Part shown: piece after piece, positions 1-64,000 of the stretch | How the letters are laid out: the number at the start of each line of letters is the position of its first letter | Position numbering within the stretch: the stretch's first letter is position 1 | Sequence record: MW250785 | Reading direction: 5' to 3' (one strand) | DNA from: Escherichia phage UPEC03 | Length of the DNA: 64,000 nucleotides | Translations under genes and position numbers: made by a program | The notes under the pieces: generated by a model | What the model saw: only the letters and a program-made list of their open reading frames with translations | Databases searched by the model: none | Told to the model about the DNA's origin: nothing

Positions 1-1218
1 AAGGATAAAGACGAGAAGAAATTCAGCAAGAAAGTATTGTCTTTGCTGGGTGCAATCAAGGATAATACATCCGGTCTTCTGGCTCGCTTTATCGGTTATT
101 CTCTCGAAGCGCTGGCGAAGTTTGCAAAATGGACTCTGATTATCGGTAGTATCGTATTTGCGATCGACGTACTGAGTAAGGTTGTTCAGAAGTGGTTCCA
201 GGATATTCTTGCAGAGGGTGAAGCCTCGAAAGATTTGTTTGGTTCATACTTCGGGAATATCAAAACCCTTGCTGAGAAAATCAACGAAGGTCTGCAAAAC
301 TTTGATATGAGTAATTTGGGCGAATCGCTGAAAAACTTGTTCCTTGAACCGTTTAAGGTTCTGGGCGATACCATCAAAACCGCAATCACGGAAGGTATCG
401 GTAATCTGATTTACGCTCTGGGTGAATATACCGGATCTGAAACAATTACCAACGCCGGACGCGGAATGAAAGTATCAGCACTGCGCGACAAACAAAAATA
501 CGGTCTTGAAATTGATCCCGATGACCTGATTCTGCTGAAACAGCAGGAGATCCAGGATCAGAATGATAAAGTGGTTGAGGCACGTTCTAAGGTTGTCGAA
601 CAGGTTAAGGCTACCCAGGGCGCATTCTCATATAGTTTCGGACAGCAAACAGACGCACAGAAAGCATTGTCTAAGCAATTGGAACAGATGCGCGATCGTG
701 TGGCTATTGAAGAAAAGATCACCGAAGAGAAGAAGAAAGAACTGAAAGCATTGCAGGAAAACCCCGCACTGTTACAGGCTGAGGTTGATAAAGAGAATAC
801 CGCTAATCGTAAGCGCGTGGACGAAACCAAACAGATCGAAGCCGCGCAAGCGAAAGCGAAACCTAAAGCGGATAATGAATTCGATCAGGGCGATGAAATC
901 CTGAACAAAGACAATCTGACGGGCAACGATAAAAAGGTAATGGAAAAACTCATAGAATCGCTTGAAGAGAAAAACAACTCCAAGAAACTTGACGAAGACG
1001 ATAGCGAACGATTCCGCTCAATGCTTGACCAGTGGCAGAACAAGATCGCCGCAGTACCGGAAAGCAGTGCAAGTATTGACAAGCAACCGGAAGCAGTGAA
1101 AGCCCCTGTTCAGCCTACAACGCCTAACAGCGTTCAGGTCAACAACAAAACAGTAAACAACACGGTTCAGCATTCAGTACAACGAACTGACCGTAAATCA
1201 TTGATTGCATTAGCTTAA
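1..1218 (+). CDS. Baseplate hub / tail-associated protein, T4 gp29-like, 5'-partial (continues upstream of window)
   Basis: Frame is open from nt 1 (listed start at 37 is only a TTG); K/E/Q-rich coiled-coil-like sequence; sits directly upstream of gp48- and gp54-like genes as in T4 order 29-48-54. Confidence 0.5.
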   Translation, partial: KDKDEKKFSKKVLSLLGAIKDNTSGLLARFIGYSLEALAKFAKWTLIIGSIVFAIDVLSKVVQKWFQDILAEGEASKDLFGSYFGNIKTLAEKINEGLQNFDMSNLGESLKNLFLEPFKVLGDTIKTAITEGIGNLIYALGEYTGSETITNAGRGMKVSALRDKQKYGLEIDPDDLILLKQQEIQDQNDKVVEARSKVVEQVKATQGAFSYSFGQQTDAQKALSKQLEQMRDRVAIEEKITEEKKKELKALQENPALLQAEVDKENTANRKRVDETKQIEAAQAKAKPKADNEFDQGDEILNKDNLTGNDKKVMEKLIESLEEKNNSKKLDEDDSERFRSMLDQWQNKIAAVPESSASIDKQPEAVKAPVQPTTPNSVQVNNKTVNNTVQHSVQRTDRKSLIALA

Positions 1219-1229
1219 AGGAAATTTAA

Positions 1230-2315
1230 ATGAAAATTACAGTATTGCAAGACACTGTACAATCATTTGCTGAAATCAAAAATGCTGGCATCCCCTCTGG
1301 GGGTGCTGCAACAACTAAAAACGCGTTGACTCAACCGATCGTAACAGCGGAATTTCCTTCCCAACGTGCAGCAGGTATTGATAACGCTTATAATGCATCA
1401 AGCCTGTATAATAACGGCTTGCTGTTCACAGCATATGATTTCACGGGTGGACTTGCACCAGGCAGTAAAGACAACTACCGCTCATTACGTCAGGCAGCAC
1501 AGAACGCGCAACAGATCCTTAGTGCCAACACTGGGAACGTTCGATACAAACAGGTTTTGAATACCCGTACTATGGGTACACTTAACCCCATTTGTCAAAT
1601 ACTTTTACCGCGAAGCCTGAACGATAACGAAGTGAACTCACACCGTTATCAGGATGCAACCGATAGTATTGTTGCTAAAGGTTTATCCCGTGCGGTATCA
1701 AACGTTATCTGGGGCGCTGTAGAATCCGTTTCTGGTGGTATTCTGGCAGACCGTAGGGAAGCAATCGACATCGGTACGAAAGCAGCGTTTCAAGGCTCTG
1801 ATAAGCGCACAAAGATGTATTACAATACATTCGTTATCGAAAGCCGTTATGACCTGCTGGAACTGATTAAAATCTATTACCTGTTCACGGTGCTGGGTTA
1901 TGGTACTACTTCTGGCGGTACTCCAGCAGAATTAGCCGGACTGGTTAAACAAGCGTATAATTCCAGCGCTTCGAAGGTTGCAAACGTTTTTGCACCATCA
2001 ACAAACCAGACGACAGCAAGCGATTTCAACGGCAGCATCGGGGATCAGATTGTTGACTTCGTATCGAACGTTGAAGTTATTAAATCGCCTCCTGTGTGGT
2101 TTATTCGTGACTTCCAGACAGGTGACAGTTTGCGGTTCCCTCATTCCACGTTCGGGCCAGCAGGTATTACCAGCGTTCGTTTCGGGCGTACAATGGACAA
2201 CATTGTAAATACGTTGAGAGAATCACCGAACACCCCGATCGCAGTTGAAATCGAAATTCAGTTTATGGAACTGATCGATATGCGTCAGGATTCGATTTTT
2301 GATACGCAGTATTAA
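1230..2315 (+). CDS. 48: Baseplate tail tube cap protein (T4 gp48-like)
   Basis: 361 aa (T4 gp48 is of similar size); ATG shortly after previous stop; synteny 29-48-54. Confidence 0.55.
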   Translation: MKITVLQDTVQSFAEIKNAGIPSGGAATTKNALTQPIVTAEFPSQRAAGIDNAYNASSLYNNGLLFTAYDFTGGLAPGSKDNYRSLRQAAQNAQQILSANTGNVRYKQVLNTRTMGTLNPICQILLPRSLNDNEVNSHRYQDATDSIVAKGLSRAVSNVIWGAVESVSGGILADRREAIDIGTKAAFQGSDKRTKMYYNTFVIESRYDLLELIKIYYLFTVLGYGTTSGGTPAELAGLVKQAYNSSASKVANVFAPSTNQTTASDFNGSIGDQIVDFVSNVEVIKSPPVWFIRDFQTGDSLRFPHSTFGPAGITSVRFGRTMDNIVNTLRESPNTPIAVEIEIQFMELIDMRQDSIFDTQY

Positions 2316-2324
2316 GGGGGAACA

Positions 2325-3188
2325 ATGTTCTATAGCGTAGATGAATTTTTGTCAGGAATGGCAAATAGAGACTTTCAGCGAAGCAACCTGTTTAGTGTTG
2401 TATTCGCAACCAGTCCTGCATCACGCATTCTCGACAGCACGATCGGGAGTATCCGCGATACTTTAATAGATGGTACTATGAGTTCCATTAACGCGAATAA
2501 CCCGAACGAGTTCATGAACGCTATTACAGGGGGCGTAAGCAAGCTATTCAGCTATACAGTTGATAAAGCTATTATGTCCCTGAACAAAACAGGTTTCAGT
2601 AAAATCATGGGGGCGTTAAGCCCTCGTTTAATTACTTCCCTGTTTGGTGATAGTGTTTACGGACAGATGCTAACAGAATTCCGTGACAAAATGATGTATA
2701 ATATGGGGTTGAGCATCGTTGGTGTTCAGTTGCCTGGCAAAACGCTGGGTTATGAATACGTGTATAATGGCGGTGTACCCCAGATCCGATTCACCCGACC
2801 GGAGAATGGAGAATTATCACTAACGTTCCGTGTGGATTCAGAAGCGCGTAACCTGAAAGTATTCAACGAATGGTTATCGGCTATTCGCGATGATATTACA
2901 GGCCAGTTCGCATTCATTGATGAAGTATCAAGCGCGATCCAGGTAAACTTACACAATCGCGATGGTGTCCCGCACAGCACGTATGTATTCCAGAAGTGTT
3001 TGCCTGTTAAAGTCAGCAACCCAGAACTGAGTTATGAAAGCAATAACGAAATCTGGACATTCACTGTTGACTTTGCATATAAAACAGGCTGGCTTGTCGA
3101 AGCAGATAAAGAAGGTTGGGACGGATTCAAACAATCACTTATCGAAGGGGCAGCAATTGCCGTTCGTGGTGTGGTTACAGGACAATAA
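2325..3188 (+). CDS. 54: Baseplate tail tube initiator (T4 gp54-like)
   Basis: 287 aa, tightly coupled downstream of gp48-like gene; assignment by synteny and size only. Confidence 0.5.
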   Translation: MFYSVDEFLSGMANRDFQRSNLFSVVFATSPASRILDSTIGSIRDTLIDGTMSSINANNPNEFMNAITGGVSKLFSYTVDKAIMSLNKTGFSKIMGALSPRLITSLFGDSVYGQMLTEFRDKMMYNMGLSIVGVQLPGKTLGYEYVYNGGVPQIRFTRPENGELSLTFRVDSEARNLKVFNEWLSAIRDDITGQFAFIDEVSSAIQVNLHNRDGVPHSTYVFQKCLPVKVSNPELSYESNNEIWTFTVDFAYKTGWLVEADKEGWDGFKQSLIEGAAIAVRGVVTGQ

Positions 3189-3206
3189 GGGGCGAAAGCC
3201 CCTTTT
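3187..3206 (+). terminator. GC-rich hairpin with GAAA loop and short T-run, directly followed by SD GAGG
   Basis: AAGGGGC-GAAA-GCCCCTTTT; the identical ~25-nt element recurs at 61439-61463 upstream of gp13. Confidence 0.4.
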
Positions 3207-3215
3207 GAGGTTAAA

Positions 3216-3959
3216 ATGATTGACATAATCCGCGTAAAACTCCCAGGTGGAGTGAAGCGATTCCCTATGTTTACCGTGCGCGATCAATTGAGTTTCTTAC
3301 TCACAAGCGCGGACATGGAAGGGAAGACGCTCACAGAACAGCAAGAAATGCTGGATGAAATTTTAGATATTCTGTATCCGGGTTATTCCCGCACCGAACA
3401 GGAAAACATTTTCACTAAGGTGTATTGTGTATCGTTCGGTAAGAACGCAATCAAGATCCGAATCAAAGGCAGCAGCGGACAATCAGAAGCATTCATGCAT
3501 GTAACTGATTACGTTTTGCAAAATGAATATGCCCTTGATGATTCGCTTACTCTGGGATTCAAATTCCCGAAACATCGTAACAACAGTGAACAATTATTCC
3601 TTGAATGTATCCAGTATGTCAAGCAGGACGGCGAAAGATACGAATGGAATGCATTAGACGAGGATACAAAGAACGCGATCCTGGATCTGGTGTCTATTGA
3701 AGATATGGAAAATATCGTTAAACTGTTACGCAAGTCCTGTCATGTTACCGTGCGTGATATTGAGTTCAGCGACTTATTGACACTGTACAAAATCCTGTTC
3801 AACAAATCAGAACTGAATGAGTTCTTCAAAACCAACTATTTGTTAAATAAGAATACCGTACAGATTGAACCTATAATGAATGGAAGCCCGATGGAACGTT
3901 CAATTTACGTTGCATTGCTGGCAGAAGACTTGAAACGAAAAGAGAATGCAAATGCGTAA
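3216..3959 (+). CDS. Putative baseplate hub assembly protein (T4 gp51-like by size and position)
   Basis: 247 aa; ATG at 3216 preceded by GAGG; lies between gp54-like and gp25; no motif recognised, synteny and size only. Confidence 0.35.
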   Translation: MIDIIRVKLPGGVKRFPMFTVRDQLSFLLTSADMEGKTLTEQQEMLDEILDILYPGYSRTEQENIFTKVYCVSFGKNAIKIRIKGSSGQSEAFMHVTDYVLQNEYALDDSLTLGFKFPKHRNNSEQLFLECIQYVKQDGERYEWNALDEDTKNAILDLVSIEDMENIVKLLRKSCHVTVRDIEFSDLLTLYKILFNKSELNEFFKTNYLLNKNTVQIEPIMNGSPMERSIYVALLAEDLKRKENANA

Positions 3960-4509
3960 ACATACCCCCCGACATATCCCAAAATATAATGTGACTTATC
4001 GCCCGTTAACCATTGGCGATCTTGATGATACGGATAACTTCATCATTGAAGGTGATGTGTTCAGGCATCAGCGCGATTATGTTTACATTATGGCTCTGTT
4101 CGACAGTATCAACAAAGAGACTGTAGATCTCCAAATCAAATGCCCTGAATGCGGGGAACTGATTAAGTTTGTGCTCAACCGTCATCATATCATGGTGGAT
4201 GAATACGAAGAAAAGCTGTATGGCAATGAGATCAAGATTTCAGTTGAACCACGTCGCACCGGAAAGGAAGAGTTACCCGAACTGATTAAGTTTGTTGTCA
4301 TCGACGGTGAACAAATCTTATGGGATGACTGTAAAGAGTCAGAGAAAGAAGCCGTTCTGGATAGTATCGACTATCCGGTCTTTAAATCAATAAATAGCGC
4401 CCTGGATAAGCCAGCAATCGTTGCAAACATTCCGGTAAGGTGTTCGTGTGGCTACGAGCATATCGTTGCACTGAGAGGCTTAGAGGCGTTTCTAAAGGTG
4501 GTTGGATAA
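3946..4509 (+). CDS. Putative baseplate hub subunit (T4 gp26-like by size and position); Cys-rich
   Basis: 187 aa, overlaps upstream gene by 14 nt and gp25 start region; CPECG...CSCG cysteine pairs; assignment by synteny only. Confidence 0.35.
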   Translation: MQMRKHTPRHIPKYNVTYRPLTIGDLDDTDNFIIEGDVFRHQRDYVYIMALFDSINKETVDLQIKCPECGELIKFVLNRHHIMVDEYEEKLYGNEIKISVEPRRTGKEELPELIKFVVIDGEQILWDDCKESEKEAVLDSIDYPVFKSINSALDKPAIVANIPVRCSCGYEHIVALRGLEAFLKVVG

Positions 4510-4510
4510 A

Positions 4511-4903
4511 ATGGGTGTTAACCTTCGCTTACTGTATAGCGATATCGATCCCAACTTAACAAAAGACTGGAACAATGACGTAACCGCCTCGAAAGGGGCG
4601 GCAGCGGTAAAGAATAGTCTGATCGGTATCGTAACAACACAAAAAGGCACACGGCCTTTCGATAGCAACTTTGGTTGTGAGATCGGGGAACAGATTTTCG
4701 AGAACATGAACCCGCTAACAGCGGAAGCAGTAAGGACTTCGATTGTCTCCGCGATCCGCACATACGAACCCCGTGTTTACAATCTGGATGTTGAAGTGAT
4801 TCCGCAGTATGACGAAAACGCAATCACCGTGACGATTTACTACAGCATCATTGATGAACCGGAAGAAGTAGAAAGAATCAAACTCCAGCTATCATCCTCA
4901 TAA
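4511..4903 (+). CDS. 25: Baseplate wedge subunit gp25 (GPW/gp25 family)
   Basis: 130 aa from ATG at 4511 (SD AGGTGG upstream; the listed 4502 start is TTG); size and sequence character typical of T4 gp25. Confidence 0.75.
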   Translation: MGVNLRLLYSDIDPNLTKDWNNDVTASKGAAAVKNSLIGIVTTQKGTRPFDSNFGCEIGEQIFENMNPLTAEAVRTSIVSAIRTYEPRVYNLDVEVIPQYDENAITVTIYYSIIDEPEEVERIKLQLSSS

Positions 4904-4905
4904 CA

Positions 4906-4930
4906 AAAAGCCCCTTTCGGGGCTTTTCTT
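4906..4930. terminator. Bidirectional intrinsic terminator between convergent gp25 (+) and minus-strand block
   Basis: AAAAGCCCC-TTTC-GGGGCTTTTCTT; A-run before and T-run after the stem. Confidence 0.55.
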
Positions 4931-5426
4931 ATTCCATCACGATCCAGCCCATTAGCTGTTGATATCGCAATTCGAACGGGGTGATGAAAGAGCGGTTATT
5001 GATAACCTTCGTCCCGTTGTAGGACTTAATCACTTCTTCACCACGAAGTACATATTCGTATACTTCGTCCATAGTGTCGTAACGCACTTCTTCGACTTCG
5101 AAGCAGAAGTTGGAATATTCAATCATCCCGATCTTGTTCGCGTAACGACGTTCGATACAACCCTGTTTTTCAATCTGAGTAATCGCAGTATCAATGAACT
5201 GCGCAAGTGCTTGCATGAAATTACCACATTCGACTTCACGGCCCCCGCTTGAGATAGCCAGGTAAACGCGGTTCAATCCATCATTACCGATGTAGCCGAT
5301 GCAATCGCCACCGATATTAACAGCCCACACTTTACCCATTGGCCCCATACCCATTCTGTTCTCACTACGAGAAACACCTTTCAGTAACAGTGCCATGATA
5401 CCGCCGCGAACGTAATTCATTTTCAT
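4929..5426 (-). CDS. Hypothetical protein (165 aa)
   Basis: ORF with ATG start, last gene of the minus-strand block; Gly-rich motifs but no family recognised. Confidence 0.5.
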   Translation of the reverse strand: MKMNYVRGGIMALLLKGVSRSENRMGMGPMGKVWAVNIGGDCIGYIGNDGLNRVYLAISSGGREVECGNFMQALAQFIDTAITQIEKQGCIERRYANKIGMIEYSNFCFEVEEVRYDTMDEVYEYVLRGEEVIKSYNGTKVINNRSFITPFELRYQQLMGWIVME

Positions 5427-5436
5427 GATAAGCCCC

Positions 5437-5667
5437 TTATTTTTTCAGGTTGATTAACCAAGATGGTTGGGTTTCTAAACTAACCGCTTTCCAAGCATAT
5501 GCAACACTATAACCGGAATACGTCTGACATACAACAGCATTTTCATTTAAATATTTCACTTTGTGATTTGCCTCTTGTTCATCCAGGGCAGCACACACGA
5601 TATTCTTTTCATACACCCCGCCGTTTGGCTGGATAATGGTTTCTTCAATCAGATAAACGCTGTTCAT
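5437..5667 (-). CDS. Hypothetical protein (76 aa)
   Basis: ORF coupled (4-nt overlap) to upstream gene. Confidence 0.45.
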   Translation of the reverse strand: MNSVYLIEETIIQPNGGVYEKNIVCAALDEQEANHKVKYLNENAVVCQTYSGYSVAYAWKAVSLETQPSWLINLKK

Positions 5668-5879
5668 GCTAATTCCTTCTCGATTGCTTCGATGATGTGG
5701 AGAACGTAACCGTTCAGTTCTTTTGCTTTATCAGCGGCTTCAACCATACCGTAACGAGGAACTTCTAAAACGTTCGCACCTTCGAGCAGGTTGCTTTCGA
5801 TGTCTACGATTACGTAGCTCTCACCGATTACTGCGCCTTTTCTCCAGTCTTTTACGAACTTCATCATTTTAGCTTTCAT
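5664..5879 (-). CDS. Hypothetical protein (71 aa)
   Basis: Listed ORF starts with GTG inside the upstream hairpin; ATG at 5879 with AAGGA SD is the likely start. Confidence 0.5.
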   Translation of the reverse strand: MKAKMMKFVKDWRKGAVIGESYVIVDIESNLLEGANVLEVPRYGMVEAADKAKELNGYVLHIIEAIEKELA

Positions 5880-5958
5880 GTTCTCGTTCCTTTTGGCTGT
5901 TCCGTTTCGATATGTGTAATATAACAAAGCCCTCACCGAGAGGCAAGGGCTTTTTTGA
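5880..5958 (-). promoter_or_regulatory. Terminator-promoter-leader module (copy 1 of 6)
   Basis: Minus strand reads AAAAAAGCCC-TTGCCT-N17-TATATTA-CACATATCGAAAC: hairpin with embedded -35-like TTGCNN, extended -10-like TGTTATATT, conserved leader. Confidence 0.45.
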
Positions 5959-5959
5959 T

Positions 5960-6250
5960 TTAATGCATAAAAGATTTGACGTACTTCACGATTTCTTCAC
6001 GACACATATCGACCGGAGTATCCTCTGCAATAGCAGCATGACAGAAGATTTCACCATCCAGCCAGAACGATAGCATGTACTGAATATCCCGACCTTCGTT
6101 TTCTTTCTGGTGTTTCTTGATGCGATCAAATGCATCATCCATACTTTCGGTAGCTGTAAGCATTTCAGATTCACCCGCTACAGCAGCCATTTCCCCAGCT
6201 TCATCACTGAATTCGCTTTCCAGTTCTTCCCAGTATACTATCGTTATCAT
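5960..6250 (-). CDS. Hypothetical acidic protein (96 aa)
   Basis: ATG start; E/D-rich. Confidence 0.5.
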   Translation of the reverse strand: MITIVYWEELESEFSDEAGEMAAVAGESEMLTATESMDDAFDRIKKHQKENEGRDIQYMLSFWLDGEIFCHAAIAEDTPVDMCREEIVKYVKSFMH

Positions 6251-6383
6251 GGATTACCCCAAACAGATTTTACATTTACAGAGAGGACATTCCGCCTCTT
6301 TAACGCGCAAGCGCTTTGTTGCTGTTCGCTTCGCTGTGTTGTGATCATACACATGCAAACAGCGATAACAGATCACCAATCGT

Positions 6384-6857
6384 TTAGCCGTCATAACCAC
6401 CACCGCAACGAACATCACCTTCAATGAACAGTTCGCGGTTATCTCTCAGGAGATTGTATTTCTTTTCGAGTTCCGGCCCGAATGCGTCCGCGTCGTCATA
6501 CCAGTCATAGTTATAACTTCCGGTTTCCTCGTCGTATTCCGGTTCGTCGCCGCACTCATTGAAGTGAACGATTTTAACATCATCCAGATTCAGTTCTTTC
6601 AGCTTGTCCCAGATGCGGGTTATTTCGACGCTATTACATCCGAACGCTTCCAGTGTGATTGTACCGTCATCATGTACTTGAGGAACACCCCAGCGCGGAC
6701 GATGATGAATTTCGGTGATCATATCCATCAGCGATTCAACGTTTGACTCACCGTAAATCTTTGCAACTTCCTGTTCTTTACCAGGGCGGACAAGTCCTAT
6801 CCCGATAATGAAACTACTGCTTGAGCTATTGCTCACGAACCCAGAACGGATCTTCAT
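6384..6857 (-). CDS. Hypothetical protein, conserved-N-terminus family (MKIRSGFVSNSSSSSFI...), acidic/aromatic C-terminus
   Basis: N-terminal 17 aa identical to ORF 10292-10804 with only synonymous codon differences; C-terminus D/E/Y/W-rich. Confidence 0.55.
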   Translation of the reverse strand: MKIRSGFVSNSSSSSFIIGIGLVRPGKEQEVAKIYGESNVESLMDMITEIHHRPRWGVPQVHDDGTITLEAFGCNSVEITRIWDKLKELNLDDVKIVHFNECGDEPEYDEETGSYNYDWYDDADAFGPELEKKYNLLRDNRELFIEGDVRCGGGYDG

Positions 6858-7045
6858 CGCCTTGCCTCGTATTTCGCGTTATCTGCGATTTTCTCATGAT
6901 ACAGGTTGTATGACAACACCAGCGGGATACAAGCTACTATAAGCCCGATGATAGCCAGTTGATATTCGCGTTTATCGAACGCCATGAATGTAATCGTAGC
7001 GCCCAGAATAAACACACCTAACGCAATGATGAAGAATAATGTCAT
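6854..7045 (-). CDS. Small membrane protein (two predicted TM helices)
   Basis: 63 aa, two hydrophobic stretches; 4-nt overlaps with both neighbours. Confidence 0.45.
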   Translation of the reverse strand: MTLFFIIALGVFILGATITFMAFDKREYQLAIIGLIVACIPLVLSYNLYHEKIADNAKYEARR

Positions 7046-7668
7046 TTTGGCAGGGTATCCATTTCACGAGATTTTGCTTTCAGGATGTCAATCACAGTAG
7101 TCATCGCCTGTTCTACATCACCATCATAGTGAACCAGGAATGTTTTGTGAAGTCCCATGATCAGACGATTGATGATATAAGCCATTTCTGACGGTAACAG
7201 TTTACCATTCTGGCGATCGTACTTTCCAAACAAGCGGTAGAGTTCTGCGCTGTTGCCTGGCTTCTCAATGCTGAAATTATGCATCCCAGACAGAATACCA
7301 TCCAGATACAGAACAGTTTTGTTATCACTACGCAGGTGTCCGCCGACCTTGTAGTAGTTGCTGAATACATACGGTTTTTCGCGGATATCTTCGATATCGA
7401 AATCACCATGATCTTCGATGTTGCCAACATGGGCGAAGAAATGATGATCTTCCAGTTCGAGAAGGATTGCACCCTTTTTGTATGGGAATCCGACTAAATC
7501 GATCTGCCAGCCATTTTCACCGACAAAGACATCATCGACAACCACGAAATCCGGCAGCATAGGCGCGTATGCGTGGTTCTTTTCGTTGTTTTCACGATAG
7601 GCTTGTGGTTCGGACAGATACAGGATATCGCCTTTTACAACTTCACCCCAGAATACGTTACGTGACAT
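7042..7668 (-). CDS. Hypothetical protein (208 aa)
   Basis: ATG at 7668 preceded by GAGGA; the listed start at 7707 lies within the upstream terminator hairpin. Confidence 0.5.
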   Translation of the reverse strand: MSRNVFWGEVVKGDILYLSEPQAYRENNEKNHAYAPMLPDFVVVDDVFVGENGWQIDLVGFPYKKGAILLELEDHHFFAHVGNIEDHGDFDIEDIREKPYVFSNYYKVGGHLRSDNKTVLYLDGILSGMHNFSIEKPGNSAELYRLFGKYDRQNGKLLPSEMAYIINRLIMGLHKTFLVHYDGDVEQAMTTVIDILKAKSREMDTLPK

Positions 7669-7709
7669 ATTATTTTCCTCAATATGCCCCCTTTCGGGGG
7701 CGGTCATTG

Positions 7710-9956
7710 TTAGATTTTGACTTCTTTTTCTTCCAGGACGATTTCACATTCGAATGATGTGGTTTCCCAGACTTTCCAGAAATCGGATGGAATATTATCT
7801 TCTTTCGGAAGAATATCTTTTGCAGCGATAGAAACTTTGGTTTCTTCGAAGTCCAGATCCGCGAACCATGCATGGGCTACTACAACACCGTACATTACGC
7901 GACTTAAACGGGCATTCAGTTTACGGACTTCCTGAATCGTTGCCTTTGTCTGCTTATCAAGATACTCGACTACCTGATCTTTGTCAAGCGCATCCAGTTC
8001 AGATTTCACCTGATCGTAAGCCCACAGGATAATCAGGTCGCCGTTGTTCAGTTTCTTCTTACCTTCGTCACGTTTCGCGACGGTAGCCGCTACAGCAGGA
8101 AGGGAGGAAACACCCTTGACTTTCACGTTCAGTTCTTTCGACATGTAAACATCAGTCGATTCTGTGCGCTCAACCTTCGGAGAGAACCCGTAATCACGAA
8201 TATCCTGTTCAGACAGCCATTCACCCGCTGCATCACCAAAGCGCTGTTTCAGCCCTTCTGCGTTGCGCAGTCCGATCGCGTTGTCACGGAAGAACTTCAT
8301 AACCTTCTGACGGCCTTTCAGGATTTCCAGACGCACGTTATCAGTCACGAACTCTTTACCGCTTAACCCGCGAGTCATGCCACGGTTAACCAGAGGCAGA
8401 GAGGTAAAGTCTACCAGTACCGACATACGGTCATCACCGATTTTTTCCAGCGGCTTGATAGTCAGGCCAGAAGCGCGAAGGTTTTTCAGTGTCGGAATAT
8501 CAGTTTCCAGCGGCAGAACTTTCACGTTCACGATACCATCTTTAACGATGGTGAAGTTACGCACCTGCTTAGTTTCGATTTTTTCCGGCAGACCGAATTC
8601 TTTCTGTTTGCTTTCTGGGATAGTCACATACCCTTCCAGATCCGTGTTGATGGAAATGTTAGGACGGGAACTGTTACCCACCAGATGTTTAACCGATACT
8701 TTGGTTGTGGTCTGGGTAAATTTCGGTGTCCAGACTTCATGCGCTACCATTTGCGCCGCCAGTGCTTTACGTTCTTCTGGGATTGCAGCGTTTGCGATCT
8801 GTTCGGTCAGTTGATCCAGTGTATCATCTTCTTTCTGTACAGTCTGACGGCCTGTGCGGTTATACGCCCAGTGCTCAGAAGACAGGTCGATCACTGTGTC
8901 AGTTTGTGCCAGCAGTTCGAGCGCATCAACCAGAGTGAACGCGTTTTCGTCTGGAACCATGTTGTAATCAATACCATCAACGAAACGCTGTGATGGATCT
9001 ACAACAGCCTGTGCAATCAGGTCTTTCGCGTTGGAGTAGTCCTGTTTGGTAAAGCAGTTGTCATACGCCTTGATCAGACGGACATCACCCAGCTTTTGAA
9101 GCACTTTCCATGCCAGATCAGGGTTCATTGTGTGCAGTGCATGATAAAGCACGACATACAGAACTTGCTGTTCGCTGGCGATGTTCGGATCGAATCCGTC
9201 AACATCATTAATCGCGTTTTCACCCAGCGCCCAGATGTTTTTGATGTGTTCTGGAACTAGCACAACACCGTTTGCAGCGTTCAGGACATACACGCACCCT
9301 TCGTCCAGGTAGATCGCATGGGTAGCATCAGCAACTTTGACTTCGATACGCGCGGAAGTCTGCGCGGTGATGATTTCGTTAAATGCTGGTTCGTATGCGT
9401 CGAAACCTTCAACGAATTTGTGCAATGCGTTGGTTGCTTCTGCCATTTTTTCCAGCAGAGGACGGTTTACATAATAACCGTATTCCAGGAACGCGATACT
9501 GTTGAAAGTCAGTGGCAGAACCGCACACGCTTTCAGAATATCATCGGTACGCCAGCAGTTATCATAACCATCAGTCAGGAAGATCAGGCTGTTCAGGTTG
9601 CCGTTTTCAGATTGCAGATCGGTAGCGATTTCCGCAGCCAGATTCAACGGCTCAACAAAGCCAGTACAACCCGTAGGTTTCAGGTAACGGTCGATAGCCG
9701 CGCAGATGTTAGACAGGTCAGAGACATTGCTAACCTTCTCACCACGGAACACCGTGCCGTAATCGCCTTTGCTGGAGAAGTACAGGATCGAAACGGTGTC
9801 ATCCTGTTTAACCAGACTCGCCAGATTTGCTTTCAGGTGTTTACGGATCTTAGGCAGTTCGTTGTACATTGAACCGGATACGTCACACACGAAAACGTGG
9901 TTTGTCGGGGTTGGCTTCGATACAGCGTTTTTGAATTCGATATTTGTGATTGACAT
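7710..9956 (-). CDS. von Willebrand factor A (vWA) domain protein, 748 aa (CobT-like?)
   Basis: N-terminal MIDAS-like motif VFVCDVSGSM (DxSxS) and downstream FLTDGYDN; ATG start; followed by GC hairpin at about 7685-7705. Confidence 0.7.
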   Translation of the reverse strand: MSITNIEFKNAVSKPTPTNHVFVCDVSGSMYNELPKIRKHLKANLASLVKQDDTVSILYFSSKGDYGTVFRGEKVSNVSDLSNICAAIDRYLKPTGCTGFVEPLNLAAEIATDLQSENGNLNSLIFLTDGYDNCWRTDDILKACAVLPLTFNSIAFLEYGYYVNRPLLEKMAEATNALHKFVEGFDAYEPAFNEIITAQTSARIEVKVADATHAIYLDEGCVYVLNAANGVVLVPEHIKNIWALGENAINDVDGFDPNIASEQQVLYVVLYHALHTMNPDLAWKVLQKLGDVRLIKAYDNCFTKQDYSNAKDLIAQAVVDPSQRFVDGIDYNMVPDENAFTLVDALELLAQTDTVIDLSSEHWAYNRTGRQTVQKEDDTLDQLTEQIANAAIPEERKALAAQMVAHEVWTPKFTQTTTKVSVKHLVGNSSRPNISINTDLEGYVTIPESKQKEFGLPEKIETKQVRNFTIVKDGIVNVKVLPLETDIPTLKNLRASGLTIKPLEKIGDDRMSVLVDFTSLPLVNRGMTRGLSGKEFVTDNVRLEILKGRQKVMKFFRDNAIGLRNAEGLKQRFGDAAGEWLSEQDIRDYGFSPKVERTESTDVYMSKELNVKVKGVSSLPAVAATVAKRDEGKKKLNNGDLIILWAYDQVKSELDALDKDQVVEYLDKQTKATIQEVRKLNARLSRVMYGVVVAHAWFADLDFEETKVSIAAKDILPKEDNIPSDFWKVWETTSFECEIVLEEKEVKI

Positions 9957-10292
9957 TTAAATTTTCTCGTATTTGAATTTTTCTAAAATTTCGTTAACTT
10001 TATTGCTTACTGCTTCGACTGTACGATCACACCCGAACTTACGCGCCAGGAGTTCAACGTATTCATCCATCGTAGTGAGTTTGGATTCTGCAACGTCAAA
10101 CGCAAGCGCATACATTACTGGATTCAATACTCGAACGATTTGGAGAGTATACTCGTTCAGTTCAAAACGTTCAAGATATTTTCGCAGAGAAAATACATCA
10201 AACGGTGCGGGGCGATCCTGGCTAAAGGGGATCGACTCCCCTAATGCATAGCGAGGCATAACAACACAGACTTCGGTTTTTAACTTATCCAT
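9957..10292 (-). CDS. Hypothetical protein (111 aa)
   Basis: ORF immediately upstream of the vWA gene, adjacent stop/start. Confidence 0.45.
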   Translation of the reverse strand: MDKLKTEVCVVMPRYALGESIPFSQDRPAPFDVFSLRKYLERFELNEYTLQIVRVLNPVMYALAFDVAESKLTTMDEYVELLARKFGCDRTVEAVSNKVNEILEKFKYEKI

Positions 10293-10804
10293 CAGTGATG
10301 ACTCTTTGATGTGTGTTCAAGGTTACGGAAGATGTTTCCATGTTCCAGTTGAGTTCCGATCGGGCCGCATTCATCGGAGTACGTGAATTCATAGATAAAC
10401 ACGCCGTCCTGATTGCCATACTTCGTGTTGTACTCTTCATACAACCACATTTTGATCAGAGCGTCTTTCTCTTCTGTGTCCAGATCGTACCAGTCTCGCC
10501 CGTCATACGCAAGCGCAATTTGAGGGTTTGAACGGTAGCGGGTTTCTGCGCTTTCTTCGGTTTCCCAGTCATAGCGTTTATCGTCGTAGAACGATTCAAA
10601 GCTATTACCCAGATGACCGCCTAAGTCACGGTGAACATGATTGACCACTTCTTCCGCTGTTAACGGAGGATTGTAGTAACCGCAGTTCGGAACGCAATCA
10701 CCCATCATTTCGCGCAGGTTGTCGATATTAGTCGGATCTTTCGGGAACCGGACGATGAAACTACTTGATGAACTGTTGCTCACAAAACCAGAACGGATTT
10801 TCAT
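10292..10804 (-). CDS. Hypothetical protein, conserved-N-terminus family (MKIRSGFVSNSSSSSFI...)
   Basis: Paralog of 6384-6857 in the first 17 aa; divergent acidic/aromatic C-terminus. Confidence 0.55.
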   Translation of the reverse strand: MKIRSGFVSNSSSSSFIVRFPKDPTNIDNLREMMGDCVPNCGYYNPPLTAEEVVNHVHRDLGGHLGNSFESFYDDKRYDWETEESAETRYRSNPQIALAYDGRDWYDLDTEEKDALIKMWLYEEYNTKYGNQDGVFIYEFTYSDECGPIGTQLEHGNIFRNLEHTSKSHH

Positions 10805-11034
10805 TTTACATCCTCAAATTGTAAGTTTTCTTTGGTTGCGTTCGCAATGGCTTTTTCGTTGCTCAGTGTTACTATGCGCAGACGTTCTCCAGTAAAGCCG
10901 TCGCATTCAGTGATACTTACCCAGTCAAAAGGTTTAGCCATTTCAATCGCACGTTCCAGCGATACGGTAGAACCGACCAAATCACTAAATGTATAGTAAT
11001 CTTCGCTTAAACTTTCAACAGTATAAATTTTCAC
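10801..11034 (-). CDS. Hypothetical protein (77 aa)
   Basis: Coupled small ORF (4-nt overlap). Confidence 0.4.
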   Translation of the reverse strand: MKIYTVESLSEDYYTFSDLVGSTVSLERAIEMAKPFDWVSITECDGFTGERLRIVTLSNEKAIANATKENLQFEDVK

Positions 11035-11273
11035 GATACTTTACCTTTTGTTTCAGATTTCAGGACGATGTTACTGTAAGGATCTTTTGCTACCAGTTCC
11101 CACAGGTCGCCAGGATGTTCCCCGCTACGGTAGACGGATGAACGGATGATTTCGTTAAACTTGCTCAGGGCTTCGTCTATGTCGTCATACCCGCATTTGA
11201 GAGGCTTACGGTTGCAACGAATGAAGAACATTTCGTTGGTATTCTCCCAGCGTTCGGCGTTTTTAACCTTCAT
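11031..11273 (-). CDS. Hypothetical protein (80 aa)
   Basis: Coupled small ORF. Confidence 0.4.
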   Translation of the reverse strand: MKVKNAERWENTNEMFFIRCNRKPLKCGYDDIDEALSKFNEIIRSSVYRSGEHPGDLWELVAKDPYSNIVLKSETKGKVS

Positions 11274-11542
11274 ACCGCCTCCATTTTACCAATGACTTCT
11301 TCGTATGTCACAGGGTTAGGTTCATAGCCGTTAGCGCCTATTGTATCGCCTACTCTGTTTCCTACTAAAGAAGCAACCGCAACTTTCTTGCCGTCTTTCC
11401 ACGCAGTGAAATGCAGATTATCCGCAACATACGGGAAGGTTTCGTGATTGTTCACCGCGTCGATGCAGTCCATAACGGTATCAGACGCGCAGATCAGATT
11501 ACCAGGTTCATAATCAACCAAACATTCAACAGTGTAAATCAT
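11270..11542 (-). CDS. Hypothetical protein (90 aa)
   Basis: ATG preceded by GAGGA and an upstream hairpin (11553-11575). Confidence 0.45.
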   Translation of the reverse strand: MIYTVECLVDYEPGNLICASDTVMDCIDAVNNHETFPYVADNLHFTAWKDGKKVAVASLVGNRVGDTIGANGYEPNPVTYEEVIGKMEAV

Positions 11543-11584
11543 AATAATTTCCTCACGAAAAAGCCCCTTTCGGGGCTTGATTAA

Positions 11585-11863
11585 TCAGTGTCCGAACACA
11601 CCACGAATAGACTCTGCGAACGCGTACAGTTCAGGGTTTTTCGCTTTCACTGTTTCGATTTGTTCCAGGATGTAATCTGGTTTGTATTTCGCACCGAACC
11701 AGCAGTAAGAGAAAGAACGATCCCACATGAACACGTTGTAGTATTCACCGTTACGCACTTCAACCATCACGTAACCTGGATTAGAACCCAGCGGGTAATC
11801 TTTCAGTAGATTAAATTTCGCACCAGCGCCAGTACATCCGTTAAACAGGTCATTAAAAGTCAT
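11585..11863 (-). CDS. Hypothetical protein (92 aa)
   Basis: ORF with ATG start. Confidence 0.45.
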   Translation of the reverse strand: MTFNDLFNGCTGAGAKFNLLKDYPLGSNPGYVMVEVRNGEYYNVFMWDRSFSYCWFGAKYKPDYILEQIETVKAKNPELYAFAESIRGVFGH

Positions 11864-11916
11864 GGTATGTTCCTTTTCAGTTTCGTTTCGGTAAAGCTAA
11901 TGTATCACTATCCTGG

Positions 11917-12453
11917 TCAGTATGCAATGTTTAATTTTGCAAATTTACCAAAATGTTTTATCGCTTCCCGATCGTATGCTTTTGCAGCCTCGTATTCGTC
12001 ACGATAGGAACCGATATGTTTAACCTTGCCGTCAATCTTTATCTGTGCAATGTAACGTATTCCAGTAGGTTGATCACGTACACATACACCCTTGAATCGA
12101 CTGGTTGCTACTCTTCGTTTAGTCCGGTTCTGACAGTTTCGGGATTGATCCGCTTCACGCAAGTTATCAATCCCGTCGCCAGCCTCAACACCATTTTTAT
12201 GATCAATCACATCAGGCAGTTTTCCGGTTGCAACGTAGTAGATGATTCGATGACGTAGATATCCTTTGCTTTTGAAATAAACGCGGGTATATCCTCCTTT
12301 AATCTTCGAACCTACTTCCTTTCCGATCAAGTCAGAACGTTTGTGTGACGTTCGTATAATTGTCCCCGTTTGTATATCAACAGAAACAGTTTTAAGGAAT
12401 TCGTCAATTCCTTTCTGTTCTTCTTCGATTGTTCTTAGTCCGTTGTGTGACAT
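11917..12453 (-). CDS. HNH endonuclease with C-terminal AP2-like DNA-binding domain (homing-endonuclease-like)
   Basis: HNH-type motif ...VIDHKNGVEAGDGIDNLREA...; AP2-like FKGVCVRDQPTGIRYIAQIKIDGKVKHIGSYRDEYEAAKAYD; paralog at 26069-26593; overlaps Dcm stop by 19 nt. Confidence 0.75.
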   Translation of the reverse strand: MSHNGLRTIEEEQKGIDEFLKTVSVDIQTGTIIRTSHKRSDLIGKEVGSKIKGGYTRVYFKSKGYLRHRIIYYVATGKLPDVIDHKNGVEAGDGIDNLREADQSRNCQNRTKRRVATSRFKGVCVRDQPTGIRYIAQIKIDGKVKHIGSYRDEYEAAKAYDREAIKHFGKFAKLNIAY

Positions 12454-13358
12454 AACACCTTCTTGATTTGTTTTGCTATAGCCTCGATTACTGGTATTGA
12501 AACAGAATTACCTGCTTGTTTATACGCTTGCATCTTGCTTTTGTTGATAATAAACGAATCTGGGAAACCCTGCAAACGAAAACACTCACGGGGAGTAAGT
12601 CTTCGGGGGTTCTTTCCTTCCTGCAATACCAGACATTGAACACCATCTTTATAGTAATTTGCAGTGATAGTCCCAGTGTGCGTAGAATCGCTTGTGACGG
12701 CCTGATAACCGAAACCCTTACCGTTTGCCTTATTTCGTTCCTTACGCTCTCTAAAGCCCTTCCATGCGTTATCTGACAGGGTGAACGAATCATCAGCATC
12801 TTCGAGGATGTCGCCTACGCGTGTAGGGGTACGCGGGGGAACCGGAAACGAAAAGAATACATCATCCAGGAAGCAGACAATAAACACGCGTTCCCGTCTT
12901 TGGGGTAGTCCGAAATCCTTTGTGTTCAGGCGTTGATAGAATACGTTATATCCTTCGGCCTCCAGAAGCCCGTAAATCGTTTTAAACGTCTTCCCCTTGT
13001 CATGGGTTAGCAGTTCAGGCACGTTCTCAAAGAACAACACACGGGGCTTTTTAGCGCGTATAATGCGGAGGATTTCGAAGAACACCGTACCGCGTACATC
13101 ATCAAAGCCCAGTTTCAATCCGGCTTTACTGAACGCCTGACACGGGAACCCCGCGAGCAGGATATCATGATCAGGTACTTTGTTTTCATCAATGGCGAAT
13201 AGATCACCCTGTAGGTTATCATCGCCCCAGTTTTCGATATATGTTTGCTGTGCGAACTTGTCGATTTCAGACGTTAAAAGGCATTCGACACCGCCGAACG
13301 CCTTATCAAATCCTAATCGAACCCCGCCCACACCAGCGCAGAGGTCAATTATTTTCAT
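12435..13358 (-). CDS. DNA (cytosine-5)-methyltransferase, Dcm-type
   Basis: Motif I DLCAGVGG, motif IV GFPCQAFS, ENV motif FFENVPEL; 307 aa. Confidence 0.85.
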   Translation of the reverse strand: MKIIDLCAGVGGVRLGFDKAFGGVECLLTSEIDKFAQQTYIENWGDDNLQGDLFAIDENKVPDHDILLAGFPCQAFSKAGLKLGFDDVRGTVFFEILRIIRAKKPRVLFFENVPELLTHDKGKTFKTIYGLLEAEGYNVFYQRLNTKDFGLPQRRERVFIVCFLDDVFFSFPVPPRTPTRVGDILEDADDSFTLSDNAWKGFRERKERNKANGKGFGYQAVTSDSTHTGTITANYYKDGVQCLVLQEGKNPRRLTPRECFRLQGFPDSFIINKSKMQAYKQAGNSVSIPVIEAIAKQIKKVLCHTTD

Positions 13359-13624
13359 ACGTCAAAATCAATCTCGTCGATTTTGTATGAGTTTTCGTCA
13401 ATGTCCGCCCATAGGGTTACATTAACGTGTTTGCTATCTTCGTACAACTGGCGACCATCAATCCCGCCCGTGTAATTGCTTTCGGTACGTTCAGTAACTT
13501 CCAGTCGGAGGCTATCGCGCATGATCTGAACAACAGCCTGTTCCAGTGTAACTGCGTCTGGGTTTTTGGTATCGCCCAGTACAACATCTTTAACGTTCAA
13601 AATAATATCAGTCATTAGTGCCAC
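13355..13624 (-). CDS. Hypothetical protein (89 aa)
   Basis: Coupled ORF between nucleotidyltransferase and Dcm genes. Confidence 0.4.
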   Translation of the reverse strand: MALMTDIILNVKDVVLGDTKNPDAVTLEQAVVQIMRDSLRLEVTERTESNYTGGIDGRQLYEDSKHVNVTLWADIDENSYKIDEIDFDV

Positions 13625-13857
13625 TCCGTTTTAATACCATGTCGGTATGCGTCAATCCCCAGCGGGGTAATCAGCAACCATGCTTTCGAATTATCGTGAT
13701 AGCCCGTTACCCTTCGAGCGTAACCTTTTTGAATCAGGGCATCACGCCCTGATTTGCTGGGTACGTCATCGAAATCTAAGTCTAGCACCTTAGTTGCATA
13801 TCCGTAAAGTTTATACAGAACATCAATTTCAGCGCCGGACAATTTAGGATACATCAT
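13615..13857 (-). CDS. Hypothetical protein (80 aa)
   Basis: Coupled ORF, overlaps both neighbours by a few nt. Confidence 0.4.
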   Translation of the reverse strand: MMYPKLSGAEIDVLYKLYGYATKVLDLDFDDVPSKSGRDALIQKGYARRVTGYHDNSKAWLLITPLGIDAYRHGIKTEWH

Positions 13858-14855
13858 TTGTAATACCCCACAACATGATCGCGGTATACGCGTTCGATGA
13901 AATCGTTCCAGAATTCGCGGTCAACTTCTTTCGGATATGTTGAAATCGCTGCAAGCCGTTCGACTTCGCCCATGACTTCTTCCAGCTTTTCCTGTACGGT
14001 TGCGAACGGTACGCCGCCAGCTTTAACCAGTTTCAGGAATGCGCTATCAGGCAGAGGATAAACGATATCACCATCTTTGTAAATCTGGATCAACTGCATA
14101 CCACCGCGCAACGCGTGACTTAAAGCCTTCCAGTCGATGCCGTTGTTGGCTTCTGCTTGTCGTGCGCGTTCTCCGTATTCATCCCAGAGTTTGTACACTG
14201 ACTTACGCATTTCATCGGCTTTGATCGTGAACTGGAATTTACGCCCCAGCACTTCATAGAAGTCCTGACAACCAGATTTCATTGTCGTGTCGGTAACGAA
14301 TCGGCAGAACTCGTTTGTAGGGAAACGATTCTTGATGTCAGACACTTTCACTTCACGCGTATAGCGTTTCATATCTGGTGTGAATTCCTGAATACCACCG
14401 ATCGTTTCGGTTTCTTTCAGTACATCGACAACTTCGCGCAGTGCAGCCAGTCGGGAACCTTTCACACCATATTTTGCGGCTTGCTTGCGAACATAACCGA
14501 ACAGGCCAGTTAGTTCAGTGGTGTAAAAACGCCAGCGGTTAGCGCGGATATACTGCCAGATTTCAGAGTTAGCGATCAGCTTGTCATCCGAAGCGTGAAG
14601 CATATCGAGCGCTACGGTATCACCATCACACGCAAGGCTGATAAACTTAGTCAGACTATACAACTGACGATCAACGTCGTCTACGGTGTTTTTAGAGCTT
14701 TTATCGCCCGTGCTGGTGTCGATAGACTTCTTCGCAGTGCCTAACAGGATTTCGCGAGGATGAGGGAGATAGATCCCTTTGTAGTCTTTATCGCTTGTTG
14801 GTGTTTCCAGTCCGTAAAGATGGGATCCAAAAATCATTTCAGTAATCATTTTCAT
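13854..14855 (-). CDS. Pol-beta superfamily nucleotidyltransferase-domain protein, function unknown
   Basis: N-terminal GSHLYGLETPTSDKDYKGIY matches the G[GS]x9-13Dx[DE] NTase signature; ATG at 14855 (listed 14870 start is TTG) overlaps HNH stop as TAATG. Confidence 0.6.
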   Translation of the reverse strand: MKMITEMIFGSHLYGLETPTSDKDYKGIYLPHPREILLGTAKKSIDTSTGDKSSKNTVDDVDRQLYSLTKFISLACDGDTVALDMLHASDDKLIANSEIWQYIRANRWRFYTTELTGLFGYVRKQAAKYGVKGSRLAALREVVDVLKETETIGGIQEFTPDMKRYTREVKVSDIKNRFPTNEFCRFVTDTTMKSGCQDFYEVLGRKFQFTIKADEMRKSVYKLWDEYGERARQAEANNGIDWKALSHALRGGMQLIQIYKDGDIVYPLPDSAFLKLVKAGGVPFATVQEKLEEVMGEVERLAAISTYPKEVDREFWNDFIERVYRDHVVGYYK

Positions 14856-15613
14856 TATACAAATCTCCAATAAAACCCTTTATGAGTTTTTCTTTTACCG
14901 TTACAGCATGAACTTACATGCCCTTTGTTATACCCCATTTCAACGGCTTCCACAATACCACCATTTAAAATAGTTTCTCTTTCTGTTTTGATACATTTCA
15001 TAATCAAAGGTTTTATCAATTCCGTCTTCTTTTGTGAAATATTAGCTAATGCAATTACATTTCTGATATCAGATTCACTCATTAAATCAGAAATCTTCTT
15101 TCTTAACCATACATAGCCTTGACTTTTGGCAAGTTTGCCGGAGCAACATTCATGAATATGACTAGGGTTAAATCCACGCAATTTCATTTCTTGCCGACCG
15201 CCTAATATGATAATCTCGTCTCCTGTTTCAAGGTTGAATCCGACAACTGGAATTATTTGCCGTTCCGACATTTTCTTTCTCGCTTCTTTCGTGAATATTG
15301 TAAGAGATTTTAATTTTCTCGCGTCGCTCATTTGCGAAGATGTCGTTTTGTATTTCTTAGTATTATGAGACATACGGAAAAAAGCATATCTCATTTTATC
15401 ACCAGCATACTTAGCAAGTAGATGATGAGCAAGATAATGCTCTTTATATGTTAAATATACTAAATTTTCGGGTTCATCAGTACCACCTAATGACTTAGCA
15501 ACGATATGGTGTATATCATAACCGCGCTTTCTATACTTTTTCGAGTAACCTTTAGGTATATCTCTTCTTTTTGCCAATGTAATTAGTTGGTCGTAAATAC
15601 GCTTATAGTTCAT
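14855..15613 (-). CDS. HNH homing endonuclease-like protein
   Basis: GYDIHHIVAKSLGGTDEPENLVYLTYKEHYLAHH HNH motif; ATG at 15613 with AAAGGAGAG SD (listed start is GTG). Confidence 0.75.
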   Translation of the reverse strand: MNYKRIYDQLITLAKRRDIPKGYSKKYRKRGYDIHHIVAKSLGGTDEPENLVYLTYKEHYLAHHLLAKYAGDKMRYAFFRMSHNTKKYKTTSSQMSDARKLKSLTIFTKEARKKMSERQIIPVVGFNLETGDEIIILGGRQEMKLRGFNPSHIHECCSGKLAKSQGYVWLRKKISDLMSESDIRNVIALANISQKKTELIKPLIMKCIKTERETILNGGIVEAVEMGYNKGHVSSCCNGKRKTHKGFYWRFV

Positions 15614-15743
15614 ACACTCTCCTTTAGGCGTATTTATCACTTAAAATCCGAACACGGTTTCCATAATCATTTTCATCAGAATTCAACCTTTAATGTTTTT
15701 GCGATCCCGCGCAATTCCGCGGTAGTAATAACAGGGATCATAA

Positions 15744-16016
15744 TCATTTCCTCACAGTTTCAAATTCTTCGTCAGATTTCCAGTACACGTTAAAGTTACG
15801 GCAATCGTGGTCGGAAGTCAACGTATATTTTTCTTTTGTTTTCTCGTCGGTGATCACCATCGTTTCATTCTCGATCGAGTCCACACCATAGACGAATACT
15901 TTATCACCGCGTTTATTCAGGAACGCTTCACCTGTTTCAACCAACTGCCAGCAGTTGACGGGTAAACCACCCGCACAGATCGGACGGTTTACGAGGCAGT
16001 AAGGACGTTTAATCAT
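15744..16016 (-). CDS. Hypothetical protein (90 aa)
   Basis: ORF with ATG start. Confidence 0.4.
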   Translation of the reverse strand: MIKRPYCLVNRPICAGGLPVNCWQLVETGEAFLNKRGDKVFVYGVDSIENETMVITDEKTKEKYTLTSDHDCRNFNVYWKSDEEFETVRK

Positions 16017-16207
16017 TTAAATTCTTCCATTGCATAGGAAGTAAGATCTTTGAAATACCTTGCGGTGTTGCCTTCTGGGTTGTTTGTAATCTCCATCAGG
16101 ATAACAGCACCATCAACTCCTGCTTTCTTAGCCATGAATGAAATGGCTTCGGTAGCAATAATCGTTGCTTTCATAACATCAGCTTTAGAAACGTTGATCG
16201 TATTCAT
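16013..16207 (-). CDS. Hypothetical protein (64 aa)
   Basis: First gene downstream of module copy 2. Confidence 0.4.
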   Translation of the reverse strand: MNTINVSKADVMKATIIATEAISFMAKKAGVDGAVILMEITNNPEGNTARYFKDLTSYAMEEFK

Positions 16208-16285
16208 TTTTCTTCCTTTTCATTATTCATGCGGTATGTGTATATAATACAAAAGCCCTCACGCGAACGCAAGGGCTTTTTTAAT
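16208..16285 (-). promoter_or_regulatory. Terminator-promoter-leader module (copy 2 of 6)
   Basis: Minus strand AAAAAAGCCC-TTGCGT-N17-TATTAT after NatV stop; hairpin 16251-16282. Confidence 0.45.
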
Positions 16286-16291
16286 CTTTTA

Positions 16292-17348
16292 TCAGAGTCC
16301 CGTGAAAGCTACAACGATTTGATAGTGGTCATCGAAGAATTCCCCTTGTCGTTGTACGACCTCATGTAAGGGCATCCAGAACGCCTCTAACGCATCGTCA
16401 GAACCGCCCATAATGCGGGGCAGACTACCATCATTGTTAGGCTCTAACTTGATGTACTGCGCCACAGTCGGTTTTGAGAAGTGTACGGAACGCTTCGGAT
16501 GATCGAACAACATCGAATTGCGGATTGAACCACGGATAACCTTTTCAGGAACCTTGATCCGTACCTCTTCGAGCAGTTCGCGGATCGCACAATCCAGGAA
16601 CGTTTCATTTGCGTTTTTGTGTCCGCCGGGAAGGGCTAACGCGTCTTTACCTGGGGCGAACTTACGACGAATTACCAGCAGGTGATTGTTGCACACAACC
16701 ACACTATCACCCGTGCAACAGTTTAGCGCGTCGGGGTATGGGTAGTTTTTGAATTTCTCCAATTCGCTTTCCCATTTCTCGTATTCGTAGAATAAACGCC
16801 AGAACGTGTCTTCCATCATCCATTTGTCGATATAATCAACGGTTGCTTGAGGAACAAAGCGCAACAGTTTCTTATCCCACCCGTTTTTATGGTTAAAGAT
16901 AATCGGACGCAGATCGGTTGCTGATAGATCCTTGCCGTTAATCTGGACAGGTGGAACTGGTACGTGTGTCCATCCGAACGCTTTAAGCCAGTATGAACCT
17001 GCATCTTTTTCGTAACCGTAGATAGCGATTTTGTCGCCTTTGGTTTCCCTGATAGCAGTACGAACAGAGGTTTTCCATTTCTCTTCGTTGTAAAGATAAT
17101 CTGGAATGTGCTCAAACTGAACACGAACAACATCTTCGATCGGGAAGTTAGCGTTTAACCATGAGAAGATCATGGTTTGACGCTCACGCGCCGTCAGCGG
17201 GTTTAAAACGTTAGGGTAAGCATATGCTGAACCCAGAAGGATGTAAACGATCTTTGCTTCTCCGAGTGCTTTACGCACCATTGCTGCATGACCATTATGG
17301 AAGGGTTGGAATCTGCCAATTACGACAGCTTTATCAAATTGTTTCATA
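16292..17348 (-). CDS. natV: Bifunctional NMN adenylyltransferase / Nudix hydrolase (NatV-like)
   Basis: N-terminal cytidylyltransferase motif GRFQPFHNGH; C-terminal Nudix box GGHKNANETFLDCAIRELLEEV; ATG at 17348 with GGAG SD (listed start is GTG). Confidence 0.8.
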
Positions 17349-17520
17349 ACGTGCTCCACGTTTAAAGGTTAATCATAAAACAGACGCAATCACCAATACA
17401 CCAAGAAAACCGCCAATAAAGCCGAAGAATAGCGAAATGAAGATAGTAAGGATGATCTGTTTTATGTTCATTGTAGTATTCTCGTTCGGAGAAAGCCCCC
17501 GCTCTGGGGGCTTTAAACCC

Positions 17521-18447
17521 TTATTTACGAGAATCGAAAATCACTTTACCAGCGTAATCAGAACCCATGACAGTTTGAGGTACACCGCCCTGATATTTTT
17601 CCGCGATGGTCTGCTGAACATCAAGTTCTTTCCAGCGAATCATTTCTGGTGTAATGGTACGCTGCAACACGGCGTTCGCTTCGGCTTCTTTCTTAGCCGC
17701 ATACAGACGGGCATCAGCATCACGCTCGTTAGCCTGTGCAGCATTGCTACGGGCTTCTTTATCGGCAATTGCCTGAACAACTGCCTGTTGAGCGATTTGC
17801 TCTTTACGTGCCAGTTCTGCTTTCTCTGCGTTCACCTGTTCTTCACGAATTTTCGTGTTTTCAACCTGCTTCTTGATCGCTTCCGGCAGGTCGATATCCT
17901 GCAAGAATACCTGTTTCACGGTGTAACCGTAAGGGCGGGCATACTCTTCAACTTCCTGCTGGATCGCGATCTGTAGCTGGCTTTGAACTTCTGCATTATA
18001 CAGATCCTGTGCTTTCGGTACAGATTTACCGAACTCACGGACAGTTGACAGAAGTTTTTCAGTCACATATTTATCCAGCGCCTGATCCTGACTACCCGCA
18101 TTGATACGGTTGATCGGGGCTTTGCTACCATCGAACTGTAACATCACGGTCATATCCACAGTGGATTTGAATTTATCCTGGGACGGAACCTGCAATTTGT
18201 CAAACTTCATTGCGATGTCTTTGGTGTTGAACACCTCGAAATCAGCCAGTGGATTTACCAGGTGGAAACCAGGCAGAACAGGCTTCGGTGAAACTTTACC
18301 CATGAAGGTTTGAGTTTTTACCGTACCATCCTGAACGATAGTGTACGAGTTCGGAACCAGCCACAGAGCGGCGATTACGCCCAGAGCGATCAGTGTGGTT
18401 TTCTTCGGGTTGTTTACGATAGTGTTTAAGTTCATCATTATTTCCAT
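17521..18447 (-). CDS. SPFH / Band 7 (prohibitin, HflC/K-like) membrane protein
   Basis: N-terminal TM segment LIALGVIAALWLV, SPFH-like core, A/E/K/Q-rich coiled-coil C-terminus. Confidence 0.7.
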   Translation of the reverse strand: MEIMMNLNTIVNNPKKTTLIALGVIAALWLVPNSYTIVQDGTVKTQTFMGKVSPKPVLPGFHLVNPLADFEVFNTKDIAMKFDKLQVPSQDKFKSTVDMTVMLQFDGSKAPINRINAGSQDQALDKYVTEKLLSTVREFGKSVPKAQDLYNAEVQSQLQIAIQQEVEEYARPYGYTVKQVFLQDIDLPEAIKKQVENTKIREEQVNAEKAELARKEQIAQQAVVQAIADKEARSNAAQANERDADARLYAAKKEAEANAVLQRTITPEMIRWKELDVQQTIAEKYQGGVPQTVMGSDYAGKVIFDSRK

Positions 18448-18508
18448 TGGGTTTATGTTTCAATTCGATAGTTATTCTATCATCACTTTTTCGCTTGTCA
18501 AACTCTTT

Positions 18509-18898
18509 TTAAGAAAGTTTTGTCAGCTTGTAAATCGTTTGATAGCACAAGCCTTTGATCTCGTCCAGGACGTTCTTCAATGAACTATCTACTGAATCAT
18601 AGATTTCGTTGGCTTCATCGGCTATTTTACGGAGATACGCGACCGTGTCAAGCACATTTTCTGTTTTTAATACGGGTTTGTATCGACCAGTAATGCCTAT
18701 ATGGATTTCGGTGAATTTATCAACCAAATCCTGCATATCTTCGTAAAACCCTTCAAATGCTTTATGCTGTGAATATGAACCAGTCGCAAAATGTGCGCTG
18801 TGCATATAGGTTACAGACATTAAGCAAGTGCCAATAAAGGCATCAATTTTACTCGCGGTATCGCGTTCTGTTACTTCGTTAAACGTCTGCATCTTCAT
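18509..18898 (-). CDS. Ferritin/Dps-like protein (tentative)
   Basis: HSAHFATGSYSQHKAFEGFYEDMQD resembles the Dps ferroxidase-site helix (two His 12 residues apart, then FE..YE..D); shorter than typical Dps. Confidence 0.4.
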   Translation of the reverse strand: MKMQTFNEVTERDTASKIDAFIGTCLMSVTYMHSAHFATGSYSQHKAFEGFYEDMQDLVDKFTEIHIGITGRYKPVLKTENVLDTVAYLRKIADEANEIYDSVDSSLKNVLDEIKGLCYQTIYKLTKLS

Positions 18899-18901
18899 CC
18901 C

Positions 18902-19186
18902 TTATGAACGATGAATAGCGGCGAATTCACTTGCAACCCGTAGCCCTAAACGTTTACATTCGGGTTCGGATTTACATTGCTTCTGCTGCCATTTTCGTTC
19001 CATGTAATTATAGAATAGTTCACTGATATTTACGCTGGGAGGGATGGTGTCAAGATATACCTGTAGCGCCGCATTGATATAGTAATCGAACTCTTTGGCG
19101 ACTACTGACCTATCATCAGCATGTGATGACGGAGACAAGATTAACAAACCAAACATCAGCGCTTTAGATATGCGTTTAATGTTCAT
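18902..19186 (-). CDS. Periplasmic lysis-inhibition protein, rI-like antiholin (tentative)
   Basis: 94 aa from ATG at 19186; signal/SAR-like N-terminus LLILSPSSHA; C-terminal two-Cys region; resemblance to T4 RI is from memory; located near tk. Confidence 0.45.
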   Translation of the reverse strand: MNIKRISKALMFGLLILSPSSHADDRSVVAKEFDYYINAALQVYLDTIPPSVNISELFYNYMERKWQQKQCKSEPECKRLGLRVASEFAAIHRS

Positions 19187-19236
19187 AAGCAATTCTCTAC
19201 GTGCTTACGGATCAACAATAGATCCGTTCCTGTATA

Positions 19237-19244
19237 TATTTATA
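19237..19244 (-). promoter_or_regulatory. Candidate T4-type late promoter (TATAAATA on minus strand)
   Basis: Exact TATAAATA about 50 nt upstream of the rI-like ATG, just downstream of a terminator. Confidence 0.35.
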
Positions 19245-19272
19245 GCAAAAAAGGGGCGATTCGCCCCTTATG
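19245..19272 (-). terminator. Intrinsic terminator (minus-strand orientation)
   Basis: GGGGCGAATCGCCCC followed by a T-run on the minus strand, after the stop of gene 19294-19686. Confidence 0.5.
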
Positions 19273-19293
19273 TAAAATTAGTCTAAAAATACA

Positions 19294-19686
19294 TCAAGTT
19301 ATCTCATACCAGCATAAGCTACGCTCAAAAGCGCGGATCTTATTTGCGTTCTCGATATTTTCATCCCATCCAATCACGCCAGCTTTCATCCGGCGTAACT
19401 CCTGACGCATTTTAGCGCGTACTTTCGAATCAATCTTTTTGACTGCGATTGAAAGCATCGCGGAGATATCACGATGAGCTTTGTTACCGTCGCGATTCAG
19501 GTTTTTATCGAACCGGATATATGCACAACCTGATTTGTGTTTCCAGTTGGTTGAGTACCAACGAATACCATCAGGGCTTTCTCCGTGCTGTGCATAATAC
19601 TGTGAAAATGCTTTTGTCTCTTCGATTTGTTCGATAGAGGACTTATCACGGACTGGAACATATTTCTTACGGTAAGTACGGCTCAT
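19294..19686 (-). CDS. Hypothetical basic protein (130 aa)
   Basis: ORF with ATG start between tk and rI-like gene. Confidence 0.45.
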   Translation of the reverse strand: MSRTYRKKYVPVRDKSSIEQIEETKAFSQYYAQHGESPDGIRWYSTNWKHKSGCAYIRFDKNLNRDGNKAHRDISAMLSIAVKKIDSKVRAKMRQELRRMKAGVIGWDENIENANKIRAFERSLCWYEIT

Positions 19687-19716
19687 AGTGTTCTCCTTTG
19701 TTTGTCTGAATACACC

Positions 19717-20301
19717 TTAACAGTTCAGACCAACATTATCAAGAAGTTTTTCGTGATAATGTTTGCGACAGAGCGAAACGTATTTGTCTTCGGCTCCGAT
19801 CTCAACCTGCGCCCCTTCGGTTACGAAGTTGCCTTGTGCGTCGATACGTGCAACCGTAGTTGCTTTACGCCCACAGTGACACATTCCGCGCAGTTCTCGG
19901 ATCTCGTCTGCCCAGGCCAGCAACCAGTAAGAACCCTCGAACAGATTCAACTGAAAATCAGTACGCAGACCGTAAGCCATTACAGGGATTTCGAGTTCAT
20001 CAACAACGCGACATAGATCGAAAACGTTTTTCTTCGAAAGGAATTGCGCCTCGTCAACGAAGATGCAAGCAATTTTATTCCGGCGCTGAATGTCCCAGAA
20101 CAGATCCATATCAGGCGCAATCAATTCACACTTTTCGTTCAGCCCGATACGCGAACTCACTGTGTTTGATGTGCGGGTGTCGATTGCTGGCTTATAGATT
20201 ACAACTCGCATACCGCGCTCTTTGTAATTGTGCGCGTCCGTCAATAGTCGCGCACTTTTGCCAGCGTTCATGGATGCATAGTGATAATACAATTTAGCCA
20301 T
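19717..20301 (-). CDS. tk: Thymidine kinase
   Basis: MAKLYYHYASMNAGKSARLL (P-loop), VDEAQFL, C-terminal zinc ribbon CHCGRKAT...CRKHY; ATG at 20301 with GGAG SD; the listed ORF carries a 39-codon upstream extension. Confidence 0.9.
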   Translation of the reverse strand: MAKLYYHYASMNAGKSARLLTDAHNYKERGMRVVIYKPAIDTRTSNTVSSRIGLNEKCELIAPDMDLFWDIQRRNKIACIFVDEAQFLSKKNVFDLCRVVDELEIPVMAYGLRTDFQLNLFEGSYWLLAWADEIRELRGMCHCGRKATTVARIDAQGNFVTEGAQVEIGAEDKYVSLCRKHYHEKLLDNVGLNC

Positions 20302-20575
20302 TGACACGCTCCACAAACTTAATATGATTCTGGAATTTGCCCTCACCTTCATGGTTTTTGCATGTTTTGTTTGAACAGTATATCCACCAATCCCACTCGT
20401 CGTAAGGGGGTTTGTCAATGTTCATGACGCAAATCAAAGGAAAATGACAATCCCGACAACGAACTTTTTCTATAATGTGTGCGTTAGCCAATTGAAAACC
20501 ATCCTTTACCCATGAGTTTTTCATTATGTCGCGCAAGATGCTCTTTGATTTCCGGTATCTGGATAGCAATATCAT
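20294..20575 (-). CDS. Hypothetical Cys-rich protein (start uncertain)
   Basis: Overlaps tk start by 8 nt and the upstream ORF by about 90 nt; CRDCHF...CSNKTC cysteines. Confidence 0.35.
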   Translation of the reverse strand: MILLSRYRKSKSILRDIMKNSWVKDGFQLANAHIIEKVRCRDCHFPLICVMNIDKPPYDEWDWWIYCSNKTCKNHEGEGKFQNHIKFVERVNG

Positions 20576-20699
20576 ACTCTTCTTTCGTCATAGTATGATT
20601 TGCGCAACCCATACACCCGCACACCTGCGCGTTACACCAACGGAGTGTTCCGTATGTCGCAATCACCTTCATTGCTTTAGCTTTGATTTTGTCAGTCAT
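20484..20699 (-). CDS. Hypothetical Cys-rich protein (71 aa)
   Basis: CNAQVCGCMGCANH cluster; overlaps downstream ORF in another frame. Confidence 0.35.
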   Translation of the reverse strand: MTDKIKAKAMKVIATYGTLRWCNAQVCGCMGCANHTMTKEEYDIAIQIPEIKEHLARHNEKLMGKGWFSIG

Positions 20700-20904
20700 G
20701 ATTAGCTCGCTCCACCGCTACCGCATCACGAACAGCATCGGTGATTTCATTTTCAACGAAATCCAGGATATCCGCTGTAATATCGTCGATACAGGATTGA
20801 TTGTAGTTACGTGAATCAGGATCATCATCTTCGGCATAATCCTGATACGCTTCGCCCAGTTGTTTCAGCTTGTGTTTTAACAGCTTTTGTTCTTGCGGTC
20901 TCAT
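20692..20904 (-). CDS. Hypothetical acidic protein (70 aa)
   Basis: Coupled ORF downstream of macrodomain gene. Confidence 0.4.
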   Translation of the reverse strand: MRPQEQKLLKHKLKQLGEAYQDYAEDDDPDSRNYNQSCIDDITADILDFVENEITDAVRDAVAVERANHD

Positions 20905-21398
20905 GATAAATCCGCCTTATGTGGATCAACCGATGGATCGAAGTGAACAACGATGATTGGATAATCACCCGTACACTCGTCGATAATGGCGCTAATACGC
21001 AACCAATCGCCACCAGCAAGCCCCGCACCGATAAGAGGGGTAATGATAGGCAATTTTTCAGGAAACGCACTGGCGCGTTCTACGGCGCTCACAAAGCATG
21101 ATCGGATTGCGTCATAATCCACTTGCGGGCCAGTACCCCAGAATTTAAACTGAGTGTAGGCATTGAAGACAATCTGACCTTCTTCCGTCATGTAGATGGA
21201 GTTAGTGCCTAACTTACGCTGGTCTCCTTTCATCGTCAATGCATCAATTTTGAACGCACCAGGGATTTTGTGCTTCACTTCTTTAGCAATACCCGCACCC
21301 ATGTTGCAATAACAGTTACACCCATGAATCAAGTGTACTTTTCGTTTCAGGAACAACTCTACAGCGTTCCCTTTGATTTCTTTAATAATCATTTTCAT
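20901..21398 (-). CDS. Macrodomain protein, TARG1/DarG-like (putative ADP-ribosyl hydrolase)
   Basis: HLIHGCNCYCNMGAGIA and PLIGAGLAGGDW resemble the TARG1 (C6orf130)/DarG macrodomain motifs; ATG at 21398. Confidence 0.65.
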   Translation of the reverse strand: MKMIIKEIKGNAVELFLKRKVHLIHGCNCYCNMGAGIAKEVKHKIPGAFKIDALTMKGDQRKLGTNSIYMTEEGQIVFNAYTQFKFWGTGPQVDYDAIRSCFVSAVERASAFPEKLPIITPLIGAGLAGGDWLRISAIIDECTGDYPIIVVHFDPSVDPHKADLS

Positions 21399-21622
21399 CA
21401 CCTGTATAGTGGCGGTAAGCCAGCACAGCCAGCCCCGCGATCACAACAATAACACACATTAAGATATAACCTGTGTTCATTTAAATTGGTCATCCCATCT
21501 TTGCCACGCTTCCAACTCGTCATCATATACAGGGAACGAGCTTTCGTTTGGCTTTTTAACGTAATACCAGATAATGATTGCAGCAGCAATCACACACCCA
21601 TAAAAGATCACTAATCCCAACA

Positions 21623-21943
21623 TCAGTATAATCCTATACCAGCGTTATATTCTTCAACCAGGTAAGTACGGAGTTTTTCACAACGTTCCTTATTTGGCGC
21701 TTTGGTGCAGAGGTTCATCATCGGTTCAGACTGCAAAAACTCACGCTGTTTAACCAGCTTCTGACGCTTGAAGAGGTGCGCATTTTCTTCGCCCCATACA
21801 TAAGCCGCGTCCAGTTGTTCAGCGATTACCTGTTCACATACCGCAACGTCTTTAATGTCACGATTATTGCAGAGTTCAGCCAGTCGATCATCAGCATGAG
21901 CAAAGCCAGCAAACAGAGTGAGTAACAGCGCAAGTTTTTTCAT
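21623..21943 (-). CDS. Secreted/periplasmic Cys-containing protein (106 aa)
   Basis: Signal peptide MKKLALLLTLFAGFAHA; four Cys in the mature part. Confidence 0.5.
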   Translation of the reverse strand: MKKLALLLTLFAGFAHADDRLAELCNNRDIKDVAVCEQVIAEQLDAAYVWGEENAHLFKRQKLVKQREFLQSEPMMNLCTKAPNKERCEKLRTYLVEEYNAGIGLY

Positions 21944-21952
21944 CGTTTTACC

Positions 21953-22564
21953 TTAGTATGAATCGTTTTCGATAGGGGTATAATAATGGGTTTCGCAGAC
22001 ATAAGCAAGCACTGATCGCAAACTATCGCTTTCAAATTCTGGCTTTTGATTGAGTTCCAGACTCCAGCCAGTGAAGCACATCCAGCGTTCTTCTGCAACG
22101 TCAAAGGCTAACCAATACATGTTGAACTGTGAACATGTATGTTCGAAGATGTCGAATAGTAGTTTACCGCCGATCGGTTTCACATATGGTTTCACGCGTT
22201 GAAGCGATTTCAGGACTGTTTCGAGGTTACTGCGATCCTCATTCATCGCGATACGAAGAATATGCTGATTGGTTTCTGGGTTGTATCCATCAATCCCCAA
22301 CCCCATATCCTGGAAGAACTTAGTCGCATCATGGAAAATCTCTCGTCCGCTGTTCGGGGAATTGATGTAAAACTTAATGCGTTGTTTTGGAGTCATCGCG
22401 CGGACACGGGAAGCGGTTTTGTGATCGATCTCTTCTTTGATGTCTTTGCGAGCGTTCAGAAGTTTATTCAGCTTTTCCTGGTAAGGTTTCATTACCGCCC
22501 TGATCTCGTCGATACGTTCATCAACGATCGCTAACTGCTGTTCCGGTGTCAGTTTAGTTTCCAT
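21953..22564 (-). CDS. Hypothetical protein (203 aa)
   Basis: ORF with ATG start. Confidence 0.5.
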   Translation of the reverse strand: METKLTPEQQLAIVDERIDEIRAVMKPYQEKLNKLLNARKDIKEEIDHKTASRVRAMTPKQRIKFYINSPNSGREIFHDATKFFQDMGLGIDGYNPETNQHILRIAMNEDRSNLETVLKSLQRVKPYVKPIGGKLLFDIFEHTCSQFNMYWLAFDVAEERWMCFTGWSLELNQKPEFESDSLRSVLAYVCETHYYTPIENDSY

Positions 22565-22565
22565 G

Positions 22566-22970
22566 TTAAGCCCCTACGCACACAAAGCGATCTTCAATTG
22601 CATCATTAACACATTCGTAAATGCTAACGTCATTCGGGACGTGCTTACGAATACCCACTTTCACGATATCCATGATCTCTTTGTTGCTGCCCCACACGTT
22701 CAGGTTGAAGTAAACACCGCCGCTATGAATTGTGCTGTTGCCAACATCAAGATACGTATCTTGACTTTCGCAGATAAACAGTTTGCGTTTTTCTTCTCCG
22801 TATGCGAAGTAGATACTGAACGATTCCATACGATGACGATCGACCGTGATGGTTTCCACTTTAACCTTTGGATCTTTGTTCAGTTCATCTAACACACCCT
22901 GAATGATGTGCAGCATGTTCGGCTTGATGATAGTCGGATGACTGGTGATAACTCGATGTGATGTGCTCAT
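22566..22970 (-). CDS. Hypothetical protein (134 aa)
   Basis: First gene after module copy 3. Confidence 0.5.
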   Translation of the reverse strand: MSTSHRVITSHPTIIKPNMLHIIQGVLDELNKDPKVKVETITVDRHRMESFSIYFAYGEEKRKLFICESQDTYLDVGNSTIHSGGVYFNLNVWGSNKEIMDIVKVGIRKHVPNDVSIYECVNDAIEDRFVCVGA

Positions 22971-23037
22971 AATTTAATCCTCAATAGTTGGTACACACAT
23001 AATAAAAAAGCCCCTGCGAAAATGCAAGGGCTTTTTA
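22971..23037 (-). promoter_or_regulatory. Terminator-promoter module (copy 3 of 6, variant -10)
   Basis: Minus strand AAAAAGCCC-TTGCAT-N17-TATTAT; hairpin 23005-23036. Confidence 0.4.
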
Positions 23038-23685
23038 TCAGATAATGCGTTTTTCTTCTAACAGCTTCGCGGTATGGTTAACCATGCGAGCATAATCACG
23101 GGCTTCTTTCTTTGAATACTTGAACCCCGCGTTGTAACTCGCCAGCGCCTTTTTCAAGTCGCCTTTGTGGTAATCAAGCCAGTATTCCAGTTCGTGAAGT
23201 GCGTACTTGGAACCACCCCGAAGGGTTTCGAGCTTATTGATTACTACGCGTTTGGAATATGATTTATCCATTCGTGCGGACGCGCTACGGGCTGTTACTT
23301 GAAAACAACCATAAGCATGATGATTCTTTTTGCCTTTCCCTACGTTCTCACATGCGCGAGACTCGATCCAGGCAATAGCCGCTAAATGATATCCCAAACG
23401 TTTCGATGTTTCCGATTCAACTGGCTTTGCAGTTTTGAGATCGTATTCGTTACCGATCCTGAAAGCGTACTCCAAAACCTTTTTCTGCTTTGGTGTAATA
23501 TCATCCAATTCCTTAACATAGCTGAGGGCATTGGCTGGCGCTTTCTTCATTACTGTTGCTTGTTGTAGCGGTAAAGTTGACTTCACAGAAGGGAGTGTTT
23601 GGATAAACTCTCCTAACGGATCAGTCGCCGCGTTGCCAGAAAAAGAGCATAAGAAAATGCTGGCAGCAAAGATAATTTTCTTCAT
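23038..23685 (-). CDS. Lytic transglycosylase (SLT domain) with signal peptide
   Basis: MKKIIFAASIFLCSFSGNA signal; SLT motifs AIAWIESR, YGCFQV, YNAG; ATG at 23685 (listed start is TTG). Confidence 0.75.
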   Translation of the reverse strand: MKKIIFAASIFLCSFSGNAATDPLGEFIQTLPSVKSTLPLQQATVMKKAPANALSYVKELDDITPKQKKVLEYAFRIGNEYDLKTAKPVESETSKRLGYHLAAIAWIESRACENVGKGKKNHHAYGCFQVTARSASARMDKSYSKRVVINKLETLRGGSKYALHELEYWLDYHKGDLKKALASYNAGFKYSKKEARDYARMVNHTAKLLEEKRII

Positions 23686-23736
23686 TGTAATACCTATTTG
23701 TAACAAGAGAGGGCTATGATACCCTCGTCTTATTAT

Positions 23737-24306
23737 TTATGCAACGATTTTACGCTGTTTTGCTTCGGTCAGCTTTTTCTCGATGAATTCAGCAATGTTA
23801 TAGTTTGAAATTGACGCAATCGGATCGTACAGCGCTATGATTTCATCAAACGATACCCGAACCACATGTTTAAAGTAAACGCTCCAGCTTGTCGTAAAGA
23901 TTTCGCTGTGATCAAATCCACAATTAGGACTGAACAAGGCGCGGTATTGGTATCCGCTGTATTTGGTCAGACGGCTTGTGCTGTGCGCGTTACTGGTGAT
24001 GAGGAATTTCCCTGTGTGAGTCTCAACCACGAAGAAATAACCCAGACGTTCTTTGTTGTCCAGCATCGTTTCAAACTTACGATTGTTTTCTTCGCGCTCA
24101 ACACGGGTTTCGATCATCTTCCAGACCTGTTCATATTCAGGCCAATCATGCTCGACAACAACCCCTTTTATGGGTTCTTTGCCTTGCTCTTTACGATAGC
24201 GATCAATTTTATTCACTACCGCAGAGAGAAGCAGTTTGTCGCTATCACTTAACGCCGCATCAATATCCGCATATTTAAGCACTGCATAACGTTCTTCGCG
24301 TTTCAT
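23737..24306 (-). CDS. Hypothetical protein (189 aa)
   Basis: ORF with ATG start. Confidence 0.5.
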   Translation of the reverse strand: MKREERYAVLKYADIDAALSDSDKLLLSAVVNKIDRYRKEQGKEPIKGVVVEHDWPEYEQVWKMIETRVEREENNRKFETMLDNKERLGYFFVVETHTGKFLITSNAHSTSRLTKYSGYQYRALFSPNCGFDHSEIFTTSWSVYFKHVVRVSFDEIIALYDPIASISNYNIAEFIEKKLTEAKQRKIVA

Positions 24307-24473
24307 ACTACTACATCCTTATCACAGACTGGACACCGGATCACACGATACACATCACGACCGCCAGTGTAATCAGTAGATACCTTTTCTTTGACATCCT
24401 GCGCAGTGTATGACAGAACAGCACCACAACGACAGGCAGTTTGTTTTGGGGTAATGCTTACAACTTGAACCAT
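24303..24473 (-). CDS. Small zinc-ribbon protein (56 aa, not in ORF track)
   Basis: MVQVVSITPKQTACRCG...CPVCDK; ATGA overlap with downstream gene start at 24306. Confidence 0.35.
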   Translation of the reverse strand: MVQVVSITPKQTACRCGAVLSYTAQDVKEKVSTDYTGGRDVYRVIRCPVCDKDVVV

Positions 24474-24480
24474 AATAACC

Positions 24481-24675
24481 TCACAAAAATAGTTTCACTT
24501 CGCTACCGCATTTCGGGCAGACGATATGTTTTTTCACGATGTAATCAGCAGCACGGAAGAAACCGTTGTAGAACACTTCGTTTTTCTTCTGTACATCAGA
24601 CAATTCATACTCTAACCCACTTTTGCAGTTAGCGCAAACGGTAATTAGCTTTGGACTAACAATAACGCTGATCAT
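24481..24675 (-). CDS. Small zinc-ribbon protein (64 aa)
   Basis: CANCKSG...CPKCGSE; ATG at 24675 with GAGGT SD just after a hairpin. Confidence 0.4.
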   Translation of the reverse strand: MISVIVSPKLITVCANCKSGLEYELSDVQKKNEVFYNGFFRAADYIVKKHIVCPKCGSEVKLFL

Positions 24676-24677
24676 GT

Positions 24678-24706
24678 ATACCTCACGAAAAAGGGGGCCG
24701 AAGCCC
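24678..24706 (-). terminator. GC-rich hairpin after PhoH
   Basis: AAGGGGGC-CGAA-GCCCCCTT, T-run on minus strand. Confidence 0.45.
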
Positions 24707-24712
24707 CCTTGA

Positions 24713-26059
24713 TTAAAAGTTCTCTTCGACGAATGCAGCCAGTCGCCCACGATATACGGTATCCAGGATCACATGACTTGAATGACCGTACTCTTTAAGT
24801 TTTTCAACCGCATACACAAAGCCGTTGTTAACAGCAGTGTTGCGCGGGTTGTCAATCTGTTTAATGTTCCCGCATAGTATCAGAAGGGTGTTCTCACCGC
24901 AACGGGAAATGATGGATTTGATTTCGTGATTGCTCAAGTTTTGACATTCATCAACAATCAGAACCGAACCTTTACCCGGATCAGGATGCCCGATTGAGCG
25001 CCCACGGAAGTAATACAGGCTAGGGAACTGGACAACGTTTTTCTCCAGCAGCCCTTCTACGTATTTGTCAACTTCCGGTTGATCCTTAAACAGAATGTTC
25101 AGGCTCGTAATACATGGTTCTACAGCAGGACGCAGTTTTTCGCCAAGAGTACCAGGTAAGAACCCGATTTCGCCCGACAGAGGGCTATCTGCCTTGACAT
25201 ACATCAGGTTTGCGAAGTGTCCCGCGTTTACCATGTGCATTGCACCAGCAACAGCCAGCATGGTTTTACCTGAACCCGCCGCGCCCATGATGGTCACAAC
25301 GTCATTGTTTTTGTCCAGAATAGCATCAACGAATGACGCTTGCAGAGCATCGCGAGGCTGAATTGTTTTCATCAGCTTACGCTTTAACGCCTGTTCGTGC
25401 TTAATAGGCAACACTTCAAGCTGAAACTCTCCAGCATTCACCACACGCCCTACAATCTCACCACACGATAGAATGTATTGGTTAGGGTAGAAATCCGCGT
25501 CAGGAAGCGATGAATACGTTATAACGGCAACAGGCCCGACATACTCCAGGACTTCAACAGTTTCCCAGAACAGAGGCAGGTCGATATAACCTGAATACAA
25601 CACATCACTATCTTTCAGCGAGTCATCGCCAGTGTATTGAAGAACCGAACAACCTTTAGACATCGCGATCAACAGCATGTTAATGTCACGAGTCACCAGA
25701 GTTGCGCCCTGCTGAATACAAGTTGCAATGATCCGCGCATCCTGTTTATCCAGAGGGAATTCTTCGGTGCCGTCATAATCGACGATTTTCAGTGTTACGC
25801 TTTCCGGTACTGCTGGGTTCGATAAGTTTAACGAAACCCCTGTTTGGGTAATTGCTTCATAATTTTGTCCCAGGATTGCTTTGGACAAAAGCCGGATCGC
25901 CAGTCGTGCTTCATGAGCGGTTCGCTCTTTGCTTTTCAGGTGATCCAGTTCTTCCATCGTTGCAGCGGTGATAATGATTTCGCTGTCAGGTTCGATGTAA
26001 GAATAGATTGAATATGGGTTACTAATCAAAACATTGGTGTCTAATACGTATTTTGACAT
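24713..26059 (-). CDS. phoH: PhoH-like ATPase with N-terminal PIN domain
   Basis: N-terminal YVLDTNVLI (PIN-like); Walker A GAAGSGKT; Walker B LIVDEC. Confidence 0.8.
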   Translation of the reverse strand: MSKYVLDTNVLISNPYSIYSYIEPDSEIIITAATMEELDHLKSKERTAHEARLAIRLLSKAILGQNYEAITQTGVSLNLSNPAVPESVTLKIVDYDGTEEFPLDKQDARIIATCIQQGATLVTRDINMLLIAMSKGCSVLQYTGDDSLKDSDVLYSGYIDLPLFWETVEVLEYVGPVAVITYSSLPDADFYPNQYILSCGEIVGRVVNAGEFQLEVLPIKHEQALKRKLMKTIQPRDALQASFVDAILDKNNDVVTIMGAAGSGKTMLAVAGAMHMVNAGHFANLMYVKADSPLSGEIGFLPGTLGEKLRPAVEPCITSLNILFKDQPEVDKYVEGLLEKNVVQFPSLYYFRGRSIGHPDPGKGSVLIVDECQNLSNHEIKSIISRCGENTLLILCGNIKQIDNPRNTAVNNGFVYAVEKLKEYGHSSHVILDTVYRGRLAAFVEENF

Positions 26060-26068
26060 ACATTAACC

Positions 26069-26593
26069 TTATGTGGTTTCGTTAAAAAATGTGCCGAAAA
26101 CCTCTTTCGCTTTCCGGTCATAAACGGCTTTTGCTTCTTCTGGAGTGGTATAATACCCCAAAAATTTTCTTTTTCCATCTATGTTTATCTGCGCTTTATA
26201 CTTCCCATTTGCTTTGTGATAAGAAACACCTTTCAACCCCGTACTGCTGTTTGAATTACATTTCTTTTTCATCGCGTTTTGTTGGTTCGTCGCTTTCTGT
26301 AGATTTCTTGCTGTATCTCCATTTTCAACACCATACACATGATCTACGATAGGAGGAAGATAACCATTCTCAACGTAAAACACTATTCGGTGTCGCAAAT
26401 ACATAGAACCTTTAAAATGAATTTGGGAATACTCGTTCTTGCTTCCGGCTTCACTTCCAGGAGACATAGGGCCGCGCTGAATTTTCCAATACACTTTTCC
26501 CGTAGATGTATCAACATCTACATAACTCAGAAGAGACTCAATCCCTTGAATCTCTTCCTGTATGGTTCTTGATGAATAACCATGACTTTTCAT
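26069..26593 (-). CDS. HNH endonuclease with AP2-like domain (paralog of 11917-12453)
   Basis: MKSHGYSSRTIQEEIQGIESLL... parallels the other HNH-AP2 protein; AP2-like LKGVSYHKANGKYKAQINIDGKRKFLGYY; ATG at 26593 overlaps upstream stop by 1 nt. Confidence 0.7.
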   Translation of the reverse strand: MKSHGYSSRTIQEEIQGIESLLSYVDVDTSTGKVYWKIQRGPMSPGSEAGSKNEYSQIHFKGSMYLRHRIVFYVENGYLPPIVDHVYGVENGDTARNLQKATNQQNAMKKKCNSNSSTGLKGVSYHKANGKYKAQINIDGKRKFLGYYTTPEEAKAVYDRKAKEVFGTFFNETT

Positions 26594-27063
26594 TACATAC
26601 CCAAACGGATAATATGGATATATGGGAACGGGTGAAGATGACTTGAACGCATACACAAGGTCAGTGTTTTTGCCAGTTCAAACCGTTCGTCGATCGTCAT
26701 GTCGCATTCATCGAAAATCAGGTTGATTGCCTGATACTTGATCGTTTGTCCACGGAAAATGGTATTCAGATCTTGACGTTTCGACAGAATGAAAGACGAA
26801 TCAGCGCCCTTATCCATTCCATGTTCTGCCGCAGCACAAATACCCATTTGCTTTGTCGGCGCAACGTAGATATTCAGTGTCCCTTTCGACTGCTTGATGA
26901 TATCGAAAGCCGCTTTGGTTTTACCCGACATCCGGCCCATATCCAGCGCAGTTTCGAAAATAGACACACCGCCGCATTCTTGCCCCCAACGCCCATCAAT
27001 GATTCGCGCAAGGTGCAGGTTACGTGACTGCTTTACAGCGTCAACATAGAATTGTGAAATCAT
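26593..27063 (-). CDS. Hypothetical P-loop-like protein (156 aa)
   Basis: Deviant Walker A-like GRMSGKT and Walker B-like LIFDECD; directly upstream of the HNH gene. Confidence 0.4.
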   Translation of the reverse strand: MISQFYVDAVKQSRNLHLARIIDGRWGQECGGVSIFETALDMGRMSGKTKAAFDIIKQSKGTLNIYVAPTKQMGICAAAEHGMDKGADSSFILSKRQDLNTIFRGQTIKYQAINLIFDECDMTIDERFELAKTLTLCMRSSHLHPFPYIHIIRLGM

Positions 27064-27072
27064 GTTGTCGCC

Positions 27073-27468
27073 TTATGCAAGTTCAACGTGTGGTGCGTCG
27101 ATAAATTTCGTTTCAATAGGAAGATTTGGATCGTTCTTCCAGTTGATACCGTAACGCAGTTTTACACCCTGTTCACCAGCGGCTTGTTTCACTGCATTCA
27201 GGACAGGCAACCACACTTTCGGGTTAGTCTGCCAGCCAGCAGGGAGAACGCTAGGATACAGATCCACAGCATCACCAGTGATGTGTTTTGAGTTCATGGT
27301 CTGGGAAACACCCTTGCGGACGTTCTCGCGCTGTTGCTCTACGGTGCGCAGACCTTCGCGTACACCAAAATCAACAGGCGAGAGTTCCAAAGCACGTTTT
27401 ACCACCTTAACCAGTTCCGGCTTCACGCCTTGCAGGTTGTTCAGGCTTTTCTGACTAAATTTAAACAT
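27073..27468 (-). CDS. Endolysin, L-alanyl-D-glutamate peptidase (M15 family, T5 Lys-like)
   Basis: SKHITGDAVDL (SxHxxGxAxD) and C-terminal DAPHVELA; overall pattern resembles T5 endolysin; AGAGG SD. Confidence 0.8.
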   Translation of the reverse strand: MFKFSQKSLNNLQGVKPELVKVVKRALELSPVDFGVREGLRTVEQQRENVRKGVSQTMNSKHITGDAVDLYPSVLPAGWQTNPKVWLPVLNAVKQAAGEQGVKLRYGINWKNDPNLPIETKFIDAPHVELA

Positions 27469-27535
27469 ACATACCTCTTTATGAAAATACCCTATGGGCT
27501 ACACAGGGTATTTACGGTTTAAGAGGCGCAACGTT

Positions 27536-27961
27536 TTACATGTAACCCCAAATTGCATCTTCCGCGCGATCGCGTTTCCAGCGAATCGTCATTTCAACAC
27601 TCTCCTGTTTGTCATCAGGAGGAAGTTTATCATTATTGATTTGTTCAATATATGCTTGCGCATCTGCTTCGCTACGGAACAACGCATGGAAATTATAATG
27701 GTTGCGCCCAGTTACGTTACGATCATCCAGAGAGAATTGACCTTTATTTTCCCAATCATCATACACAGTGATTCCGTTAACAAACAGCCCCAGCCCACGA
27801 TGTTCACGCGGGAAGCCAGTGATGATATGTTTTCGACCCATCTGTGCCTTTTCACCAGTGATACTGATTACTTCGTACAGGATTGCGCCAGGTTTGATAT
27901 CTTTCAGGACAGCACGTTTTTCAAAAGCGTTCATAATGTATTCCTCACAATTAGTTTTCAT
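27536..27961 (-). CDS. Hypothetical protein (141 aa; start may be internal ATG)
   Basis: ORF with ATG start. Confidence 0.45.
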   Translation of the reverse strand: MKTNCEEYIMNAFEKRAVLKDIKPGAILYEVISITGEKAQMGRKHIITGFPREHRGLGLFVNGITVYDDWENKGQFSLDDRNVTGRNHYNFHALFRSEADAQAYIEQINNDKLPPDDKQESVEMTIRWKRDRAEDAIWGYM

Positions 27962-27989
27962 ATACAGATTACCACAATCTGTTTTGATG

Positions 27990-28310
27990 TCAACAAGGTC
28001 TATCGTTTTTATTTGGGAAAGTTAACTGGAACAGGCGATCGTGTAATCCCTCGATCCGCTCATACGCTTGTTTCAGGATCGTCTTATCTTCTGGGTTCGT
28101 TGTCTCGATACAGATCAGTTCGTCCGAGTCGATAGCGATCACATCATCCATCAGTGAAGCGAATACGTTCACGTCAGGGTGAGTCAATTCCTTTATCTCC
28201 GCTTCCATCCCGTCATGCTGGGATAACAGTTCGATGATATCGCGCTGTAGATCTCCCTGGTACGGGAATCCGGTTTGAAGATGGTTAATAATTCTTTCTG
28301 CTTTGGTCAT
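27990..28310 (-). CDS. Hypothetical acidic protein (106 aa)
   Basis: ATG preceded by AGGTG and a hairpin (28325-28345). Confidence 0.45.
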   Translation of the reverse strand: MTKAERIINHLQTGFPYQGDLQRDIIELLSQHDGMEAEIKELTHPDVNVFASLMDDVIAIDSDELICIETTNPEDKTILKQAYERIEGLHDRLFQLTFPNKNDRPC

Positions 28311-28347
28311 ATTTCACCTACAAAAAAAGCCCCTTTCGGGGCTGGGA

Positions 28348-28611
28348 TTAAATGTCTTTGCACTGGCAAACACCGTATTTGGTGAAAGGCTTGTCACCGC
28401 TCAGGTAAGACCAGAAATCGCAAGCCTGTTCAGCGGTTTCGAAGATTACAGCATCATAGAAGCCGTGTTCTTCGTTACCATCTTTATTGAGGAACACAGG
28501 AAGCCAGCTTTGCGGTTTGAAGCAGTCAGTAACAACTACCCAACCTTCTTTCGCTTTCATTGCTTCTTTGTTCGCTTCAACCATTTCCAGCATTTCGTTC
28601 AGTAAGTTCAT
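28348..28611 (-). CDS. Hypothetical protein (87 aa)
   Basis: ORF with ATG start. Confidence 0.45.
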   Translation of the reverse strand: MNLLNEMLEMVEANKEAMKAKEGWVVVTDCFKPQSWLPVFLNKDGNEEHGFYDAVIFETAEQACDFWSYLSGDKPFTKYGVCQCKDI

Positions 28612-28683
28612 TTCAATCCCCTTGTTTATCTGTTTCGTTGTCTACGAGAGAGATATTATCACAACGGGGATTAGTGTCAACAG

Positions 28684-28947
28684 TTATTCGAAACGAATTG
28701 TGCTATTTTTGAAAAACATTCCAGAGCACACAGATCCTTTGATCTGCTTGCCGTTCACACCAGTTGCTTCGAATCCGGTTGAGTATGTGTCTTTTTCAGA
28801 ACATGCAAACCACTTGTAACCCGTGAACTGGATGTTCGTATAACCCTGTGCTTCCAGGATACGCTGTGCCTCTTTCTCGTCAGTACAGCTTGACTGCAAG
28901 AACACAACAACGACAACCATCAAAATACACACAACAATTTTCCACAT
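28684..28947 (-). CDS. Small secreted/lipoprotein-like protein (87 aa)
   Basis: Hydrophobic N-terminus IVVCILMVVVVVFLQSSC with a lipobox-like Cys. Confidence 0.45.
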   Translation of the reverse strand: MWKIVVCILMVVVVVFLQSSCTDEKEAQRILEAQGYTNIQFTGYKWFACSEKDTYSTGFEATGVNGKQIKGSVCSGMFFKNSTIRFE

Positions 28948-28950
28948 AAT

Positions 28951-29379
28951 TTATACTCTTTTAAGGTTAGTTTTGCTGGCTTCGATCCAGCTTACTTGGT
29001 TAGATCCAATATCACCCAGACATACAGTTGTATGACTAAATGTGTTCGGTAAAGAAACACCATCAGGAGATAACAACAAATCATGTACACTTACGCTGGT
29101 TGCATACAAATAACCACCGGACGTATACAGTGTTTTTATGAAATCATATGAATCGTTGGGCCACTTGAAACGGTATTTCTGGTTCCAGAGTTCAACTTCA
29201 TGCACATCATATTCATCGAACAGGGGATCGTTGCCCTTTGTCGCTTCGTAAAGCGCACCGCGCCATTCAACTAAATCCGCTTCGATATCACTTACACAAA
29301 ACTCTTCTTTTGCGCTCAGTTTATCAAGCATCATTTCAATAGTGCGGATAGCCATGCTTAATTCACGATCGAGTTTCAT
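28951..29379 (-). CDS. Hypothetical protein (142 aa)
   Basis: Internal ATG at 29379 gives an ATGA overlap with the upstream gene. Confidence 0.45.
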   Translation of the reverse strand: MKLDRELSMAIRTIEMMLDKLSAKEEFCVSDIEADLVEWRGALYEATKGNDPLFDEYDVHEVELWNQKYRFKWPNDSYDFIKTLYTSGGYLYATSVSVHDLLLSPDGVSLPNTFSHTTVCLGDIGSNQVSWIEASKTNLKRV

Positions 29380-29738
29380 ACAATACCCTCTTCTTCGAGC
29401 ACTTCCCAGATCAGGCGATCCAGGTGCATCAGGTTCCACATAACGGAGTCATACGAACCCAGCGAGCGGGAGTAAATCACTCCCCATGAACGATAAGCCT
29501 TTTGGAATGATTCAGCACTGTTTTCATCGTGCGGCATATCGTCACCCGAAGCGATCAGCAGTTTCAGAACCATCAGGCTATTGAGTGCCTTTGGTGTGAA
29601 TTCCTGTTCGCTTAACTTCATCGCGTAGCGTTCGATGATCGCGATTGACTTCGGATCTTTAATACGCCCATCTGTACGGCGCGTTTTAAACGCTCTCATT
29701 AATTCATCAACTACGGCGGTACACTTCATATGCTTCAT
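29376..29738 (-). CDS. Hypothetical protein (about 120 aa)
   Basis: Start placed at internal ATG (29738 or 29729); still overlaps upstream gene by 23-32 nt. Confidence 0.4.
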   Translation of the reverse strand: MKHMKCTAVVDELMRAFKTRRTDGRIKDPKSIAIIERYAMKLSEQEFTPKALNSLMVLKLLIASGDDMPHDENSAESFQKAYRSWGVIYSRSLGSYDSVMWNLMHLDRLIWEVLEEEGIV

Positions 29739-30084
29739 CCTTTTCCTGTACAGACATCCGATTATAGCGGATCTCTTCGCGCTGTTCAACTTCTCTCACT
29801 GCTTCGGCTTTCTTTTCAGCGGTGAGTATGTGATGTACTACAGCGTTTCGGATTTCCCAGAGATATTCAATCATCTGCATATCTTCAACGGTGTGGTAGC
29901 CTTTCATATCACATTCAAATACAATTTCATCGCGTTCTGCCATTGCCACCTGTGCGGTAGAAGGACAAATAACCATTCCAGAGTATTTTTCAATCAACGA
30001 TTCCAGTGTACGCGGTTTTGCTGGAATGTCAATAGATACCGGAACCATTCGCATCGTTGAATCATTATGGGATTGGTAAATCAT
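29707..30084 (-). CDS. Hypothetical protein (125 aa)
   Basis: ORF coupled to upstream gene. Confidence 0.45.
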   Translation of the reverse strand: MIYQSHNDSTMRMVPVSIDIPAKPRTLESLIEKYSGMVICPSTAQVAMAERDEIVFECDMKGYHTVEDMQMIEYLWEIRNAVVHHILTAEKKAEAVREVEQREEIRYNRMSVQEKDEAYEVYRRS

Positions 30085-30377
30085 CAGAATGTGATCTCCG
30101 CAAACTGCATTCTACGCTCAATCGCATGGATAGCGTTATCACGCTGTTCTTTGTTTTCATATCCAGCCCAGGTAATCGGAGTTGAACAGATCAGGTGAAA
30201 AGTGATTGCTGGGTGTCTCTTCCCTTCAACAACGATTGTTGCATCATCTTCGATCCAGGTTACGTGATCCAGATTCACCGGATAGTTTCTTACGGTAACA
30301 GTTTCACCAACCATAGGCGACACGTCCAGAATATCACGATCACGAACGTATGATTTAATACGAGATACGATTAACAT
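30084..30377 (-). CDS. Hypothetical protein (97 aa)
   Basis: 1-nt overlap with the upstream large gene. Confidence 0.45.
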   Translation of the reverse strand: MLIVSRIKSYVRDRDILDVSPMVGETVTVRNYPVNLDHVTWIEDDATIVVEGKRHPAITFHLICSTPITWAGYENKEQRDNAIHAIERRMQFAEITF

Positions 30378-31531
30378 TATTTCAACTCCACTGCATATAC
30401 ATCGGTTTCAGGGGCTTTGTGTACGCGCATATCTTTACCACATACCGCATAAGCCGGACAGTTACGGCAACCGTTATGATCCTTGTTGCCCGTCAGTTCT
30501 TTACGGAACTGTTTTGTTTTCGGGTGTTCCCAGATATCCTTCACAAAATCTTCGGCTTCCAGAACATCCAGACCTTCTTCCCAGCCACCTTCAACCCAAC
30601 GTTCGGTAAACGAGCAAGGGAAGAACTGACCACGTTCATTAATGTAAGAGCTAAACATCGTCGCTTCACAGTCTTCGGCGTATTGCTTGTACTGTTCGAA
30701 GTTCGGGTGTCCCTCCATCGCTTCAACGAAAGCGGGGGCTGAACAGCTATCGAATCCAAATCCTACACCAGAATCGAGGCAATATTCAACAAGTTTTTTA
30801 TATTGTTCGCGGGTAACGGTGTCCCAGTTCTTACCGCGTCCTTTTTGTTTCAGTCCCAGGAACACGATCGCGTTGACTTGTTTCAGGCGCGGATCATTCT
30901 TCACGGCATCAACCACGTTAAACGCATCATCATAGGTTTTCGAGCTAACCATGAAGTGAAGGTTGATTTGCTGTTGTCCGGCTTCTGTCAGGTTCGCTAC
31001 TGAGTCGAAAGCGACATCAAAACCAGCGTGTTTATAAACCGATACCGCAACAGCCCCAGCAACCGCCGCTAAACGCGCTGCAACGTCTTTTGATACGTCA
31101 GCAATGGTAAGGTTCGGTACAATGCCTTTAGAACGCGCATACGCCATCATATCGAACATATCAGGGTTTGTTTGCCCCTGTGCATCAGCACCGAGTGCGC
31201 ATTGAGTCAGCCAGGGCATTTTGTCGATGATTTTTTTGAAGTTGGCAAGATCCATGTTGAACCCGTTAGGGTTATTGGACTTGTAGCAGAACCCGCAGAG
31301 TTTACCAGCGGGACCATTACATTTGGTAGTGATCTCAACATCCAAGATTTCTGGGAATGGGGCATAGGTAGGATCAGTTTCGAACGATGTTCCCCAGCGA
31401 GCAAACTCACCAGTTTTAACGTTGAAATTGTAGTTGTACCAATTAGAGCGAGCGAAGCGCATATTACCCTGCTGGTAAATCATTAGCGAAGGGGCTTTCA
31501 TTACAGTCTGTGCGCGGTCAATAATATCCAT
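30377..31531 (-). CDS. Cys-rich protein, radical-SAM/SPASM-like (tentative; non-canonical Cx7CxFC)
   Basis: N-terminal CNGPAGKLCGFCY (aromatic residue before the third Cys); C-terminal CRNCPAYAVCG cluster; 384 aa. Confidence 0.4.
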   Translation of the reverse strand: MDIIDRAQTVMKAPSLMIYQQGNMRFARSNWYNYNFNVKTGEFARWGTSFETDPTYAPFPEILDVEITTKCNGPAGKLCGFCYKSNNPNGFNMDLANFKKIIDKMPWLTQCALGADAQGQTNPDMFDMMAYARSKGIVPNLTIADVSKDVAARLAAVAGAVAVSVYKHAGFDVAFDSVANLTEAGQQQINLHFMVSSKTYDDAFNVVDAVKNDPRLKQVNAIVFLGLKQKGRGKNWDTVTREQYKKLVEYCLDSGVGFGFDSCSAPAFVEAMEGHPNFEQYKQYAEDCEATMFSSYINERGQFFPCSFTERWVEGGWEEGLDVLEAEDFVKDIWEHPKTKQFRKELTGNKDHNGCRNCPAYAVCGKDMRVHKAPETDVYAVELK

Positions 31532-31542
31532 GTATATAGTTC

Positions 31543-31749
31543 TCAGAATTTAATGTGGGATTGGAAAACAGCACGAGCAAGTGTTTCGCTATCGAACGGG
31601 ATTGATGTTCCCTGGTCTTTGCTGTCAATGTTAACGCGCCAGAACTCACTAGACCCGTTTTTGGTGGAGTAATGCATCAGCGTTACCGTCTTATTCTTTT
31701 CCAGGAAGGTGCGTTTATCAATCTCTGTTTTTATTTCGTGCTGCATCAT
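31543..31749 (-). CDS. Hypothetical protein (68 aa)
   Basis: Coupled small ORF; weak similarity to ORF 32073-32273. Confidence 0.4.
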   Translation of the reverse strand: MMQHEIKTEIDKRTFLEKNKTVTLMHYSTKNGSSEFWRVNIDSKDQGTSIPFDSETLARAVFQSHIKF

Positions 31750-32006
31750 TTTACACTCCGTTTCAGTTTACGTTCGTCAGCCAGTTCTTTTTTGTACGTT
31801 TTGATGTACTTCCCGTTAAGGATGCGAAGCTGTTGGAAAACTTTGTTGCACAAAGCACGTTTTGCTTTGTATTCCTGCGTATTACGGATTGATTCGACCG
31901 TCATACCCATTTCGTTTTTAGGGTACGCGCTCAACTCCCTGCCGATCTCTCTGTGCCAGTTGCTTAACTGATCACGCTGTGCTTTGTACTCTTCAAAAGT
32001 TAACAT
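31746..32006 (-). CDS. Hypothetical basic protein (86 aa)
   Basis: Coupled small ORF. Confidence 0.4.
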   Translation of the reverse strand: MLTFEEYKAQRDQLSNWHREIGRELSAYPKNEMGMTVESIRNTQEYKAKRALCNKVFQQLRILNGKYIKTYKKELADERKLKRSVK

Positions 32007-32072
32007 AACAATCTCCGGTTTCGTTTCTATGTGTGTAAGGTATCATTACCCTACACACAACGCAAGCGATTT

Positions 32073-32273
32073 TTATTTTCCGTAAAGAACACAATATTCT
32101 TTATATTTTTCACGGGCTTTTTCTTCATTACTAAAGGAAACTCCCATTCCAAAATCAGAACCTTCGAACGTAACATCCCACGATTCATACCCATCTTCCG
32201 AATAATAGGAAAGTGTTATTTTACGATCTTCAAGAACAAGTTGTTCAACAACAATATCAATTTCAGTAGTCAT
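32073..32273 (-). CDS. Hypothetical protein (66 aa)
   Basis: ATG overlaps upstream small ORF stop (ATGA). Confidence 0.4.
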   Translation of the reverse strand: MTTEIDIVVEQLVLEDRKITLSYYSEDGYESWDVTFEGSDFGMGVSFSNEEKAREKYKEYCVLYGK

Positions 32274-32416
32274 AGTTCATTTCCATAATCTTTTGCTGCA
32301 TCTTCGGGGGTTGCGTCCAGTCGGTAAAGCTCAACGGCTAACGGACTGGGTTTGATTTCGCGGTTCAGGATCTCACTGATACCGCGAAGGAATTCGATAT
32401 AAGGACGGAATCTCAT
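32270..32416 (-). CDS. Small ORF (48 aa, not in ORF track)
   Basis: MRFRPYIEFLRGISEILNREIK...; ATGA overlaps at both ends link it into the coupled chain. Confidence 0.35.
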   Translation of the reverse strand: MRFRPYIEFLRGISEILNREIKPSPLAVELYRLDATPEDAAKDYGNEL

Positions 32417-32664
32417 TTGATACGTACCGCGTTAAAAGCCTGGTTGCGCAGTTCATAAGCCTGTTCAAGCTGTTCTGTAGTGAACAGAGGACTATCGGTG
32501 TTAGTGGTGAAACTGCAAATGGTTTTGTTGTCGGCGTTAACTTCTTCAACAACGATTTCATAACCCCAGATCCCGCTGTACTCACATTTCACGTTACGGT
32601 ACTTGATGTAAACCGCAGCAACATCTTCTTTTTTGTAGTTCCGGCTTTTGTAGATGATTTCCAT
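32413..32664 (-). CDS. Hypothetical protein (84 aa)
   Basis: ATG at 32664 with AAGGAGGA SD; the listed ORF extends upstream through the conserved leader. Confidence 0.5.
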   Translation of the reverse strand: MEIIYKSRNYKKEDVAAVYIKYRNVKCEYSGIWGYEIVVEEVNADNKTICSFTTNTDSPLFTTEQLEQAYELRNQAFNAVRIK

Positions 32665-32730
32665 GATATCCTCCTTCGTTTCGATGTGTGTAATATAACA
32701 AAACCCCTCACCATAGACAAGGGGTTTCTT
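32665..32730 (-). promoter_or_regulatory. Terminator-promoter-leader module (copy 4 of 6)
   Basis: Minus strand AAACCCC-TTGTCT-N17-TATATTA-CACACATCGAAACGAAGGAGG-ATG. Confidence 0.5.
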
Positions 32731-32746
32731 TAACAAAAAGTGCTAT

Positions 32747-33349
32747 TTAATAGTATCCAGGATCTTTGAAGTGTGCTTTCATATATCGCAGAATTTCACG
32801 CAACATCTGGGTTTGCTCATGTCCACACTGTGAAGCCATATCGATCATGACGCGAGTCATTTCGACGTTCTCCAAGCTGGTTATACGCTGTTTTAAGGCT
32901 TTGTTTTCCTCTTCCAACTCAACCATACGGTCATATGCTTTGATGCGCTCCAAAGGCATATCAGGGCGCTGTTTGAGGACACGGGCGCGTGACACTTCGC
33001 ATTCGTGATTTGCTTTCCAGTGATCACGTTCACCAGCAATTTTATCATTCTCCTGGTGTAGACGTACAATCTCTTTAAGGAGGCGTTCAGTGGTATCGGG
33101 ATCAAACGAAACCATGTATTGCATCAGGGATTGCAACCACAGATCCTCTTGTACCGCCTGTAACGCTTTAGGCCCAATAATGGTAAACTCGCGTTTCTTC
33201 ATGTTGCTACCGCAACCGTAGTTAACGTTACCCGCAATCGAACCTGGTTGATTAGTACCATCCCATTTGTCACCGATAACAGGTTTTACTTGCTGAATAG
33301 CACGATTCAGCATTTCGAATTCTTCATCTAAAATCATTTCATATCCCAT
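32747..33349 (-). CDS. Hypothetical protein with coiled-coil region (200 aa)
   Basis: ORF with ATG start. Confidence 0.5.
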   Translation of the reverse strand: MGYEMILDEEFEMLNRAIQQVKPVIGDKWDGTNQPGSIAGNVNYGCGSNMKKREFTIIGPKALQAVQEDLWLQSLMQYMVSFDPDTTERLLKEIVRLHQENDKIAGERDHWKANHECEVSRARVLKQRPDMPLERIKAYDRMVELEEENKALKQRITSLENVEMTRVMIDMASQCGHEQTQMLREILRYMKAHFKDPGYY

Positions 33350-33738
33350 AATTCATATTGTGAGCGAAGGATAGCGTAAAGGCTACCGATATGGATTGTG
33401 TCTACCGGACACTGGAAAAGATCCCCGCGCATCATGTTAAACTCGATATCGTTACGTTCAACATAGTTACCGATCATTGATGTCCAACCCATCACCAGGT
33501 TATAACCATCTTCTGATAACCCATAAGCCAGCCTAACCATGATACAACGCTTATCAGCCAGTTCTACGCGCATATGGGTACTGGTATGAGTGACCTTGTT
33601 CGGGAATCTGCGAAACATTTTAGTAAGGAGTTTGGCGGTTTCAATATTGAACGCCAGTTCTTGATCCTTACTGGTCTGGTTGTCATGACGGCGATTCAGA
33701 TACTTTTCCATTTTTGGGTTGAGATTCACATGTTGCAT
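33334..33738 (-). CDS. Hypothetical protein (134 aa)
   Basis: ORF with ATG start. Confidence 0.45.
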   Translation of the reverse strand: MQHVNLNPKMEKYLNRRHDNQTSKDQELAFNIETAKLLTKMFRRFPNKVTHTSTHMRVELADKRCIMVRLAYGLSEDGYNLVMGWTSMIGNYVERNDIEFNMMRGDLFQCPVDTIHIGSLYAILRSQYELWDMK

Positions 33739-33944
33739 AATATATTCCTCACAGGTTTAAAGCGTTCTTTTCCGGTTCCATTACATGAACTGCATTTCGG
33801 AGATCGGTCGCTATCATATCGCCCAGATCCATTACATGCAACACATTTCCGTAATTTCCAGCCATACACGAACCGCATATAATCGGTTCGTGCGGCCTTG
33901 CGTTCGTGGAAGTTCATACTTTGTTGTAAACCTGAACAACCCAC
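33726..33944 (-). CDS. Small DnaJ-type zinc-finger protein (CxxCxGxG x2)
   Basis: CVACNGSG and CSSCNGTG repeats. Confidence 0.45.
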   Translation of the reverse strand: MGCSGLQQSMNFHERKAARTDYMRFVYGWKLRKCVACNGSGRYDSDRSPKCSSCNGTGKERFKPVRNILCNM

Positions 33945-34117
33945 ATTTCGATGTTCGGTGAGTAAGTAACGTTCACCATCGGCATAGTGCGGTATTTGTA
34001 TGCGGCTTTGTACGCATCGAGTTCAGTCGGAACACAGAAAGAGAAACCGTTGTCATAACGTTCTGCGTTAGAAACTTCACAACCAACTACAGAAGCAATG
34101 TTTTTGTTCATGTTCAT
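33914..34117 (-). CDS. Hypothetical protein (67 aa)
   Basis: ATG at 34117 downstream of module copy 5; the listed ORF extends through the leader. Confidence 0.45.
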   Translation of the reverse strand: MNMNKNIASVVGCEVSNAERYDNGFSFCVPTELDAYKAAYKYRTMPMVNVTYSPNIEMWVVQVYNKV

Positions 34118-34119
34118 GA

Positions 34120-34195
34120 TGTTTTCCTTTCTCTGTTTCGTTTCGATGTGTGTAATATAACAAAGCCCCTGCATTGCTGCAAGGGCTTTTTTCAC
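34120..34195 (-). promoter_or_regulatory. Terminator-promoter-leader module (copy 5 of 6)
   Basis: Minus strand AAAAAAGCCC-TTGCAG-N17-TATATTA-CACACATCGAAAC. Confidence 0.5.
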
Positions 34196-34196
34196 T

Positions 34197-34505
34197 TTAA
34201 TCGAATTTTTCTGGCAACTGGTCTACAAGTGCTTGAGTTTGATGAAGTTCTTCACTCAATTTATCACGATAATGAACCAATTCGCGGGTTCTTGATGCGG
34301 AATAGCTAATGAGTTTATCAGCGGTAGCGGTGTAACCGTAACCAGCACACGCGATTTCCAGTTTTGCGTTATCGCCGTTAGGTACGCGGATATGAGCATA
34401 CGCCAGCAAGTTTTTAACCGCTTGCAACAGTTCATGATCTTCTTTGCCGATGATAAACTGGTTTGGTTCTGCTGAATCCATATACAGTTCTTCGTCTTTG
34501 TTCAT
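34197..34505 (-). CDS. Hypothetical protein (102 aa)
   Basis: ORF with ATG start. Confidence 0.45.
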   Translation of the reverse strand: MNKDEELYMDSAEPNQFIIGKEDHELLQAVKNLLAYAHIRVPNGDNAKLEIACAGYGYTATADKLISYSASRTRELVHYRDKLSEELHQTQALVDQLPEKFD

Positions 34506-35035
34506 TTTGCAGCCTTATACATTTCCAGGACGCGGTTCATGTGATCTTGAGATTGAGGCACACCCGCGAAGTTCAGTTTGATGAAGAATTCCAGACGATC
34601 CTTTTTGGTGCATTCATCCAGCCCCAGGGCAGGTAATGAAATGTTTTCAAAGGCTCGTTGTTCGTGTCGTGGTATTTCGTCCCAGAACAAACGGGAACCG
34701 TCCGGCATAGGAATCCCAATTTCACCTTCGTAGACTTTGATAATCGTCGTCAGGCGTTGTTTGCCGTCGATCACTTCTACCCAATGGGTTTCGTTGAACT
34801 GACTATCAACCGCGATCGCAATGATACCGCAAGGGAAACCACTGATCAGGGTAGTCAGAAACGCATCTTGCTCTTTCTGCGTCCACACATAGGGGCGCTG
34901 GTAAGATGGATTCAGATCCAGATCTTTATTCTTCCACCAATGCAGATAACTCCCAACCATGATCGCGTGATCGCGACTGCGAAAAGTTAACTGATCGCGG
35001 ATACGGTTATGAACCGGAATATCATCTTTAGACAT
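34502..35035 (-). CDS. DUF262 / ParB-like (GmrSD N-terminal-type) domain protein
   Basis: YQRPYVWTQKEQDAFLTTLISGFPCGIIAI and VIDGKQRLTTI (DGQQR-like) signatures; 177 aa, no nuclease domain attached. Confidence 0.65.
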   Translation of the reverse strand: MSKDDIPVHNRIRDQLTFRSRDHAIMVGSYLHWWKNKDLDLNPSYQRPYVWTQKEQDAFLTTLISGFPCGIIAIAVDSQFNETHWVEVIDGKQRLTTIIKVYEGEIGIPMPDGSRLFWDEIPRHEQRAFENISLPALGLDECTKKDRLEFFIKLNFAGVPQSQDHMNRVLEMYKAAK

Positions 35036-35357
35036 GATTCACCACCCAGCCCAACAAACCAGTATTGATAGCCGCAACGGTAAGGCAAATCACCGCCAAC
35101 ACCCGCGCGTTATGAACTTTGGTTTTCAGTTCTGCGATCTCCTGATCATTTTCACTTTCGAACTCTTCACGGGTTCCATAGTAACCAGGATCAGCAGCGG
35201 TTGCCGGACGAACTGCATCTTTTTCAACGATGGTTGCATAACCGCTCGTTACTTTCGTTGCTCCGTACCAGTCACCGCGATCGTTATTGATGATCAGGTG
35301 ATCACCCTTCGCGTTATGCTTCGACTTACCAATGACAACTACACGTTCACCATTCAT
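35028..35357 (-). CDS. Hypothetical protein with C-terminal TM helix (109 aa)
   Basis: C-terminal LAVICLTVAAINTGLLGWVV. Confidence 0.45.
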   Translation of the reverse strand: MNGERVVVIGKSKHNAKGDHLIINNDRGDWYGATKVTSGYATIVEKDAVRPATAADPGYYGTREEFESENDQEIAELKTKVHNARVLAVICLTVAAINTGLLGWVVNHV

Positions 35358-35364
35358 AATATAA

Positions 35365-35625
35365 TCACTCTTTCACGTTTTGTTGTAAGAACTCTAACAG
35401 CTTTCCTTCGGCCTGTAAAGCATAAAGTTTATTCAGCTTTGCGATATTTTCAAAGTCTGATTTTTCGCTGAACGACCAGACCCCATCATCGGAAACCAGC
35501 GCACCGATTGATACGCCAGTTTCAGGATCACGCGTCAACGCCAGCCCCAGGGGATGCAGGATATCTTTATTGATTTTCCAAATCAGCCCCAATTGAGATA
35601 AGGTGTTGAAATCAACGTGACTCAT
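35365..35625 (-). CDS. Hypothetical protein (86 aa)
   Basis: ORF with ATG start. Confidence 0.4.
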   Translation of the reverse strand: MSHVDFNTLSQLGLIWKINKDILHPLGLALTRDPETGVSIGALVSDDGVWSFSEKSDFENIAKLNKLYALQAEGKLLEFLQQNVKE

Positions 35626-36008
35626 TTAGGCAATGCCCCGAAAGACAGCAGCCCCATACGATGATCGTTATCTGATTCACCAGTGCTGAATTCAAATTCT
35701 TCACCGCTGATACTGATAGCGCGGAAACCGTCTTTCAGGTATGGCAACAGATACAGAGGGATCAGCATCATGTTTGAATCGTCGCTCCACTTACGGAAGC
35801 CCAGATTTTTCATTTCTTCCAGCGTCAAATCATTCGGATCGACGGGTTCGAAATCAGGGGAAGCGTAAAGGCGTCCAGGCAGATCGCGAATATTTTTCAC
35901 GGTGAATGAATCACCCCAGGACTGATACACGGTAGGTTCAGCGGCGCGGGTTGCGGTAGCCAGGAGGATCATTTGACAGATTTGAAAAGTTGTTGCTTTT
36001 GGTTTCAT
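35622..36008 (-). CDS. Secreted protein (128 aa)
   Basis: Signal-peptide-like N-terminus ICQMILLATATRAA. Confidence 0.45.
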   Translation of the reverse strand: MKPKATTFQICQMILLATATRAAEPTVYQSWGDSFTVKNIRDLPGRLYASPDFEPVDPNDLTLEEMKNLGFRKWSDDSNMMLIPLYLLPYLKDGFRAISISGEEFEFSTGESDNDHRMGLLSFGALPK

Positions 36009-36418
36009 GATGTATATCCCACAAGTTTAGTCAGTAAATTCCCCATAGTCTTACGCGCATGATCGCGGATCTGGCTATACGGAACATATTTGAAGTCATC
36101 CATTTCAGTAATGGTTCGACCATTTTTAACGAAGGTTGAAGCACAAACACATTTTTCTGCTTCGGGGTAATTATTACCCACATATACGAATAACACAAGC
36201 TCTTTTTTACTCGTATAATCAATCAGACCCAGGCTCAACAGTTCGTGTTGTTCAACTACAACGCCCGTTTCCTCGAAGCATTCACGGATAGCAGCATTGA
36301 TCGGGGATTCGCCTTTTTCGATATGCCCCTTTGGGATGTCCCAATGAGGCGTTTCGGTTGCGTGGCCCATTAAAACGCTGCCGTTATTCAGGAAGAGAAT
36401 ACCAGCAGACCGTTCCAT
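36005..36418 (-). CDS. Nudix hydrolase
   Basis: Nudix box GHIEKGESPINAAIRECFEETGV. Confidence 0.75.
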   Translation of the reverse strand: MERSAGILFLNNGSVLMGHATETPHWDIPKGHIEKGESPINAAIRECFEETGVVVEQHELLSLGLIDYTSKKELVLFVYVGNNYPEAEKCVCASTFVKNGRTITEMDDFKYVPYSQIRDHARKTMGNLLTKLVGYTS

Positions 36419-36663
36419 TACTGTGCTCCGAACTTACGATCGTATGCTGCCAGCGCTTTATCTGCTGCATCAACTGCCTGAGTGTGTTTGTTAGCGGATT
36501 TCTCGCTGAACACTTCGCGGTAAATGGCAACCCAGAGGGATCGGCGGGTCTGTTCGCTTTCTTCATTGACGCGAGAAGCCGCAAAAGCGTTATGTTCTTT
36601 GATCAGTTGTGCGAATTCAGCATCATGATCAATGGTTTGTTGTTGAATAGCTGTAGAAGTCAT
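36418..36663 (-). CDS. Hypothetical protein (81 aa)
   Basis: Coupled ORF. Confidence 0.4.
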   Translation of the reverse strand: MTSTAIQQQTIDHDAEFAQLIKEHNAFAASRVNEESEQTRRSLWVAIYREVFSEKSANKHTQAVDAADKALAAYDRKFGAQ

Positions 36664-36938
36664 AATTCACCTATTTCTTTCAGTTCAGTTTTGAGTTTTT
36701 CGAGAGTCGATTGGTACTGAATGCCGTTTTCTGGATTTGGCAGACGGGCATAATACAGCGTACCAGTTTTGTTGATGTCTGACAACACCTCTTGATCGAG
36801 GGTAGCCGGATCGATGCCAAAAGCCATTTTAAACATGGTTTCCGCGTCTGGGGCGAATCCGTGAGAGAATGCAAACCCCAGCTTTTTATCAAACTGCATC
36901 AGGGATACTTTGTTACCCATTGATATCTTATTCCCCAT
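36660..36938 (-). CDS. Hypothetical protein (about 90 aa; start uncertain)
   Basis: Internal ATG chosen to limit overlap with the upstream gene. Confidence 0.4.
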   Translation of the reverse strand: MGNKISMGNKVSLMQFDKKLGFAFSHGFAPDAETMFKMAFGIDPATLDQEVLSDINKTGTLYYARLPNPENGIQYQSTLEKLKTELKEIGEL

Positions 36939-37224
36939 AATGTTCTTCGTAATCCTCGCATTCTGGGAGATAGGTTTCGCAGAACATACACAGCGTGAAG
37001 AATGTAGGCTGGCGAATTCCGATATTATCGGGTAAGTACATCCAGAACGTGTTAGCAAACACGATGAACGTTTTCAGGTTTTCAACGGTTACGGTACTGA
37101 CACCATCATAACCGGATTGAGCAATTGCGCGTTCCAGGGGAACAGGGTATTGCTCGCAGTAATCGACGTAATGATCGCTTGTTACAAGCGCATTAGCCGC
37201 TTTTACGAGATCGGTAATTTTCAT
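36928..37224 (-). CDS. Hypothetical protein (98 aa)
   Basis: ORF with ATG start. Confidence 0.4.
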   Translation of the reverse strand: MKITDLVKAANALVTSDHYVDYCEQYPVPLERAIAQSGYDGVSTVTVENLKTFIVFANTFWMYLPDNIGIRQPTFFTLCMFCETYLPECEDYEEHYGE

Positions 37225-37487
37225 TCAATATATCCCCAACGAATTTTTACGTTATCTTCTGACGCCGGACTTGTAGGAGTTGGGTATGGATAACTTTGCG
37301 CTTCCCACAGATAAACAATGGCGTGTTTTGTCAATTCTTCGATAACTTCATCGAAAGTACCGACACTGGTTTGTAAAGGCAACGAGAAAGGTTTATCGTT
37401 GGTTTCTACTTGAGCGATTGGCCCATCTACCAAGATAACACGAACCGTTGTGTGCTCAGACATATGAGCATAGATTTTGTTTTTCAT
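37221..37487 (-). CDS. Hypothetical protein (88 aa)
   Basis: Coupled ORF. Confidence 0.4.
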   Translation of the reverse strand: MKNKIYAHMSEHTTVRVILVDGPIAQVETNDKPFSLPLQTSVGTFDEVIEELTKHAIVYLWEAQSYPYPTPTSPASEDNVKIRWGYIE

Positions 37488-37822
37488 GCGGGTACATATT
37501 CCACTTTGACAGGTTTTGCAATAAGGCGTTCTTTGGTGAAGCCTTGCCCGTTACAGATATCACAAGTAACGTTGAAGTCTTCCATCTGATCAACCCAGCC
37601 AGAATCCGGTAAGCCAGAAGGATACGTGTTAACACGCACAACTTCGAACCCTTTACCATCGCATTTCGGGCATTTGTGCGGGTACTGGGATTTAACCATA
37701 CTCAGCAGTTGCCCCAGCGTTGTTGAACGATCGAAGCGTTCGACCAGTGCCATTACATCAGCAATACGAATCGAACCAGCATCAATAACGGTATACAGGT
37801 TTTTCGGTACATTTGAGCGCAT
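37484..37822 (-). CDS. Small DnaJ-type zinc-finger protein (CxxCxGxG x2)
   Basis: CPKCDGKG and CDICNGQG; ATG at 37822 (listed ORF has an implausible Cys/Ser-rich extension). Confidence 0.45.
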   Translation of the reverse strand: MRSNVPKNLYTVIDAGSIRIADVMALVERFDRSTTLGQLLSMVKSQYPHKCPKCDGKGFEVVRVNTYPSGLPDSGWVDQMEDFNVTCDICNGQGFTKERLIAKPVKVEYVPA

Positions 37823-38062
37823 AGTATATTTCTCACTTAAAAATTTTTTTGATGAAAGAGAGGAACAATCCACCACCGAACATGATCCAGTATCCCGCGC
37901 CGTCACCGTTAAACAGGACATACACAGCGACACCATAGCAAAAGATTTCCGCGATATTCAGTAAGTTTCTCATAACTCCCTCCTTTGTCTACACCAGGTA
38001 TTTTACCAGAAAGTAGATTACTGTCAACAACAAAGTTTTATCAACCCACTTATCACCAGTCA

Positions 38063-38203
38063 TTAGTAATCCCCTACAGGTTGAGAAGATGCAACGCTCA
38101 GTATACGGAAAGAGCATTCATTCCATTTGCAATAAGTTTTCGCACAGTGAACAGTGCCTTTCATTACAAACCCGTTTGAGAACACCAGCCAGTAAAGTTT
38201 CAT
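38063..38203 (-). CDS. Small hypothetical protein (46 aa)
   Basis: ATG at 38203 with AAAGGAGG SD downstream of module copy 6. Confidence 0.35.
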   Translation of the reverse strand: MKLYWLVFSNGFVMKGTVHCAKTYCKWNECSFRILSVASSQPVGDY

Positions 38204-38268
38204 GATTGCCTCCTTTGTTTCGACACCCCTAATATAACAAAAGCCCCTGCACGAATGCAAGGGCTTTT
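38204..38268 (-). promoter_or_regulatory. Terminator-promoter-leader module (copy 6 of 6)
   Basis: Minus strand AAAAAAGCCC-TTGCAT-N17/18-TATATTA-GGGGTGTCGAAAC. Confidence 0.45.
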
Positions 38269-38269
38269 T

Positions 38270-38827
38270 TCAAATATTTTTCAACATGTGTAGTTGAGGC
38301 GGACAATCTTTTGAAGCAATCAGGCGATCCAGGCGTGACATAACGCGTCTGTAGCCGTCATACTCGAACTTGATTTTAGGTGCGATGTAATTAACATGGA
38401 TCGCGTTTCGCGTGTTCAGGCTCAATGTATACTCAGGGATAACGGTTCGGAATCGTACAGCAATCACTGGCTTTTCGTGAGCAATAGAATCATCCATGTT
38501 TTCAAACATCTGGACGGTGAACGCACAGGCAAACACTTTGCCATTGATCCGGCGATATGCAATGACTTCCTGCATACCTTCGTTTTTCGCTTTCACCGCG
38601 TAATGCAGAACGTTACACGAATAATGTTTAGCGAGACTATTAAGAATTTCACTGTAGATCGCAAAGTCTTTTTTGACTGACGCGGAACGATCCAGGAATC
38701 GGTCTGCGATGTGATCTGTAGTCATTGAAACCTTTGTCACATACCAATCACTTAACGCTTTACTGAAATTTTGGTTAACTTCTCTGCGTAAGTTATTGAT
38801 AACATACATCAATCGTGCTCTGTTCAT
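38270..38827 (-). CDS. Hypothetical protein (185 aa)
   Basis: ORF with ATG start. Confidence 0.5.
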   Translation of the reverse strand: MNRARLMYVINNLRREVNQNFSKALSDWYVTKVSMTTDHIADRFLDRSASVKKDFAIYSEILNSLAKHYSCNVLHYAVKAKNEGMQEVIAYRRINGKVFACAFTVQMFENMDDSIAHEKPVIAVRFRTVIPEYTLSLNTRNAIHVNYIAPKIKFEYDGYRRVMSRLDRLIASKDCPPQLHMLKNI

Positions 38828-38830
38828 AAA

Positions 38831-39454
38831 TCACCCATTATGTTTGAAGTATTCGATCTGACGCAGACGTTTTTCTGCTGCCTCTTTCGAATCATATTCA
38901 CCAAGTTCTTTCGTGCGATCATGGTTCAGCACAACCCACTTATCGCCGCGATGTTCGATGTGCTCCGTGATGTCTTCAACTTTCTTATCAAGATCCAGCG
39001 GTTCAGCATCTTCCTCGATAATAGTCAAATCTACGGGCAGTGTCAACAGTCTTTTAACTCCGCTGATATCTTCGATGCGGGAATCATATGCGAGCGTTAC
39101 GTGTGGTTTGTAATCGTCATAATCGTATGTTGCTCCAGCATCCATTGCATCTTTGAAGCGGCTATGGAGATAATCAGATTCCAGAACGCCCACGATCGTA
39201 TTACCGTATTTCGTTTCCCACTTCTCCACGTCAACCAGTCGGGCAGGTTCAGAGATACCGGAGGCAGGGAACAGATCAACCGTCTTACGGCTATACACAA
39301 TCGTTGTATGCAGTTTTGCAGCGGAAACAGGATTCTCTACACCCAGAAGTTTTTGCACCTTCGCGAGCGCTTCACAGGAAGCCTGATCGAACTTCGCACA
39401 CATATAGATCCCCGGATCAACTACGGGTTTCGCTACTTCAATAAAACTTTTCAT
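38831..39454 (-). CDS. 2H phosphoesterase-like protein, candidate Acb1 (anti-CBASS) homolog with C-terminal extension
   Basis: Two H-x-T motifs (LHTTIVYS, PHVTLAYD) typical of the 2H/LigT fold; next to gp57A-like and gp1 genes, as 57B is next to gene 1 in T4. Confidence 0.5.
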   Translation of the reverse strand: MKSFIEVAKPVVDPGIYMCAKFDQASCEALAKVQKLLGVENPVSAAKLHTTIVYSRKTVDLFPASGISEPARLVDVEKWETKYGNTIVGVLESDYLHSRFKDAMDAGATYDYDDYKPHVTLAYDSRIEDISGVKRLLTLPVDLTIIEEDAEPLDLDKKVEDITEHIEHRGDKWVVLNHDRTKELGEYDSKEAAEKRLRQIEYFKHNG

Positions 39455-39512
39455 GTGTACTCCAAATGAAAAAGGGGCTTTCGCCCCCAGTGGTTAAACG
39501 CCTAAGCGTTAA

Positions 39513-39779
39513 TTATGCTTTTGATGCATCAATCGCTTCATTATCACCAGCGATTTCTACTGTTGCTGGCAGAAGTGCTTTGATCGCGCCGATCAGGGCA
39601 TCAGGGGATACACCCTGCGAACCGTCGATTTCCAGAAGACCGCAAATCTGGCCTACGAGTTGACGGTGATTTGCCAGTTCTTGTTCTTTACCCTGAATGA
39701 TTTCGTTCAGGTCGAATACACGGGCTTTCAGGATCAGGACATCGTTTTGAAGCTGTTGGGTTTGGTTTTGTTCAGTCAT
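39513..39779 (-). CDS. Tail fibre assembly chaperone gp57A-like
   Basis: 88-aa coiled-coil protein (...DVLILKARVFDL...IGAIKALL...); resemblance to T4 gp57A is from memory; adjacent to gene 1. Confidence 0.45.
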   Translation of the reverse strand: MTEQNQTQQLQNDVLILKARVFDLNEIIQGKEQELANHRQLVGQICGLLEIDGSQGVSPDALIGAIKALLPATVEIAGDNEAIDASKA

Positions 39780-39782
39780 TGT

Positions 39783-40451
39783 TTACACTCTTAAAAGATT
39801 GAATACATTAAGCACGTTGCGTTTCAAATCGTCTAACGTACCATTATTTAGGATTGTATAATCACTCAAGCCAGGTGTCAAACCTTTCTCCGTTGAATGA
39901 TTATCTTCAATACCAGTTTCACGTTCAAGGAACACAAAGCGAGTCCCGAACTTGCTCAGGTATTTATATTCGTGCGGTTGACGCACATCGGTAATGATAA
40001 AGTGATCCGCGTAGGATTTCAACATTTTTTGAAGCGCAATTGAAGTCCAGATAGACGGATCTACTTTACAAACAATATCAGTCCCGAACACCTGCATCAA
40101 ACGGCGAATCGTCCAGGGCTGGGTGTTTTCTTCGCAAATTTTATGAGCGATAACATCTGCGTTACTCATGAAGAACCCGCGAGAACTTAATTTTTTGATA
40201 CCGCTAGAAAACAGCGTGTATGCATCGTTATTGGACATCACCAGCGGGGCTTCACGATCACCCTCATAGAATGGGTTCTTCGCTGCCAGCGCTCGCAATT
40301 GCGTGTTATCGTGATGTTCCATAGAACGTTTCAGGATAGCTTTGATTTCGTCGGCTAACGCGATAACTTCAACATTGCGGAAGTTATGCACAACCATTTG
40401 AGCAACGGTATCTTTACCCGTTCGCTTTTTACCACAAATACCATAAATCAT
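39783..40451 (-). CDS. 1: Deoxynucleoside monophosphate kinase
   Basis: P-loop GICGKKRTGKDT; IRRLMQVFGTD, TDVRQPHE and HSTEKGL parallel T4 gp1 motifs. Confidence 0.85.
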   Translation of the reverse strand: MIYGICGKKRTGKDTVAQMVVHNFRNVEVIALADEIKAILKRSMEHHDNTQLRALAAKNPFYEGDREAPLVMSNNDAYTLFSSGIKKLSSRGFFMSNADVIAHKICEENTQPWTIRRLMQVFGTDIVCKVDPSIWTSIALQKMLKSYADHFIITDVRQPHEYKYLSKFGTRFVFLERETGIEDNHSTEKGLTPGLSDYTILNNGTLDDLKRNVLNVFNLLRV

Positions 40452-40999
40452 TTTTGCGTTTTCCGTGGAGTAGGCACGATCACCCGTCCGTCGATCTCAA
40501 TTTCCATGTGAGCGAAGTTGAACATCGTCATACAGGATACGGCTTCATCCGAATCATTGGTATACATAAGCTCAAGCTCTCCGAGGTTGGAGGGCCAAGC
40601 GCCATAGAAGCGAAATGTCGCTACAGTTTTTGACTGCGAGTTATCCAGGATATGCAAAGCCATTGCCTGTTGTGGTTCACTCCAACGCACGGAATCGAAG
40701 GTGTTAAAATCGACAGTACCGAGCATCCAAAGGTAAACCCCAAGATACGATCGCAGTTCTTCATCAACAGCAAAACGAATAGTCAGTGGATCGAACTCCA
40801 TTGCAGATCCTGGGATCTTCCCTCGAATCATTGGGTTCAGTGGGACATCCGTAATTGGAATGTTGATAGAAGGTAGTGTAACACCCTGAACTTGTAGTTT
40901 CAACCCTTTTACATAATCATTGTCAGGAATATCTAACATGAAGTTAGTAGGTGAAATCTGGTTCAGGATCATAGCAGTTGTATTCATGATGATCTCCAT
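40448..40999 (-). CDS. Tail completion / sheath stabiliser protein (gp3-like)
   Basis: 183 aa; 4-nt overlap with gene 1; T4 order 1-3-2-4. Confidence 0.45.
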   Translation of the reverse strand: MEIIMNTTAMILNQISPTNFMLDIPDNDYVKGLKLQVQGVTLPSINIPITDVPLNPMIRGKIPGSAMEFDPLTIRFAVDEELRSYLGVYLWMLGTVDFNTFDSVRWSEPQQAMALHILDNSQSKTVATFRFYGAWPSNLGELELMYTNDSDEAVSCMTMFNFAHMEIEIDGRVIVPTPRKTQK

Positions 41000-41025
41000 T
41001 TTATAGATATTTAGATCAAGACCGT

Positions 41026-41184
41026 GAGCGAAGCGAACACACGAACGAAGTGAGTGTTATGTACGATGTACTGTTTATAATATTTATATTTTATATATAG
41101 AGAAAACAGTACATTTCCGTATACTTTTTATACAATCGTTAACTATCCGTCTTCGCTTCGCTTGACGGAACTCGCTTCGCTCGC
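41026..41184. promoter_or_regulatory. Divergent intergenic region with nested inverted repeats
   Basis: GAGCGAAGCGAAC (41026-41038) vs TCGCTTCGC (41153-41161, 41172-41180); inner ATGTACTGTTT (41066-41076) vs AAACAGTACAT (41104-41114) around an AT-rich core holding minus-strand TATAAATA (41081-41088). Confidence 0.4.
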
Positions 41185-41210
41185 GATCTAATTTTTAGTT
41201 GATCTATTCA

Positions 41211-41217
41211 ATAAATA
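41211..41217 (+). promoter_or_regulatory. Candidate late promoter (ATAAATA) for gene 41256-42041
   Basis: caATAAATAgg about 39 nt upstream of the ATG; an overlapping sigma70-like TTGATC-N17-TATCAT is also present. Confidence 0.35.
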
Positions 41218-41255
41218 GGTATATCATACCTATACTTTCAAAAGAGATTGAAAAC

Positions 41256-42041
41256 ATGAAATCATTCAAAGAACTACTTTCTGAATCTGTTCAGAACAAA
41301 AAATTTGCTAAGACCGTTGATCTGGTTGACCGTGGTAACGCTGCAAAAGGTCAGATCGGTTTCCTGCATTTTGCACATGGTGCTGATTACGATGTGTATG
41401 CGCCGGACTCCCACGATCTCGCTTACTTCGGTAAAGGTGTTGTCCGCCTGAAAGGTAAAACCACTGGTAAGACTCAGGCAGCGTATATTGACTGGGCGAA
41501 AGGCACTGTTTCATTCTACAGCGGTGATCCTGCTGACGATCTGAAATTTGACAAGCCACTGAAATTCAAAGGCGCTTCCCTGTACAAAGAAGCCGAAGAA
41601 AACCTGGATCTGTACAATCAGTTGGCGGAAGATTTCGAGATTGATCTGCCTCTGGATGAAGCATTGGTGAAAGGAAAGGTGTACAAGCTCCCAAGTAACG
41701 ATATGTGCTTGCTGTATACCGGACGTACCAAAACCAAAGAAACAGGTGAATACGCCGTGTTTACGGTTGTAGATGCCTCTGGTAAGCCTCGTCTGGTATC
41801 GGGTAAACGCTTTACCCAGGAATACAAAGGTGATGTTCTGTCTAAACTGGTTCTAGCTGAATCAGAAGATTTGAACGAAGCCGCTAAAGATATTCGCGAA
41901 AAAGTTATTGCGGTGTTGGTGAAACGTGGGTTTAACGAAAAAGACGCAGAAAAGATGGTTGATAAAAACCTGAAAGATGCGATGAAGGTTCGACCTGGCG
42001 CAACCCCTGGCAAACTCGCGGAAATCGTGAGTATCCTGTAA
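41256..42041 (+). CDS. Hypothetical late protein (261 aa)
   Basis: ATG at 41256 (listed start at 41199 is TTG); visibly optimised codons (CGT, CTG, GGT, AAC); own promoter and strong terminator; inserted between gp3-like and gp2-like genes on the opposite strand. Confidence 0.6.
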   Translation: MKSFKELLSESVQNKKFAKTVDLVDRGNAAKGQIGFLHFAHGADYDVYAPDSHDLAYFGKGVVRLKGKTTGKTQAAYIDWAKGTVSFYSGDPADDLKFDKPLKFKGASLYKEAEENLDLYNQLAEDFEIDLPLDEALVKGKVYKLPSNDMCLLYTGRTKTKETGEYAVFTVVDASGKPRLVSGKRFTQEYKGDVLSKLVLAESEDLNEAAKDIREKVIAVLVKRGFNEKDAEKMVDKNLKDAMKVRPGATPGKLAEIVSIL

Positions 42042-42045
42042 AAAT

Positions 42046-42078
42046 AAAGCCCCTTCCTTTCGGTTGGGGCTTTTTTGT
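42046..42078. terminator. Intrinsic terminator between convergent genes
   Basis: AAAGCCCC-TTCCTTTCGGTT-GGGGCTTTTTTGTT. Confidence 0.6.
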
Positions 42079-42932
42079 TAATATCTGTTCCAAACTTTCT
42101 TCGCGCTGTATGGTTTTCCTTTGGACTGGAAAGCCTGTGTAGGCAACCAAACTGCTTTCGCCCAATCTTTTGGGGCGATCTCTGCAAGTGGTGAACGTAG
42201 ATGGGCTGGCAGATAGGCTTTGATCATTTGATCAGCCCCGCGCATTCCCTTCACGTTGTTCCAGTTGATTTTCAGTCTGGTTTTGTTAGAAAGTCGATCT
42301 GTTGATCCGTAGCCACGTTTCAGGAGTTCTTCTAAAAACTCTTGACGTGCTCGCGGTGGCGCATAGTGCAAGTTCAGCCCGTAAAGAACCAAGTTACCCG
42401 CTTTCGAACGTCCTGAACCCAGGAAAATGATCAGCGGGAACCGATCCCAGTATGGCAGGGTGTCTTTGTATTTCGCATCGTAGATGAACGTATACAAACG
42501 ACCCGTTGCTGGTTTCGCAACCCTGTGCGTCTTAATGCTGGTTTTGATGAAATCACCAAACCAATCGGTCGAATCTTTCTGACGTTTCGCAGCGGTTACA
42601 CCAACAGTCATTTTCTTCAAACTGTTGCGGAAATCGTTTACGATATCAACCGCGTGTTTTTTGCGATAATCATTACGTTTGCGTCGGGCTTCGGTTTCTG
42701 CTTTACGGCGTTCGATTTCATCATCAATCTGCTGCTTATAGCGGTGCATAGACTTTGTGAACGTTGCGTATGCAATCCCGTTTTCGTCCGCGAACTTTTT
42801 GGCTGTCATGCCTTTTAATTTTGCGCGTCGGAATTTGATACCAAGTTCAACCCATTCACCCAGCTTTCGCTTCGGTGGTGGTTTTGGCTTGTCTTCTTCT
42901 GCGATGATCTCGAACTCAAAAATAAAACTCAT
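42078..42932 (-). CDS. DNA end protector protein (gp2-like)
   Basis: 284-aa basic protein; strong SD GGAGGG; minus-strand AATAAATA late-promoter-like motif about 20 nt upstream (42951-42957); synteny 4-2-3-1. Confidence 0.45.
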   Translation of the reverse strand: MSFIFEFEIIAEEDKPKPPPKRKLGEWVELGIKFRRAKLKGMTAKKFADENGIAYATFTKSMHRYKQQIDDEIERRKAETEARRKRNDYRKKHAVDIVNDFRNSLKKMTVGVTAAKRQKDSTDWFGDFIKTSIKTHRVAKPATGRLYTFIYDAKYKDTLPYWDRFPLIIFLGSGRSKAGNLVLYGLNLHYAPPRARQEFLEELLKRGYGSTDRLSNKTRLKINWNNVKGMRGADQMIKAYLPAHLRSPLAEIAPKDWAKAVWLPTQAFQSKGKPYSAKKVWNRY

Positions 42933-42953
42933 AATTCCCTCCGTTTAGGGTAT

Positions 42954-43421
42954 TTATTGCCCTTTCCATCCGAACACACGTTTCAATGTGTCCTCTGTGA
43001 TGATCTTGAACTCCCAGCCCTTTTGTTTTGCTGCTGCATTCGCGGCTTTCCATTTGTCAATGTTTACTGCATACGTATACAGTGCATCAACGAATTTCTT
43101 TTTGTTGTGAACGTTGTTGTTCGCTGGCTTAGGTGGGGGCAACGTTTCTTTCATCGGTTTGACTTCCCAAAGGTAGGTCACTCCATTATCCATTTCGACA
43201 TAGAAATCCATGAAGTAACGCCGTCGCTTTCCGTCTGCGTTGCTGAAATAAGGGATCACAACGCATTCTGAATTCCACCTCTTTACGTGGGGATTTCGGT
43301 CTAACCAATTCATTATATATTTTTCCCATGAAGAACGATATGTTATTTTTCTGGGATCTCCTTTATACTTTTCTATCTGTTGTGGCATAAAGGAACCTTT
43401 GTATGTCTGTCTTCCAGTCAT
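42954..43421 (-). CDS. Head completion protein (gp4-like)
   Basis: 155 aa (T4 gp4 about 150 aa); position between gp2-like gene and the 53/5 block. Confidence 0.45.
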   Translation of the reverse strand: MTGRQTYKGSFMPQQIEKYKGDPRKITYRSSWEKYIMNWLDRNPHVKRWNSECVVIPYFSNADGKRRRYFMDFYVEMDNGVTYLWEVKPMKETLPPPKPANNNVHNKKKFVDALYTYAVNIDKWKAANAAAKQKGWEFKIITEDTLKRVFGWKGQ

Positions 43422-44089
43422 TATTTCACCTTACAATTATCAAAATGCCACCTATACATTGCTCTGGGGTTTCCTTCTTTTCCGCAATGTGGACATATTA
43501 CAGGTTTCGTGTTTTTAGCTGAGTCGCGCATCTTTTGTTTTGCTTCTTCGCTAATAATTCTTCCTGTTAACGAAGCGCTAAGGTTATCTCTATGCTCTTT
43601 AGAACGGTTTGACGCAACTCTACTCATTTTTTGTTTGAATTCATCACTTCTCTTTATTCCGGTCATCCCTTCGGAAATACTTTTCTTGTGTGCTTCTGAT
43701 AGCGGTTTCCCTTTTATTGATTCTCGTCTTTTTCGTTTCCAATCATCGCTACGTGGTGGGTGTTTAGTCCCTATAGAATTGATTCGATTTTGTTCGGCTA
43801 CTTTCTCTCTGATCCATCCGTAAGTTCGAGAAGTCATTCTTCCAGAATGAAATCTTGATGCCATTGACATCATCTTACACGCGTATATAAGTTTTCCGTT
43901 TGTTGGGTACATTTTGACGAGTAGTTGATGGGCGAGATAGTGTTCTTCGGCAGTGAGACAAACGATATTTTCGGGTTCGTCCATTCCTCCCATACACCGA
44001 GGGATGATGTGATGGTTTTCTGAATACCCGCTTATAGTTCTTGATTGTGCTCTTTTGATAAGAAGTTCATAGTGTTTGCGGTAATTCAT
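43421..44089 (-). CDS. HNH homing endonuclease-like protein with basic repeats and C-terminal zinc ribbon
   Basis: HHIIPRCMGGMDEPENIVCLTAEEHYLAHQ; C-terminal CPHCG...C; AT-rich; sits between gp4-like and gp53. Confidence 0.75.
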   Translation of the reverse strand: MNYRKHYELLIKRAQSRTISGYSENHHIIPRCMGGMDEPENIVCLTAEEHYLAHQLLVKMYPTNGKLIYACKMMSMASRFHSGRMTSRTYGWIREKVAEQNRINSIGTKHPPRSDDWKRKRRESIKGKPLSEAHKKSISEGMTGIKRSDEFKQKMSRVASNRSKEHRDNLSASLTGRIISEEAKQKMRDSAKNTKPVICPHCGKEGNPRAMYRWHFDNCKVK

Positions 44090-44098
44090 GCGTATTCC

Positions 44099-44105
44099 CT
44101 AAATA
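44099..44105 (+). promoter_or_regulatory. Candidate late promoter (CTAAATA) for gp53-gp5 operon
   Basis: ccCTAAATAgt about 32 nt upstream of the gp53 GTG, with AGGAGA SD between. Confidence 0.4.
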
Positions 44106-44136
44106 GTAGTAATATTCATATTTAGGAGAAGCCATC

Positions 44137-44691
44137 GTGTTGTTCTCATTCTTTCCACCAGTTGATTACAAAGGCACACCAACTACTGATATCTACCGCG
44201 ATTATCGTTTTTACTTTAACCGCGTGATCAGGAATTATAAGCCGCGTACATATCAACTGACAGGTTCATTAAGACCCGAACAATTAGCGGAAACGCTATA
44301 CGGAAACCAGCAATACTACTGGGTTATCCTGATGCTTAACGATAATTACGATCCGTTTTACGGATGGATTACCGATCAGGAAACGGCTTATCAATGCGCT
44401 ATCCAGCGTTATTCAAAAGCAGGTGGTGAACAGGTTCTTTATCATATGGATGGTAAGGGCAACCGTTATTACAATTTGGTTGAAGACCCTACGAATCCCG
44501 GTCATTGGTATGACAAAGGCGATAAGAACATGCGTTATTTGCAGTACCAGGGAACATTAGTCCCTGTAGATATTTATGAAGATGCGGTGCTTCAAAATGA
44601 AGCAAAACGAACCATCAAGATTATTAACCCCTCTGATATTCAATCATTTGTAAGTGATTATATCAAGGAAATGGAAAAGGCAAACCTATGA
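44137..44691 (+). CDS. 53: Baseplate wedge subunit gp53-like
   Basis: 184 aa, GTG start with AGGAGA SD; overlaps gp5 start (ATGA). Confidence 0.6.
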   Translation: MLFSFFPPVDYKGTPTTDIYRDYRFYFNRVIRNYKPRTYQLTGSLRPEQLAETLYGNQQYYWVILMLNDNYDPFYGWITDQETAYQCAIQRYSKAGGEQVLYHMDGKGNRYYNLVEDPTNPGHWYDKGDKNMRYLQYQGTLVPVDIYEDAVLQNEAKRTIKIINPSDIQSFVSDYIKEMEKANL

Positions 44692-46454
44692 AATACGGTG
44701 GAAATAAATACTCCCCTTTCTTTGAGGGGGTGGTCGAAGAAGTCGATGATCCTCGTCTATTGGGGCGTGTTCAGGTGCGTGTATTCGGTGAGCATCCGGC
44801 ACAGAAACAAAAATCTGAAACTATCGGTATTCCGGTTGAGGAATTGCCGTGGATGATGCCTATTCAGGATATTCGCAGCGCCGCTATTTCTGGTGTTGGT
44901 TTTTCCCCGACTGGTATCACGCGCGGTAGTTTCGTTATCGGTTACTGGCGCGATAAATGGCACCAGGACGGCGTTATACTGGGAACCTTTGCGGGTGAGT
45001 ACCGAGAGAAGCCGGACACCCAGAAAGGCTTCTGTGACCCGTTTGGTGAGTATCCTCGTTATGTAGGTAACGATGTCAACGTACTGGCTCGCGGTGGCGC
45101 AGAGGGGCGCGGTTCTTCAAGCGTGATTATTCGTGATGCTAACAGTTCGTTAGCTGTCAATCCAGATGATCGCCCACTTGACGAGATCCCAGAAGATAAC
45201 CGACCTGATACTGGTGGGTTTACGATAGAAAAAATGATCCGTGGTGATGAAGGTATTAGATTGACGTGGTATTATGATGTTAAAGGTTATACCATCGGGA
45301 TCGGGCACTTTTTCTTAACCGCACCACAAGGAACAGACCCAGCAGTTGTTAACGCTGCGTTATCTAAACAAATTGGCAGAACGGTTACTGGTGTTCCTGG
45401 ATCAATCACTGCTGATGAAGCGAGTGTTTTATTTCAGCAGGATTTAGCTAAAGTTCATAACGATATTCAGAATAATAGCAAAGTTCGCGAAGTGTATGTG
45501 ACGTTAAACCGTCCTCGTCAAATGGCTATTGAAAATATGTGCTTCCAGATGGGTGTTGGTGGTGTCGCCAAATTTACGAATGCTCTGGCTGCTATGAAGC
45601 GTCAGGACTGGCAAACCGCTTACAACGAACTGCGAAACTCTACATGGGCTAACCAGACGCCAGGACGTTCTTCACGCGTATCTAAAATCGTTCTGACGGG
45701 CAACCTTGAATCATACGGTGTTCAGGTTCCAGATCCAGAAGGGCGTTCATTGAGTGCTGCTTATAATGCGGTGGTTCTGCAAGCAAGCAACCCAGAAGAT
45801 CCTTTTGTTCCTGGTGATACCCGCGTAATGTTCGAGGAACCTAAATCGGCATACGCTGCTGCATATCCATACAACATGGTATTCGAATCCCGTTCTGGAC
45901 ACATTCAGGAATTCGACGACACCCCAGGCTTTGAGCGTTACAACCGCGTTCACCCAGCAGGATCATACGAAGAAATTCGTCCTGATGGAACCCGTGTTGT
46001 TAAAATCGTTGGTGATGATTATCAAATCGTCATGCAAGGCCGTAAATTAAACGTCAAGGGTAATTTGCAGGTTGTTATCGAGGGTGATGCGTTCATTTAC
46101 AATATGGGTAACGTTCAACAGACCGTTGATGGTAACGTGACCGAGTTCGTGCGCGGTAACGTGAATCAAACCGTTGAAGGTGAATATTTGGGGCTGATTA
46201 AAGGCAACGCAGAATTAACCGTTGAAAAAGATGCAACCGTAAACGTGAATCAGAATTTAATGGCTAACGTTAAACAGAATGCAACCGTTGCCGTAACTGA
46301 GGATGCAACAATTACCGCAAAAAATGCTCTGATTGATATTGAGCAAGATTTGGATATTGGCGCACGTAATATCAACATACGAGCATCGAATAATACTTTC
46401 ATTGATTCCGGCGCACTGACTAAGATCACTGGCGGAACAGTCCAGGTAGGTTAA
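44688..46454 (+). CDS. 5: Baseplate hub subunit and tail lysozyme gp5
   Basis: Central T4-lysozyme-like domain (DEGIRLTWYYDVKGYTIGIGH, MCFQMGVGGVAKFTNAL, WANQTPGRSSRV); C-terminal beta-helix repeats (VxGNxxxxV). Confidence 0.9.
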   Translation: MKYGGNKYSPFFEGVVEEVDDPRLLGRVQVRVFGEHPAQKQKSETIGIPVEELPWMMPIQDIRSAAISGVGFSPTGITRGSFVIGYWRDKWHQDGVILGTFAGEYREKPDTQKGFCDPFGEYPRYVGNDVNVLARGGAEGRGSSSVIIRDANSSLAVNPDDRPLDEIPEDNRPDTGGFTIEKMIRGDEGIRLTWYYDVKGYTIGIGHFFLTAPQGTDPAVVNAALSKQIGRTVTGVPGSITADEASVLFQQDLAKVHNDIQNNSKVREVYVTLNRPRQMAIENMCFQMGVGGVAKFTNALAAMKRQDWQTAYNELRNSTWANQTPGRSSRVSKIVLTGNLESYGVQVPDPEGRSLSAAYNAVVLQASNPEDPFVPGDTRVMFEEPKSAYAAAYPYNMVFESRSGHIQEFDDTPGFERYNRVHPAGSYEEIRPDGTRVVKIVGDDYQIVMQGRKLNVKGNLQVVIEGDAFIYNMGNVQQTVDGNVTEFVRGNVNQTVEGEYLGLIKGNAELTVEKDATVNVNQNLMANVKQNATVAVTEDATITAKNALIDIEQDLDIGARNINIRASNNTFIDSGALTKITGGTVQVG

Positions 46455-46456
46455 TC

Positions 46457-48547
46457 ATGATCATGGATTACGAAACCATCATTGATGGGATTATGCAAAA
46501 TTTTCAGCATCCTTGCGATGCTGAGATCCCCGCTGGATATTACCGACGCGTTATCTGGCAGGGACACACAGAAAATTACCCCGCTGTTGGGGTAGAATGG
46601 GCGACCGAAATCATCCCGATCGGAACTCACCTGTATACGAGTTCCCCTTTCGGGCAGAAAAGCGATCCGCTTCCGGTGGTGAACTCTCCAAACGTACCCA
46701 CAAACCCAGATGGAAGCCCTGGAGTTTCTACTGATATTCTGGTTACGAAGATTGGTTATTATTTCGCCAGTCAAGCGGATATTGATGCCTATATCACATC
46801 GATCGGGGCTACGAAGCTCGCGGGCAATGACTGGTACGGGGCTGATTTGTCAAAAGCGAATCTGTTCAAGAACCCTGGCGAACTCGCAATGTACAAGGCG
46901 GAAAACTCCGGTGGTTACTTGCTAACTTCCGGCCCCCGTTGCGATCAGCGAATCCGACAGGTATACAATCAGACTACAGGCGCATTTACCAGCATTGATT
47001 ATTACTGGAATGGCAATCGTATTGCTTACATGAAACACGACGAATCCCCAGCGCACCAGTGCAAGTATACAGGGATGTCAGTAAACACGAACGCAGATAC
47101 CAGTATTCCTCCGGTTCCTCCGGCTCTCCCGTCAACGTATGGGGCGCTACCGAGTGAGATCTCTTTGTTGCGTTCTGCTCGTTCTGGACTGGGTTGTATT
47201 CCGGCGACCGTAGGCTTTGCATACACTAACATTAGTGATGCTATGTTGTCCGCATGGAACGAGACTCGTAAAACGTTCAAGCTGGCTTTTGATATGCTGA
47301 CGGGTACGATTAAGAACGGTACGGGCATTGCGACGATGTTTGACGGGCTTTCGATCGGGATGGAAGAAATCACAGCGGGTGCTCTGGCATTGTCACAGCA
47401 AGCATGGCAAACCGCAATGAAGGTATTCCGACAGATCATTAGCTCTGCGTTTAACATCGTGGGCGGGGCGTGGGATTTGATCAAGAATTTCCTCCCGACT
47501 GTTGCGATCATGGGTGTTGCGATCAACATTTACGATCTGGTGTTTGGTGATAGTTCGGTTCAATCCCTGAAAGATTCTTTCCAGTCTCTGATTGATTCCG
47601 GCGCACAGACGTATGAAAGCGTCATAAACGCAATATACGGGGCTATAGGCAGTTCTTACAACTACGCCGTTGAATACGTCAAGGCTGGCGCTCGCGACCT
47701 TGTAGACGCGTGTAGCGCGTTATTTGACTGGTGTTTGACTATGTTCCAAAATGGTTGCGTTGCTTTGGTGGATTTGTACGGGCGTATGATGCAGATCTGG
47801 TCAATGCCTCCTGAAACACCAAACCCGCTTTGGTCTGCGGTGTTGGCTATCCGTAACATCATGCGGCAGATTAAACCACTTGATGTGATTCTGGGCGGTA
47901 ACTTCCCAGGGTTTACAGCAATGGATCTGTATCAGCAAGCACAGGTCAAGGTTAAAGCAGTTATCGATGCATCATATGCGCAGATCTCCGCATTGTATGA
48001 ACAGGCGCAAGAAGTTTACAAAACCTTGACTTCTCAGACTCAGGAAAGGGATTCGATTAAACGTAAGTTCGACCAGTACCTTAACTGGATGTGGGAACCT
48101 GTAACTGAAATGGCTACCGCTGCTTATCAGGCTTCACTCGATGCAGCAAACGCGGCTATTGCAGCGACTAAGGCAACATATGAGGGCATCAAGGCGCAGA
48201 TCGCATTGTTGCAGGATGGATTGAAAGACACCTACAGCATGGCGATGGATGAACTCAAGAAACTTCCTGTAATGGCTCAGATTAACCAGTTCTTAGGTTA
48301 CTGTGGGGTTGCATTCGATGACCTGTTAAAAACGTATGACAACGCACTGACGGGCGCTAAATCGCTATACAAAGACTTTGTTGACAGTTCCAGATCGTTT
48401 AAGGATACATGCAAAGTAATATATAACCAGATTTGTACGCTTGCCCTAAGTAAAGTGACTCAATATGTTAACAAGCTATTGTCTCTGATTGGACTTGCGA
48501 TCACTTTCGGTTCGATTAGTGTTTGCGTCCCTATGGTTCAATACTAA
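46457..48547 (+). CDS. Hypothetical 696-aa protein between gp5 and gp6 with hydrophobic helices
   Basis: ATG 2 nt after gp5 stop; hydrophobic segments (NFLPTVAIMGVAINIYDLVF; C-terminal LLSLIGLAITFGSISVCVPMV) and long helical A/Q-rich region; no PAAR motif seen. Confidence 0.6.
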   Translation: MIMDYETIIDGIMQNFQHPCDAEIPAGYYRRVIWQGHTENYPAVGVEWATEIIPIGTHLYTSSPFGQKSDPLPVVNSPNVPTNPDGSPGVSTDILVTKIGYYFASQADIDAYITSIGATKLAGNDWYGADLSKANLFKNPGELAMYKAENSGGYLLTSGPRCDQRIRQVYNQTTGAFTSIDYYWNGNRIAYMKHDESPAHQCKYTGMSVNTNADTSIPPVPPALPSTYGALPSEISLLRSARSGLGCIPATVGFAYTNISDAMLSAWNETRKTFKLAFDMLTGTIKNGTGIATMFDGLSIGMEEITAGALALSQQAWQTAMKVFRQIISSAFNIVGGAWDLIKNFLPTVAIMGVAINIYDLVFGDSSVQSLKDSFQSLIDSGAQTYESVINAIYGAIGSSYNYAVEYVKAGARDLVDACSALFDWCLTMFQNGCVALVDLYGRMMQIWSMPPETPNPLWSAVLAIRNIMRQIKPLDVILGGNFPGFTAMDLYQQAQVKVKAVIDASYAQISALYEQAQEVYKTLTSQTQERDSIKRKFDQYLNWMWEPVTEMATAAYQASLDAANAAIAATKATYEGIKAQIALLQDGLKDTYSMAMDELKKLPVMAQINQFLGYCGVAFDDLLKTYDNALTGAKSLYKDFVDSSRSFKDTCKVIYNQICTLALSKVTQYVNKLLSLIGLAITFGSISVCVPMVQY

Positions 48548-48551
48548 ATAC
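48545..48551 (+). promoter_or_regulatory. Candidate late promoter (CTAAATA) upstream of gp6
   Basis: aCTAAATAcc about 20 nt upstream of the gp6 ATG. Confidence 0.3.
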
Positions 48552-48570
48552 CCGATAAAGAGGGGTAATA

Positions 48571-50481
48571 ATGGCTACTTTAAAGAAACAAATTAATCAG
48601 ATCCCCGATATTTTTGTCGGGGCTACTTTCGAAGAAATCAAAGCGGACTTAATTAACTGGCTCCGTGGACAAGAAGAATTCAAAGACTACGATTTTTCAG
48701 GCTCGCGTATGAACGTGCTTGTGGATCTGCTGGGTTATGCTACTCTGTACATTCAACAGATGGGTAACACTGCACTGTTCGAATCGTTTATTCGTACTGC
48801 GGCGCTTCGTAGCTCTGTTGTGCAACACGCTCAAGATTTGGGCTATATGCCGGATTCCCGTACTGCTGCAAGCACTGCGATCATGGTTACTGCTAAAAAC
48901 CCACTGAACCCGACATCGATCCGTATTCCGCGCGGTACGAAATTCATCGGTACAGTAAAACAGACAAACAGTTTCCCGTTCGTCGTATCTGATGACGTGG
49001 TTATCGTTCGTGACAAAGACAACAACTATGTTTCTATGCTGAACATCGTTCAGGGGCGTTTAGTACGTACCGAAGTCATCTTCGACGGCTCTACTATCCT
49101 GATTCGAGATCCAAACATCGATCGTAGTCAGGTTCGCGTTACTGTTAACGGCGCACAATGGGATGACTGGACGAATGAAAGTATCGTAAACGCCACGGGC
49201 GCATCAACAATTTTCTATATGCGTGAAACTGTGGACGGACACACCGAAGTTTACTTTGGTGAAGGTGAAACAAGCCAACAAGTCGCGGGTGGTGCTCTGA
49301 CTGCTGATTATATCGGTGGTCTGAAACCAGCAAACGGATCAACTATCGTTATTGAATATATTTCGACGAACGGAGAAGATGCTAACGGTGCTGAAAACTT
49401 TGTTTACGTGGATACGCTGACAAACATTAGCATTACCAGCATCACCGAAAACCCTACAGATTCCTCTGATTATGTCGGTGCTGATGGTGGTGGCGAACCG
49501 GAGAATATTGAACGTATTCGTGAACTGGCTCCGATCATGCGTGAGACACAGCGACGTTGCGTTACTGCATCGGATTATGAATCGTTCTTGTCACACCGTT
49601 TCGGTTCTGTTATTCAGGCGGTTCAGTGTTTTACCGATAGCGAGAAACCTGGTTATGCATTCATTTCCGTTAAGCCTAAATCTGGTTTACGGTTGACTTC
49701 TGTACAAAAAGAAGACATGCAAAACTATCTTGCGAAGTATAATCTTGCGACGATCACGCCGTCTATTCTCGACCCGAACTACTTGTATATTGTACAAAGC
49801 ATCAAAGTAACGTATGATATCAGCAAACTCGTTGAGTCGGAAGAATGGTTGCGCGGTCAGGTAATCACAGCGATTGATAATTACTATACTGATAACGTTG
49901 AAATTTTCAACAAATCATTCAGTAAGTCCAAAATGTTAACCTATGTTGATAATGCGGACGTGTCGATCATTGGTTCCTCTGCTACGATTAGCCTGTTGCG
50001 TGAACTGGACAACTACTACAGCGCCCCAATGTCAGGTATTCACTTCCTGAACCAAGTAGCGCCGCGCAGTATTGTTTCGAACGGTTTCAAGTACACAAAC
50101 GCCGCTGGTGATTCGTATAACGTTCGTTATGCGTCAACCGCTGCCAACAGTTCTGGACGGGCAAAAATCGTGATTGGGCCTTTCAAAAACGGCGATATCG
50201 CTATTACTGCGTATACAGGAACCGATTTTAATAAATACCCAGGAGTCACGGATCGTACTAAATATTACGAAGTCGGATATGCGGAACACTACACTGATTT
50301 CATTAGTTTCGATCTGGGTGTGCTTAACGTCCCTGCTGAACGCTTTAGCGCTGCATACATCGAACTGACAGCAACACCGTTAGAAGAAACTATTTTCACC
50401 CGCGATGGTTCCTTGATTGTATTTGAAAACGATCTACGTCCTCAATATACAACGCTGACGATGAACCCGATCAGTCAATAA
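48571..50481 (+). CDS. 6: Baseplate wedge subunit gp6
   Basis: N-terminal IPDIFVGATFEEIKADLINWLRGQEEFKDYDFSGSRMNVLVDLLGYATLYIQQ closely parallels T4 gp6; 636 aa. Confidence 0.85.
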   Translation: MATLKKQINQIPDIFVGATFEEIKADLINWLRGQEEFKDYDFSGSRMNVLVDLLGYATLYIQQMGNTALFESFIRTAALRSSVVQHAQDLGYMPDSRTAASTAIMVTAKNPLNPTSIRIPRGTKFIGTVKQTNSFPFVVSDDVVIVRDKDNNYVSMLNIVQGRLVRTEVIFDGSTILIRDPNIDRSQVRVTVNGAQWDDWTNESIVNATGASTIFYMRETVDGHTEVYFGEGETSQQVAGGALTADYIGGLKPANGSTIVIEYISTNGEDANGAENFVYVDTLTNISITSITENPTDSSDYVGADGGGEPENIERIRELAPIMRETQRRCVTASDYESFLSHRFGSVIQAVQCFTDSEKPGYAFISVKPKSGLRLTSVQKEDMQNYLAKYNLATITPSILDPNYLYIVQSIKVTYDISKLVESEEWLRGQVITAIDNYYTDNVEIFNKSFSKSKMLTYVDNADVSIIGSSATISLLRELDNYYSAPMSGIHFLNQVAPRSIVSNGFKYTNAAGDSYNVRYASTAANSSGRAKIVIGPFKNGDIAITAYTGTDFNKYPGVTDRTKYYEVGYAEHYTDFISFDLGVLNVPAERFSAAYIELTATPLEETIFTRDGSLIVFENDLRPQYTTLTMNPISQ

Positions 50482-50485
50482 TTTC

Positions 50486-50517
50486 AACCCCTGTCATCCG
50501 GCAGGGGTTTTTTGTTT
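50486..50517 (+). terminator. Intrinsic terminator after gp6
   Basis: AACCCCTG-TCATCCGG-CAGGGGTTTTTTGTTT. Confidence 0.6.
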
Positions 50518-50518
50518 G

Positions 50519-50525
50519 CTAAATA
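50519..50525 (+). promoter_or_regulatory. Candidate late promoter (CTAAATA) upstream of gp7
   Basis: gCTAAATAtg about 36 nt upstream of the gp7 ATG, immediately after the terminator. Confidence 0.35.
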
Positions 50526-50561
50526 TGGGATATAAGTAAAACGCAAATTTGGAGAAACATA

Positions 50562-53500
50562 ATGATTAAAGCGCCGTCAATTACCAGTTTGCGCGTTGAT
50601 AAACTGGCTGCTAACTTCGTATATTTGAAGTGGGATAGCGTAGGCATGGATTTCTACTACGTGGTAGAAATGGCTGAAACTCGCGGTGCGGGTGGTGCTG
50701 TGGTTCCAGATGATGAACTTACCTGGTTTCAATTAGGTTACGCATATCAGAACGAATGGTTTTCTTCTGACGTACAGCCCAACAGCTATTACAAATATCG
50801 CGTCATGGTTACGCATAAAGGCTTTGACCCGTCTGACTGGGTTTATACAGAGGAACTCTGGACATTCGATCTCAACGCATACACATATTCGACTATGCGT
50901 GAATTCACACCAAGTGATGCATTCATAAACGAAAAATTTTCAAAGAATAACAGAAACTACGTGAATTTTGATTCTGATGTGGTAATGGCGGCTCTGATGA
51001 AAGAAGACTTTGTGTTTTCTCCATTATACACCGACGTTTCACAAATCAGTGATAAAATCCTTACTCAAGAAAACTATCATGAGATCCAGGATCATATCGA
51101 ACACGTTTGTAACGACATTAACAGAACTTTCCTGGTAGCGTCAAACGGTTTGCTTTATCTGTTTGAACGTTTTCAGAACATGGCGAAGGTATCAAACGAC
51201 AAAGGGCAAACATGGCATTACTACAAGGCGTTTAACGACCGCGTAGGAAACCCTGTATCGCGCTCTGTTGCGTATCAAAGCCGAAACACAACCTATGTAC
51301 TGGGTTACGATCGTATCTTCTACGGGCGCACCTCAACAGATATTCGCTGGTCTGCGGACGATGTGCGATTCTCTGCTGATGATGTTACGTTTGCCAAACT
51401 GGGGAACCAGACGGGCTTAGATTTCGATGTAGACTCATACAACACGTTTGCTAAATTGCCTGGTAACGTGGCGAAATATGCCGAAGCAATGGCCTGTTCT
51501 GATGGCTGGCTCTATGTTGCTGCTAAAAACGTCATGCGTCGTATCGCTCTGAAACAGACACCGATCGATACGAACCCAAGTTCACCAACGTTCGGGGAAA
51601 AGATTTTCGATACTGTTAGCTATACAATCGTACCTGGTAATGATAAGATTGTTGTTAAGAAAATGGATGTTATGGACGGCATTCTGTACGCGCTTGTAAC
51701 GGGTGAGGTGAAAACTGCTCTGTTAGATCCAACAAAACCTGCTAACGTTAAATCGTCTACTGCATCCGGTGTGTATCAGTGGCAAGAAGACACTAAAACT
51801 TTTGTACGCCTGTACGGGAACACGGAAAAAGAACGTTTCTTCATTGAACATCAATACACCAATATGTCAACAAACGGTACAGAAATTTTCATTTCTGTTG
51901 CAAACTACAAGTATCCTGGAACTTTACCAGATCCAGAACTGGTGGTGGAAAACCCAGCGTTGGTTGATGCGGTGAAATATGATCTGCGTCCTGGCTATAC
52001 CTCCAGCCTTGCGATCAACTTCACGACGATTCGCGCACACATCGACGATCCTACTGTGTGGAAATTTGGTGCTCAGGAATACTACAACGAGGCAAACTAT
52101 AGTTGGTTCTTCCGCGATTCTGTTCGCACATGGATTACCAATGATAACCGCCCTCTGGTGGTGTACCCGAAAATAACGTATACGCTAGTTACTGATAGTG
52201 CTGGCACGTCATCATCGCTTCGTGTTAACCGTGAAGTGTGGGATCGTGGTAATGTGAAAATCTATATCAACAACATCAAGTTTACTGGTTTTACCAAGTA
52301 CACTAACGGTGTGTTACTGTATAAGAGTTCAGGCGAAATCATCGGATTTTATGAGTTGAGTTATCGCGCCCGTGACAGTTTAACGATTTTCTGGAAACCA
52401 GACAATACTTTGTTGATTGCTAATCTGATTCAGCAGGAACGAGAAAAACCATATACGCCAGATCTGTCTCCTGGTTTGATTGACCCAGATTTAAGCCATA
52501 TGATTACGCGCTTTGCGCCTCAAAGCTATCTGGAACAGCAATATTTCGAGAAGTTCGGGGAATATTATTTGCAGTTCGTTTCATTGGGTGAAAATACCTA
52601 TTATAACAAACTGTTGAACCTGATCAGGAACAAATATCCTCGCGAACCAAACAGCGTTGAATATCTCTGGTCGGAAGTAAACCGCCGTAATATCTACCTG
52701 GATAAATCGAAACGTGATCAGGTTGTTCGGTTCTTCGAATCCCGTGCGAGTGACTTCTATTCGTCAAAGGGTATCGAAACCAGTTACAAATTCCTGTTCA
52801 AAATGCTGTATAACGAAGATGTTACCGTTGAAATCGAAAGTTCAAACACTCTCGAATATGATATTTTGGTATCGTCAACGAATATCAGCCAGGATATTGT
52901 AGGCCGGACGATTTACACACCAACAGCAAGAGCTAACGTGACGTATATCGAACGCAACTATGAAAACGGACAATTACGCTGGTCAATGACTCTGCATAAC
53001 GTGATAGGAAACTTCCTTGAAGGTCAGGTTGTCAAGTCAGAAAAAACTAACTTTACTGGAATGGTTCTGCGTGGTGTTCGTGGTAAACAAATGGCGAATA
53101 ACTCGATCGACTACTTCAACCGTGGACGTTCGTACTATGTGATGAAAATTCGTTCGAATCTACCAGCATCCCGTTATAAGGATGATGTTCTGCGATTCGT
53201 TCACCCTGTAGGCTTCGGTTTTATTGGAATCACGATGTTGACTGTTTTCATTAACTCTGGTTTGTCTATGACGCATAGCGAAACGATTATTGATATTCTT
53301 CGAAATTATCGCTATGACAGTGGTTATCCGAAGTATTGGCCTGATCGTGTAGCCCGTCTTGATGGTAACGGAAATCAGACATTCGACCTCGTAACAGGAG
53401 AAGCATTATATGATGCACATCCTAAAGCCGGACAGCTTTTTGATGTTCCTCCTGAATATGATGTTGATGAACAACCGCTGAATGGTGTTTTACCTTCTGC

Positions 53501-53645
53501 GCGTCGATTTGATCAAAGTCCACTGTTCGATAGCTCTGCGGTTAAATACTCTCAGTTCCGTAACTTAGTGGAAAAACGATTGAAAGATGACGCTGGTAAT
53601 CCACGCGATCCAAATCCACCGTCACAAAGAAAGGTAGGAAAATAA
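50562..53645 (+). CDS. 7: Baseplate wedge initiator gp7
   Basis: 1027 aa (T4 gp7 is of similar size); position between gp6 and gp8. Confidence 0.7.
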   Translation: MIKAPSITSLRVDKLAANFVYLKWDSVGMDFYYVVEMAETRGAGGAVVPDDELTWFQLGYAYQNEWFSSDVQPNSYYKYRVMVTHKGFDPSDWVYTEELWTFDLNAYTYSTMREFTPSDAFINEKFSKNNRNYVNFDSDVVMAALMKEDFVFSPLYTDVSQISDKILTQENYHEIQDHIEHVCNDINRTFLVASNGLLYLFERFQNMAKVSNDKGQTWHYYKAFNDRVGNPVSRSVAYQSRNTTYVLGYDRIFYGRTSTDIRWSADDVRFSADDVTFAKLGNQTGLDFDVDSYNTFAKLPGNVAKYAEAMACSDGWLYVAAKNVMRRIALKQTPIDTNPSSPTFGEKIFDTVSYTIVPGNDKIVVKKMDVMDGILYALVTGEVKTALLDPTKPANVKSSTASGVYQWQEDTKTFVRLYGNTEKERFFIEHQYTNMSTNGTEIFISVANYKYPGTLPDPELVVENPALVDAVKYDLRPGYTSSLAINFTTIRAHIDDPTVWKFGAQEYYNEANYSWFFRDSVRTWITNDNRPLVVYPKITYTLVTDSAGTSSSLRVNREVWDRGNVKIYINNIKFTGFTKYTNGVLLYKSSGEIIGFYELSYRARDSLTIFWKPDNTLLIANLIQQEREKPYTPDLSPGLIDPDLSHMITRFAPQSYLEQQYFEKFGEYYLQFVSLGENTYYNKLLNLIRNKYPREPNSVEYLWSEVNRRNIYLDKSKRDQVVRFFESRASDFYSSKGIETSYKFLFKMLYNEDVTVEIESSNTLEYDILVSSTNISQDIVGRTIYTPTARANVTYIERNYENGQLRWSMTLHNVIGNFLEGQVVKSEKTNFTGMVLRGVRGKQMANNSIDYFNRGRSYYVMKIRSNLPASRYKDDVLRFVHPVGFGFIGITMLTVFINSGLSMTHSETIIDILRNYRYDSGYPKYWPDRVARLDGNGNQTFDLVTGEALYDAHPKAGQLFDVPPEYDVDEQPLNGVLPSARRFDQSPLFDSSAVKYSQFRNLVEKRLKDDAGNPRDPNPPSQRKVGK

Positions 53646-54638
53646 ATGGCTCAACAAAACATTTACCGTGCGGTTGTAACTGGTAAGTTCCGCACGGAAA
53701 ACATGATGAACTTTCGCGAAATGATCGGGGATGCCTCCGATCATAACTCGATTTATATGTCGATCGGGAGAACTGAACAATGGGCGGATAATGAATCCGA
53801 CCCAGAATTCGCGCCCCCTTATCCTAACGATGATACAGATGGTATTGTCGATATGTGGACGCATATGATCGGGATGACTAAAGTTCCTGGCGAAATGATT
53901 GATGCGATCGTTCCCCGTAAAGACTGGGGCGATACACGATATCCGAACCCTAAAATCTTTTACGTTAATGATATTGTGGTTGTCAACTCCGCTCCTTATA
54001 ACCGTACTGACTACGGTAAAGGATGGATGGTATATCGCGTTGCTGACGTTCCTGATATCGGTTCTTGCTCTATCTCCAGCATCACGGGGAAAGTTGAATG
54101 TGTGCGTATTGGTGGCGTTTGGACACCTACACACGAATCGATCGAACCTCCACGCGGAGAAGCGAACGGTATTGATATGGGCGACGGTTATATCTGGGAA
54201 TATCTCTACACGATTCCACCAGATGTTGTGATCAACCGTTGCACAAACGAACATATCGTTGTTCCGTTCCCGAATGAACTCGAAGAAGATCCGGTTCGCT
54301 GGGGTTACGACAACGTAATCAAATGGTATCCAGATATGTATGATTTGGTTTACCGAATGAAGGTTCACTCAATGCGATTCCGTGCGTATATGGATTCGTT
54401 GTTCTTCCCGCAAGCCTCTTTACCTGGGAACCGTGGATTCCGTCAAGTAAGCGTTATTGTAAACCCGCTACTTAAAAAGGCGCAACCCTCAGACCCAGAA
54501 GTAAAAGCAACAGGCCAGTATTACACACGGAATCAACTTGAACTGGATTCAGGACAAATGATCTATATGGAAAACCGTCAACCGATTATTCGTTCTCCTG
54601 ATCAGACCGAAGAAGTCAGTATTATTTTCGAATTCTAA
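53646..54638 (+). CDS. 8: Baseplate wedge subunit gp8
   Basis: IYRAVVTGKFRTENMMNF...FAPPYPNDDTDGIVDMWTHMIGMTKV parallels T4 gp8; 330 aa. Confidence 0.8.
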   Translation: MAQQNIYRAVVTGKFRTENMMNFREMIGDASDHNSIYMSIGRTEQWADNESDPEFAPPYPNDDTDGIVDMWTHMIGMTKVPGEMIDAIVPRKDWGDTRYPNPKIFYVNDIVVVNSAPYNRTDYGKGWMVYRVADVPDIGSCSISSITGKVECVRIGGVWTPTHESIEPPRGEANGIDMGDGYIWEYLYTIPPDVVINRCTNEHIVVPFPNELEEDPVRWGYDNVIKWYPDMYDLVYRMKVHSMRFRAYMDSLFFPQASLPGNRGFRQVSVIVNPLLKKAQPSDPEVKATGQYYTRNQLELDSGQMIYMENRQPIIRSPDQTEEVSIIFEF

Positions 54639-54648
54639 GGAAACCATA

Positions 54649-55512
54649 ATGGCATATCAAACAGGTAAAAAATTGATTGACGTGGGGCAGATCGGCAACC
54701 CGTCAACTGGTGATCCGCTGTATGACGGCGGTGTTAAATTAAACGAAATGGTAACGAACATATACAACGCATTTGGTGATGTTCGTCTGCTTAGTGCTAA
54801 TAATGGCGTTGGTACAATGTTGCTTCACGCGACTGGTTATTATCAAAAGCTGCCTCGCACATATTATTCAGGGAACCCGATCGAATTGGGTTCTTTGCAT
54901 GATATGGATACTTCTACAGGGCCGATTACAGTTGTTCTCCCTACGGGTAAGTTAGGTGAAGGATGCTATTTCATAAATAGTAACGGTAGCGTTTCTGTTG
55001 ATCGCCCTATTGTTTTCCGTCCTCAAGTTGGCGATGGAATTACGGGAGTACAGGATCAGCTTTACGTGACCTCCCCGTATACCCGCGTTATGCTGTGGTG
55101 TACGAAGAAAGAGGGTTCAGTAACTACATGGGATTATTCAGTAGAATCAATGTTCGGTTCTAAAACAATGCCCGTTGACGCTACCAAACTAATTTTGAAA
55201 GCATCATCTACCGCAATACCGTTATTTGGTTACAGTGAGTTCAGCGGCGCGAAACTTCTCGTGTATGCTGAAAATATGAGAGGTACAGTCACTAAAATGG
55301 CTGAAATTCTGTTAGGCGTGGATCGTGTCGCTCGAAATGTGTATTCAACTGAATATGCAGTATTGAAAAACAGCGACGATGATATGTACACGCTAAACTT
55401 CACTGTTGGCGCTGGTGATGTGGTATATGCTAACGTTCAATCCAAACTCGAAGATCGTATTAAGTTTACGATTAAAGCGATTGACACCATTAAATCAGGG
55501 ATCGCAGCATGA
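54649..55512 (+). CDS. 9: Baseplate wedge / long tail fibre attachment protein gp9
   Basis: KKLIDVGQIGNPSTGDPLYDGGVKLNEMVTNIYNAFGD...HATGYYQK parallels T4 gp9; 287 aa. Confidence 0.8.
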   Translation: MAYQTGKKLIDVGQIGNPSTGDPLYDGGVKLNEMVTNIYNAFGDVRLLSANNGVGTMLLHATGYYQKLPRTYYSGNPIELGSLHDMDTSTGPITVVLPTGKLGEGCYFINSNGSVSVDRPIVFRPQVGDGITGVQDQLYVTSPYTRVMLWCTKKEGSVTTWDYSVESMFGSKTMPVDATKLILKASSTAIPLFGYSEFSGAKLLVYAENMRGTVTKMAEILLGVDRVARNVYSTEYAVLKNSDDDMYTLNFTVGAGDVVYANVQSKLEDRIKFTIKAIDTIKSGIAA

Positions 55513-57326
55513 AACAAGAAATTATTATTGGTAACGTGGTTGATGACGGCGCTGGCGATTACTTACGCCGTGGTGGTCAAAAGACAAACGCGAACTTTAC
55601 CGAACTTTACAACAAGCTGGGTGATGGGGAAATCCCTCACCCAGCGGGTGCATGGAAAACGCATTCAGCCCCTACGCTATCCCCTATTTTCGGTGATTCG
55701 TGGGCGCTGAATACAAGTAACAACCGTATTACTGTAAACCTCCCTAAAGGCGGCGTAAGCGATTATAACAAGGTTATTCGTCTACGTGACGTATGGAGTA
55801 AATGGGCTACCAACAACGTGCGTCTGATTCCTGCAAGCGGAGACACCATTAAAGGTTCCCCGACTTACAAAGAATTGTACAAAGATTTCATGGATGTTGA
55901 ATTGGTTTATTGTTCTCCTGGTCGCTGGGAATATGTCGAAAACAAACAGATCGACAAAATCACTACTTCGGATCTTGCAACCGTATCAAAAGAAACGTAT
56001 ATCGCTACACAGGGACAGACAGACTTTCCTAACGTATTTGGCCCTAATAACTCGTATAACGTCCGTGCTTTGGAAGTTTACTATCGCGGTAACTTGCTGT
56101 ACATCGACGACAAAAACGGCTTTGTAGAGGCAAACAGTGATTACGGTTCGCCTGGTGCTAGCGCCGGACAACTGGTAGATCTGGATGGGGTGAATATTCG
56201 CCTCAAACGTCCGTGTAACGCTGGTGACACGCTTCAATTCGTTACCTATCTGGATGGTATTGCCGCATGGCGTTCGACGTATGAGGCGCATACTATGCGC
56301 GTATACAACACAGGCGACACCGAACAGGTTAGTGTTCCTGGCGAAATCTGGGTTGGTGACTTGTCAACCAAACGCGAATTCACCAATGCCGAGTTCGGGA
56401 TCAGTCCTCGTATTCTGGTAAACCCTAACTCGTTTGAACTGCTGCTTAACGGTCGTCAACTGGTTAAAGCTGGTGATGCGGATCTCCCGACCTTTACGTG
56501 CGAAGGGGCACAAGGTTACGATGAATCAAGCTGTTTGGCTAACTCCGGTGCGTGGGTTCCCTCTGGACAGGACTACAGCCTAATTTTCGTTGATTCTATT
56601 GTAACTGGTATCAAATTCGCTCAACCTCTGGAAACTCGCGATGTCGTAACAATTCGTTGGTTCAACAATGATATCGGTACGGTGATGGAATGGGACGGTG
56701 TAGGCGGTATTAAAGAACATACTGATAAGATTTATCTGAACAACGAAGAAGAAGTTGTTCTGGTGAATCAGATTGAATATACCGATTACAACAACCCGAC
56801 ACAGAAAACCGCTCGAAAAGTAGCCGATACCTTTACTGGTCGTCTGCTGGATCTGCAAGCGTTCTTTGATGTGATTCACCCGATTGGGACAATCTACGAA
56901 AACGCACACAACGACGCGAACCCAGGCGATTATATGGGCTTTGGTATCTGGACACGTTATGCCGAAGGAATGTTCCTTGCTGGCTGGACTACCGATGAAG
57001 CCGATAGTGATTTTGGTCTGAATAATAACGATCTGGATGGTTCCGGTCAACCAACTCATACTTCTGGTGGCACTGGTGGCGAACGTGGTTACGAAATCAA
57101 ACCGATCAACGTTCCTCAAATTCAGTCAACCGATAAGGTTCTGATTAAAGACGCGAACGGGATCATTATTATCGGGGGCTGTCAGGTTGATCCTGATGCG
57201 AAGGGGCCAGGTTACACTAAATACCGCGAGGATGTAATTAAAGTAAATCAGGGTAACACTACCCCCGATAAACTTAGAACGCTCCCGCCATATATTACTG
57301 TTCATCGCTGGATAAGGGTAGCATAA
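55509..57326 (+). CDS. 10: Baseplate wedge / short tail fibre attachment protein gp10
   Basis: MKQEIIIGNVVDDGAGDYLRRGG...ELVYCSPGRWEYVENKQIDKIT...YITVHRWIRVA closely parallels T4 gp10; 605 aa. Confidence 0.9.
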   Translation: MKQEIIIGNVVDDGAGDYLRRGGQKTNANFTELYNKLGDGEIPHPAGAWKTHSAPTLSPIFGDSWALNTSNNRITVNLPKGGVSDYNKVIRLRDVWSKWATNNVRLIPASGDTIKGSPTYKELYKDFMDVELVYCSPGRWEYVENKQIDKITTSDLATVSKETYIATQGQTDFPNVFGPNNSYNVRALEVYYRGNLLYIDDKNGFVEANSDYGSPGASAGQLVDLDGVNIRLKRPCNAGDTLQFVTYLDGIAAWRSTYEAHTMRVYNTGDTEQVSVPGEIWVGDLSTKREFTNAEFGISPRILVNPNSFELLLNGRQLVKAGDADLPTFTCEGAQGYDESSCLANSGAWVPSGQDYSLIFVDSIVTGIKFAQPLETRDVVTIRWFNNDIGTVMEWDGVGGIKEHTDKIYLNNEEEVVLVNQIEYTDYNNPTQKTARKVADTFTGRLLDLQAFFDVIHPIGTIYENAHNDANPGDYMGFGIWTRYAEGMFLAGWTTDEADSDFGLNNNDLDGSGQPTHTSGGTGGERGYEIKPINVPQIQSTDKVLIKDANGIIIIGGCQVDPDAKGPGYTKYREDVIKVNQGNTTPDKLRTLPPYITVHRWIRVA

Positions 57327-57991
57327 TGAAACAACAATTTATTTCCAAAACAAGGGAGGGGGCGAAAGTCCCTTCCCGCGAAGCAGATTTTTTACAATAT
57401 GAAATGGGTACGAAAGACCCTTTGATTGGTGGTAAACGTACTATCGGCGGCGCTAACGTCGATCAGCTTCGCAAAGGGGTTGATTATCCTAACGTACAAT
57501 CAGCAATCGACGATCTATATTCTTTATCTCAGCAGATCCCGATTAACGGGGTGATTATGATGACCGAAGATAGTCCGCCGTCTGCTGTTCAGCAAGTAGA
57601 AACAATTAAGTTTGGCGGTGCGGTATTAAACCCAGACCCGGATCAGACAAAAGCAACTATTCACGTATACGGATTCCCATTTGTATTCGATAATACAACT
57701 AACGCATCAAGTGTGTGTGAAGAAGTATATAACACCTTTAACGATTTTGTTACCCATGAAAAATATTTCGATTTGGTGACTCGTAAAGGGCTTAACGGGG
57801 AAATGCTGGAAGTTCGTTTTATTGATGCAGTTCCGCATCCGGTAACTAATAAAACAGAAAACGGTATTTCTATGGTCGGTACGATCGACGTTCAGGCTAA
57901 ATCTGGTTATGGCACATGGTCGAAATTGGGTGAAGTTGATTTGGCAGTCACACCAACAATTCCGATCTACTATTTCCAGCGTATTGCATAA
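57326..57991 (+). CDS. 11: Baseplate wedge subunit gp11
   Basis: 221 aa (T4 gp11 is of similar size); position between gp10 and gp12. Confidence 0.65.
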   Translation: MKQQFISKTREGAKVPSREADFLQYEMGTKDPLIGGKRTIGGANVDQLRKGVDYPNVQSAIDDLYSLSQQIPINGVIMMTEDSPPSAVQQVETIKFGGAVLNPDPDQTKATIHVYGFPFVFDNTTNASSVCEEVYNTFNDFVTHEKYFDLVTRKGLNGEMLEVRFIDAVPHPVTNKTENGISMVGTIDVQAKSGYGTWSKLGEVDLAVTPTIPIYYFQRIA

Positions 57992-58000
57992 GGATAACAA

Positions 58001-59392
58001 ATGAGTAACAACACAATTAACCACGTAAGCGATGCGTCCGTTTACGTGACTTTTGATCCTACGGGTACGCAATGGCCTAGCACGTATAAAAACGTCCAAC
58101 AGGCTCTTTCTGTTATCGGTAGTTGGGCGCGTACTGATGTTGGCTTGCCTGTTGCTGCTCCTGGCTTCCGTGGTATAGCCGCTATCGCGACACAGGCGCA
58201 AATTGACGCTGGTACTGATAACACAACGATTGTTACCCCTGCATTGCTGCAATATCGTTTACAGAACCCTCATGCGTCACAAATCGTATGGGGGTACACT
58301 CGCTATGCAACTGATGCTGAATCGGTAACTGTTTCGAACGATCTGGTAACTATTACCCCTCGTTCGTTGAATTACGTGTTCAATAACAGAAAATCAACAG
58401 AAACCGTGTGGGGTTCTGCTAAACTGTCAACTACTGCTCAGGCAACGTCCGGCACTGATGACACAACCGCAATGACTCCGCTTAAAGTTAAACAGGCGAT
58501 CTCTGCTCTGGTTCCGGTACAATCCAACGCAACAGAAAGTTCGTTTGGTTTGGTTCAGTTGGCTACCGTCGCAGAAGTCCGCGCAGGTACAATCCGTGAT
58601 GGATTTGCGATTTCACCATACACGTTTATTCGTCTGACTGCAAGCGAAAGCGATTTAGGTTTACTCCGCATCGCTACCCAGGCAGAAGTAAACGCGGGTA
58701 CTGATAATACCAAAGTGATCACCCCGCAAAAACTTGCGGCTGTTAAGGGTTCCGGCTCTGCTTTCGGTATGGTTAAATTATCAACAGAAATCAATACTGG
58801 ATTAGCAAACACCGCGTTATCTGCTGGTGCAAACGTTGTTCCGAGTAACCGAAACAGTGCGATCACTGGCGGTGCATTGTATCAGGGTTCAATTACTGCT
58901 GACAATAAATACCAGACAAAGACTGATGTTGACGCAAATATCCCGATCGGATGCATGATGCTTGCTGCATTCAACTCCGATGCAGGAAACCTGTTTATCT
59001 GTAACGGTCGCTCATTAAGCACGACAACTTACGCAGATCTGTTTGCCCGTATCGGGTACACGTATGGTGGTTCAGGCGGTACTTTCAACCTCCCAGATAT
59101 GCGCGGTGTTGCTGCTCGCGGATTTGATGCTGGACGTGGTTTAGACCCAGGTCGCGGGTTTGGTACTTACCAGGAAGATATGTATGAATCTCACGGACAT
59201 GATCTGGAATTGATTTATAACAATGGTGGTAACATTCCAAGAAGTCAAGCGATTTACGAACTGAAAGGCGCAGAAAAGAATGACCAACGAGTTATTCATT
59301 TCGACAACCGCTATACCCGTGCGCTTCCTAATGGCGGCACAGAAACACGAATGAAAAACGTTGCGGTCAACTATGTAATTCGAGTACGATAA
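58001..59392 (+). CDS. 12: Short tail fibre protein gp12
   Basis: 463 aa; repetitive A/T/G-rich shaft; C-terminal NLPDMRGVAARG and HGH motif as in the gp12 receptor-binding domain. Confidence 0.7.
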   Translation: MSNNTINHVSDASVYVTFDPTGTQWPSTYKNVQQALSVIGSWARTDVGLPVAAPGFRGIAAIATQAQIDAGTDNTTIVTPALLQYRLQNPHASQIVWGYTRYATDAESVTVSNDLVTITPRSLNYVFNNRKSTETVWGSAKLSTTAQATSGTDDTTAMTPLKVKQAISALVPVQSNATESSFGLVQLATVAEVRAGTIRDGFAISPYTFIRLTASESDLGLLRIATQAEVNAGTDNTKVITPQKLAAVKGSGSAFGMVKLSTEINTGLANTALSAGANVVPSNRNSAITGGALYQGSITADNKYQTKTDVDANIPIGCMMLAAFNSDAGNLFICNGRSLSTTTYADLFARIGYTYGGSGGTFNLPDMRGVAARGFDAGRGLDPGRGFGTYQEDMYESHGHDLELIYNNGGNIPRSQAIYELKGAEKNDQRVIHFDNRYTRALPNGGTETRMKNVAVNYVIRVR

Positions 59393-59403
59393 AGGGGTTA
59401 TCC

Positions 59404-61434
59404 ATGATTTCAAAACTTAACCCGTTACCTAAGATCCCGTTTGTTGATGGAGTCCCTACGGACTCCACGCAAACAAAGATCCAATGGATTATTAACGGCG
59501 AAACTCTCAATGGTGCAAACACCAAAACCACTAATGAGGGTTCATTAAACAGAAGCGGTGTTATGGTTCAACAGAACGCCGTGCAACTGGAACAAAACAC
59601 AACTACACAGACATCGAAGATCAACGAAGTCATTGATCAGGTTAACCTCATTAGTGAAAACCTTGCCGCAATCTCTGATGAAAGTGTAATTGAAAAACTG
59701 GATCAGGTTGTTTCTGATGTAGCAGTTCTTAAAGTCGATATGACTGGTGTTCAGAGTACCTTAGCAGGTCAAGTGCTCAAAGTACAGGACATTGAAAAAG
59801 AAATTGGTGTATGGGATTCGACAACCGATCCTAAACACCGCACGATCCGTAAAGATATCATTTTCCTGAAAGGTGAAATGGGCGCGTATCCGGGCTTTAA
59901 CGAAAACGGTGATGTAGATCCTTCGTCTACTGGCTCCGGCATGAAATACAAAATCATGACGAACGCACAGGCTATTTCTATTCACGAAGGGCGTATTACC
60001 CGCCTCGAAGATGATTGGGCTAACTCAGACGTAGGACATCTAACCGATGAAGTGACCGATCTGCGTAACGAAATGGGGCCGAAACATTTGGCAACCTTCG
60101 AATCCGTATACGTGCGCTTAAATGGCATTGGGACGCGTTTAACTGGTATCGATAACGAACTGACAAGCATCAACCAGTATATCGGTCGTAGCGGTTCTGG
60201 TGGCACTGGTAGCATCGTTAACCGTATGAGTGTAGCAGAACAGAACATCGTTACTCTACAAACTCAGGTAAACGATCCTGTTGTTGGTGTTCTTCCTCGC
60301 GTGATCCTGCTCGAAAGTTCTGTTGGTAACTCTCAGGTTCCTGGCAGTATCCGTTATGATATCAGTACCATGAAGCGTGACATTGGCGATCTTAGTATGA
60401 TTGTTGGTGAATCAAGCGACGATGGACTGCGCGGAGAAATGGCGCAGGTATTGACGGATATCGGTACTGACGTACAGCCAACGAGCATAAAAGGCCGTAT
60501 TCTGAACCTGGAAAACACCCAGCGTGACGATCATCAATCACTCGTTGATGTTACTGCAATTGTTGGTAATACATCGTCTGGTCTGGTAGCTGCTAATATC
60601 GCGATGGGTAAAGCCGTCTACGGTGATGCAGCAAGTTCCGATCCGTTCCTGAAAGACGGTATTCAGAAAACTGCTCGCGATAGTAAAGCTGCAATCGGCG
60701 TGAACACTACTGGTTCTGAAACTGGTTTGTATAAACTGATTTCCGATCTGACTGCTCGCGTTGCTGCTCTTGAAGGTGGTTCTGGTGGTGATCTCGCGGC
60801 CCGTGTTACCGATCTGGAAAACAACAAAGCATCACATGATGACGTTGCGGCGGCTCTGGTTCCATATATCACAGAAGTTGAAGCAGACGCGAAATATGTT
60901 GCAAAAACTGTTCCTCTGGTGTTCGATCAGAACATTTCTGGAAACAGTAATTACACCGAAGGAAACACAATTTCGTTCAGCGTAGTTGTTTCAGGTGGCG
61001 CTACCCCTTACACTTACCAGTGGAAGAAAGATAACGTCAACGTAGGAACTGATAGCGCAACATTCTCTAAAGCTGGGGCAACCTCTGCTGATGATGGTGT
61101 GTACAAAGTTGTCGTGACTGACGCGGAAAATACTGTAATTACTTCCAACGAAGTGACTGTTACCGTTTATCCGGCGCTGACACTAAGCACTGATATTGCT
61201 GACGTTACTGTAACTACTGGTGATCCATTAACGCTTCATGTTGTGGCAACTGGTGGTAAAGCTCCATACGCGTATCAGTGGAATAAAGACGGTTCTGATT
61301 TGACTGGTGAAACTACAGATACTCTGACAGTAGCAACGGCGGCAAGCGAAAACGCTGGCGTGTACTTTGTTTCTGTTCTGGATGACCTGGGTAATTCCAT
61401 CGAATCAACTCACGCAACCGTTACGGTTCAATAA
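59404..61434 (+). CDS. wac: Fibritin (wac, neck whiskers) with two C-terminal Ig-like domains
   Basis: N-terminus LPKIPFVDGVPTDSTQTKIQWIINGETLNGANT parallels T4 fibritin; long coiled-coil; C-terminal tandem repeats GGATPYTYQWKKDNVNV / GGKAPYAYQWNKDGSDL. Confidence 0.75.
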   Translation: MISKLNPLPKIPFVDGVPTDSTQTKIQWIINGETLNGANTKTTNEGSLNRSGVMVQQNAVQLEQNTTTQTSKINEVIDQVNLISENLAAISDESVIEKLDQVVSDVAVLKVDMTGVQSTLAGQVLKVQDIEKEIGVWDSTTDPKHRTIRKDIIFLKGEMGAYPGFNENGDVDPSSTGSGMKYKIMTNAQAISIHEGRITRLEDDWANSDVGHLTDEVTDLRNEMGPKHLATFESVYVRLNGIGTRLTGIDNELTSINQYIGRSGSGGTGSIVNRMSVAEQNIVTLQTQVNDPVVGVLPRVILLESSVGNSQVPGSIRYDISTMKRDIGDLSMIVGESSDDGLRGEMAQVLTDIGTDVQPTSIKGRILNLENTQRDDHQSLVDVTAIVGNTSSGLVAANIAMGKAVYGDAASSDPFLKDGIQKTARDSKAAIGVNTTGSETGLYKLISDLTARVAALEGGSGGDLAARVTDLENNKASHDDVAAALVPYITEVEADAKYVAKTVPLVFDQNISGNSNYTEGNTISFSVVVSGGATPYTYQWKKDNVNVGTDSATFSKAGATSADDGVYKVVVTDAENTVITSNEVTVTVYPALTLSTDIADVTVTTGDPLTLHVVATGGKAPYAYQWNKDGSDLTGETTDTLTVATAASENAGVYFVSVLDDLGNSIESTHATVTVQ

Positions 61435-61439
61435 TTAAT

Positions 61440-61459
61440 AAGGGGCGAAAGCCCCTTTT
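61440..61459 (+). terminator. GC-rich GAAA-loop hairpin with T-run, followed by SD (repeat of element at 3187-3206)
   Basis: AAGGGGC-GAAA-GCCCCTTTTGAGG identical to 3187-3210. Confidence 0.4.
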
Positions 61460-61468
61460 GAGGATCAT

Positions 61469-62392
61469 ATGATTACTAACAACCCTGAACAACTGAAAGA
61501 TGAAATTCTTCGTCGTCTGGGCGCACCAATCATCAAAATCGAAATCACACAAGACCAGATTTATGACTGTATTCAACGTGCTCTCGATTTATACGCAGAA
61601 TATCATTACAACGGTACGAACAAAAGTTATATTATTCTGACACTGGGCGAAGATAACCCACGTAACGTTTTCGATTTGAGCAAAGAGCATATTTTCGCGA
61701 TCACAAAAGTATTGCGTACAAACATGGGTTCACTGACCACGATGGACGGTACAGCGGTTTATCCGTGGTTTACCGATTTCCTGATGGGGCTTACTGGTGG
61801 TTCTCTGGGCGGTCGCTGTGCATCAAGCGTGTACGGTATGAACGCATACGGGGCTGATATGGGTTACTTTACCCAGATGATGTCTTATCAGCGCTCAATG
61901 CAAGATCTGCTGGCTCCGCTGCCTGATTACTGGTTCAACGATGATACTGGTCAGTTCTGCGCGTGGGGGCAGGTGAACAACGGCGATATTCTTGTTCTCG
62001 AAGCGATGGTTCGTTCCTTCGTTGATGTTCCTAGCTCCGTAGGAAGCATCGCAGGATACGCTACGGCGGGTTCTAACGCAGTGGAAGACCAATCCATAGC
62101 CGACATCTACGATAACCCTTACAACAGCGTTGTGGGCGGTGTACGCGCGGGACAGGGTTCAACTGTTACGGGCGGAACGTCCGCATATAACAACCGCTGG
62201 GTAAAAGACTACTCTACAGCGCTGGTGAAAGAGATCAACGGACAAATTCTGGCTAAATTCCAGGGGATGCAATTGCCTGGCGGTGTTTCTCCAGATGGTA
62301 CGCGATTAATTCAGGAAGCAGAAACCAAACTGCAAAGTCTGCGCGATGAACTGATTTCGATGTCTGACGCAGTACCGATCATTATGGTGTAG
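61469..62392 (+). CDS. 13: Neck protein gp13
   Basis: 307 aa (T4 gp13 is of similar size); follows wac. Confidence 0.6.
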   Translation: MITNNPEQLKDEILRRLGAPIIKIEITQDQIYDCIQRALDLYAEYHYNGTNKSYIILTLGEDNPRNVFDLSKEHIFAITKVLRTNMGSLTTMDGTAVYPWFTDFLMGLTGGSLGGRCASSVYGMNAYGADMGYFTQMMSYQRSMQDLLAPLPDYWFNDDTGQFCAWGQVNNGDILVLEAMVRSFVDVPSSVGSIAGYATAGSNAVEDQSIADIYDNPYNSVVGGVRAGQGSTVTGGTSAYNNRWVKDYSTALVKEINGQILAKFQGMQLPGGVSPDGTRLIQEAETKLQSLRDELISMSDAVPIIMV

Positions 62393-62400
62393 GGGGAATA

Positions 62401-63147
62401 ATGCAAAACTGGGATGAAAGTTTATTCGCTCAGTTGTCTACGGGGGAAGGGGTTGATCGCAACTTAAAGGATCAGGTCACTAACCCGTATGTAAACTGGT
62501 ACAAATACAACCCGACACAACAGCTACACGATTCACTGACAGCAGAATCAATCCAGATGAAATCGCCTGATATGTATTACGTCCGGCGCGACTTCGTGAA
62601 TATTGATAAGATCCTGGGCGAAGACCGAGAATCCAAATTTACGAAGTCATGGAAAATTGCTGCATATATTGAATCGTATGCCAACTATGAAGGACAACGA
62701 GATTTCTTTAGTAAATTTGGTCTGAGTTCAAACGATGAAATGACGCTGGTAATTAACCCTCGTTTGTTCGCACATCAAACTGATGGTGGTATTCCTGTTC
62801 TGGGGGATCTGGTTTATTTCCCTATGGACAATAGCCTGTTTGAAATTACGTGGGTAGAAGCCGATCCGTTCTATCAGTTCGGTGATCGTCCTCAACGCAA
62901 AATCAACCTTGCGAAATTCATCTACACAGGTGAAGAACTGGCTCCTGAATTGCAGCGAAATGAAGGAATCCACATTGAACCTGATGCAGAACTGGATCTC
63001 GAACCGATTCGAAATCTTGACGGGCTGGCTGATATTAACATTGAACAGTACGAAGAAGACAAAGAATTTGAAAGAGAAGGTGATGAATTCATCGAATCTT
63101 TTGATGTTGTCAACGGACGCGGTTCACCGTTTGCAAGTCTGCCATAA
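62401..63147 (+). CDS. 14: Neck protein gp14
   Basis: 248 aa (T4 gp14 about 256 aa); follows gp13. Confidence 0.6.
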   Translation: MQNWDESLFAQLSTGEGVDRNLKDQVTNPYVNWYKYNPTQQLHDSLTAESIQMKSPDMYYVRRDFVNIDKILGEDRESKFTKSWKIAAYIESYANYEGQRDFFSKFGLSSNDEMTLVINPRLFAHQTDGGIPVLGDLVYFPMDNSLFEITWVEADPFYQFGDRPQRKINLAKFIYTGEELAPELQRNEGIHIEPDAELDLEPIRNLDGLADINIEQYEEDKEFEREGDEFIESFDVVNGRGSPFASLP

Positions 63148-63150
63148 ATA
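63144..63150 (+). promoter_or_regulatory. Candidate late promoter (ATAAATA)
   Basis: cATAAATAcg overlapping the gp14 stop, upstream of ORF 63157-63930. Confidence 0.3.
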
Positions 63151-63156
63151 CGTTAT

Positions 63157-63930
63157 ATGGGTATAGGCGGAAGTCTATACCCTCTTCGAAGAGGATTTTA
63201 TGATATGGTTGCAAAAATCTCTATAGAACAAAGAGAACATCAATTAAAAGAACGTTGTGCGGAATTAGAACTATCTTTTGATGGATGGGTAGACCAATCA
63301 GCGATCACAAAATATTCAAAGTTTTATGTTGTTTGCAGTAAAGGACATAGAACAGAAAAACAGATCAAACCATTTGTCAACAAAAGTCGTCCAAACGGAT
63401 GTTATTTGTGTTCCCCTAAGATGAAAATATCAAAGGAAAACAGAATCAAGGAAATCAAAACTCTTACAGATTCAATTGGATATACATTCATAGATTTCGT
63501 TGGGGTGTATAAAGATGCACACACAAAAATATCAATGGTTTGCGATAAAGGCCATAATTGGGATGTAAGTATAGTTGCTTTTCTCAATCAAGGTCATCGC
63601 TGTAAAAAATGCGCAACGTCTGGGTTCAATCCGAACAAACCAGCATACGTATACGTACAATCACTATCTGGAAAATTTCTGAAATTTGGGATAACCAACA
63701 GAACACCAAAGAAAAGAATGTGTGCGCAATCAAATAAATCCGTTTATAAACACGAACTGGTTTATCAAAAATTATTCGATAAAGGTATTGATGCAATGAG
63801 TATTGAACAGAAGATCAAACAATCTCTTATTTGTGGCGTAGTTGATAAATCAGATATGATGGATGGATATACAGAAACAACAGATATATCCAATTACGAT
63901 AAACTGTTGAATATTATAGAAGGAGTATAA
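63157..63930 (+). CDS. AT-rich zinc-finger protein, possible homing endonuclease (GIY-YIG-like motif in C-terminal half)
   Basis: CSKGH...CYLCS and CDKGHNW...CKKCATSG pairs; KPAYVYVQSLSGKFLKFGITNRTPKKR resembles GIY...YIG...R; codon usage unlike flanking neck genes; start may be internal ATG at 63205. Confidence 0.4.
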   Translation: MGIGGSLYPLRRGFYDMVAKISIEQREHQLKERCAELELSFDGWVDQSAITKYSKFYVVCSKGHRTEKQIKPFVNKSRPNGCYLCSPKMKISKENRIKEIKTLTDSIGYTFIDFVGVYKDAHTKISMVCDKGHNWDVSIVAFLNQGHRCKKCATSGFNPNKPAYVYVQSLSGKFLKFGITNRTPKKRMCAQSNKSVYKHELVYQKLFDKGIDAMSIEQKIKQSLICGVVDKSDMMDGYTETTDISNYDKLLNIIEGV

Positions 63931-64000
63931 AATTGTTTGGATACTGGTATAATAGTTCGCTGCGTAACTACATTGTTCTTATGGGACAATTGTTTAACCA

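Follow-up and report, generated by a model that had tools for sequence, protein, structure and literature searches.

The five small genes between positions 31,543 and 32,664 of the analysed DNA (64,000 nucleotides of Escherichia phage UPEC03, sequence record MW250785, this whole stretch being called the window below) belong to a T4-type variable region made of small accessory-gene cassettes; the locus is ordinary for such a region and has been annotated before. Taken as a whole, the locus is probably best explained as a cassette-built region in which a promoter/leader cassette is followed by genes A, B and C, a degraded copy of the cassette, and genes D and E (Table 1). The most instructive detail, which goes beyond what an earlier note on this DNA had claimed, is the cassette-mediated loss of the frd.1 gene together with the swapping of the cassette-bounded gene C. 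The architecture of the locus, with its small early genes, ATGA overlaps, promoter/stem-loop cassettes and cassette shuffling, corresponds to the described behaviour of T4-type variable regions and is of little importance beyond annotation.

Locus Organization and Related Phages

Comparison of positions 31400-32800 of the window with phage records yielded 172 matches. The best of them, with approximately 96% nucleotide identity, were found in Citrobacter phage CfP1, Escherichia phage RB16, Citrobacter phage Miller and Cronobacter phage GAP161, and the remoter matches to the locus belonged to Slopekvirus phages. Judging by sequence similarity, the window phage is an RB16/CfP1-like T4-type phage of the genus Pseudotevenvirus.

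The five ORFs were confirmed where the earlier note had placed them, all on the minus strand. The orthologous genes of RB16 (RB16p157-RB16p161, HM134276), CfP1, Miller and GAP161 have the same order and strand as in the window; the ATGA overlaps and the gap between C and D are shared, and the encoded proteins are 89-100% identical. Annotations of all five genes exist in RB16 (RB16p161 to p157), in CfP1 and Miller, and in each further relative inspected, so the genes are already public as hypothetical proteins. This includes gene B, which had been presented as an unlisted 48-codon ORF. It does lie below the usual length cut-off, but it is annotated in every relative examined (for example, as RB16p160, ABCD_0166 and CPTMiller_00169), matches phrog_8088 with an E-value of 3e-34 and, therefore, is not new.

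The comparative genomics that had been suggested as a check also bore out the assignment of the locus to a T4-like hyperplastic region, as the gene content at this place varies between close relatives. Nucleotide identity calculated in 100-nt bins shows a mosaic: the part from D to A is nearly identical to that of GAP161 and Miro, and gene E with the 5' end of the radical SAM gene is closest to CfP1 and RB16.

Table 1. Features of the locus and its immediate surroundings in the window.
Feature	Position	Strand	Description
PeSL-type promoter/stem-loop cassette	32665..32746	-	upstream of A; promoter and terminator scan, repeats, junction comparison
Gene A	32413..32664	-	83 aa; RB16p161 ortholog, phrog_7818; first cistron of the A-B-C block
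Gene B	32270..32416	-	48 aa; RB16p160 ortholog, phrog_8088; ATGA overlap at each end
Gene C	32073..32273	-	66 aa; RB16p159 ortholog, phrog_13594; E paralog; optional cassette
C-D intergenic element	32007..32072	-	66 nt, non-coding
Gene D	31746..32006	-	86 aa; RB16p158 ortholog, phrog_7560
Gene E	31543..31749	-	68 aa; RB16p157 ortholog, phrog_8584; C paralog
Radical SAM protein gene (SPASM/twitch domain)	30377..31531	-	downstream neighbour, outside the mini-gene array

Stop and start codons overlap as ATGA at 32413-32416 (A/B) and 32270-32273 (B/C), as had been reported, and the list has to be extended by a third overlap at 31746-31749 (D/E). The D/E junction reads ATGATG, and its second ATG (31746) is a possible start of gene E, in which case the overlap would be reduced to 1 nt (TGATG). 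Between ORFs of at least 40 codons, 29 ATGA junctions were counted in the window (24 of them on the minus strand) versus a mean of 1.66 in 50 shuffles. Such overlaps are far commoner than chance, yet they are a habit of the whole genome and not special to this locus.

The claim that the five genes make up one chain of translationally coupled cistrons did not hold. Gene C stops at 32073 and gene D starts at 32006, and because of the non-coding gap of 66 nt between them, which contains a strong hairpin, the array has a 3 + 2 layout: A-B-C, the gap, and D-E. In sum, what the earlier note observed is largely right, and its interpretation goes in the right direction but too far.

Promoter/Stem-Loop Cassette Upstream of Gene A

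The cassette preceding gene A contains a terminator-like hairpin of 13 pairs (32700-32728). The -35 box TTGTCT (32715-32720) is located inside this hairpin, and a TG with the -10 box TATATT (32692-32697) is found after it, the spacing between the two boxes being 17 nt. The conserved leader TTACACACATCGAAACGAA occupies positions 32675-32693; on the minus strand, the hairpin (32728-32700) is followed by TTTTGTTATATTACACACATCGAAACGAAGGAGGATATC and the ATG codon.

The cassette is repeated in the window, with an exact repeat at 34137-34155 and a near copy at 5901-5919 (5 matches versus 0.13 expected). The block as a whole recurs at approximately 34137-34189 and at 5901-5950, the same -35/-10 boxes being present in the copies at approximately 34159 and 5923, and a degraded form of it lies between genes C and D. 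Thus, three full copies and one degenerate copy are present in the window, and the cassette is found two to three times per related locus.

The promoter scan overall gave no excess of sites over shuffled sequences (9 versus 9.4), and it is the recurrence of the cassette site and its conservation, not the scan, that argue for a promoter. The putative sigma-70-like promoter upstream of gene A is a consensus match; the boxes of the cassette fit the early-promoter features and consensus of phage RB43 (PMC1524935).

Similar elements, which consist of a promoter, a stem-loop lying between its boxes or overlapping them, and a terminal ribosome-binding site, have been described in phages RB49 and phi1 under the name of PeSL (promoter-early stem-loop) (Arbiol et al. 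2010, PMC2839356; Comeau et al. 2014, PMC4122927). Both PeSL and the window cassette are intergenic repeats with a sigma-70-like promoter oriented towards the downstream ORF, a stem-loop that lies between the -35 and -10 boxes or overlaps them, and, at the 3' end, a Shine-Dalgarno sequence followed by a start codon. Both are concentrated in variable regions beside small orphan genes, and in both recombination between copies deletes the intervening gene. The -35/-10 boxes, the stable stem-loop, the repeated motif and indel junctions inside the repeats, by which PeSL elements are recognised, were all found in the window. The cassette of the window group differs from PeSL in sequence, with a CTTG(C/T) -35 box in the hairpin, a TATATT -10 box and a strictly conserved leader, ACACACATCGAAACGAA.

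An Rfam scan of positions 30000-35000 produced one match at chance level (18.7 bits versus a gathering score of 103), and no usable transcriptome of these phages was found in the literature. From the consensus matches and by analogy with T4 and RB49, we infer promoter activity of the cassette, its timing and termination at the hairpin. The block would be transcribed by the host RNA polymerase early in infection, from the putative promoter upstream of gene A.

Degraded Cassette Copy between Genes C and D

The element between genes C and D carries a -35-like CTTGCG, a degenerate -10 box TACCTT, the PeSL leader TTACACACATAGAAACGAA at 32020-32038 and a GGAG Shine-Dalgarno sequence for gene D. Its hairpin of 13 bp is located at 32030-32059 (arms TGTGTGTAGGGTA and TACCTTACACACA), overlaps the -10 box and has an MFE of -21.8 kcal/mol (z = -4.65). 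According to the covariation analysis in an alignment of seven loci, 94.5% of the cells are paired and five pairs are changed on both sides, versus 30-64% of paired cells in slid controls. In addition, the element is kept upstream of gene D whichever gene precedes it. By sequence comparison, it is a second, degraded copy of the cassette, the hairpin of which has been maintained by compensatory changes. One compensatory change has converted the -10 box TATCTT of the relatives into TACCTT in the window, and the structure seems to have been kept at the promoter's cost.

Compared with PeSL, this copy has a poor -10 box and a hairpin without a U-tract. The missing U-tract makes termination at this hairpin doubtful, and with so poor a -10 box (TACCTT), expression of D-E may depend entirely on read-through. 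The hairpin after gene C may attenuate or stabilise the A-B-C transcript.

Loss of frd.1 and Variable Gene Content

In RB16, CfP1, GAP161 and other relatives, the gene frd.1 (Pfam DUF5417) is located between the upstream cassette and gene A, and one more small gene is found at this place in RB16, RB43 and phiEap-3. The window differs from the RB16-type loci in having neither frd.1 nor, where those loci contain it, RB16p162 in this position; frd.1 is absent from the whole 64-kb window. The corresponding junction in the window is chimeric. On the left it consists of the cassette found ahead of frd.1 in other genomes, and on the right of the spacer (GGAGGATATCATG) found ahead of gene A; comparison with CfP1, RB16, GAP161 and Fraggle shows that the two halves meet inside the shared 17-nt core ACACACATCGAAACGAA. 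No record among the 172 related ones runs without a break across this deletion junction. The structure of the junction indicates that in the window genome frd.1 was deleted, by recombination, exactly between two cassette copies. The modest usefulness of this case lies in its being a clean example of cassette-mediated gene loss.

The slot between genes B and D is also variable. It contains gene C with the hairpin element in the window and in seven fetched relatives (RB16, CfP1, Miller, GAP161, phiKp_4, Miro and phT4A), and two B-paralogs in RB43, Matisse, PSKm2DI, R4_1 and phiEap-3. In Margaery, Fraggle and Rpl1 the slot is empty, and the stop codon of B overlaps the start codon of D. The B-paralogs of RB43 and the Slopekvirus phages (65 and 56 aa, phrog_8655) follow gene B and share the pattern Y..W...V...L and TPE(D/E)A. 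A simple repeat-mediated deletion was looked for as the origin of the slot lacking C in Margaery, Fraggle and Rpl1, but the junction did not resolve into one. As for gene E, it is replaced by a homing endonuclease gene on the opposite strand (phrog_314, E-value 4.8e-24) in Miro, Rpl1 and phT4A. Overall, the comparison of sequences points to reshuffling of the gene content at this locus by homologous recombination at the repeated cassettes and the conserved flanks.

Paralogy of Genes C and E and Possible Protein Functions

The earlier note had suggested that genes C and E are small paralogs on the basis of a shared motif. BLASTP, shuffling and profile comparisons all support this relationship, with the correction that the motif as spelled requires a gap of 1-2 residues. 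The C and E proteins show 32% identity over 62 aa in BLASTP (E-value 8e-7). Their Smith-Waterman score was 67 versus 22.6 +/- 4.3 in 2000 shuffles, none of which reached it (z = 10.3), and no other pair among the five proteins was found to be similar in the same comparison with shuffles. In addition, the E protein matches the PHROG profile of C with an E-value of 0.0045, and the RB43 ortholog of E matches C at 6e-4. On these sequence similarities, gene C is a diverged paralog of gene E.

Gene A was suspected of being a third paralog from its strand-strand-strand-strand-helix pattern and a shared F-(S/T)-x-E-x-L/A-x-x-A stretch, and this was rejected at the sequence level (hhalign probability 0.5%, shuffle z about 0). 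The AlphaFold model of the gene A protein is poor (pLDDT 61); the order of its secondary-structure elements is the same as in C and E.

No matches in Pfam, NCBIfam, PADLOC or PDB sequences were found for any of the five proteins. Word-index searches with E, A and the B-family profile returned the same phage clade only, as did a search of 1.84 billion representatives with the C/E profile. The five small proteins may be accessory factors restricted to this clade, which most likely modulate processes of the host or the phage early in infection. The two small paralog families, C/E and B-like, are a modestly useful result, as they could be candidates for screens of host-takeover or anti-defence factors.

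The AlphaFold model of the gene E protein (pLDDT 89.5) consists of four strands and one helix and shows a weak resemblance to nucleic-acid-binding folds; a four-strand sheet with a helix, as predicted for C and E, could bind nucleic acid or a host protein. We consider it unlikely that C and E bind nucleic acid as small proteins of the AP2/integrase-arm/PUR-repeat kind, which may dimerise and, early in infection, regulate DNA or RNA of the phage or the host. From the fold resemblance of the model, nucleic-acid binding is a weak lead; the best Foldseek match to solved structures had an E-value of 0.2, which is not significant, and the viral structure library gave uncharacterised proteins only. 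Membership of C/E in the AP2/ERF family (PF00847; PDB 1GCC, 6SY0) was rejected by sequence: hhalign gave a probability of 0.03% for the C/E profile versus the AtERF1 domain (the query sequence of which was checked against PDB 1GCC), and no Pfam AP2 hit was obtained at E-values up to 1. The likeness to AP2/ERF would be one of fold only. The AP2/ERF fold itself is a three-stranded sheet with a C-terminal helix; the model of E has four strands and one helix, and E is without a conserved AP2 signature.

A broader proposal, which we hold to be quite unlikely, is that C and E represent a phage-only sheet-plus-helix family that binds nucleic acid, possibly as homo- or heterodimers like PUR repeats, and acts early. 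The near-identical C cassette would then be spreading between two genera because of an advantage that it confers, for example, in countering host defence, and the strictly conserved leader ACACACATCGAAACGAA would serve as a functional site in RNA or DNA and not only as a recombination substrate.

Ribosome-Binding Sites and Possible Translational Coupling

Coupling through overlapping stop and start codons (ATGA) is commonly described for T4, other compact phages and bacterial operons. The window shares with these systems the 4-nt overlaps and the presence of downstream cistrons, B and C, without a Shine-Dalgarno sequence. Compared with such coupling in general, nothing in the window, with its 29 junctions of this type, is distinctive.

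The calculated energies of the Shine-Dalgarno duplexes were -11.7 kcal/mol for A, -3.0 for B, -3.3 for C, -6.6 for D and -6.3 for E. Gene A has a strong site, AAGGAGG (32670-32676), genes D and E each have their own GGAG ribosome-binding site, and genes B and C show almost no Shine-Dalgarno pairing, B being without a usable site. Stop and start codons overlap at the A/B, B/C and D/E junctions, and the C/D junction is the one separated by the gap. The overlaps fit translational coupling, and the weak sites of B and C are what would be expected if both genes re-initiate after A. Ribosomes would load at the strong site of gene A and re-initiate at the ATGA junctions, which would lead to translation of B and C; translation of D and E would start at the GGAG site of each gene, and E may be coupled as well.

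That all five genes represent one coupled chain, along which ribosomes pass from A to E without fresh initiation, is improbable. The three ATGA overlaps and the common orientation of the genes are compatible with such a chain, and in Margaery, Fraggle and Rpl1, which have neither C nor the gap, the overlap of the B stop with the D start (TAATG) makes A-B-D-E continuous. In the window, however, the gap with its stable hairpin parts C from D, gene D has its own GGAG site, and re-initiation across 66 nt is outside what stop/start overlap coupling describes.

Gene E and the Downstream Radical SAM Gene

In the preferred reading, the cassette-built region with its A-B-C and D-E blocks, the radical SAM gene is a neighbour of the array. 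It starts 11 nt past the stop codon of gene E and has a weak Shine-Dalgarno sequence. Gene E, and perhaps gene C, might instead encode a substrate or recognition partner of this radical SAM/SPASM enzyme, as in peptide-modifying radical SAM systems, but we regard this as very improbable. It is true that in most relatives the radical SAM gene comes directly after gene E, that the SPASM/twitch domain is common in peptide-modifying enzymes, and that the 5' end of the enzyme gene shares one mosaic patch with E. Adjacency, however, is expected anyway in a gene-dense phage, and across the genomes the small genes and the enzyme do not consistently occur together: Rpl1 keeps the enzyme without C and E, and Miro and phT4A keep it without E. 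Moreover, the E protein contains no cysteine, and its model (pLDDT 89.5) predicts a compactly folded domain, unlike typical precursor peptides.

Coding Status of the Five Genes

The five proteins fall into five separate PHROG families, the match covering the full length in each case. Substitution patterns, analysed between the window and 15 related loci, point to purifying selection on genes A, B, D and E. For gene A, pN/pS was 0-0.17, and in several relatives every one of the 7-9 differences is at the third codon position. The values for gene B were 0-0.42, being 0.3-0.4 versus the distant copies, from which it differs at 12, 11 and 29 sites in the first, second and third codon positions, respectively; its frame and length are kept in all 15 loci. 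For gene D, pN/pS was 0-0.45, and for gene E it was 0.14-0.19 versus the more distant copies. The copies of gene C differ by only 0-4 nt; the gene is intact in 51 phage records, with all proteins at least 95% identical.

The suggestion that some of these ORFs, especially the 48-codon B and the 66-codon C, are chance open frames in a compact genome and not genes is hardly credible: both are very short and have no Pfam, NCBIfam or PADLOC match, and the copies of C are too alike to reveal codon-position bias, but B is conserved in frame and length with its differences concentrated at third positions and has recognisable paralogs, and C, intact in so many genomes, aligns with E over its whole length with the core residues conserved.

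That the 48-codon ORF and the genes around it are supported as genuinely coding is a modestly useful outcome. As for gene A, its protein was found in 35 clusters, all at least 75% identical and all from this phage clade only.

Gene content between the upstream cassette and gene E

Upstream of A, the first of the five small minus-strand genes (A to E), relatives carry frd.1 (DUF5417) between the promoter/stem-loop cassette and A. This gene has been deleted from the window by exact recombination between two ACACACATCGAAACGAA copies. frd.1 was not found anywhere in the whole window, and a contiguous match spanning the deletion junction was seen in none of the related phage records, of which there are 172.

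The slot between B and D is also variable: the place of C in the window is taken in RB43 and Matisse by two B-like paralogs, which are joined to each other and to B by ATGA overlaps. The C protein (encoded at 32073-32273) showed at least 95% identity in all 51 phage genomes carrying C. These genomes span Pseudotevenvirus and Slopekvirus, and the genes flanking C are far more diverged; by sequence comparison, C looks like a recently spread gene cassette.

At the downstream end, E and the 5' part of the radical SAM gene constitute a mosaic patch, in which 19-33 of every 100 nt differ when it is compared with genomes of the GAP161-like, phiKp_4-like, and Margaery-like types. In Miro, Rpl1, and phT4A, E is missing together with the six final codons of D, and their place is taken by a homing endonuclease gene, the product of which has the N-terminus YVYRITN...KHYYGS. 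The adjoining 5' region of the radical SAM gene has diverged strongly where the endonuclease gene is present, a pattern that co-conversion near a homing site would be expected to leave.

Features in and around the small-gene array and in related phages
Feature	Coordinates	Strand	Location
Radical SAM protein, 384 aa, SPASM/twitch domain	30377-31531	minus	window, directly downstream of E
frd.1 deletion junction	32675-32693, inside 32665-32746		window
Homing endonuclease gene (phrog_314)	L008:465-1193	+ (opposite strand)	Klebsiella phage Miro
Two B-like paralogs, 65 and 56 aa (phrog_8655)	L010:1841-2357; L011:1854-2364		RB43; Matisse, after B
Two further full promoter/stem-loop cassette copies	about 34137-34189; about 5901-5950	minus	window
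72-aa ORF, two CxxCxGxG motifs (DnaJ-type zinc-finger pattern)	33726-33944	minus	window

Further cassette copies and a small ORF

In both further copies of the promoter/stem-loop cassette, a CTTGC-containing hairpin is followed by TTGTTATATTACACA(C/T)ATCGAAACG. The cassette leader (17-19 nt) is conserved with unusual strictness both between copies and between two phage genera, which could reflect gene conversion or a functional site.

The 72-aa ORF matched phrog_12902 and, weakly, a Q-like antiterminator family.

Follow-up and report, generated by a model that had tools for sequence, protein, structure and literature searches.

The six repeated elements that we studied in Escherichia phage UPEC03 are very probably intergenic cassettes of the PeSL ('promoter-early stem-loop') type, carried by a T4-like Pseudotevenvirus and combining a host-type early promoter with a terminator hairpin. 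They lie on the minus strand of a stretch of 64,000 nucleotides (record MW250785), here called the window, which represents about one third of the phage genome. An initial annotation had described them as a reused terminator-promoter-leader cassette, each copy preceding one small gene, and this description appears to fit all the features that we computed from the sequence. The design itself is already known as PeSLs in T4-like phages; the present modules are a lineage-specific member of the class, the parts of which have been annotated piecemeal in relatives.

Architecture of the modules

Reading of each site showed that all six intergenic modules are present where they had been placed. They are listed below, the focal copy (m32665) first; all are on the minus strand.

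32662..32734 (-), module m32665: hairpin 32728-32700 (GAAACCCCTTGTCTATGGTGAGGGGTTTT), -13.1 kcal/mol; -35 TTGTCT 32720-32715, 17-nt spacer, TGT followed by -10 TATATT 32697-32692; predicted +1 near 32685, 21-nt leader ATCGAAACGAAGGAGGATATC, ATG 32664-32662, 83-aa ORF 32413-32664
5877..5959 (-), module m5880: hairpin 5953-5926, -19.2 kcal/mol; -35 TTGCCT 5946-5941, 17-nt spacer, TGT followed by TATATT 5923-5918; predicted +1 near 5911, 32-nt leader, ATG 5879, 71-aa ORF 5664-5879
16205..16286 (-), module m16208: hairpin 16280-16251, -18.9 kcal/mol; -35 TTGCGT 16272-16267, 17-nt spacer, -10 TATTAT 16249-16244 without TGn; predicted +1 near 16237, a different leader, ATG 16207, 64-aa ORF 16013-16207
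22968..23037 (-), module m22971: hairpin 23036-23005 with a 6-nt loop, -20.0 kcal/mol; -35 TTGCAT 23027-23022, 17-nt spacer, -10 TATTAT 23004-22999 without TG; predicted +1 near 22992, leader ACCAACTATTGAGGATTAAATT, ATG 22970, 134-aa ORF 22566-22970
34115..34195 (-), module m34120: hairpin 34189-34162, -20.4 kcal/mol; -35 TTGCAG 34182-34177, 17-nt spacer, TGT followed by TATATT 34159-34154; predicted +1 near 34147, 30-nt leader ATCGAAACGAAACAGAGAAAGGAAAACATC, ATG 34117, 67-aa ORF 33914-34117
38201..38272 (-), module m38204: hairpin 38268-38239, -20.2 kcal/mol; -35 TTGCAT 38260-38255, 18-nt spacer, TGT followed by TATATT 38236-38231; predicted +1 near 38224, leader GTCGAAACAAAGGAGGCAATC, ATG 38203, 46-aa ORF 38063-38203

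All six copies show the same order of elements within 65-85 bp, i.e. a GC-rich hairpin, a U-rich tract, the -10, a leader of 21-32 nt, an SD and an ATG. Each module takes up the whole intergenic gap, with 1-18 nt between the upstream stop codon and the hairpin. The stem is made of an A-tract, GCCC (or CCCC) and TTGNN, paired with the 3' arm and the T-tract, and the folding energies range from -13.1 to -20.4 kcal/mol (z = -2.6 to -5.8). As initially proposed, the -35 lies inside the hairpin, TTGNNT being found at the top of the 5' arm and in the loop in 6/6 copies; the 3' arm forms the promoter spacer and the T-tract continues into the -10, which is either TATATT or TATTAT. The uniform gap of 17 nt between -35 and -10 was found in five copies and measured 18 nt in the one at 38204, while the extended -10 (TGTTATATTA), also ascribed to the whole set, was present in four of the six, the copies at 16208 and 22971 having TATTAT preceded by TTG and TTT, respectively. 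Most of the -35 hexamers (TTGCCT, TTGCGT, TTGCAT, TTGTCT, TTGCAG and TTGCAT) agree with TTGACA at TTG only (3/6 positions). The modules also contain an A5-6 tract at about -45 to -40; an A-rich UP-like region was described in T4-like early promoters by Nolan et al. 2006 (PMC1524935). Every copy has a purine at its predicted +1. The U-tract is broken up (UUUGUUAUAUU; as RNA, UUU(U)GUUAUAUU), and termination may therefore be partial and of uncertain efficiency. All three copies in the 30-40 kb range passed a terminator scan, and the other copies share their layout; one of the three passed a simple promoter-consensus scan over the range scanned.

The leaders are A/C-rich, 21-32 nt long, and end in an SD and an ATG. 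The sequence CACACATCGAAAC, which had been taken as a leader common to all copies, is limited to three of them plus a remnant: a 23-nt block comprising the -10 and the leader (TGTTATATTACACACATCGAAAC) is found in three copies, once with a mismatch, copy 38204 retains only TCGAAAC, and 16208 and 22971 carry other leaders. Similarly, the peptide CYITHIETK, reported in three ORFs, is encoded by two over-extended ones (32413..32736 and 33914..34195), the third (5664..5936) crossing the module in another frame. ORFs 33914-34195, 32413-32736 and 5664-5936 are all extended too far, from GTG or TTG starts through the module, and their true start is likely the ATG that follows the SD. GenBank CDS GAP161_165 (L001 7293-7574) uses such an over-extended start, which hides promoter and terminator inside the 'gene'.

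Specificity of the modules and further relatives in the window

The pattern AAAGCCCTTGC-N6-12-GGGCTTT had five matches in the window, compared with 0.00 expected in shuffled sequences; in the remaining copy (32665) the stem is compensated and reads AAACCCCTTGT...GGGGTTT. The motif search that the initial annotation had called for, performed over the window with an nhmmer profile of the six modules, recovered exactly those six at E<=4e-14, and no module was detected by the profile in the window beyond 38.3 kb. When the window was scanned for TTG-N3-N17/18-TAnnnT within a hairpin, the same six were the only hits with dG<=-13 kcal/mol, the remaining ones being at about -11 kcal/mol, which is the level of shuffled sequences. 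Scans of the entire window against Rfam (4227 families) and for tRNAs gave no match. Parts of the leader were not enriched in the window beyond the promoters themselves: TCGAAAC occurred 22 times versus 14.6 expected (5/100 shuffles reached 22), and CGAAACGAAAC five times versus 2.7 expected.

One further nhmmer match, the hairpin at 42046-42073, was rejected as a module and is a plain bidirectional terminator without promoter. Its stem, which resembles the module stem, reads AAAGCCCC...GGGGCTTT with T-runs on either side, on both strands, and it adjoins the stop codon of the minus-strand gene for a gp2 homologue (ORF 42078-42932). A second type of intergenic repeat, found at about 11540-11580 (-) and 24670-24710 (-), consists of a simple GC hairpin (GCCCC-GAAA/TTCG-GGGGC) and, after it, TTTTTCGTGAGG and an ATG. 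It has no promoter and resembles a terminator or attenuator joined to an SD.

We also found two relatives that had been missed earlier, a seventh variant and a promoter devoid of hairpin.

32004..32074 (-), seventh variant module (nhmmer profile match, E=7e-4): -35 TTGCGT 32065-32060, 17-nt spacer, weak -10 TACCTT 32042-32037; leader ACACACATAGAAACGAAAC, ATG 32006
11861..11927 (-), hairpin-less relative: -35 TTGCAT 11927-11922, 17-nt spacer, TGA followed by TACATT 11904-11899; leader with CGAAACGAAAC, ATG 11863, 92-aa ORF 11585-11863

In the seventh variant (32004-32074), the usual hairpin is gone and another one of 13 bp, without U-tract, is present at 32059-32030 (-18.1 kcal/mol); in it, TGTGTGT of the spacer pairs with the conserved discriminator ACACACA, so covering the -10. 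This hairpin is either a different PeSL subclass or one that was re-invented after loss of the usual one. Together with ORF 32073-32273, the variant module forms a 270-bp unit that is missing from phages BHU20 and CYPEBC003. The relative at 11861-11927 showed no RNA structure (z=+0.86).

Conservation of hairpin and promoter across variants

To assess constraint on the modules, we used 35 copies from eight genomes, which represent 26 distinct variants. RNAalifold run on a MAFFT alignment recovered only six pairs, because aligning on the promoter displaces the hairpin axis from one variant to the next, and it was replaced by a table of pairs taken from the minimum free energy structure of each sequence and anchored on TTG. 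All 26 variants had folding energies of -13 to -23 kcal/mol. Four stem positions had changed on both sides with pairing kept (A-T 20 / G-C 4; G-C 19 / C-G 7; C-G 21 / A-T 3 / U-G 1; and A-U 10 / C-G 7 / G-C 3). TTG was invariant (26/26), its pairing partners alternating between Watson-Crick and wobble, and some variants had the near-consensus -35 TTGACT. The invariance of TTG could partly reflect the common ancestry of the copies.

The sense hairpins (-18.9 to -20.4 kcal/mol) exceeded the antisense ones (-14.7 to -16.6 kcal/mol) in stability by about 4-5 kcal/mol, because G.U becomes C.A in the latter. The many G.U pairs thus favour the sense-strand RNA, which argues for a terminator acting on RNA made in the direction of the genes rather than for a DNA palindrome. 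In the plain terminators near 11567 and 24710, the T-tract leads straight to the SD and ATG, and both TTG and TATATT are missing; the promoter signals of the modules therefore do not arise as a by-product of termination signals. Taken together, the covariation and the wobble asymmetry indicate that one 45-bp sequence is under a dual selection, for the RNA hairpin and for the promoter.

Proposed mode of action

According to the model that we propose, RNA coming from the upstream gene would fold into the GC-rich hairpin followed by the U-rich tract, and read-through would be terminated or attenuated. The hairpin DNA would double as a sigma-70-type promoter, in which the A-tract at the base of the stem occupies the position expected of an UP element, the -35 (TTGNNT) would be supplied by the 5' arm and loop, and the 3' arm would act as a 17-nt spacer free of sequence requirements; the DNA of the U-tract would lead into TGnTATATT or TATTAT. 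Unmodified host RNA polymerase, hence the term 'early', would start at a purine about 7 nt past the -10 and produce a leader that is short, unstructured and rich in A/C, with an SD ahead of a small ORFan. Since the hairpin lies upstream of +1, it would be absent from the module's own transcript and form only in RNA from the upstream gene, and each gene block would therefore be transcriptionally insulated and self-driven. It is also conceivable, though speculative, that the overlap of the termination point with the -10 allows RNA polymerase, once released, to start again immediately on the following cassette.

Early rather than middle timing seems the better reading because of the sigma-70-type signals and of the reported absence of motA in RB43. 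In this phage, a Nolan-type early promoter was confirmed by northern blot for rki (PMC3486835).

Genomic setting and distribution

A 6-kb slice of the window shared 96.6% identity with Cronobacter phage GAP161 and 89% with coliphage RB16. It matched 175 records, all of them from T4-like phages that infect Klebsiella, Enterobacter, Cronobacter, Citrobacter or Escherichia and belong to Pseudotevenvirus and neighbouring genera. The window thus belongs to a Pseudotevenvirus of the RB16/RB43/GAP161 group. Its module copies are confined to 5.9-38.3 kb, a minus-strand early region rich in small hypothetical genes; the module-free part (39-64 kb) encodes gp57A, gp1, gp3, gp2, gp4 and baseplate, tail and neck proteins. 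The genes downstream of the modules are ORFans of 46-134 aa, each in a separate PHROG of unknown function, and a Pfam search with them gave no match. The module family was found in 186 phage records, mostly at 5-9 places each among the matches listed. The complete genome of BHU20 contains 11 full copies, none of them beyond 127.5 kb.

Recombination and possible cassette exchange at the modules

The conserved core of 17-45 bp would provide a patch of homology for recombination events that delete, insert or swap gene cassettes. One such event can be read in the window from its sequence, while a general role of the core may be inferred by analogy with the PeSL literature. In GAP161, a hairpin module is followed by a 92-aa frd.1-like gene, a hairpin-less leader copy (TGTTATTGTACACACATCGAAACGAAGGAGG) and the MEIIY gene; in the window, the hairpin module is joined directly to the MEIIY gene, without the frd.1-like gene. 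Module m32665 is a hybrid relative to GAP161, the switch occurring within a common sequence of 17 nt (ACACACATCGAAACGAA). Judged from this comparison of sequences, the focal copy is a recombination product with its crossover in the leader. Six relatives (GAP161, BHU20, CYPEBC003, Miller, KP27 and mtp5) retain the longer arrangement, and the lineage of the window therefore most likely lost the frd.1-like gene. This provides a clean, resolved example of gene loss through recombination within a leader.

Other copies also differ between relatives. An extra gene, of 217 aa in GAP161 and about 200 aa in BHU20, touches the 5' edge of the m5880 hairpin, and the BHU20 orthologue of m5880 is chimeric, with a hairpin loop of the m16208 type. 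Comparison with Slopekvirus mtp5, a less closely related phage, showed that the modules at 16208, 32665 and 34120, with their first gene, are 93-98% identical on a backbone of 72-80% identity, and that homology stops at the hairpins. For m16208, tiles in the downstream gene were 96-98% identical to mtp5, as compared with about 75-83% in the upstream flank. These islands of identity speak for an exchange of cassettes, with a p value of 4e-4 computed on tiles that are not independent. Relative to GAP161, two of seven real junctions touch hairpin modules and four involve homing-endonuclease genes; in this rough count of seven junctions, the excess of breakpoints at modules over other intergenic gaps was not significant. 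We tentatively consider, as a possibility that is less probable than not, that modules with the -35 inside the hairpin, a lineage homogeneous in sequence, are a portable adaptor common to Pseudotevenvirus and Slopekvirus, single-gene cassettes (a module and its first gene) moving between the genera by homologous crossover within the core of 17-45 bp. Such transfers would account for islands of 93-98% identity that end at the hairpins on a backbone of 72-80%.

The replacements at 11912-12457 and 14831-15759 were rejected as module-mediated events, as they correspond to HNH homing-endonuclease genes. The HNH homing-endonuclease-like ORFs at 11917-12453 (-) and 14855-15640 (-) (Pfam HNH_3, 3e-6; I-HmuI NUMOD-like, 3e-6) both sit in segments replaced relative to GAP161, and the former ends within the spacer of the hairpin-less promoter at 11912. 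A 222-aa ORF at 43421-44089 (-) is probably also a homing endonuclease: it contains an HNH motif (HHIIPRCMGG...EEHYLAH), with weak Pfam hits to HNH and NUMOD3 that are below threshold, and lies within about 700 bp missing from GAP161, between the gp4 and gp53 homologues. This region coincides with a dip in AT skew (-0.257 at 42-44 kb). Conversely, GAP161_185, a Seg-like GIY-YIG homing endonuclease gene of about 680 bp between gp2 and gp4, is missing at 42947-42960 of the window. An 88-aa ORF at 37221-37487 (-), without Pfam match, is not in GAP161; it is inserted at a gene-gene junction with no module nearby.

Alternative interpretations

The modules could be nothing else than Rho-independent, possibly bidirectional, terminators, their likeness to -35 and -10 elements being a by-product of AT-rich sequence that follows a GC hairpin and the downstream genes being expressed by read-through. 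The hairpin and T-rich tail are indeed flagged as terminator-like, the plus strand also reads as a hairpin plus TTTTTT, the record for phage KP27 marks terminators on both strands, and the matches to the -35 are weak. We nevertheless consider this unlikely. Plain terminators without TTG or TATATT, located 15-20 nt from the ATG, exist in the same region, whereas the modules hold a fixed TTG-to-TATWWT geometry of 17/18 nt and a leader of 21-32 nt; TTG is constant while neighbouring stem positions covary; -35, -10 and leader are retained in copies that have no hairpin; and the RB43 homologues were picked up by the early-promoter HMM of Nolan et al. (PMC1524935). If promoters they are, they might still be 'middle' promoters dependent on a phage factor rather than early promoters of host type, as the GenBank note on one KP27 orthologue implies ('putative middle promoter; discovered using MEME'). 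The weak -35 could also suggest dependence on an activator, but an extended -10 makes up for a weak -35 without activator, although the compensating TGn is missing in 2/6 copies. The MotA box has the sequence (a/t)(a/t)(a/t)TGCTTtA, is centred at -30 and lies 11-13 bp ahead of the -10. Such a box is absent from all six copies, which read TGCCT, TGCGT, TGCAT, TGTCT, TGCAG and TGCAT instead of TGCTT and have TGC at -34 to -32 rather than at -31 to -29, 3 bp too far upstream. Furthermore, RB43 was reported to lack motA and middle-promoter motifs (PMC1524935; PMC3486835), and another KP27 orthologue of the module family is labelled 'similar to consensus promoter'. Because the MotA box is absent, we reject a middle-promoter function, which appears quite improbable.

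It would be more surprising still if the repeats acted primarily at the DNA level, as cruciforms or protein-binding palindromes, as recombination sites for a dedicated enzyme or as miniature mobile elements, with incidental transcription signals. Such a function would agree with the indels and chimeric copies observed at modules, and Arbiol et al. raised the speculative idea of a recombinase that targets the stem-loop (PMC2839356). However, owing to the frequent G.U wobbles, a good structure is obtained only as sense-strand RNA, and no terminal inverted repeats, target duplications or associated transposase were found with the modules. Furthermore, the single resolved crossover lies in the leader, not in the hairpin, and in 17 nt of identity, as ordinary homologous recombination predicts. 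The interpretation of the modules as PeSL-type cassettes, with early promoter and terminator in the same DNA, is thus the one that we compare below with known systems.

Comparison with known systems

PeSLs were defined by Arbiol et al. 2010 in phages RB49 and phi1, where promoter and terminator activities were strong in reporters and where copies recombine through crossovers that were located between -10 and ATG (PMC2839356). As with the present modules, these PeSLs place a sigma-70-type promoter and a stem-loop terminator between a stop codon and an SD/ATG, occur in many copies among the ORFans of plastic early regions, and delete or insert genes through crossovers between copies (PMC2839356). 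We do not claim any sequence similarity between the two sets. The RB49 PeSLs have a near-perfect TTGACA-N17-TATAAT, as opposed to the weak -35 and often extended -10 found here, and stems that are usually GGGG...CCCC, located between -35 and -10 or over the -10 (PMC2839356), whereas the present copies all (6/6) have one layout, the hairpin being built from A-tract, -35 and spacer. A stem-loop over the -35 is one of the five subclasses of Arbiol et al. (PMC2839356). Promoter and terminator activity and mini-circles are experimental findings in RB49/phi1 (PMC2839356), while promoter and terminator of the present modules are predicted from the sequence.

Comeau et al. 2014 widened the class to PST/T4 and nt-1/KVP40 (PMC4122927). 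The nt-1 consensus, TTGYVH-N17-TAWWAT with A3-4G3-loop-C3T3-4 stems (PMC4122927), is close to that of the modules, TTGYNT-N17-TATWWT with an A5-6GCCC...GGGGCT3-4 stem, though nt-1/KVP40 belong to another phage subgroup and infect another host. The PeSLs of nt-1/KVP40/PST/T4 likewise include 'half' or degraded copies and are associated with indels (PMC4122927). The legends to the PST figures, applied to nt-1, put the stem-loops just upstream of the promoter, in contrast to the -35 inside the stem observed here, and nt-1 has in addition PmSLs, i.e. MotA-box variants (PMC4122927), none of which was seen among the modules. In T4, according to the account of Repoila et al. 1994 given in PMC2839356, repeated early-promoter/stem-loop elements flank the small, highly variable genes of the internal-protein (IP) loci and were proposed, like PeSLs, to mediate shuffling. 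As described there, the T4 elements differ from the modules in having T4-type early promoters and weaker, AT-rich stems, and in being limited to two small loci (PMC2839356).

For the RB43 group, the 2010 paper mentions just 'PeSL-like sequences' near gene 43 (PMC2839356), and we found in the searchable literature no description of PeSLs in the RB43/Pseudotevenvirus group and no usable transcriptome, TSS, 5'/3'-end, timing or reporter data for Pseudotevenvirus or Slopekvirus. While the modules reveal no new mechanism, they bring the large RB43/RB16/KP15 group into the PeSL concept; its phages infect Klebsiella, Enterobacter, Cronobacter and E. coli, and many of them are candidates for phage therapy. 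In practice, their recognition flags mis-annotated starts that run through modules and offers compact natural insulator-promoter parts.

Homologous counterparts are found in records of relatives. The supplements of Nolan et al. 2006 list Pe:11463 and Pe:12201 as early promoters of RB43 that enclose TransTerm terminators (PMC1524935), and reading of both sites showed that they belong to the same sequence family as the modules. The KP27 orthologue of m34120 is annotated as overlapping terminator and promoter, and the GenBank record of Miller (KM236237) carries 'terminator' plus RBS on orthologues. In RB43, KP27 and Miller, these are listed as separate predicted features, never as a composite repeated cassette or in connection with gene shuffling, and the 'middle' label of the KP27 promoter carries no supporting evidence. 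RB43 Pe:12201 with its terminator at 12170-12191 (PMC1524935) and the KP27 (HQ918180) promoter 93265-93293, which overlaps terminator 93276-93297, are true homologues of the modules, and the RB43, KP27 and Miller homologues have the same hairpin, -35, -10 and leader sequences.

Follow-up and report, generated by a model that had tools for sequence, protein, structure and literature searches.

The 64,000-nucleotide stretch of Escherichia phage UPEC03 (sequence record MW250785) analysed here, the window of what follows, has on its minus strand at 34502..35035 a gene that, by the window's ORF list, starts with ATG and encodes 177 amino acids. Its product is a stand-alone DUF262 protein (GmrSD_N, ParB/Srx-fold) and, judged by its predicted structure, is a stripped-down but complete DUF262 core, with the NTP-binding fold of the ParB/Srx type. 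The role we favour, at a probability of about one half, is that of an autonomous, early-expressed NTP-binding or -hydrolysing ParB/Srx-type switch or enzyme acting in trans; its biological role may be counter-defence, or else to regulate or modify DNA transactions. The sequence family itself has already been catalogued, as PHROG 1583 and in an annotation of phage RB16; what is added is a minimal, phage-specific DUF262 clade whose second motif reads DGKQR.

A DUF262 core on its own

The Pfam model PF03235 (GmrSD_N) matches residues 40-140 at E=6.9e-20 and 72.5 bits, where the gathering threshold is 33.2. This match is far above chance and supplies the profile search advised in an earlier note made from the letters alone. 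That note had picked out the peptides YQRPYVW, GFPCGIIAI and VIDGKQRLTTI, all of which were found in the 34502..35035 ORF when checked by hand against the sequence, and had described a stand-alone 177-aa DUF262 protein lacking a nuclease domain, a description that the PF03235 match, the structural model and the family profile confirm. PHROG 1583, a family of unknown function, matches at full length (residues 3-176, E=8.2e-58). An NCBIfam search at the locus gave no match, Pfam found neither PF02195 nor a helix-turn-helix (HTH) domain in the protein, and a single-sequence search of PDB sequences gave chance matches only, a family profile being needed instead.

Motif I, YQRPYVW, is encoded at 34883..34903 and motif II, DGKQR, at 34754..34768, both on the minus strand; they comprise residues 45-51 and 90-94, and the latter is the predicted NTP phosphate-binding loop. 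The region of motif III, FFIKLNFAGVPQSQDH, corresponds to 34541..34585 on the same strand and its core reads FFIKLNFAG. In a 20-sequence alignment with identity down to 22%, Q46, R47, V50 and the whole of D90-G91-K92-Q93-R94 are invariant, and W51, L95, F151, N155, G158 and H165 are at least 90% conserved; the pocket positions are likewise invariant among 39 relatives with an N-terminal extension. DGKQR is present in 120 of the 121 retrieved family members and QR..VW in 118 of them, giving QRxxVW, DGKQR and FxxxNxxG...H as the near-invariant signature of the clade. Since the canonical DUF262 motif II is DGQQR (PMC4619093), lysine at the third position marks the clade.

The family profile, run against PDB sequences, matched BrxU (E=2e-6), SspE and DndI. 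Its QR..VW aligns to BrxU and SspE, and its DGKQR to the DGQQR of all three, so that the DGQQR context, on whose recovery by alignment the earlier note had staked its assignment, is indeed recovered, although the letters themselves are DGKQR. Motif III aligns weakly to IFIRMNSGGT of BrxU (224-244) and to MFEALNTTGQPL of SspE (315-330). Motifs II and III are some 60 residues apart here versus about 120 in BrxU, with a range of about 120-210 across BrxU and SspE that follows from where these weak alignments fall. All three of the motifs lining the BrxU/SspE pocket (QRxxVW, DGKQR, FxxxNxxG..H) are kept.

An AF2 model made from the family alignment (pLDDT 86, pTM 0.80) has as its top Foldseek matches in the PDB PadC, Noc, ParB, BrxU, KorB, SspE and sulfiredoxin, all of the ParB/Srx fold. 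The PF03235 score, the three motifs and the ParB/Srx-type fold place the 177-aa protein in the DUF262 domain family. It stops about 12 residues past motif III, after which the model shows one helix only, and the nuclease domain is absent. In GmrSD, SspE, DndB and NsnA, DUF262 is followed by a helical ParBDB DNA-binding domain (PMC12065111), which as the middle domain is also the second conserved region of GmrS (PMC12065111, PMC4619093). There is no such middle domain here: matches to long DUF262 proteins take in the N-terminal half only, and just the one helix lies past motif III. The best PADLOC models are Menshen NsnA (E=1.4e-15, query residues 19-170) and PD-T4-2 protein A; all 20 family members compared match the DUF262 half of NsnA and 18 of the 20 match PD-T4-2_A, and every defence-protein match spans the DUF262 half alone, for instance positions 45-199 of the 385 in the NsnA profile.

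Several known systems resemble the phage protein in part. With GmrSD and BrxU it has the PF03235 domain and alignable motifs I, II and III in common, but it is without the ParBDB domain and the DUF1524/HNH nuclease, it has DGKQR in place of their canonical DGQQR, and it is phage-encoded and probably expressed early, by phages which appear to be without the hmC substrates of GmrSD. The NsnA and PD-T4-2 A models, the best-scoring among those for defence, are matched over the whole of the DUF262 core, but that is only half of the model. In Menshen, ParBDB is always present in NsnA, and the NsnB ABC-ATPase and NsnC effector follow (PMC12065111); none of the three accompanies the phage gene, whose neighbours are small hypothetical proteins with no AAA_15/ABC ATPase among them. 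SspE and DndI are multidomain nickases or nucleases of 560-820 aa with long insertions, whereas the phage protein is core only. The likeness to canonical ParB is limited to predicted N-domain structure, with DGKQR instead of the GERRxRA box II and with neither HTH nor C-terminal dimerisation domain, and the catalytic Cys that sulfiredoxin has in a GCHR-type motif is missing. As their defining features were sought and not found, the protein is not a GmrSD/BrxU enzyme, a Menshen component, a canonical ParB or a sulfiredoxin. In being short, stand-alone and phage-encoded it is like the phage single-domain ParB-CTPase-fold proteins that a published survey describes (bioRxiv 10.1101/2025.10.10.680097), and like the ParB-fold protein that activates a phage dioxygenase (PMC13229309). 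However, the survey proteins were collected by PF02195 (ParBc) and have a GERRxR-type box II, while the present protein belongs to the DUF262 branch, and ParB176 has a C-terminal dimerisation domain where the DUF262 protein finishes in a single helix.

A phage clade and an early-type locus

The window is from a T4-type myovirus of the RB16/RB43/GAP161 group, with nucleotide identity of 95.6% to Cronobacter phage GAP161 and 87.7% to RB16. GAP161 has the DUF262 protein without a single residue changed, and RB16 and RB43 have it at 88-89% identity; these orthologs (PHROG 1583) occupy the same frd.1-nudE locus, do not differ in kind and are annotated as hypothetical, with RB16p168 carrying the remark ‘similar to DUF262 and HNH endonuclease domain protein’. 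Among 5.8 billion proteins a single-sequence search returned 26 relatives, all of 104-297 aa, and a profile search 489 matches, the best 120 of which are 104-304 aa long with PF03235 as their only domain. The label ‘DefenseFinder protein’ stands on one family record, and we found no study of this DUF262 clade in the literature.

Searching 50,697 phage genomes by tblastn gave 276 records, with Klebsiella (116), Escherichia (53), Enterobacter (19), Cronobacter (14) and Citrobacter (12) as hosts and further carriers among phages annotated for Moraxella, Bacteroides, Tenacibaculum and Alicyclobacillus. Three 36%-identity Escherichia/Shigella matches whose taxonomy was checked are Krischvirus (RB49-like), and temperate Salmonella phage ST64B has a homolog, Sb33. 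A scan of IMG/VR yielded 206 confirmed relatives, and among the 80 loci retained the ORF lengths fall into two classes, one of 170-216 aa, to which the window protein belongs, and one of 244-304 aa with an N-terminal extension. The extended relatives carry a Tudor/PWWP/KOW-like barrel of the type usual in nucleic-acid or RNAP binding. To judge from these sequences the clade is deep and almost exclusively of phage-type contexts, which does not favour recent capture from a host enzyme.

Selection on the gene, which is a real one, is strongly purifying, with dN/dS (Nei-Gojobori) of 0.08-0.12 against its RB16-, RB43-, CfP1- and KP15-type orthologs; a ratio near 0.1 bespeaks a functional, constrained gene. 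The data support short length as the norm of the clade, with no truncation having occurred, and this, together with the dN/dS, rules out a truncated GmrSD pseudogene.

The small genes among which it lies in the window form a long cluster on the minus strand between frd.1 and nudE/57B/gene 1, a hyperplastic region. Upstream, a 109-aa minus-strand ORF with a hydrophobic C-terminal helix (35028..35357) shares 8 nt with the start of the DUF262 gene; its conservation is confined to the RB16/Karamvirus lineage, and it gave no match with Pfam, PADLOC or NCBIfam. Downstream, the ATG of a 102-aa minus-strand ORF (34197..34505) overlaps the DUF262 stop as ATGA. This second ORF corresponds to a shortened C-terminus of a protein of about 304-319 aa at the same position in CfP1-/KP15-type phages, and Pfam detects no nuclease in it. 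Gene 1, for dNMP kinase, lies further along the nudE-containing cluster.

Two minus-strand elements bracket a unit of about 4 kb that includes nudE and the DUF262 gene. At 38230..38268, its likely 5' boundary, a PeSL-like hairpin has a sigma70-type early promoter, TTGCAT-17-TATATT, embedded in it; at 34153..34189, just downstream of the 102-aa ORF and the likely 3' boundary, a PeSL-like hairpin/terminator is combined with the next early promoter. After the hairpins comes GTTATATTA; the stem contains a −35-like hexamer, TTGCAx, which 17 nt separate from TATATT. This pattern has four matches in the window versus 0.06 expected, and a third such hairpin, again on the minus strand, lies at 32728-32691. 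Composite promoter-early/stem-loop (PeSL) cassettes are known from T4-like phages (PMC2839356, PMC4122927) and the hairpins of the window fit them. Further sigma70-like sites lie upstream, at 38027-38000, with 11 of 12 positions agreeing, and the late motif TATAAATA is absent from the minus strand over the interval from 34.5 to 39.9 kb. Since the cluster it occupies with nudE is bracketed by hairpin/sigma70-like elements and lacks the late motif over that interval, and since the ST64B homolog belongs to an early-left operon, we infer that the DUF262 gene is expressed early. Elsewhere its homologs are placed quite differently, adjoining alt in RB49, in the nrdD-nrdG gap of Mm5 and in the early-left operon of ST64B between cI and int: it behaves like a module of one gene that is placed independently.

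Does it nonetheless travel with a partner? ORFs were called in 86 loci, the calling being crude in the metagenomic ones, and the DUF262 ORF was found in 77, whose DUF262 ORFs form 20 lineages at 60% identity; all neighbours up to six genes away in these 77 loci were clustered all-vs-all. Beyond T4-like synteny (nudE and the downstream ~310-aa/102-aa ORF) no neighbour family is common to the lineages. When one locus per lineage (n=20) was taken, Pfam found NUDIX three times and Dam once among the 108 neighbours within three genes, and HNH, DUF1524 or any other nuclease in none of them. Pfam likewise shows no nuclease within about 3 kb of the gene in the window, and there is none in the ORFs flanking the homologs of Mm5, NDO71 and a gut phage. 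The DUF1524/HNH partner gene that the earlier note had proposed looking for nearby is thus absent over that range.

A switch, a decoy or something else

Three roles had been suggested at the outset, a decoy for host GmrSD-like systems, a ParB/Srx-like enzyme and half of a split system, and it is the second, extended to a switch, with which the features read from the sequence are most consistent. Lacking a nuclease, a DNA-binding part and any constant gene partner, the protein most likely acts alone. A retained pocket, strong constraint, the lack of a middle domain, effector or partner, and an early-type context in virulent and temperate phages alike together make an autonomous trans-acting switch the best fit. 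The pocket formed with QR and DGKQR would bind NTP and probably hydrolyse it. By analogy with ParB, BrxU and SspE, nucleotide state would then probably switch conformation or self-association, and in SspE and BrxU NTP hydrolysis by DUF262 does drive conformational or oligomeric switching (PMC10952713). The switched protein would act in trans, early in infection, on a DNA-associated target, most plausibly a host immune component or else a phage or host enzyme of DNA transaction or DNA modification. It would accordingly be an accessory NTP switch or enzyme in its own right and neither a passive decoy nor half of a linked nuclease system.

Precedents are to be had from the other branch of the fold. 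Short single-domain ParB-CTPase-fold proteins dominate in phages and have been proposed to be independent functional units (bioRxiv 10.1101/2025.10.10.680097), and a phage ParB-like protein activates a DNA (thymine) dioxygenase in trans (PMC13229309). In that 5mYOX-ParB case function survived mutation of NTP-motif residues (PMC13229309), so conserved motifs need not mean catalysis. With a pI of 6.06 and no obvious DNA-binding module, direct binding of DNA by the DUF262 protein is uncertain.

The anti-defence decoy is the alternative that survives best, though we consider it unlikely. Here the phage-encoded sensor domain would heteromerise with host DUF262 immune proteins, or compete for their ligand, in a dominant-negative manner, with GmrSD/BrxU, SspE, Menshen NsnA, PD-T4-2 and Dazbog as candidate targets. 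In its favour, homology is restricted to the sensor/NTPase half of these defence proteins, and an early hyperplastic accessory region is a typical place for counter-defence genes. That BrxU dimerises via DUF262, and that a nuclease-less GmrS1 paralog cooperates with GmrSD2, means that interplay between DUF262 domains exists. Captured immune domains do serve phages as inhibitors, viral cas genes being an example, and this too counts for a decoy. However, every defence-protein model tried shows low similarity, the window protein reaching no more than 55 bits with PADLOC and the family profile about 31 bits with PDB chains, and the clade with its near-uniform DGKQR is deep and distinctive, with no recent capture matched to a particular host enzyme and one family spanning phages annotated for Enterobacteria, Moraxella, Bacteroides, Tenacibaculum and Alicyclobacillus. 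A passive role has no need of an NTP pocket that is invariant to about 22% identity. Moreover, on genus assignment and one review statement the T4-like genera among the carriers appear not to be hmC T-evens: no hmC T-even genus is among the carriers listed, and RB43 and RB49 package canonical DNA (PMC8056088), so the classic threat of GmrSD to DNA with glc-hmC does not apply. For these reasons the role of GmrSD decoy put forward in the earlier note is not favoured.

A bolder and about equally unlikely proposal takes the DGKQR clade as a whole to be a hitherto unrecognised phage class of NTP-dependent effectors, in which a minimal ParB/Srx switch would, early in infection, put out of action or take over some host process associated with DNA. 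The fused Tudor/KOW-like barrel may then serve to target the larger relatives, and DUF262-based immunity in general, RNA polymerase and nucleoid proteins would be possible targets.

Somewhat more doubtful still is that the protein is a cofactor or activator for a DNA-modifying enzyme encoded elsewhere in the phage, which the NTP-bound domain would help to engage dsDNA. Analogues are available: phages are enriched in proteins that join the ParB fold to N6_N4 methyltransferases (bioRxiv 10.1101/2025.10.10.680097) and the ParB-dependent thymine dioxygenase is a case in which ParB176 activates 5mYOX176 on dsDNA (PMC13229309), but these precedents involve ParB domains of PF02195 type and not DUF262. 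DNA methyltransferase genes are to be found 0.3-1 kb upstream of the homolog in RB49 and NDO71, which are unrelated lineages, and about 3-5 kb off in gut-phage loci, and RB16 encodes a type II-like methyltransferase. Yet the RB16 gene is about 21 kb from the ortholog, as by synteny it is in the window; seed-based searches place a methyltransferase-like gene at a distance of about 6 kb or less in no more than 4 of the 20 lineages; and a single one of the 108 immediate neighbours is a methyltransferase by Pfam. Methyltransferases being common in phage early modules, the background rate of such proximity is high.

The odds are poorer again for a phage-borne sensor of defence or superinfection exclusion in a split system whose effector, a nuclease or toxin, is unlinked in the phage or resides in the host. 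PADLOC and DefenseFinder-type models do match the protein, but the matches are confined to the DUF262 half, and ParBDB, found in all characterised DUF262 sensors, is lacking. GmrS and GmrD may be separate proteins, and GmrS1/GmrSD2 doublets exist; on one 203-kb T4-like contig, a single case, a gene with a TnsA-like endonuclease fold lies directly downstream of the homolog. Against this, neither a conserved partner nor a nuclease is seen across the 20 lineages, and gene context, in the window and around its relatives, lends the split system of the earlier note no support. That temperate phages such as ST64B also carry the gene counts in favour of such a sensor, but its lambdoid placement is in the lytic early-left operon and not in the position of a lysogen-expressed moron.

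Quite improbable is a phosphotransferase like Srx or SerK that acts on a small molecule or protein side chain and might in this way modify, say, a factor of the host or an immune signal derived from nucleotides. The gene does adjoin genes of nucleotide metabolism, nudE and, further off in the cluster, that for the kinase, but its motifs are those of DUF262 and not Srx. The catalytic Cys of the FGGCHR type is missing, and the only two cysteines, C69 and C141, are not conserved in the 20-sequence alignment. The modelled structure is closer to the DNA-associated BrxU, ParB and SspE, and the barrel of the N-extended relatives is likewise typical of nucleic-acid or RNAP binding. Two other ideas were set aside. 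An internal protein packaged in the manner of T4 IPI-III is disfavoured since the N-terminus, MSKDDIPVHNRIRDQ..., does not appear to resemble the T4 capsid-targeting sequence and since the ORF is also conserved in lambdoid prophages, and a DNA mimic since the pI is not Ocr-like.

What a bare domain may teach

At least six anti-phage systems (GmrSD/BrxU, SspE, DndI, Menshen, PD-T4-2 and Dazbog) use DUF262 as their sensor and NTPase module, and to our knowledge it has been studied in them only within multidomain bacterial proteins. A large and strongly constrained clade in phage-type contexts, whose members are either DUF262 and nothing more or DUF262 with a Tudor-like barrel added, shows that the core can function alone, and the bare-domain clade offers a compact model for what the DUF262 NTP cycle does. 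Should the protein prove to be merely an accessory NTPase, the gain would be a routine improvement of annotation. If instead it is a counter-defence factor or DNA-modification cofactor it would matter for host-range engineering of therapeutic phages for Klebsiella, Enterobacter and Cronobacter, phages nearly all of which have the gene. And were the whole DGKQR clade to be a class of effectors, DUF262 would be a domain used by both sides in the conflict of phage and host.

Extended relatives and their gene neighbours

The majority of the DGKQR clade members retrieved, this being the group of phage-type relatives of the window's 177-aa stand-alone DUF262 protein, are proteins of ~265 aa from gut or metagenomic phages. 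In this type, represented by gut-phage contigs L089-L092, the homolog P0046 and about 100 relatives, an N-terminal helix and then a Tudor/PWWP/KOW-like barrel are fused to the DGKQR DUF262 core, and the gut-phage early module with the DUF262 homolog also has a second ParB-like gene (DUF6551).

Annotated DNA methyltransferases are encoded just upstream of the DUF262 homolog in RB49 (RB49p189, locus L002 1951-2667) and in NDO71 (NDO71_orf142, locus L005 1479-2159). Since a Pfam scan of RB49p189 at E<=0.01 yielded no match, it may belong to a divergent methyltransferase family. IMG/VR lineage 0 has a relative close to its DUF262 gene as well. The sole case seen of a nuclease-fold neighbour is on the contig of another homolog, P0018 (GCA_016648615.1, a 203-kb T4-like phage), where the homolog is directly followed by a 154-aa Tn7 TnsA-like N-terminal protein, with restriction-endonuclease fold, and then by gp2. 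Separately, the early gene cluster that holds the DUF262 ortholog in RB16 (locus L001) includes RB16p156 (1203-2357), a 'putative radical SAM protein' by annotation, located about 4 kb downstream of this ortholog.

Small ORFs around the DUF262 gene

All the ORFs considered here are on the minus strand of the window. Directly downstream of the DUF262 gene is one of 102 aa (34197-34505). In CfP1- and KP15-type phages the equivalent position is taken by a 304-319-aa protein, and the 102-aa ORF shows homology only to the last ~85 residues of that protein and to the C-terminal end of a Phynn protein of 328 aa; it represents either a shortened form or the outcome of a module swap. Upstream is a lineage-restricted 109-aa ORF (35028-35357) that matched no database family and whose product, given its C-terminal ~20-residue hydrophobic helix (LAVICLTVAAINTGLLGWVV), is probably membrane-anchored. 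The 86-aa ORF at 35365-35625 matches Pfam DUF7415 (E=3.6e-12). DnaJ-type CxxCxGxG zinc-finger repeats occur in ORFs of 72 aa (33726-33944) and 150 aa (37484-37936), for which the Pfam DnaJ_CXXCXGXG and Anti-TRAP matches are all sub-threshold.

PeSL-like elements

A hairpin/GTTATATTA promoter pattern was observed 4 times in the window versus 0.06 expected, always on the minus strand: at 38230-38268, 34153-34189, 32691-32728 and 5917-5934. In these elements a -35-like TTGCAx lies within the hairpin stem, 17 nt before TATATT. The repeated elements are putative composite terminator/early-promoter cassettes resembling the PeSLs of T4-like phages, and they delimit gene cassettes in the hyperplastic region, the small-gene cluster that houses the DUF262 gene (34502-35035, minus strand).

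Follow-up and report, generated by a model that had tools for sequence, protein, structure and literature searches.

A predicted, strongly conserved mini-domain at the C terminus of an Acb1 (gp57B) ortholog in RB43-like phages

We analyzed a 64,000-nucleotide stretch of DNA from Escherichia phage UPEC03 (sequence record MW250785), referred to here as the window. An initial annotation had proposed that one of its open reading frames encodes an Acb1-like 2H phosphoesterase with an extra C-terminal tail. The gene, its parts, and its neighbors are as follows.

38270..38827, minus strand: downstream gene, phrog_7718 (E = 3e-106), beginning 4 nt past the Acb1 stop
38831..39454, minus strand: complete coding sequence for Acb1 (gp57B ortholog) plus the C-terminal mini-domain, 207 amino acids and stop
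38834..38959, minus strand: predicted C-terminal mini-domain, residues 166-207, three beta strands and one helix (AlphaFold2 [AF2] and family search)
about 38842-38958, minus strand: indel of 39 codons relative to tail-less relative L012 (DNA alignment)
38960..38986, minus strand: lid-equivalent segment and linker, K157-H165 (KKVEDITEH), from alignment with the T4 end ...EPLKLDWADDLK
38981..39412, minus strand: Acb1 2H phosphodiesterase core, residues 15-158 (PF23474, phrog_755, 7t26, 7t27)
39095..39103, minus strand: second catalytic H-x-T motif, H118-V119-T120 (in PHVTLAYD), aligned to T4 H113-I-T115 and FBB1 HIT
39302..39310, minus strand: first catalytic H-x-T motif, H49-T50-T51 (in LHTTIVYS), aligned to T4 H44-S-T46 and FBB1 HTT
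39460..39463, minus strand: Shine-Dalgarno sequence GGAG, 5 nt ahead of the ATG, read from the sequence
39473..39488, minus strand: terminator-like hairpin, GGGGGC-GAAA-GCCCCT then a T run, between 57A and the Acb1 start
39513..39779, minus strand: gp57A-like tail-fiber chaperone, phrog_1002 (E = 4.8e-25), a synteny anchor
39783..40451, minus strand: gene 1 dNMP kinase, Pfam DNMK (E = 2e-49), a synteny anchor
40448..40999, minus strand: gp3, upstream of gene 1 in the same block

The reading frame has exactly the span first proposed for it, with its ATG at 39454-39452 on the minus strand (open reading frame list and sequence) and 207 codons behind the GGAG. The hairpin at 39473..39488 comes from a consensus scan and is a pattern match only; such a scan also marks a second terminator-like hairpin after the gene downstream of Acb1. 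The gp57A-like and gene 1 neighbors named in the initial annotation are supported by the phrog_1002 and DNMK matches, and the position it had likened to that of T4 57B holds as well: the order gp3, gene 1, 57A, 57B is that of the T4 record, with Acb1 directly downstream of 57A. The phrog_7718 gene lies at the same position in L012 (a contig of a tail-less relative), RB43, and AYL, that is, in relatives with and without the tail. The 2.5 kb around Acb1 are 98 to 99% identical to Klebsiella phage Olmo, Enterobacter phage phi5, and Cronobacter phage GAP161, and the Acb1 protein shares 100% amino acid identity with that of Cronobacter phage vB_CsaM_leE and 94% with RB43 57B. The source is an RB43-like T4-type phage.

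The core of the protein belongs to a well-defined family. Residues 15-158 match Pfam PF23474 (Acb1) with an E value of 3.8e-49 and 166.6 bits against a cut-off of 27, covering profile positions 2-142 of 144, and phrog_755, a family termed 'RNA ligase' by annotation pipelines, matches at E = 4.9e-53; the NCBIfam collection has no Acb1 model. The sequence of the solved Acb1 of Erwinia phage FBB1 (7t26) matches at E = 4.5e-25, placing HTT on HTT and HVT on HIT. Using BLASTP against gp57B from a T4 record, we found 42% identity across 142 residues (E = 5e-34), with H49/T51 on H44/T46 and H118/T120 on H113/T115. The initial annotation had called for this alignment and had let its assignment hinge on whether the two H-x-T motifs superimpose on the Acb1 catalytic residues; they do, and given the strength of the profile and structure matches, neither motif is a chance occurrence.

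T4 Acb1 catalyzes its reaction with two H-x-T/S motifs (Hobbs et al. 2022, PMC9117128); its residues Y12, W74, and F107 stack on the bases, and E141 recognizes adenine N6 (PMC9117128). In the BLASTP alignment these stacking residues correspond to Y17, W79, and Y112, and the adenine-specific E141 to E151, such that three of the four base-stacking aromatics of T4 Acb1 are matched and the fourth, the lid residue W147, is replaced. An AF2 model of the full-length protein, built from 23 homologs, has a mean pLDDT of 86.7 and matches FBB1 Acb1 (7t27) in Foldseek with E = 6e-14 and a target-normalized TM score of 0.79; lower-ranked matches are more distant 2H enzymes (LigT, CPDase, Usb1, and a poxvirus cGAMP phosphodiesterase). 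T4 Acb1 (gp57B) and FBB1 Acb1 (7T26/7T27) thus share with this protein their Pfam family, H-x-T motifs, and fold, along with the 57A-adjacent position. Together, profile membership, catalytic alignment, fold match to a solved Acb1, and synteny uphold the assignment as an Acb1-like 2H phosphoesterase: in sequence, fold, and synteny alike, the core is an Acb1/T4 gp57B ortholog.

The protein differs from T4 Acb1 at its end. In FBB1 and T4 Acb1, residues 145-152 make up a flexible lid at the C terminus; it shuts over the ligand, and its W147 stacks on a base (PMC9117128). In the alignment of the T4 C terminus (...EPLKLDWADDLK) with that of the phage protein (...EPLDLDKKVEDITEHIEHRGDKWVVLNHDRTKELGEYDSKEAAEKRLRQIEYFKHNG), W147 falls on K157, and the protein has no stacking Trp at the lid; a lid-position segment, L155-I162, is present, and the chain then runs on into an extra domain. 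Many other PF23474 members also lack the lid Trp, which is therefore not a defining feature of this Pfam family. With 207 amino acids against 152, the protein has 55 additional residues, of which about 45 lie past the T4 C terminus, 5 at the longer N terminus, and 5 in a loop. The C-terminal extension described in the initial annotation is therefore real, but it reaches about 45 residues past the T4 end rather than the approximately 55 stated there.

Relatives without the tail indicate where the added part begins. The closest of these are 63 to 90% identical, include Pantoea phage Phynn, and end in ...LDLDKxxxDIT followed by 0 to 15 residues. Because they stop there, KKVEDITE can be read as the subfamily's own lid-equivalent segment, with the added part starting at about I166, and because they share the Trp-less ending, the disappearance of the lid Trp and the acquisition of the tail are independent events. 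Phynn (174 amino acids) and the metagenomic protein P0008 (168 amino acids, 89 to 90% identical) have the same core, the same Trp-less ending, and the same downstream gene, and their stop lies 0 to 15 residues past DIT. Relative to P0008, the phage gene carries a clean 39-codon in-frame insertion. At the DNA level, L012 (protein 89 to 90% identical) has a clean, in-frame gap of 117 nt (39 codons); the sequence on either side is conserved, the final two codons with their stop and the downstream gene included.

What the insertion encodes is predicted to fold on its own. The AF2 model places strands at residues 165-169, 172-176, and 183-187 and a helix at residues 190-206, forming a 42-residue beta3-alpha domain past the lid segment, with pLDDT values of 80 to 88 in the full-length model and about 89 when the tail is modeled alone with 60 homologs. 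Pfam and NCBIfam searches with the tail alone gave no meaningful match, and the 64-kb window contains no second copy of the module. We considered whether the tail might be expressed separately from an internal promoter and rejected this: the minus strand has a sigma70-like match at 39046-39018, the stretch from there to the module has no in-frame start codon, and the region contains 6 promoter-like matches, near the 4.5 expected from shuffled sequences.

The tail is also under strong constraint. In the comparison with a Slopekvirus homolog, dN/dS is 0.030 for the module (dS 0.9) and 0.091 for the core (dS 1.4), so that in this comparison purifying selection acts more strongly on the tail than on the core; across comparisons, tail dN/dS ranges from 0.03 to 0.18. 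The full-length, tail-bearing frame is intact in about 180 phage records from several genera. RB43 57B (YP_239172; 94% identical) and its Pseudotevenvirus and Slopekvirus homologs (about 82%) are the same protein, tail included. In a neighbor-joining tree of the core, calculated without bootstrap support, the tail-bearing proteins form one clade and the tail-less P0008 is nested inside it, a placement that suggests one gain of the tail and one later, precise loss. Together, these results indicate that the tail is, as modeled, a separate, autonomously folding mini-domain distinct from the enzyme core.

The same module is found well beyond Acb1. A tblastn search with the tail matched 498 phage records and revealed free-standing module genes of 52 to 66 amino acids in Ackermannviridae, Aeromonas T4-like phages (Aeh1 and phiAS5), Yersinia phage fHe-Yen9-01, and jumbo phage K64-1; two of the Ackermannviridae genes, AG3 gp184 and KpS110_105, sit inside tRNA gene clusters. 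In Vi II-E1-like siphophages the module forms the N terminus of a 471- to 496-amino-acid phrog_760, weakly DUF2213-like protein whose start codon is uncertain and whose gene sits immediately ahead of the genes for head decoration and the capsid. In a collection of 5.8 billion proteins, a single-sequence search with the 47-amino-acid tail returned 2 matches because its E values are too harsh for so short a query, and a profile search was therefore needed; at least 1,445 proteins match the module profile at E <= 0.01. Most of the family is free-standing, in proteins of 43 to 66 amino acids. Among 119 module-matching sequences, 61 are free-standing, 43 carry the module C-terminal to another region, 7 are Acb1 fusions, 5 have it at the N terminus, and 3 have it internally. 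An HExxH motif occurs in 12 of the 43 proteins with a C-terminal module. Partner regions are weakly HAD-like or resemble M78/IrrE metallopeptidases, and one partner is a head-scaffold-like protein; further partners in BFVD are cytidylyltransferase-like, acetyltransferase, DUF4326, and homing-endonuclease proteins. A search of PDB sequences with the module profile gave no significant match. By its sequence relationships, the tail thus appears to be a mobile member of a very large family of small phage proteins.

The nearest named family is DUF2188 (PF09954), which is of similar size and gives weak but consistent matches to the module family: 42 of 60 members match at E <= 1 and 15 of 60 at E <= 0.01, the best at 2.6e-5, and one member, P0105, has a precomputed PF09954 match. 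The tail of the phage protein itself has no DUF2188 match at E <= 1 (the gathering score of the family is 22 bits) and so falls outside it. DUF2188 proper is mostly bacterial, whereas the phage module family is much more conserved, with the signature ...GDKWVV...K.LG...SKE.A.KRLRQIEYFKH. From these comparisons, the module family is probably a distant relative of DUF2188 rather than a member.

Taken as a whole, these observations are best explained by an Acb1 ortholog that carries an autonomous 42-residue add-on lying outside the catalytic machinery, a reading to which we assign a probability of about 75%. By homology, residues 1-165 would constitute a 2H phosphodiesterase that opens the 3'-5' bonds of adenine-containing cyclic di- and trinucleotide CBASS signals. 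Catalysis would be performed by H49/T51 and H118/T120, with Y17, W79, and Y112 stacking on the bases and E151 reading adenine N6, and the linearized signal would, again by homology, leave CBASS effectors silent. An in-frame insertion of about 39 codons, following immediately on the lid-equivalent segment and leaving just two codons behind it, would have added the 42-residue mini-domain. We infer that the tail acts as a self-contained binding module that may tether or oligomerize the enzyme or provide a second binding activity. It is read in this way, and not as a piece of the active site, because the module exists alone and on many unrelated proteins, mostly at their extreme C terminus, and because it is more conserved than the enzyme and has been cleanly lost in one close relative.

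A more specific possibility is that the tail binds a ligand, either a nucleotide signal or nucleic acid: it might trap cyclic oligonucleotides, or some other immune signal, beside the active site and so serve as a built-in sponge or substrate recruiter, in which case the free-standing family members would be small sponges. In published work, DUF2188 occurs with nucleotide cyclases in CapH/CapP-regulated operons, adjoins a Pseudomonas CBASS operon, and is found in a putative Thoeris effector; the weak but consistent relationship of the module family to DUF2188 (15 of 60 members at E <= 0.01) would connect the tail to this nucleotide-signaling setting. The likeness of the predicted fold to AP2 and YegP-type beta3-alpha units, the conserved Trp/Phe, Lys, and His/Tyr residues on the module strands, and the several fusion partners that act on nucleotides (2H phosphodiesterase, HAD-like, and cytidylyltransferase-like) point the same way. 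However, the DUF2188 relationship does not extend at E <= 1 to the phage tail itself, nucleotide binding is known for no DUF2188 protein, the net charge of the module as counted from its sequence is about neutral, and the peptidase-like and scaffold-like partners have no nucleotide substrate. We hold this reading to be unlikely.

The position of the tail raises another alternative, that it is an enlarged lid: it would cover the pocket, make up for the missing lid Trp (possibly with W173), and alter the signals that are cut, for example by sparing decoys that trigger Panoptes. The lid of the T4 and FBB1 enzymes is itself C-terminal and closes over the ligand with W147 (PMC9117128); with K157 in that place, the next Trp of the phage protein sits in the tail (GDKW). 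Lid-less T4 Acb1, unlike the intact enzyme, no longer triggers Panoptes-induced cell death, and lids are a recurrent, modular adaptation (bioRxiv 10.1101/2025.08.21.671373). In the same study, however, it is the core and not the lid that determines which substrates are chosen (bioRxiv 10.1101/2025.08.21.671373), and the close tail-less relatives have the same Trp-less lid, so the loss of the Trp does not depend on the tail. W173 is kept across the module family, in free-standing and otherwise-fused members alike, which is easier to reconcile with a place in the core of the mini-domain than with a stand-in for the lid Trp. An enlarged lid strikes us as decidedly improbable.

A third alternative concerns the virion: the tail could be a relic of, or a device for, virion delivery. 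In this scenario, a small gene for an internal head protein, located in the plastic region that follows 57B, would have given rise to the tail. The capsid would take up the fusion, the prohead protease would cleave it at I162-T163-E164, and both Acb1 and the module would reach the host cell together with the DNA. In T4, gp21 cuts after L/I-x-E, and targeting depends mainly on residues 4 and 7 of the capsid-targeting sequence (CTS), which may be a general route by which T4-like phages load proteins into heads (PMC9026906). The free-standing modules of T4-like phages and Ackermannviridae have leaders that resemble the T4 CTS (AG3, MKTFGDFIAE...; Yersinia, MKTYIEFINE|IIVKSGDKF; compared with T4 IPI, MKTFKEFTSTTTPVSTITE|A), and the strict pattern (aromatics at positions 4 and 7 and L/I-x-E at 8-10) occurs in 11 of 59 free-standing module proteins. 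In fHe-Yen9-01, a series of small genes whose products carry such leaders is found downstream of 57B, and the module gene is among them; in the T4 record ipI follows 57B. The T4-like free-standing modules thus share with T4 IPI, IPII, and IPIII both CTS-like leaders and the same plastic region downstream of 57B; the mature T4 internal head proteins, in contrast, have no sequence similarity to the module, and no separate leader precedes the fused tail.

For Acb1 itself the virion evidence is divided. The phage protein begins MKSFIEVAKP, and its junction with the tail reads D-I-T-E|H, in keeping with the gp21 motif and CTS residue 4 (PMC9026906); MKSF..E starts occur in only two plausible genes of the 64-kb window, Acb1 and 41256-42041 (MKSFKELLSE). 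The start nevertheless departs from the CTS pattern, since F4 is present but position 7 is Val and not an aromatic, and there is no L/I-x-E at 8-10 (no E10). An [LIV]-x-E ahead of the first strand is also found in fusions from unrelated phages and is therefore in part structural. The 'RNA ligase' gp165/162 of two Jiaodaviruses, which we checked and found to be a canonical 57B/Acb1 ortholog, was reported in CsCl-purified virions with 18 and 17 PSM in a 2026 paper, although contamination is possible because that study lists 153 and 135 proteins at >= 2 PSM. An Acb1-like domain also occurs in a cyanophage portal protein (8hds). Our literature search turned up no virion proteome of an RB43-like phage, nor any from RB43-like or Slopekvirus phages listing 57B, and the siphophage members of the family are without any leader. 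On balance, delivery in the virion is very unlikely to account for the tail, and the broader idea that the family consists of widespread small, internal, ejected phage proteins, one of which became fused in RB43-like phages to Acb1, whose own start MKSFIEV has some likeness to a targeting leader, and was packed and cut at I-T-E|H, seems to us an equally long shot.

Finally, an annotation or sequencing artifact (a lost stop or frameshift) or a neutral remnant has next to no chance of explaining the extension and is ruled out by conservation and selection, given the intact frame in about 180 phage genomes of several genera, the tail dN/dS of 0.03 to 0.18, the confidently predicted independent fold, and the lack of an internal start codon for separate expression; the one record with a frameshifted C terminus, that of Klebsiella phage CPRSB, also has its dNMP kinase split into four coding sequences, which points to sequencing errors.

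The preferred reading, an Acb1 ortholog with an autonomous add-on, can be set against what is already published. RB43 57B has been public for years, annotated as 'RNA ligase' or 'hypothetical protein' with no mention of the extra domain. Term searches found no mention of RB43 or of a tailed Acb1 architecture in Hobbs et al. 2022 (PMC9117128) and no RB43-type enzyme named in the main text of bioRxiv 10.1101/2025.08.21.671373, in which extra domains are reported for 13 of 75 viral 2H phosphodiesterases. PDE-9 (9Q2G/9Q2Y), a viral 2H phosphodiesterase that Burkholderia phage BCSR5 encodes and that falls in the structural group of Acb1, likewise illustrates that the lid is variable and swappable; unlike in the protein studied here, its lid is N-terminal, and it lacks a DUF2188-like tail. 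The enzyme is thus already known, and the add-on appears, within the literature searched, to be described in no paper.

Among phage enzymes that destroy CBASS signals, Acb1 is the prototype, and in the characterized enzymes its C terminus forms the lid. The tail is a solid, conserved domain-architecture variant at this functionally sensitive place: in about 180 phages of Enterobacteriaceae, many of which are therapy candidates, a Trp-less lid is combined with a strongly conserved extra domain. This clade of tailed enzymes offers a natural experiment on how the activity, specificity, or deployment of Acb1 is tuned, and the tail may affect whether Acb1 trips decoy-based systems such as Panoptes. 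If the tail is only an oligomerization tag, it would be a routine variant of domain architecture. If the DUF2188-like module binds immune nucleotides, it would represent a new sponge fold, and if the delivery reading is true, the phage would arrive with a ready-made anti-CBASS enzyme and a second anti-host factor. The tail also points to a very large, unnamed family of phage mini-domains of about 42 amino acids, free-standing or joined to proteins that resemble peptidases, phosphatases, nucleotidyltransferases, or scaffolds, with a thematic link through DUF2188 to bacterial nucleotide-signaling defense.

The Acb1 gene in the window and its downstream gene (38270-38827) are bracketed by two terminator-like hairpins:

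39473-39488, minus strand, terminator-like hairpin, one of the two flanking the Acb1 and downstream-gene pair
38239-38268, minus strand, terminator-like hairpin, the other of the two

T4 differs in that its 57A and 57B genes overlap. The window Acb1 may thus be transcribed independently of 57A. Two further genes in the window bear motifs of their own:

37484-37936, minus strand, 150-aa protein bearing the zinc-finger motif CxxCxGxG (phrog_6730)
43421-44089, minus strand, 222-aa ORF with an HNH-like motif (HHIIPRCMGG...EEHYLAH)

The former weakly matches the DnaJ central domain and Anti-TRAP; the latter, its motif judged by eye, probably encodes a homing endonuclease that has integrated amid the head and baseplate genes.

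The C-terminal module of the window Acb1 also occurs as a free-standing gene in Ackermannviridae and as a fusion in metagenomic phage proteins:

L001 2447-2644, AG3 gp184, free-standing module gene
L005 2019-2210, KpS110_105, free-standing module gene
L009/L010 6001-6591, P0027, HExxH protein with a C-terminal module

The Ackermannviridae gene lies within a tRNA gene cluster, with tRNA genes directly abutting it. P0027 belongs to a family (with P0025, P0029, P0034, and P0035) of 190 to 306 aa that carries an HExxH motif and ends in the module; these are putative zinc peptidases, and the gene overlaps the end of an unannotated 764-aa gene. The Acb1 C terminus of Klebsiella phage CPRSB was rejected as evidence of tail variation: in the public record (L014 1201-1836) it is frameshifted and the dNMP kinase is split into four coding sequences, so this record most likely contains sequencing errors.

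Two N termini, those of T4 Acb1 and of a window ORF, resemble the capsid-targeting leaders of T4 internal head proteins such as IPI:

L007 1474-1932, T4 57B, N terminus MMEFKDFSTG
L007 2006-2293, T4 ipI, leader MKTFKEFTST
41256-42041 of the window, plus strand, 261-aa ORF flanked by gp3 and the DNA end protector gp2 (phrog_7322 match)

The T4 Acb1 N terminus resembles the IPI leader: in both, residues 4 and 7 are aromatic, and these two positions are reported to be critical for capsid targeting (PMC9026906). The window ORF begins MKSFKELLSE, with L-x-E at positions 8 to 10, a close likeness to the T4 capsid-targeting sequence that makes it a candidate internal head protein. Downstream of 57B in Yersinia phage fHe-Yen9-01 (L018, 70000-84000 of the record), a series of small genes has similar starts (MKTFAQF..., MKSYQEFITE, MKTYIEFINE, MLQYNEFLKE, and MLEYSEFLKE), of which MKTYIEFINE opens the module gene. 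The series resembles a plastic locus for internal proteins, with a free-standing copy of the tail module among its genes.

CsCl-purified Jiaodavirus virions are reported to contain an "RNA ligase" at 18/17 PSM (PMC13119998), which we identified as the 57B/Acb1 orthologue:

L017 5051-5506, minus strand, VMC263_165 of Klebsiella phage ValerieMcCarty03, 151 aa, with the Trp lid

Its neighbors are 57A, gene 1, gp3, and gp2. The Acb1 core also aligned with C-terminal residues 482 to 592 of the cyanophage Pam3 portal protein (PDB 8hds; E = 4.9e-4) at both H-x-T motifs, and this region would be a 2H phosphodiesterase-like domain within a virion protein. The identity of the Jiaodavirus protein suggests that Acb1 may be virion associated.
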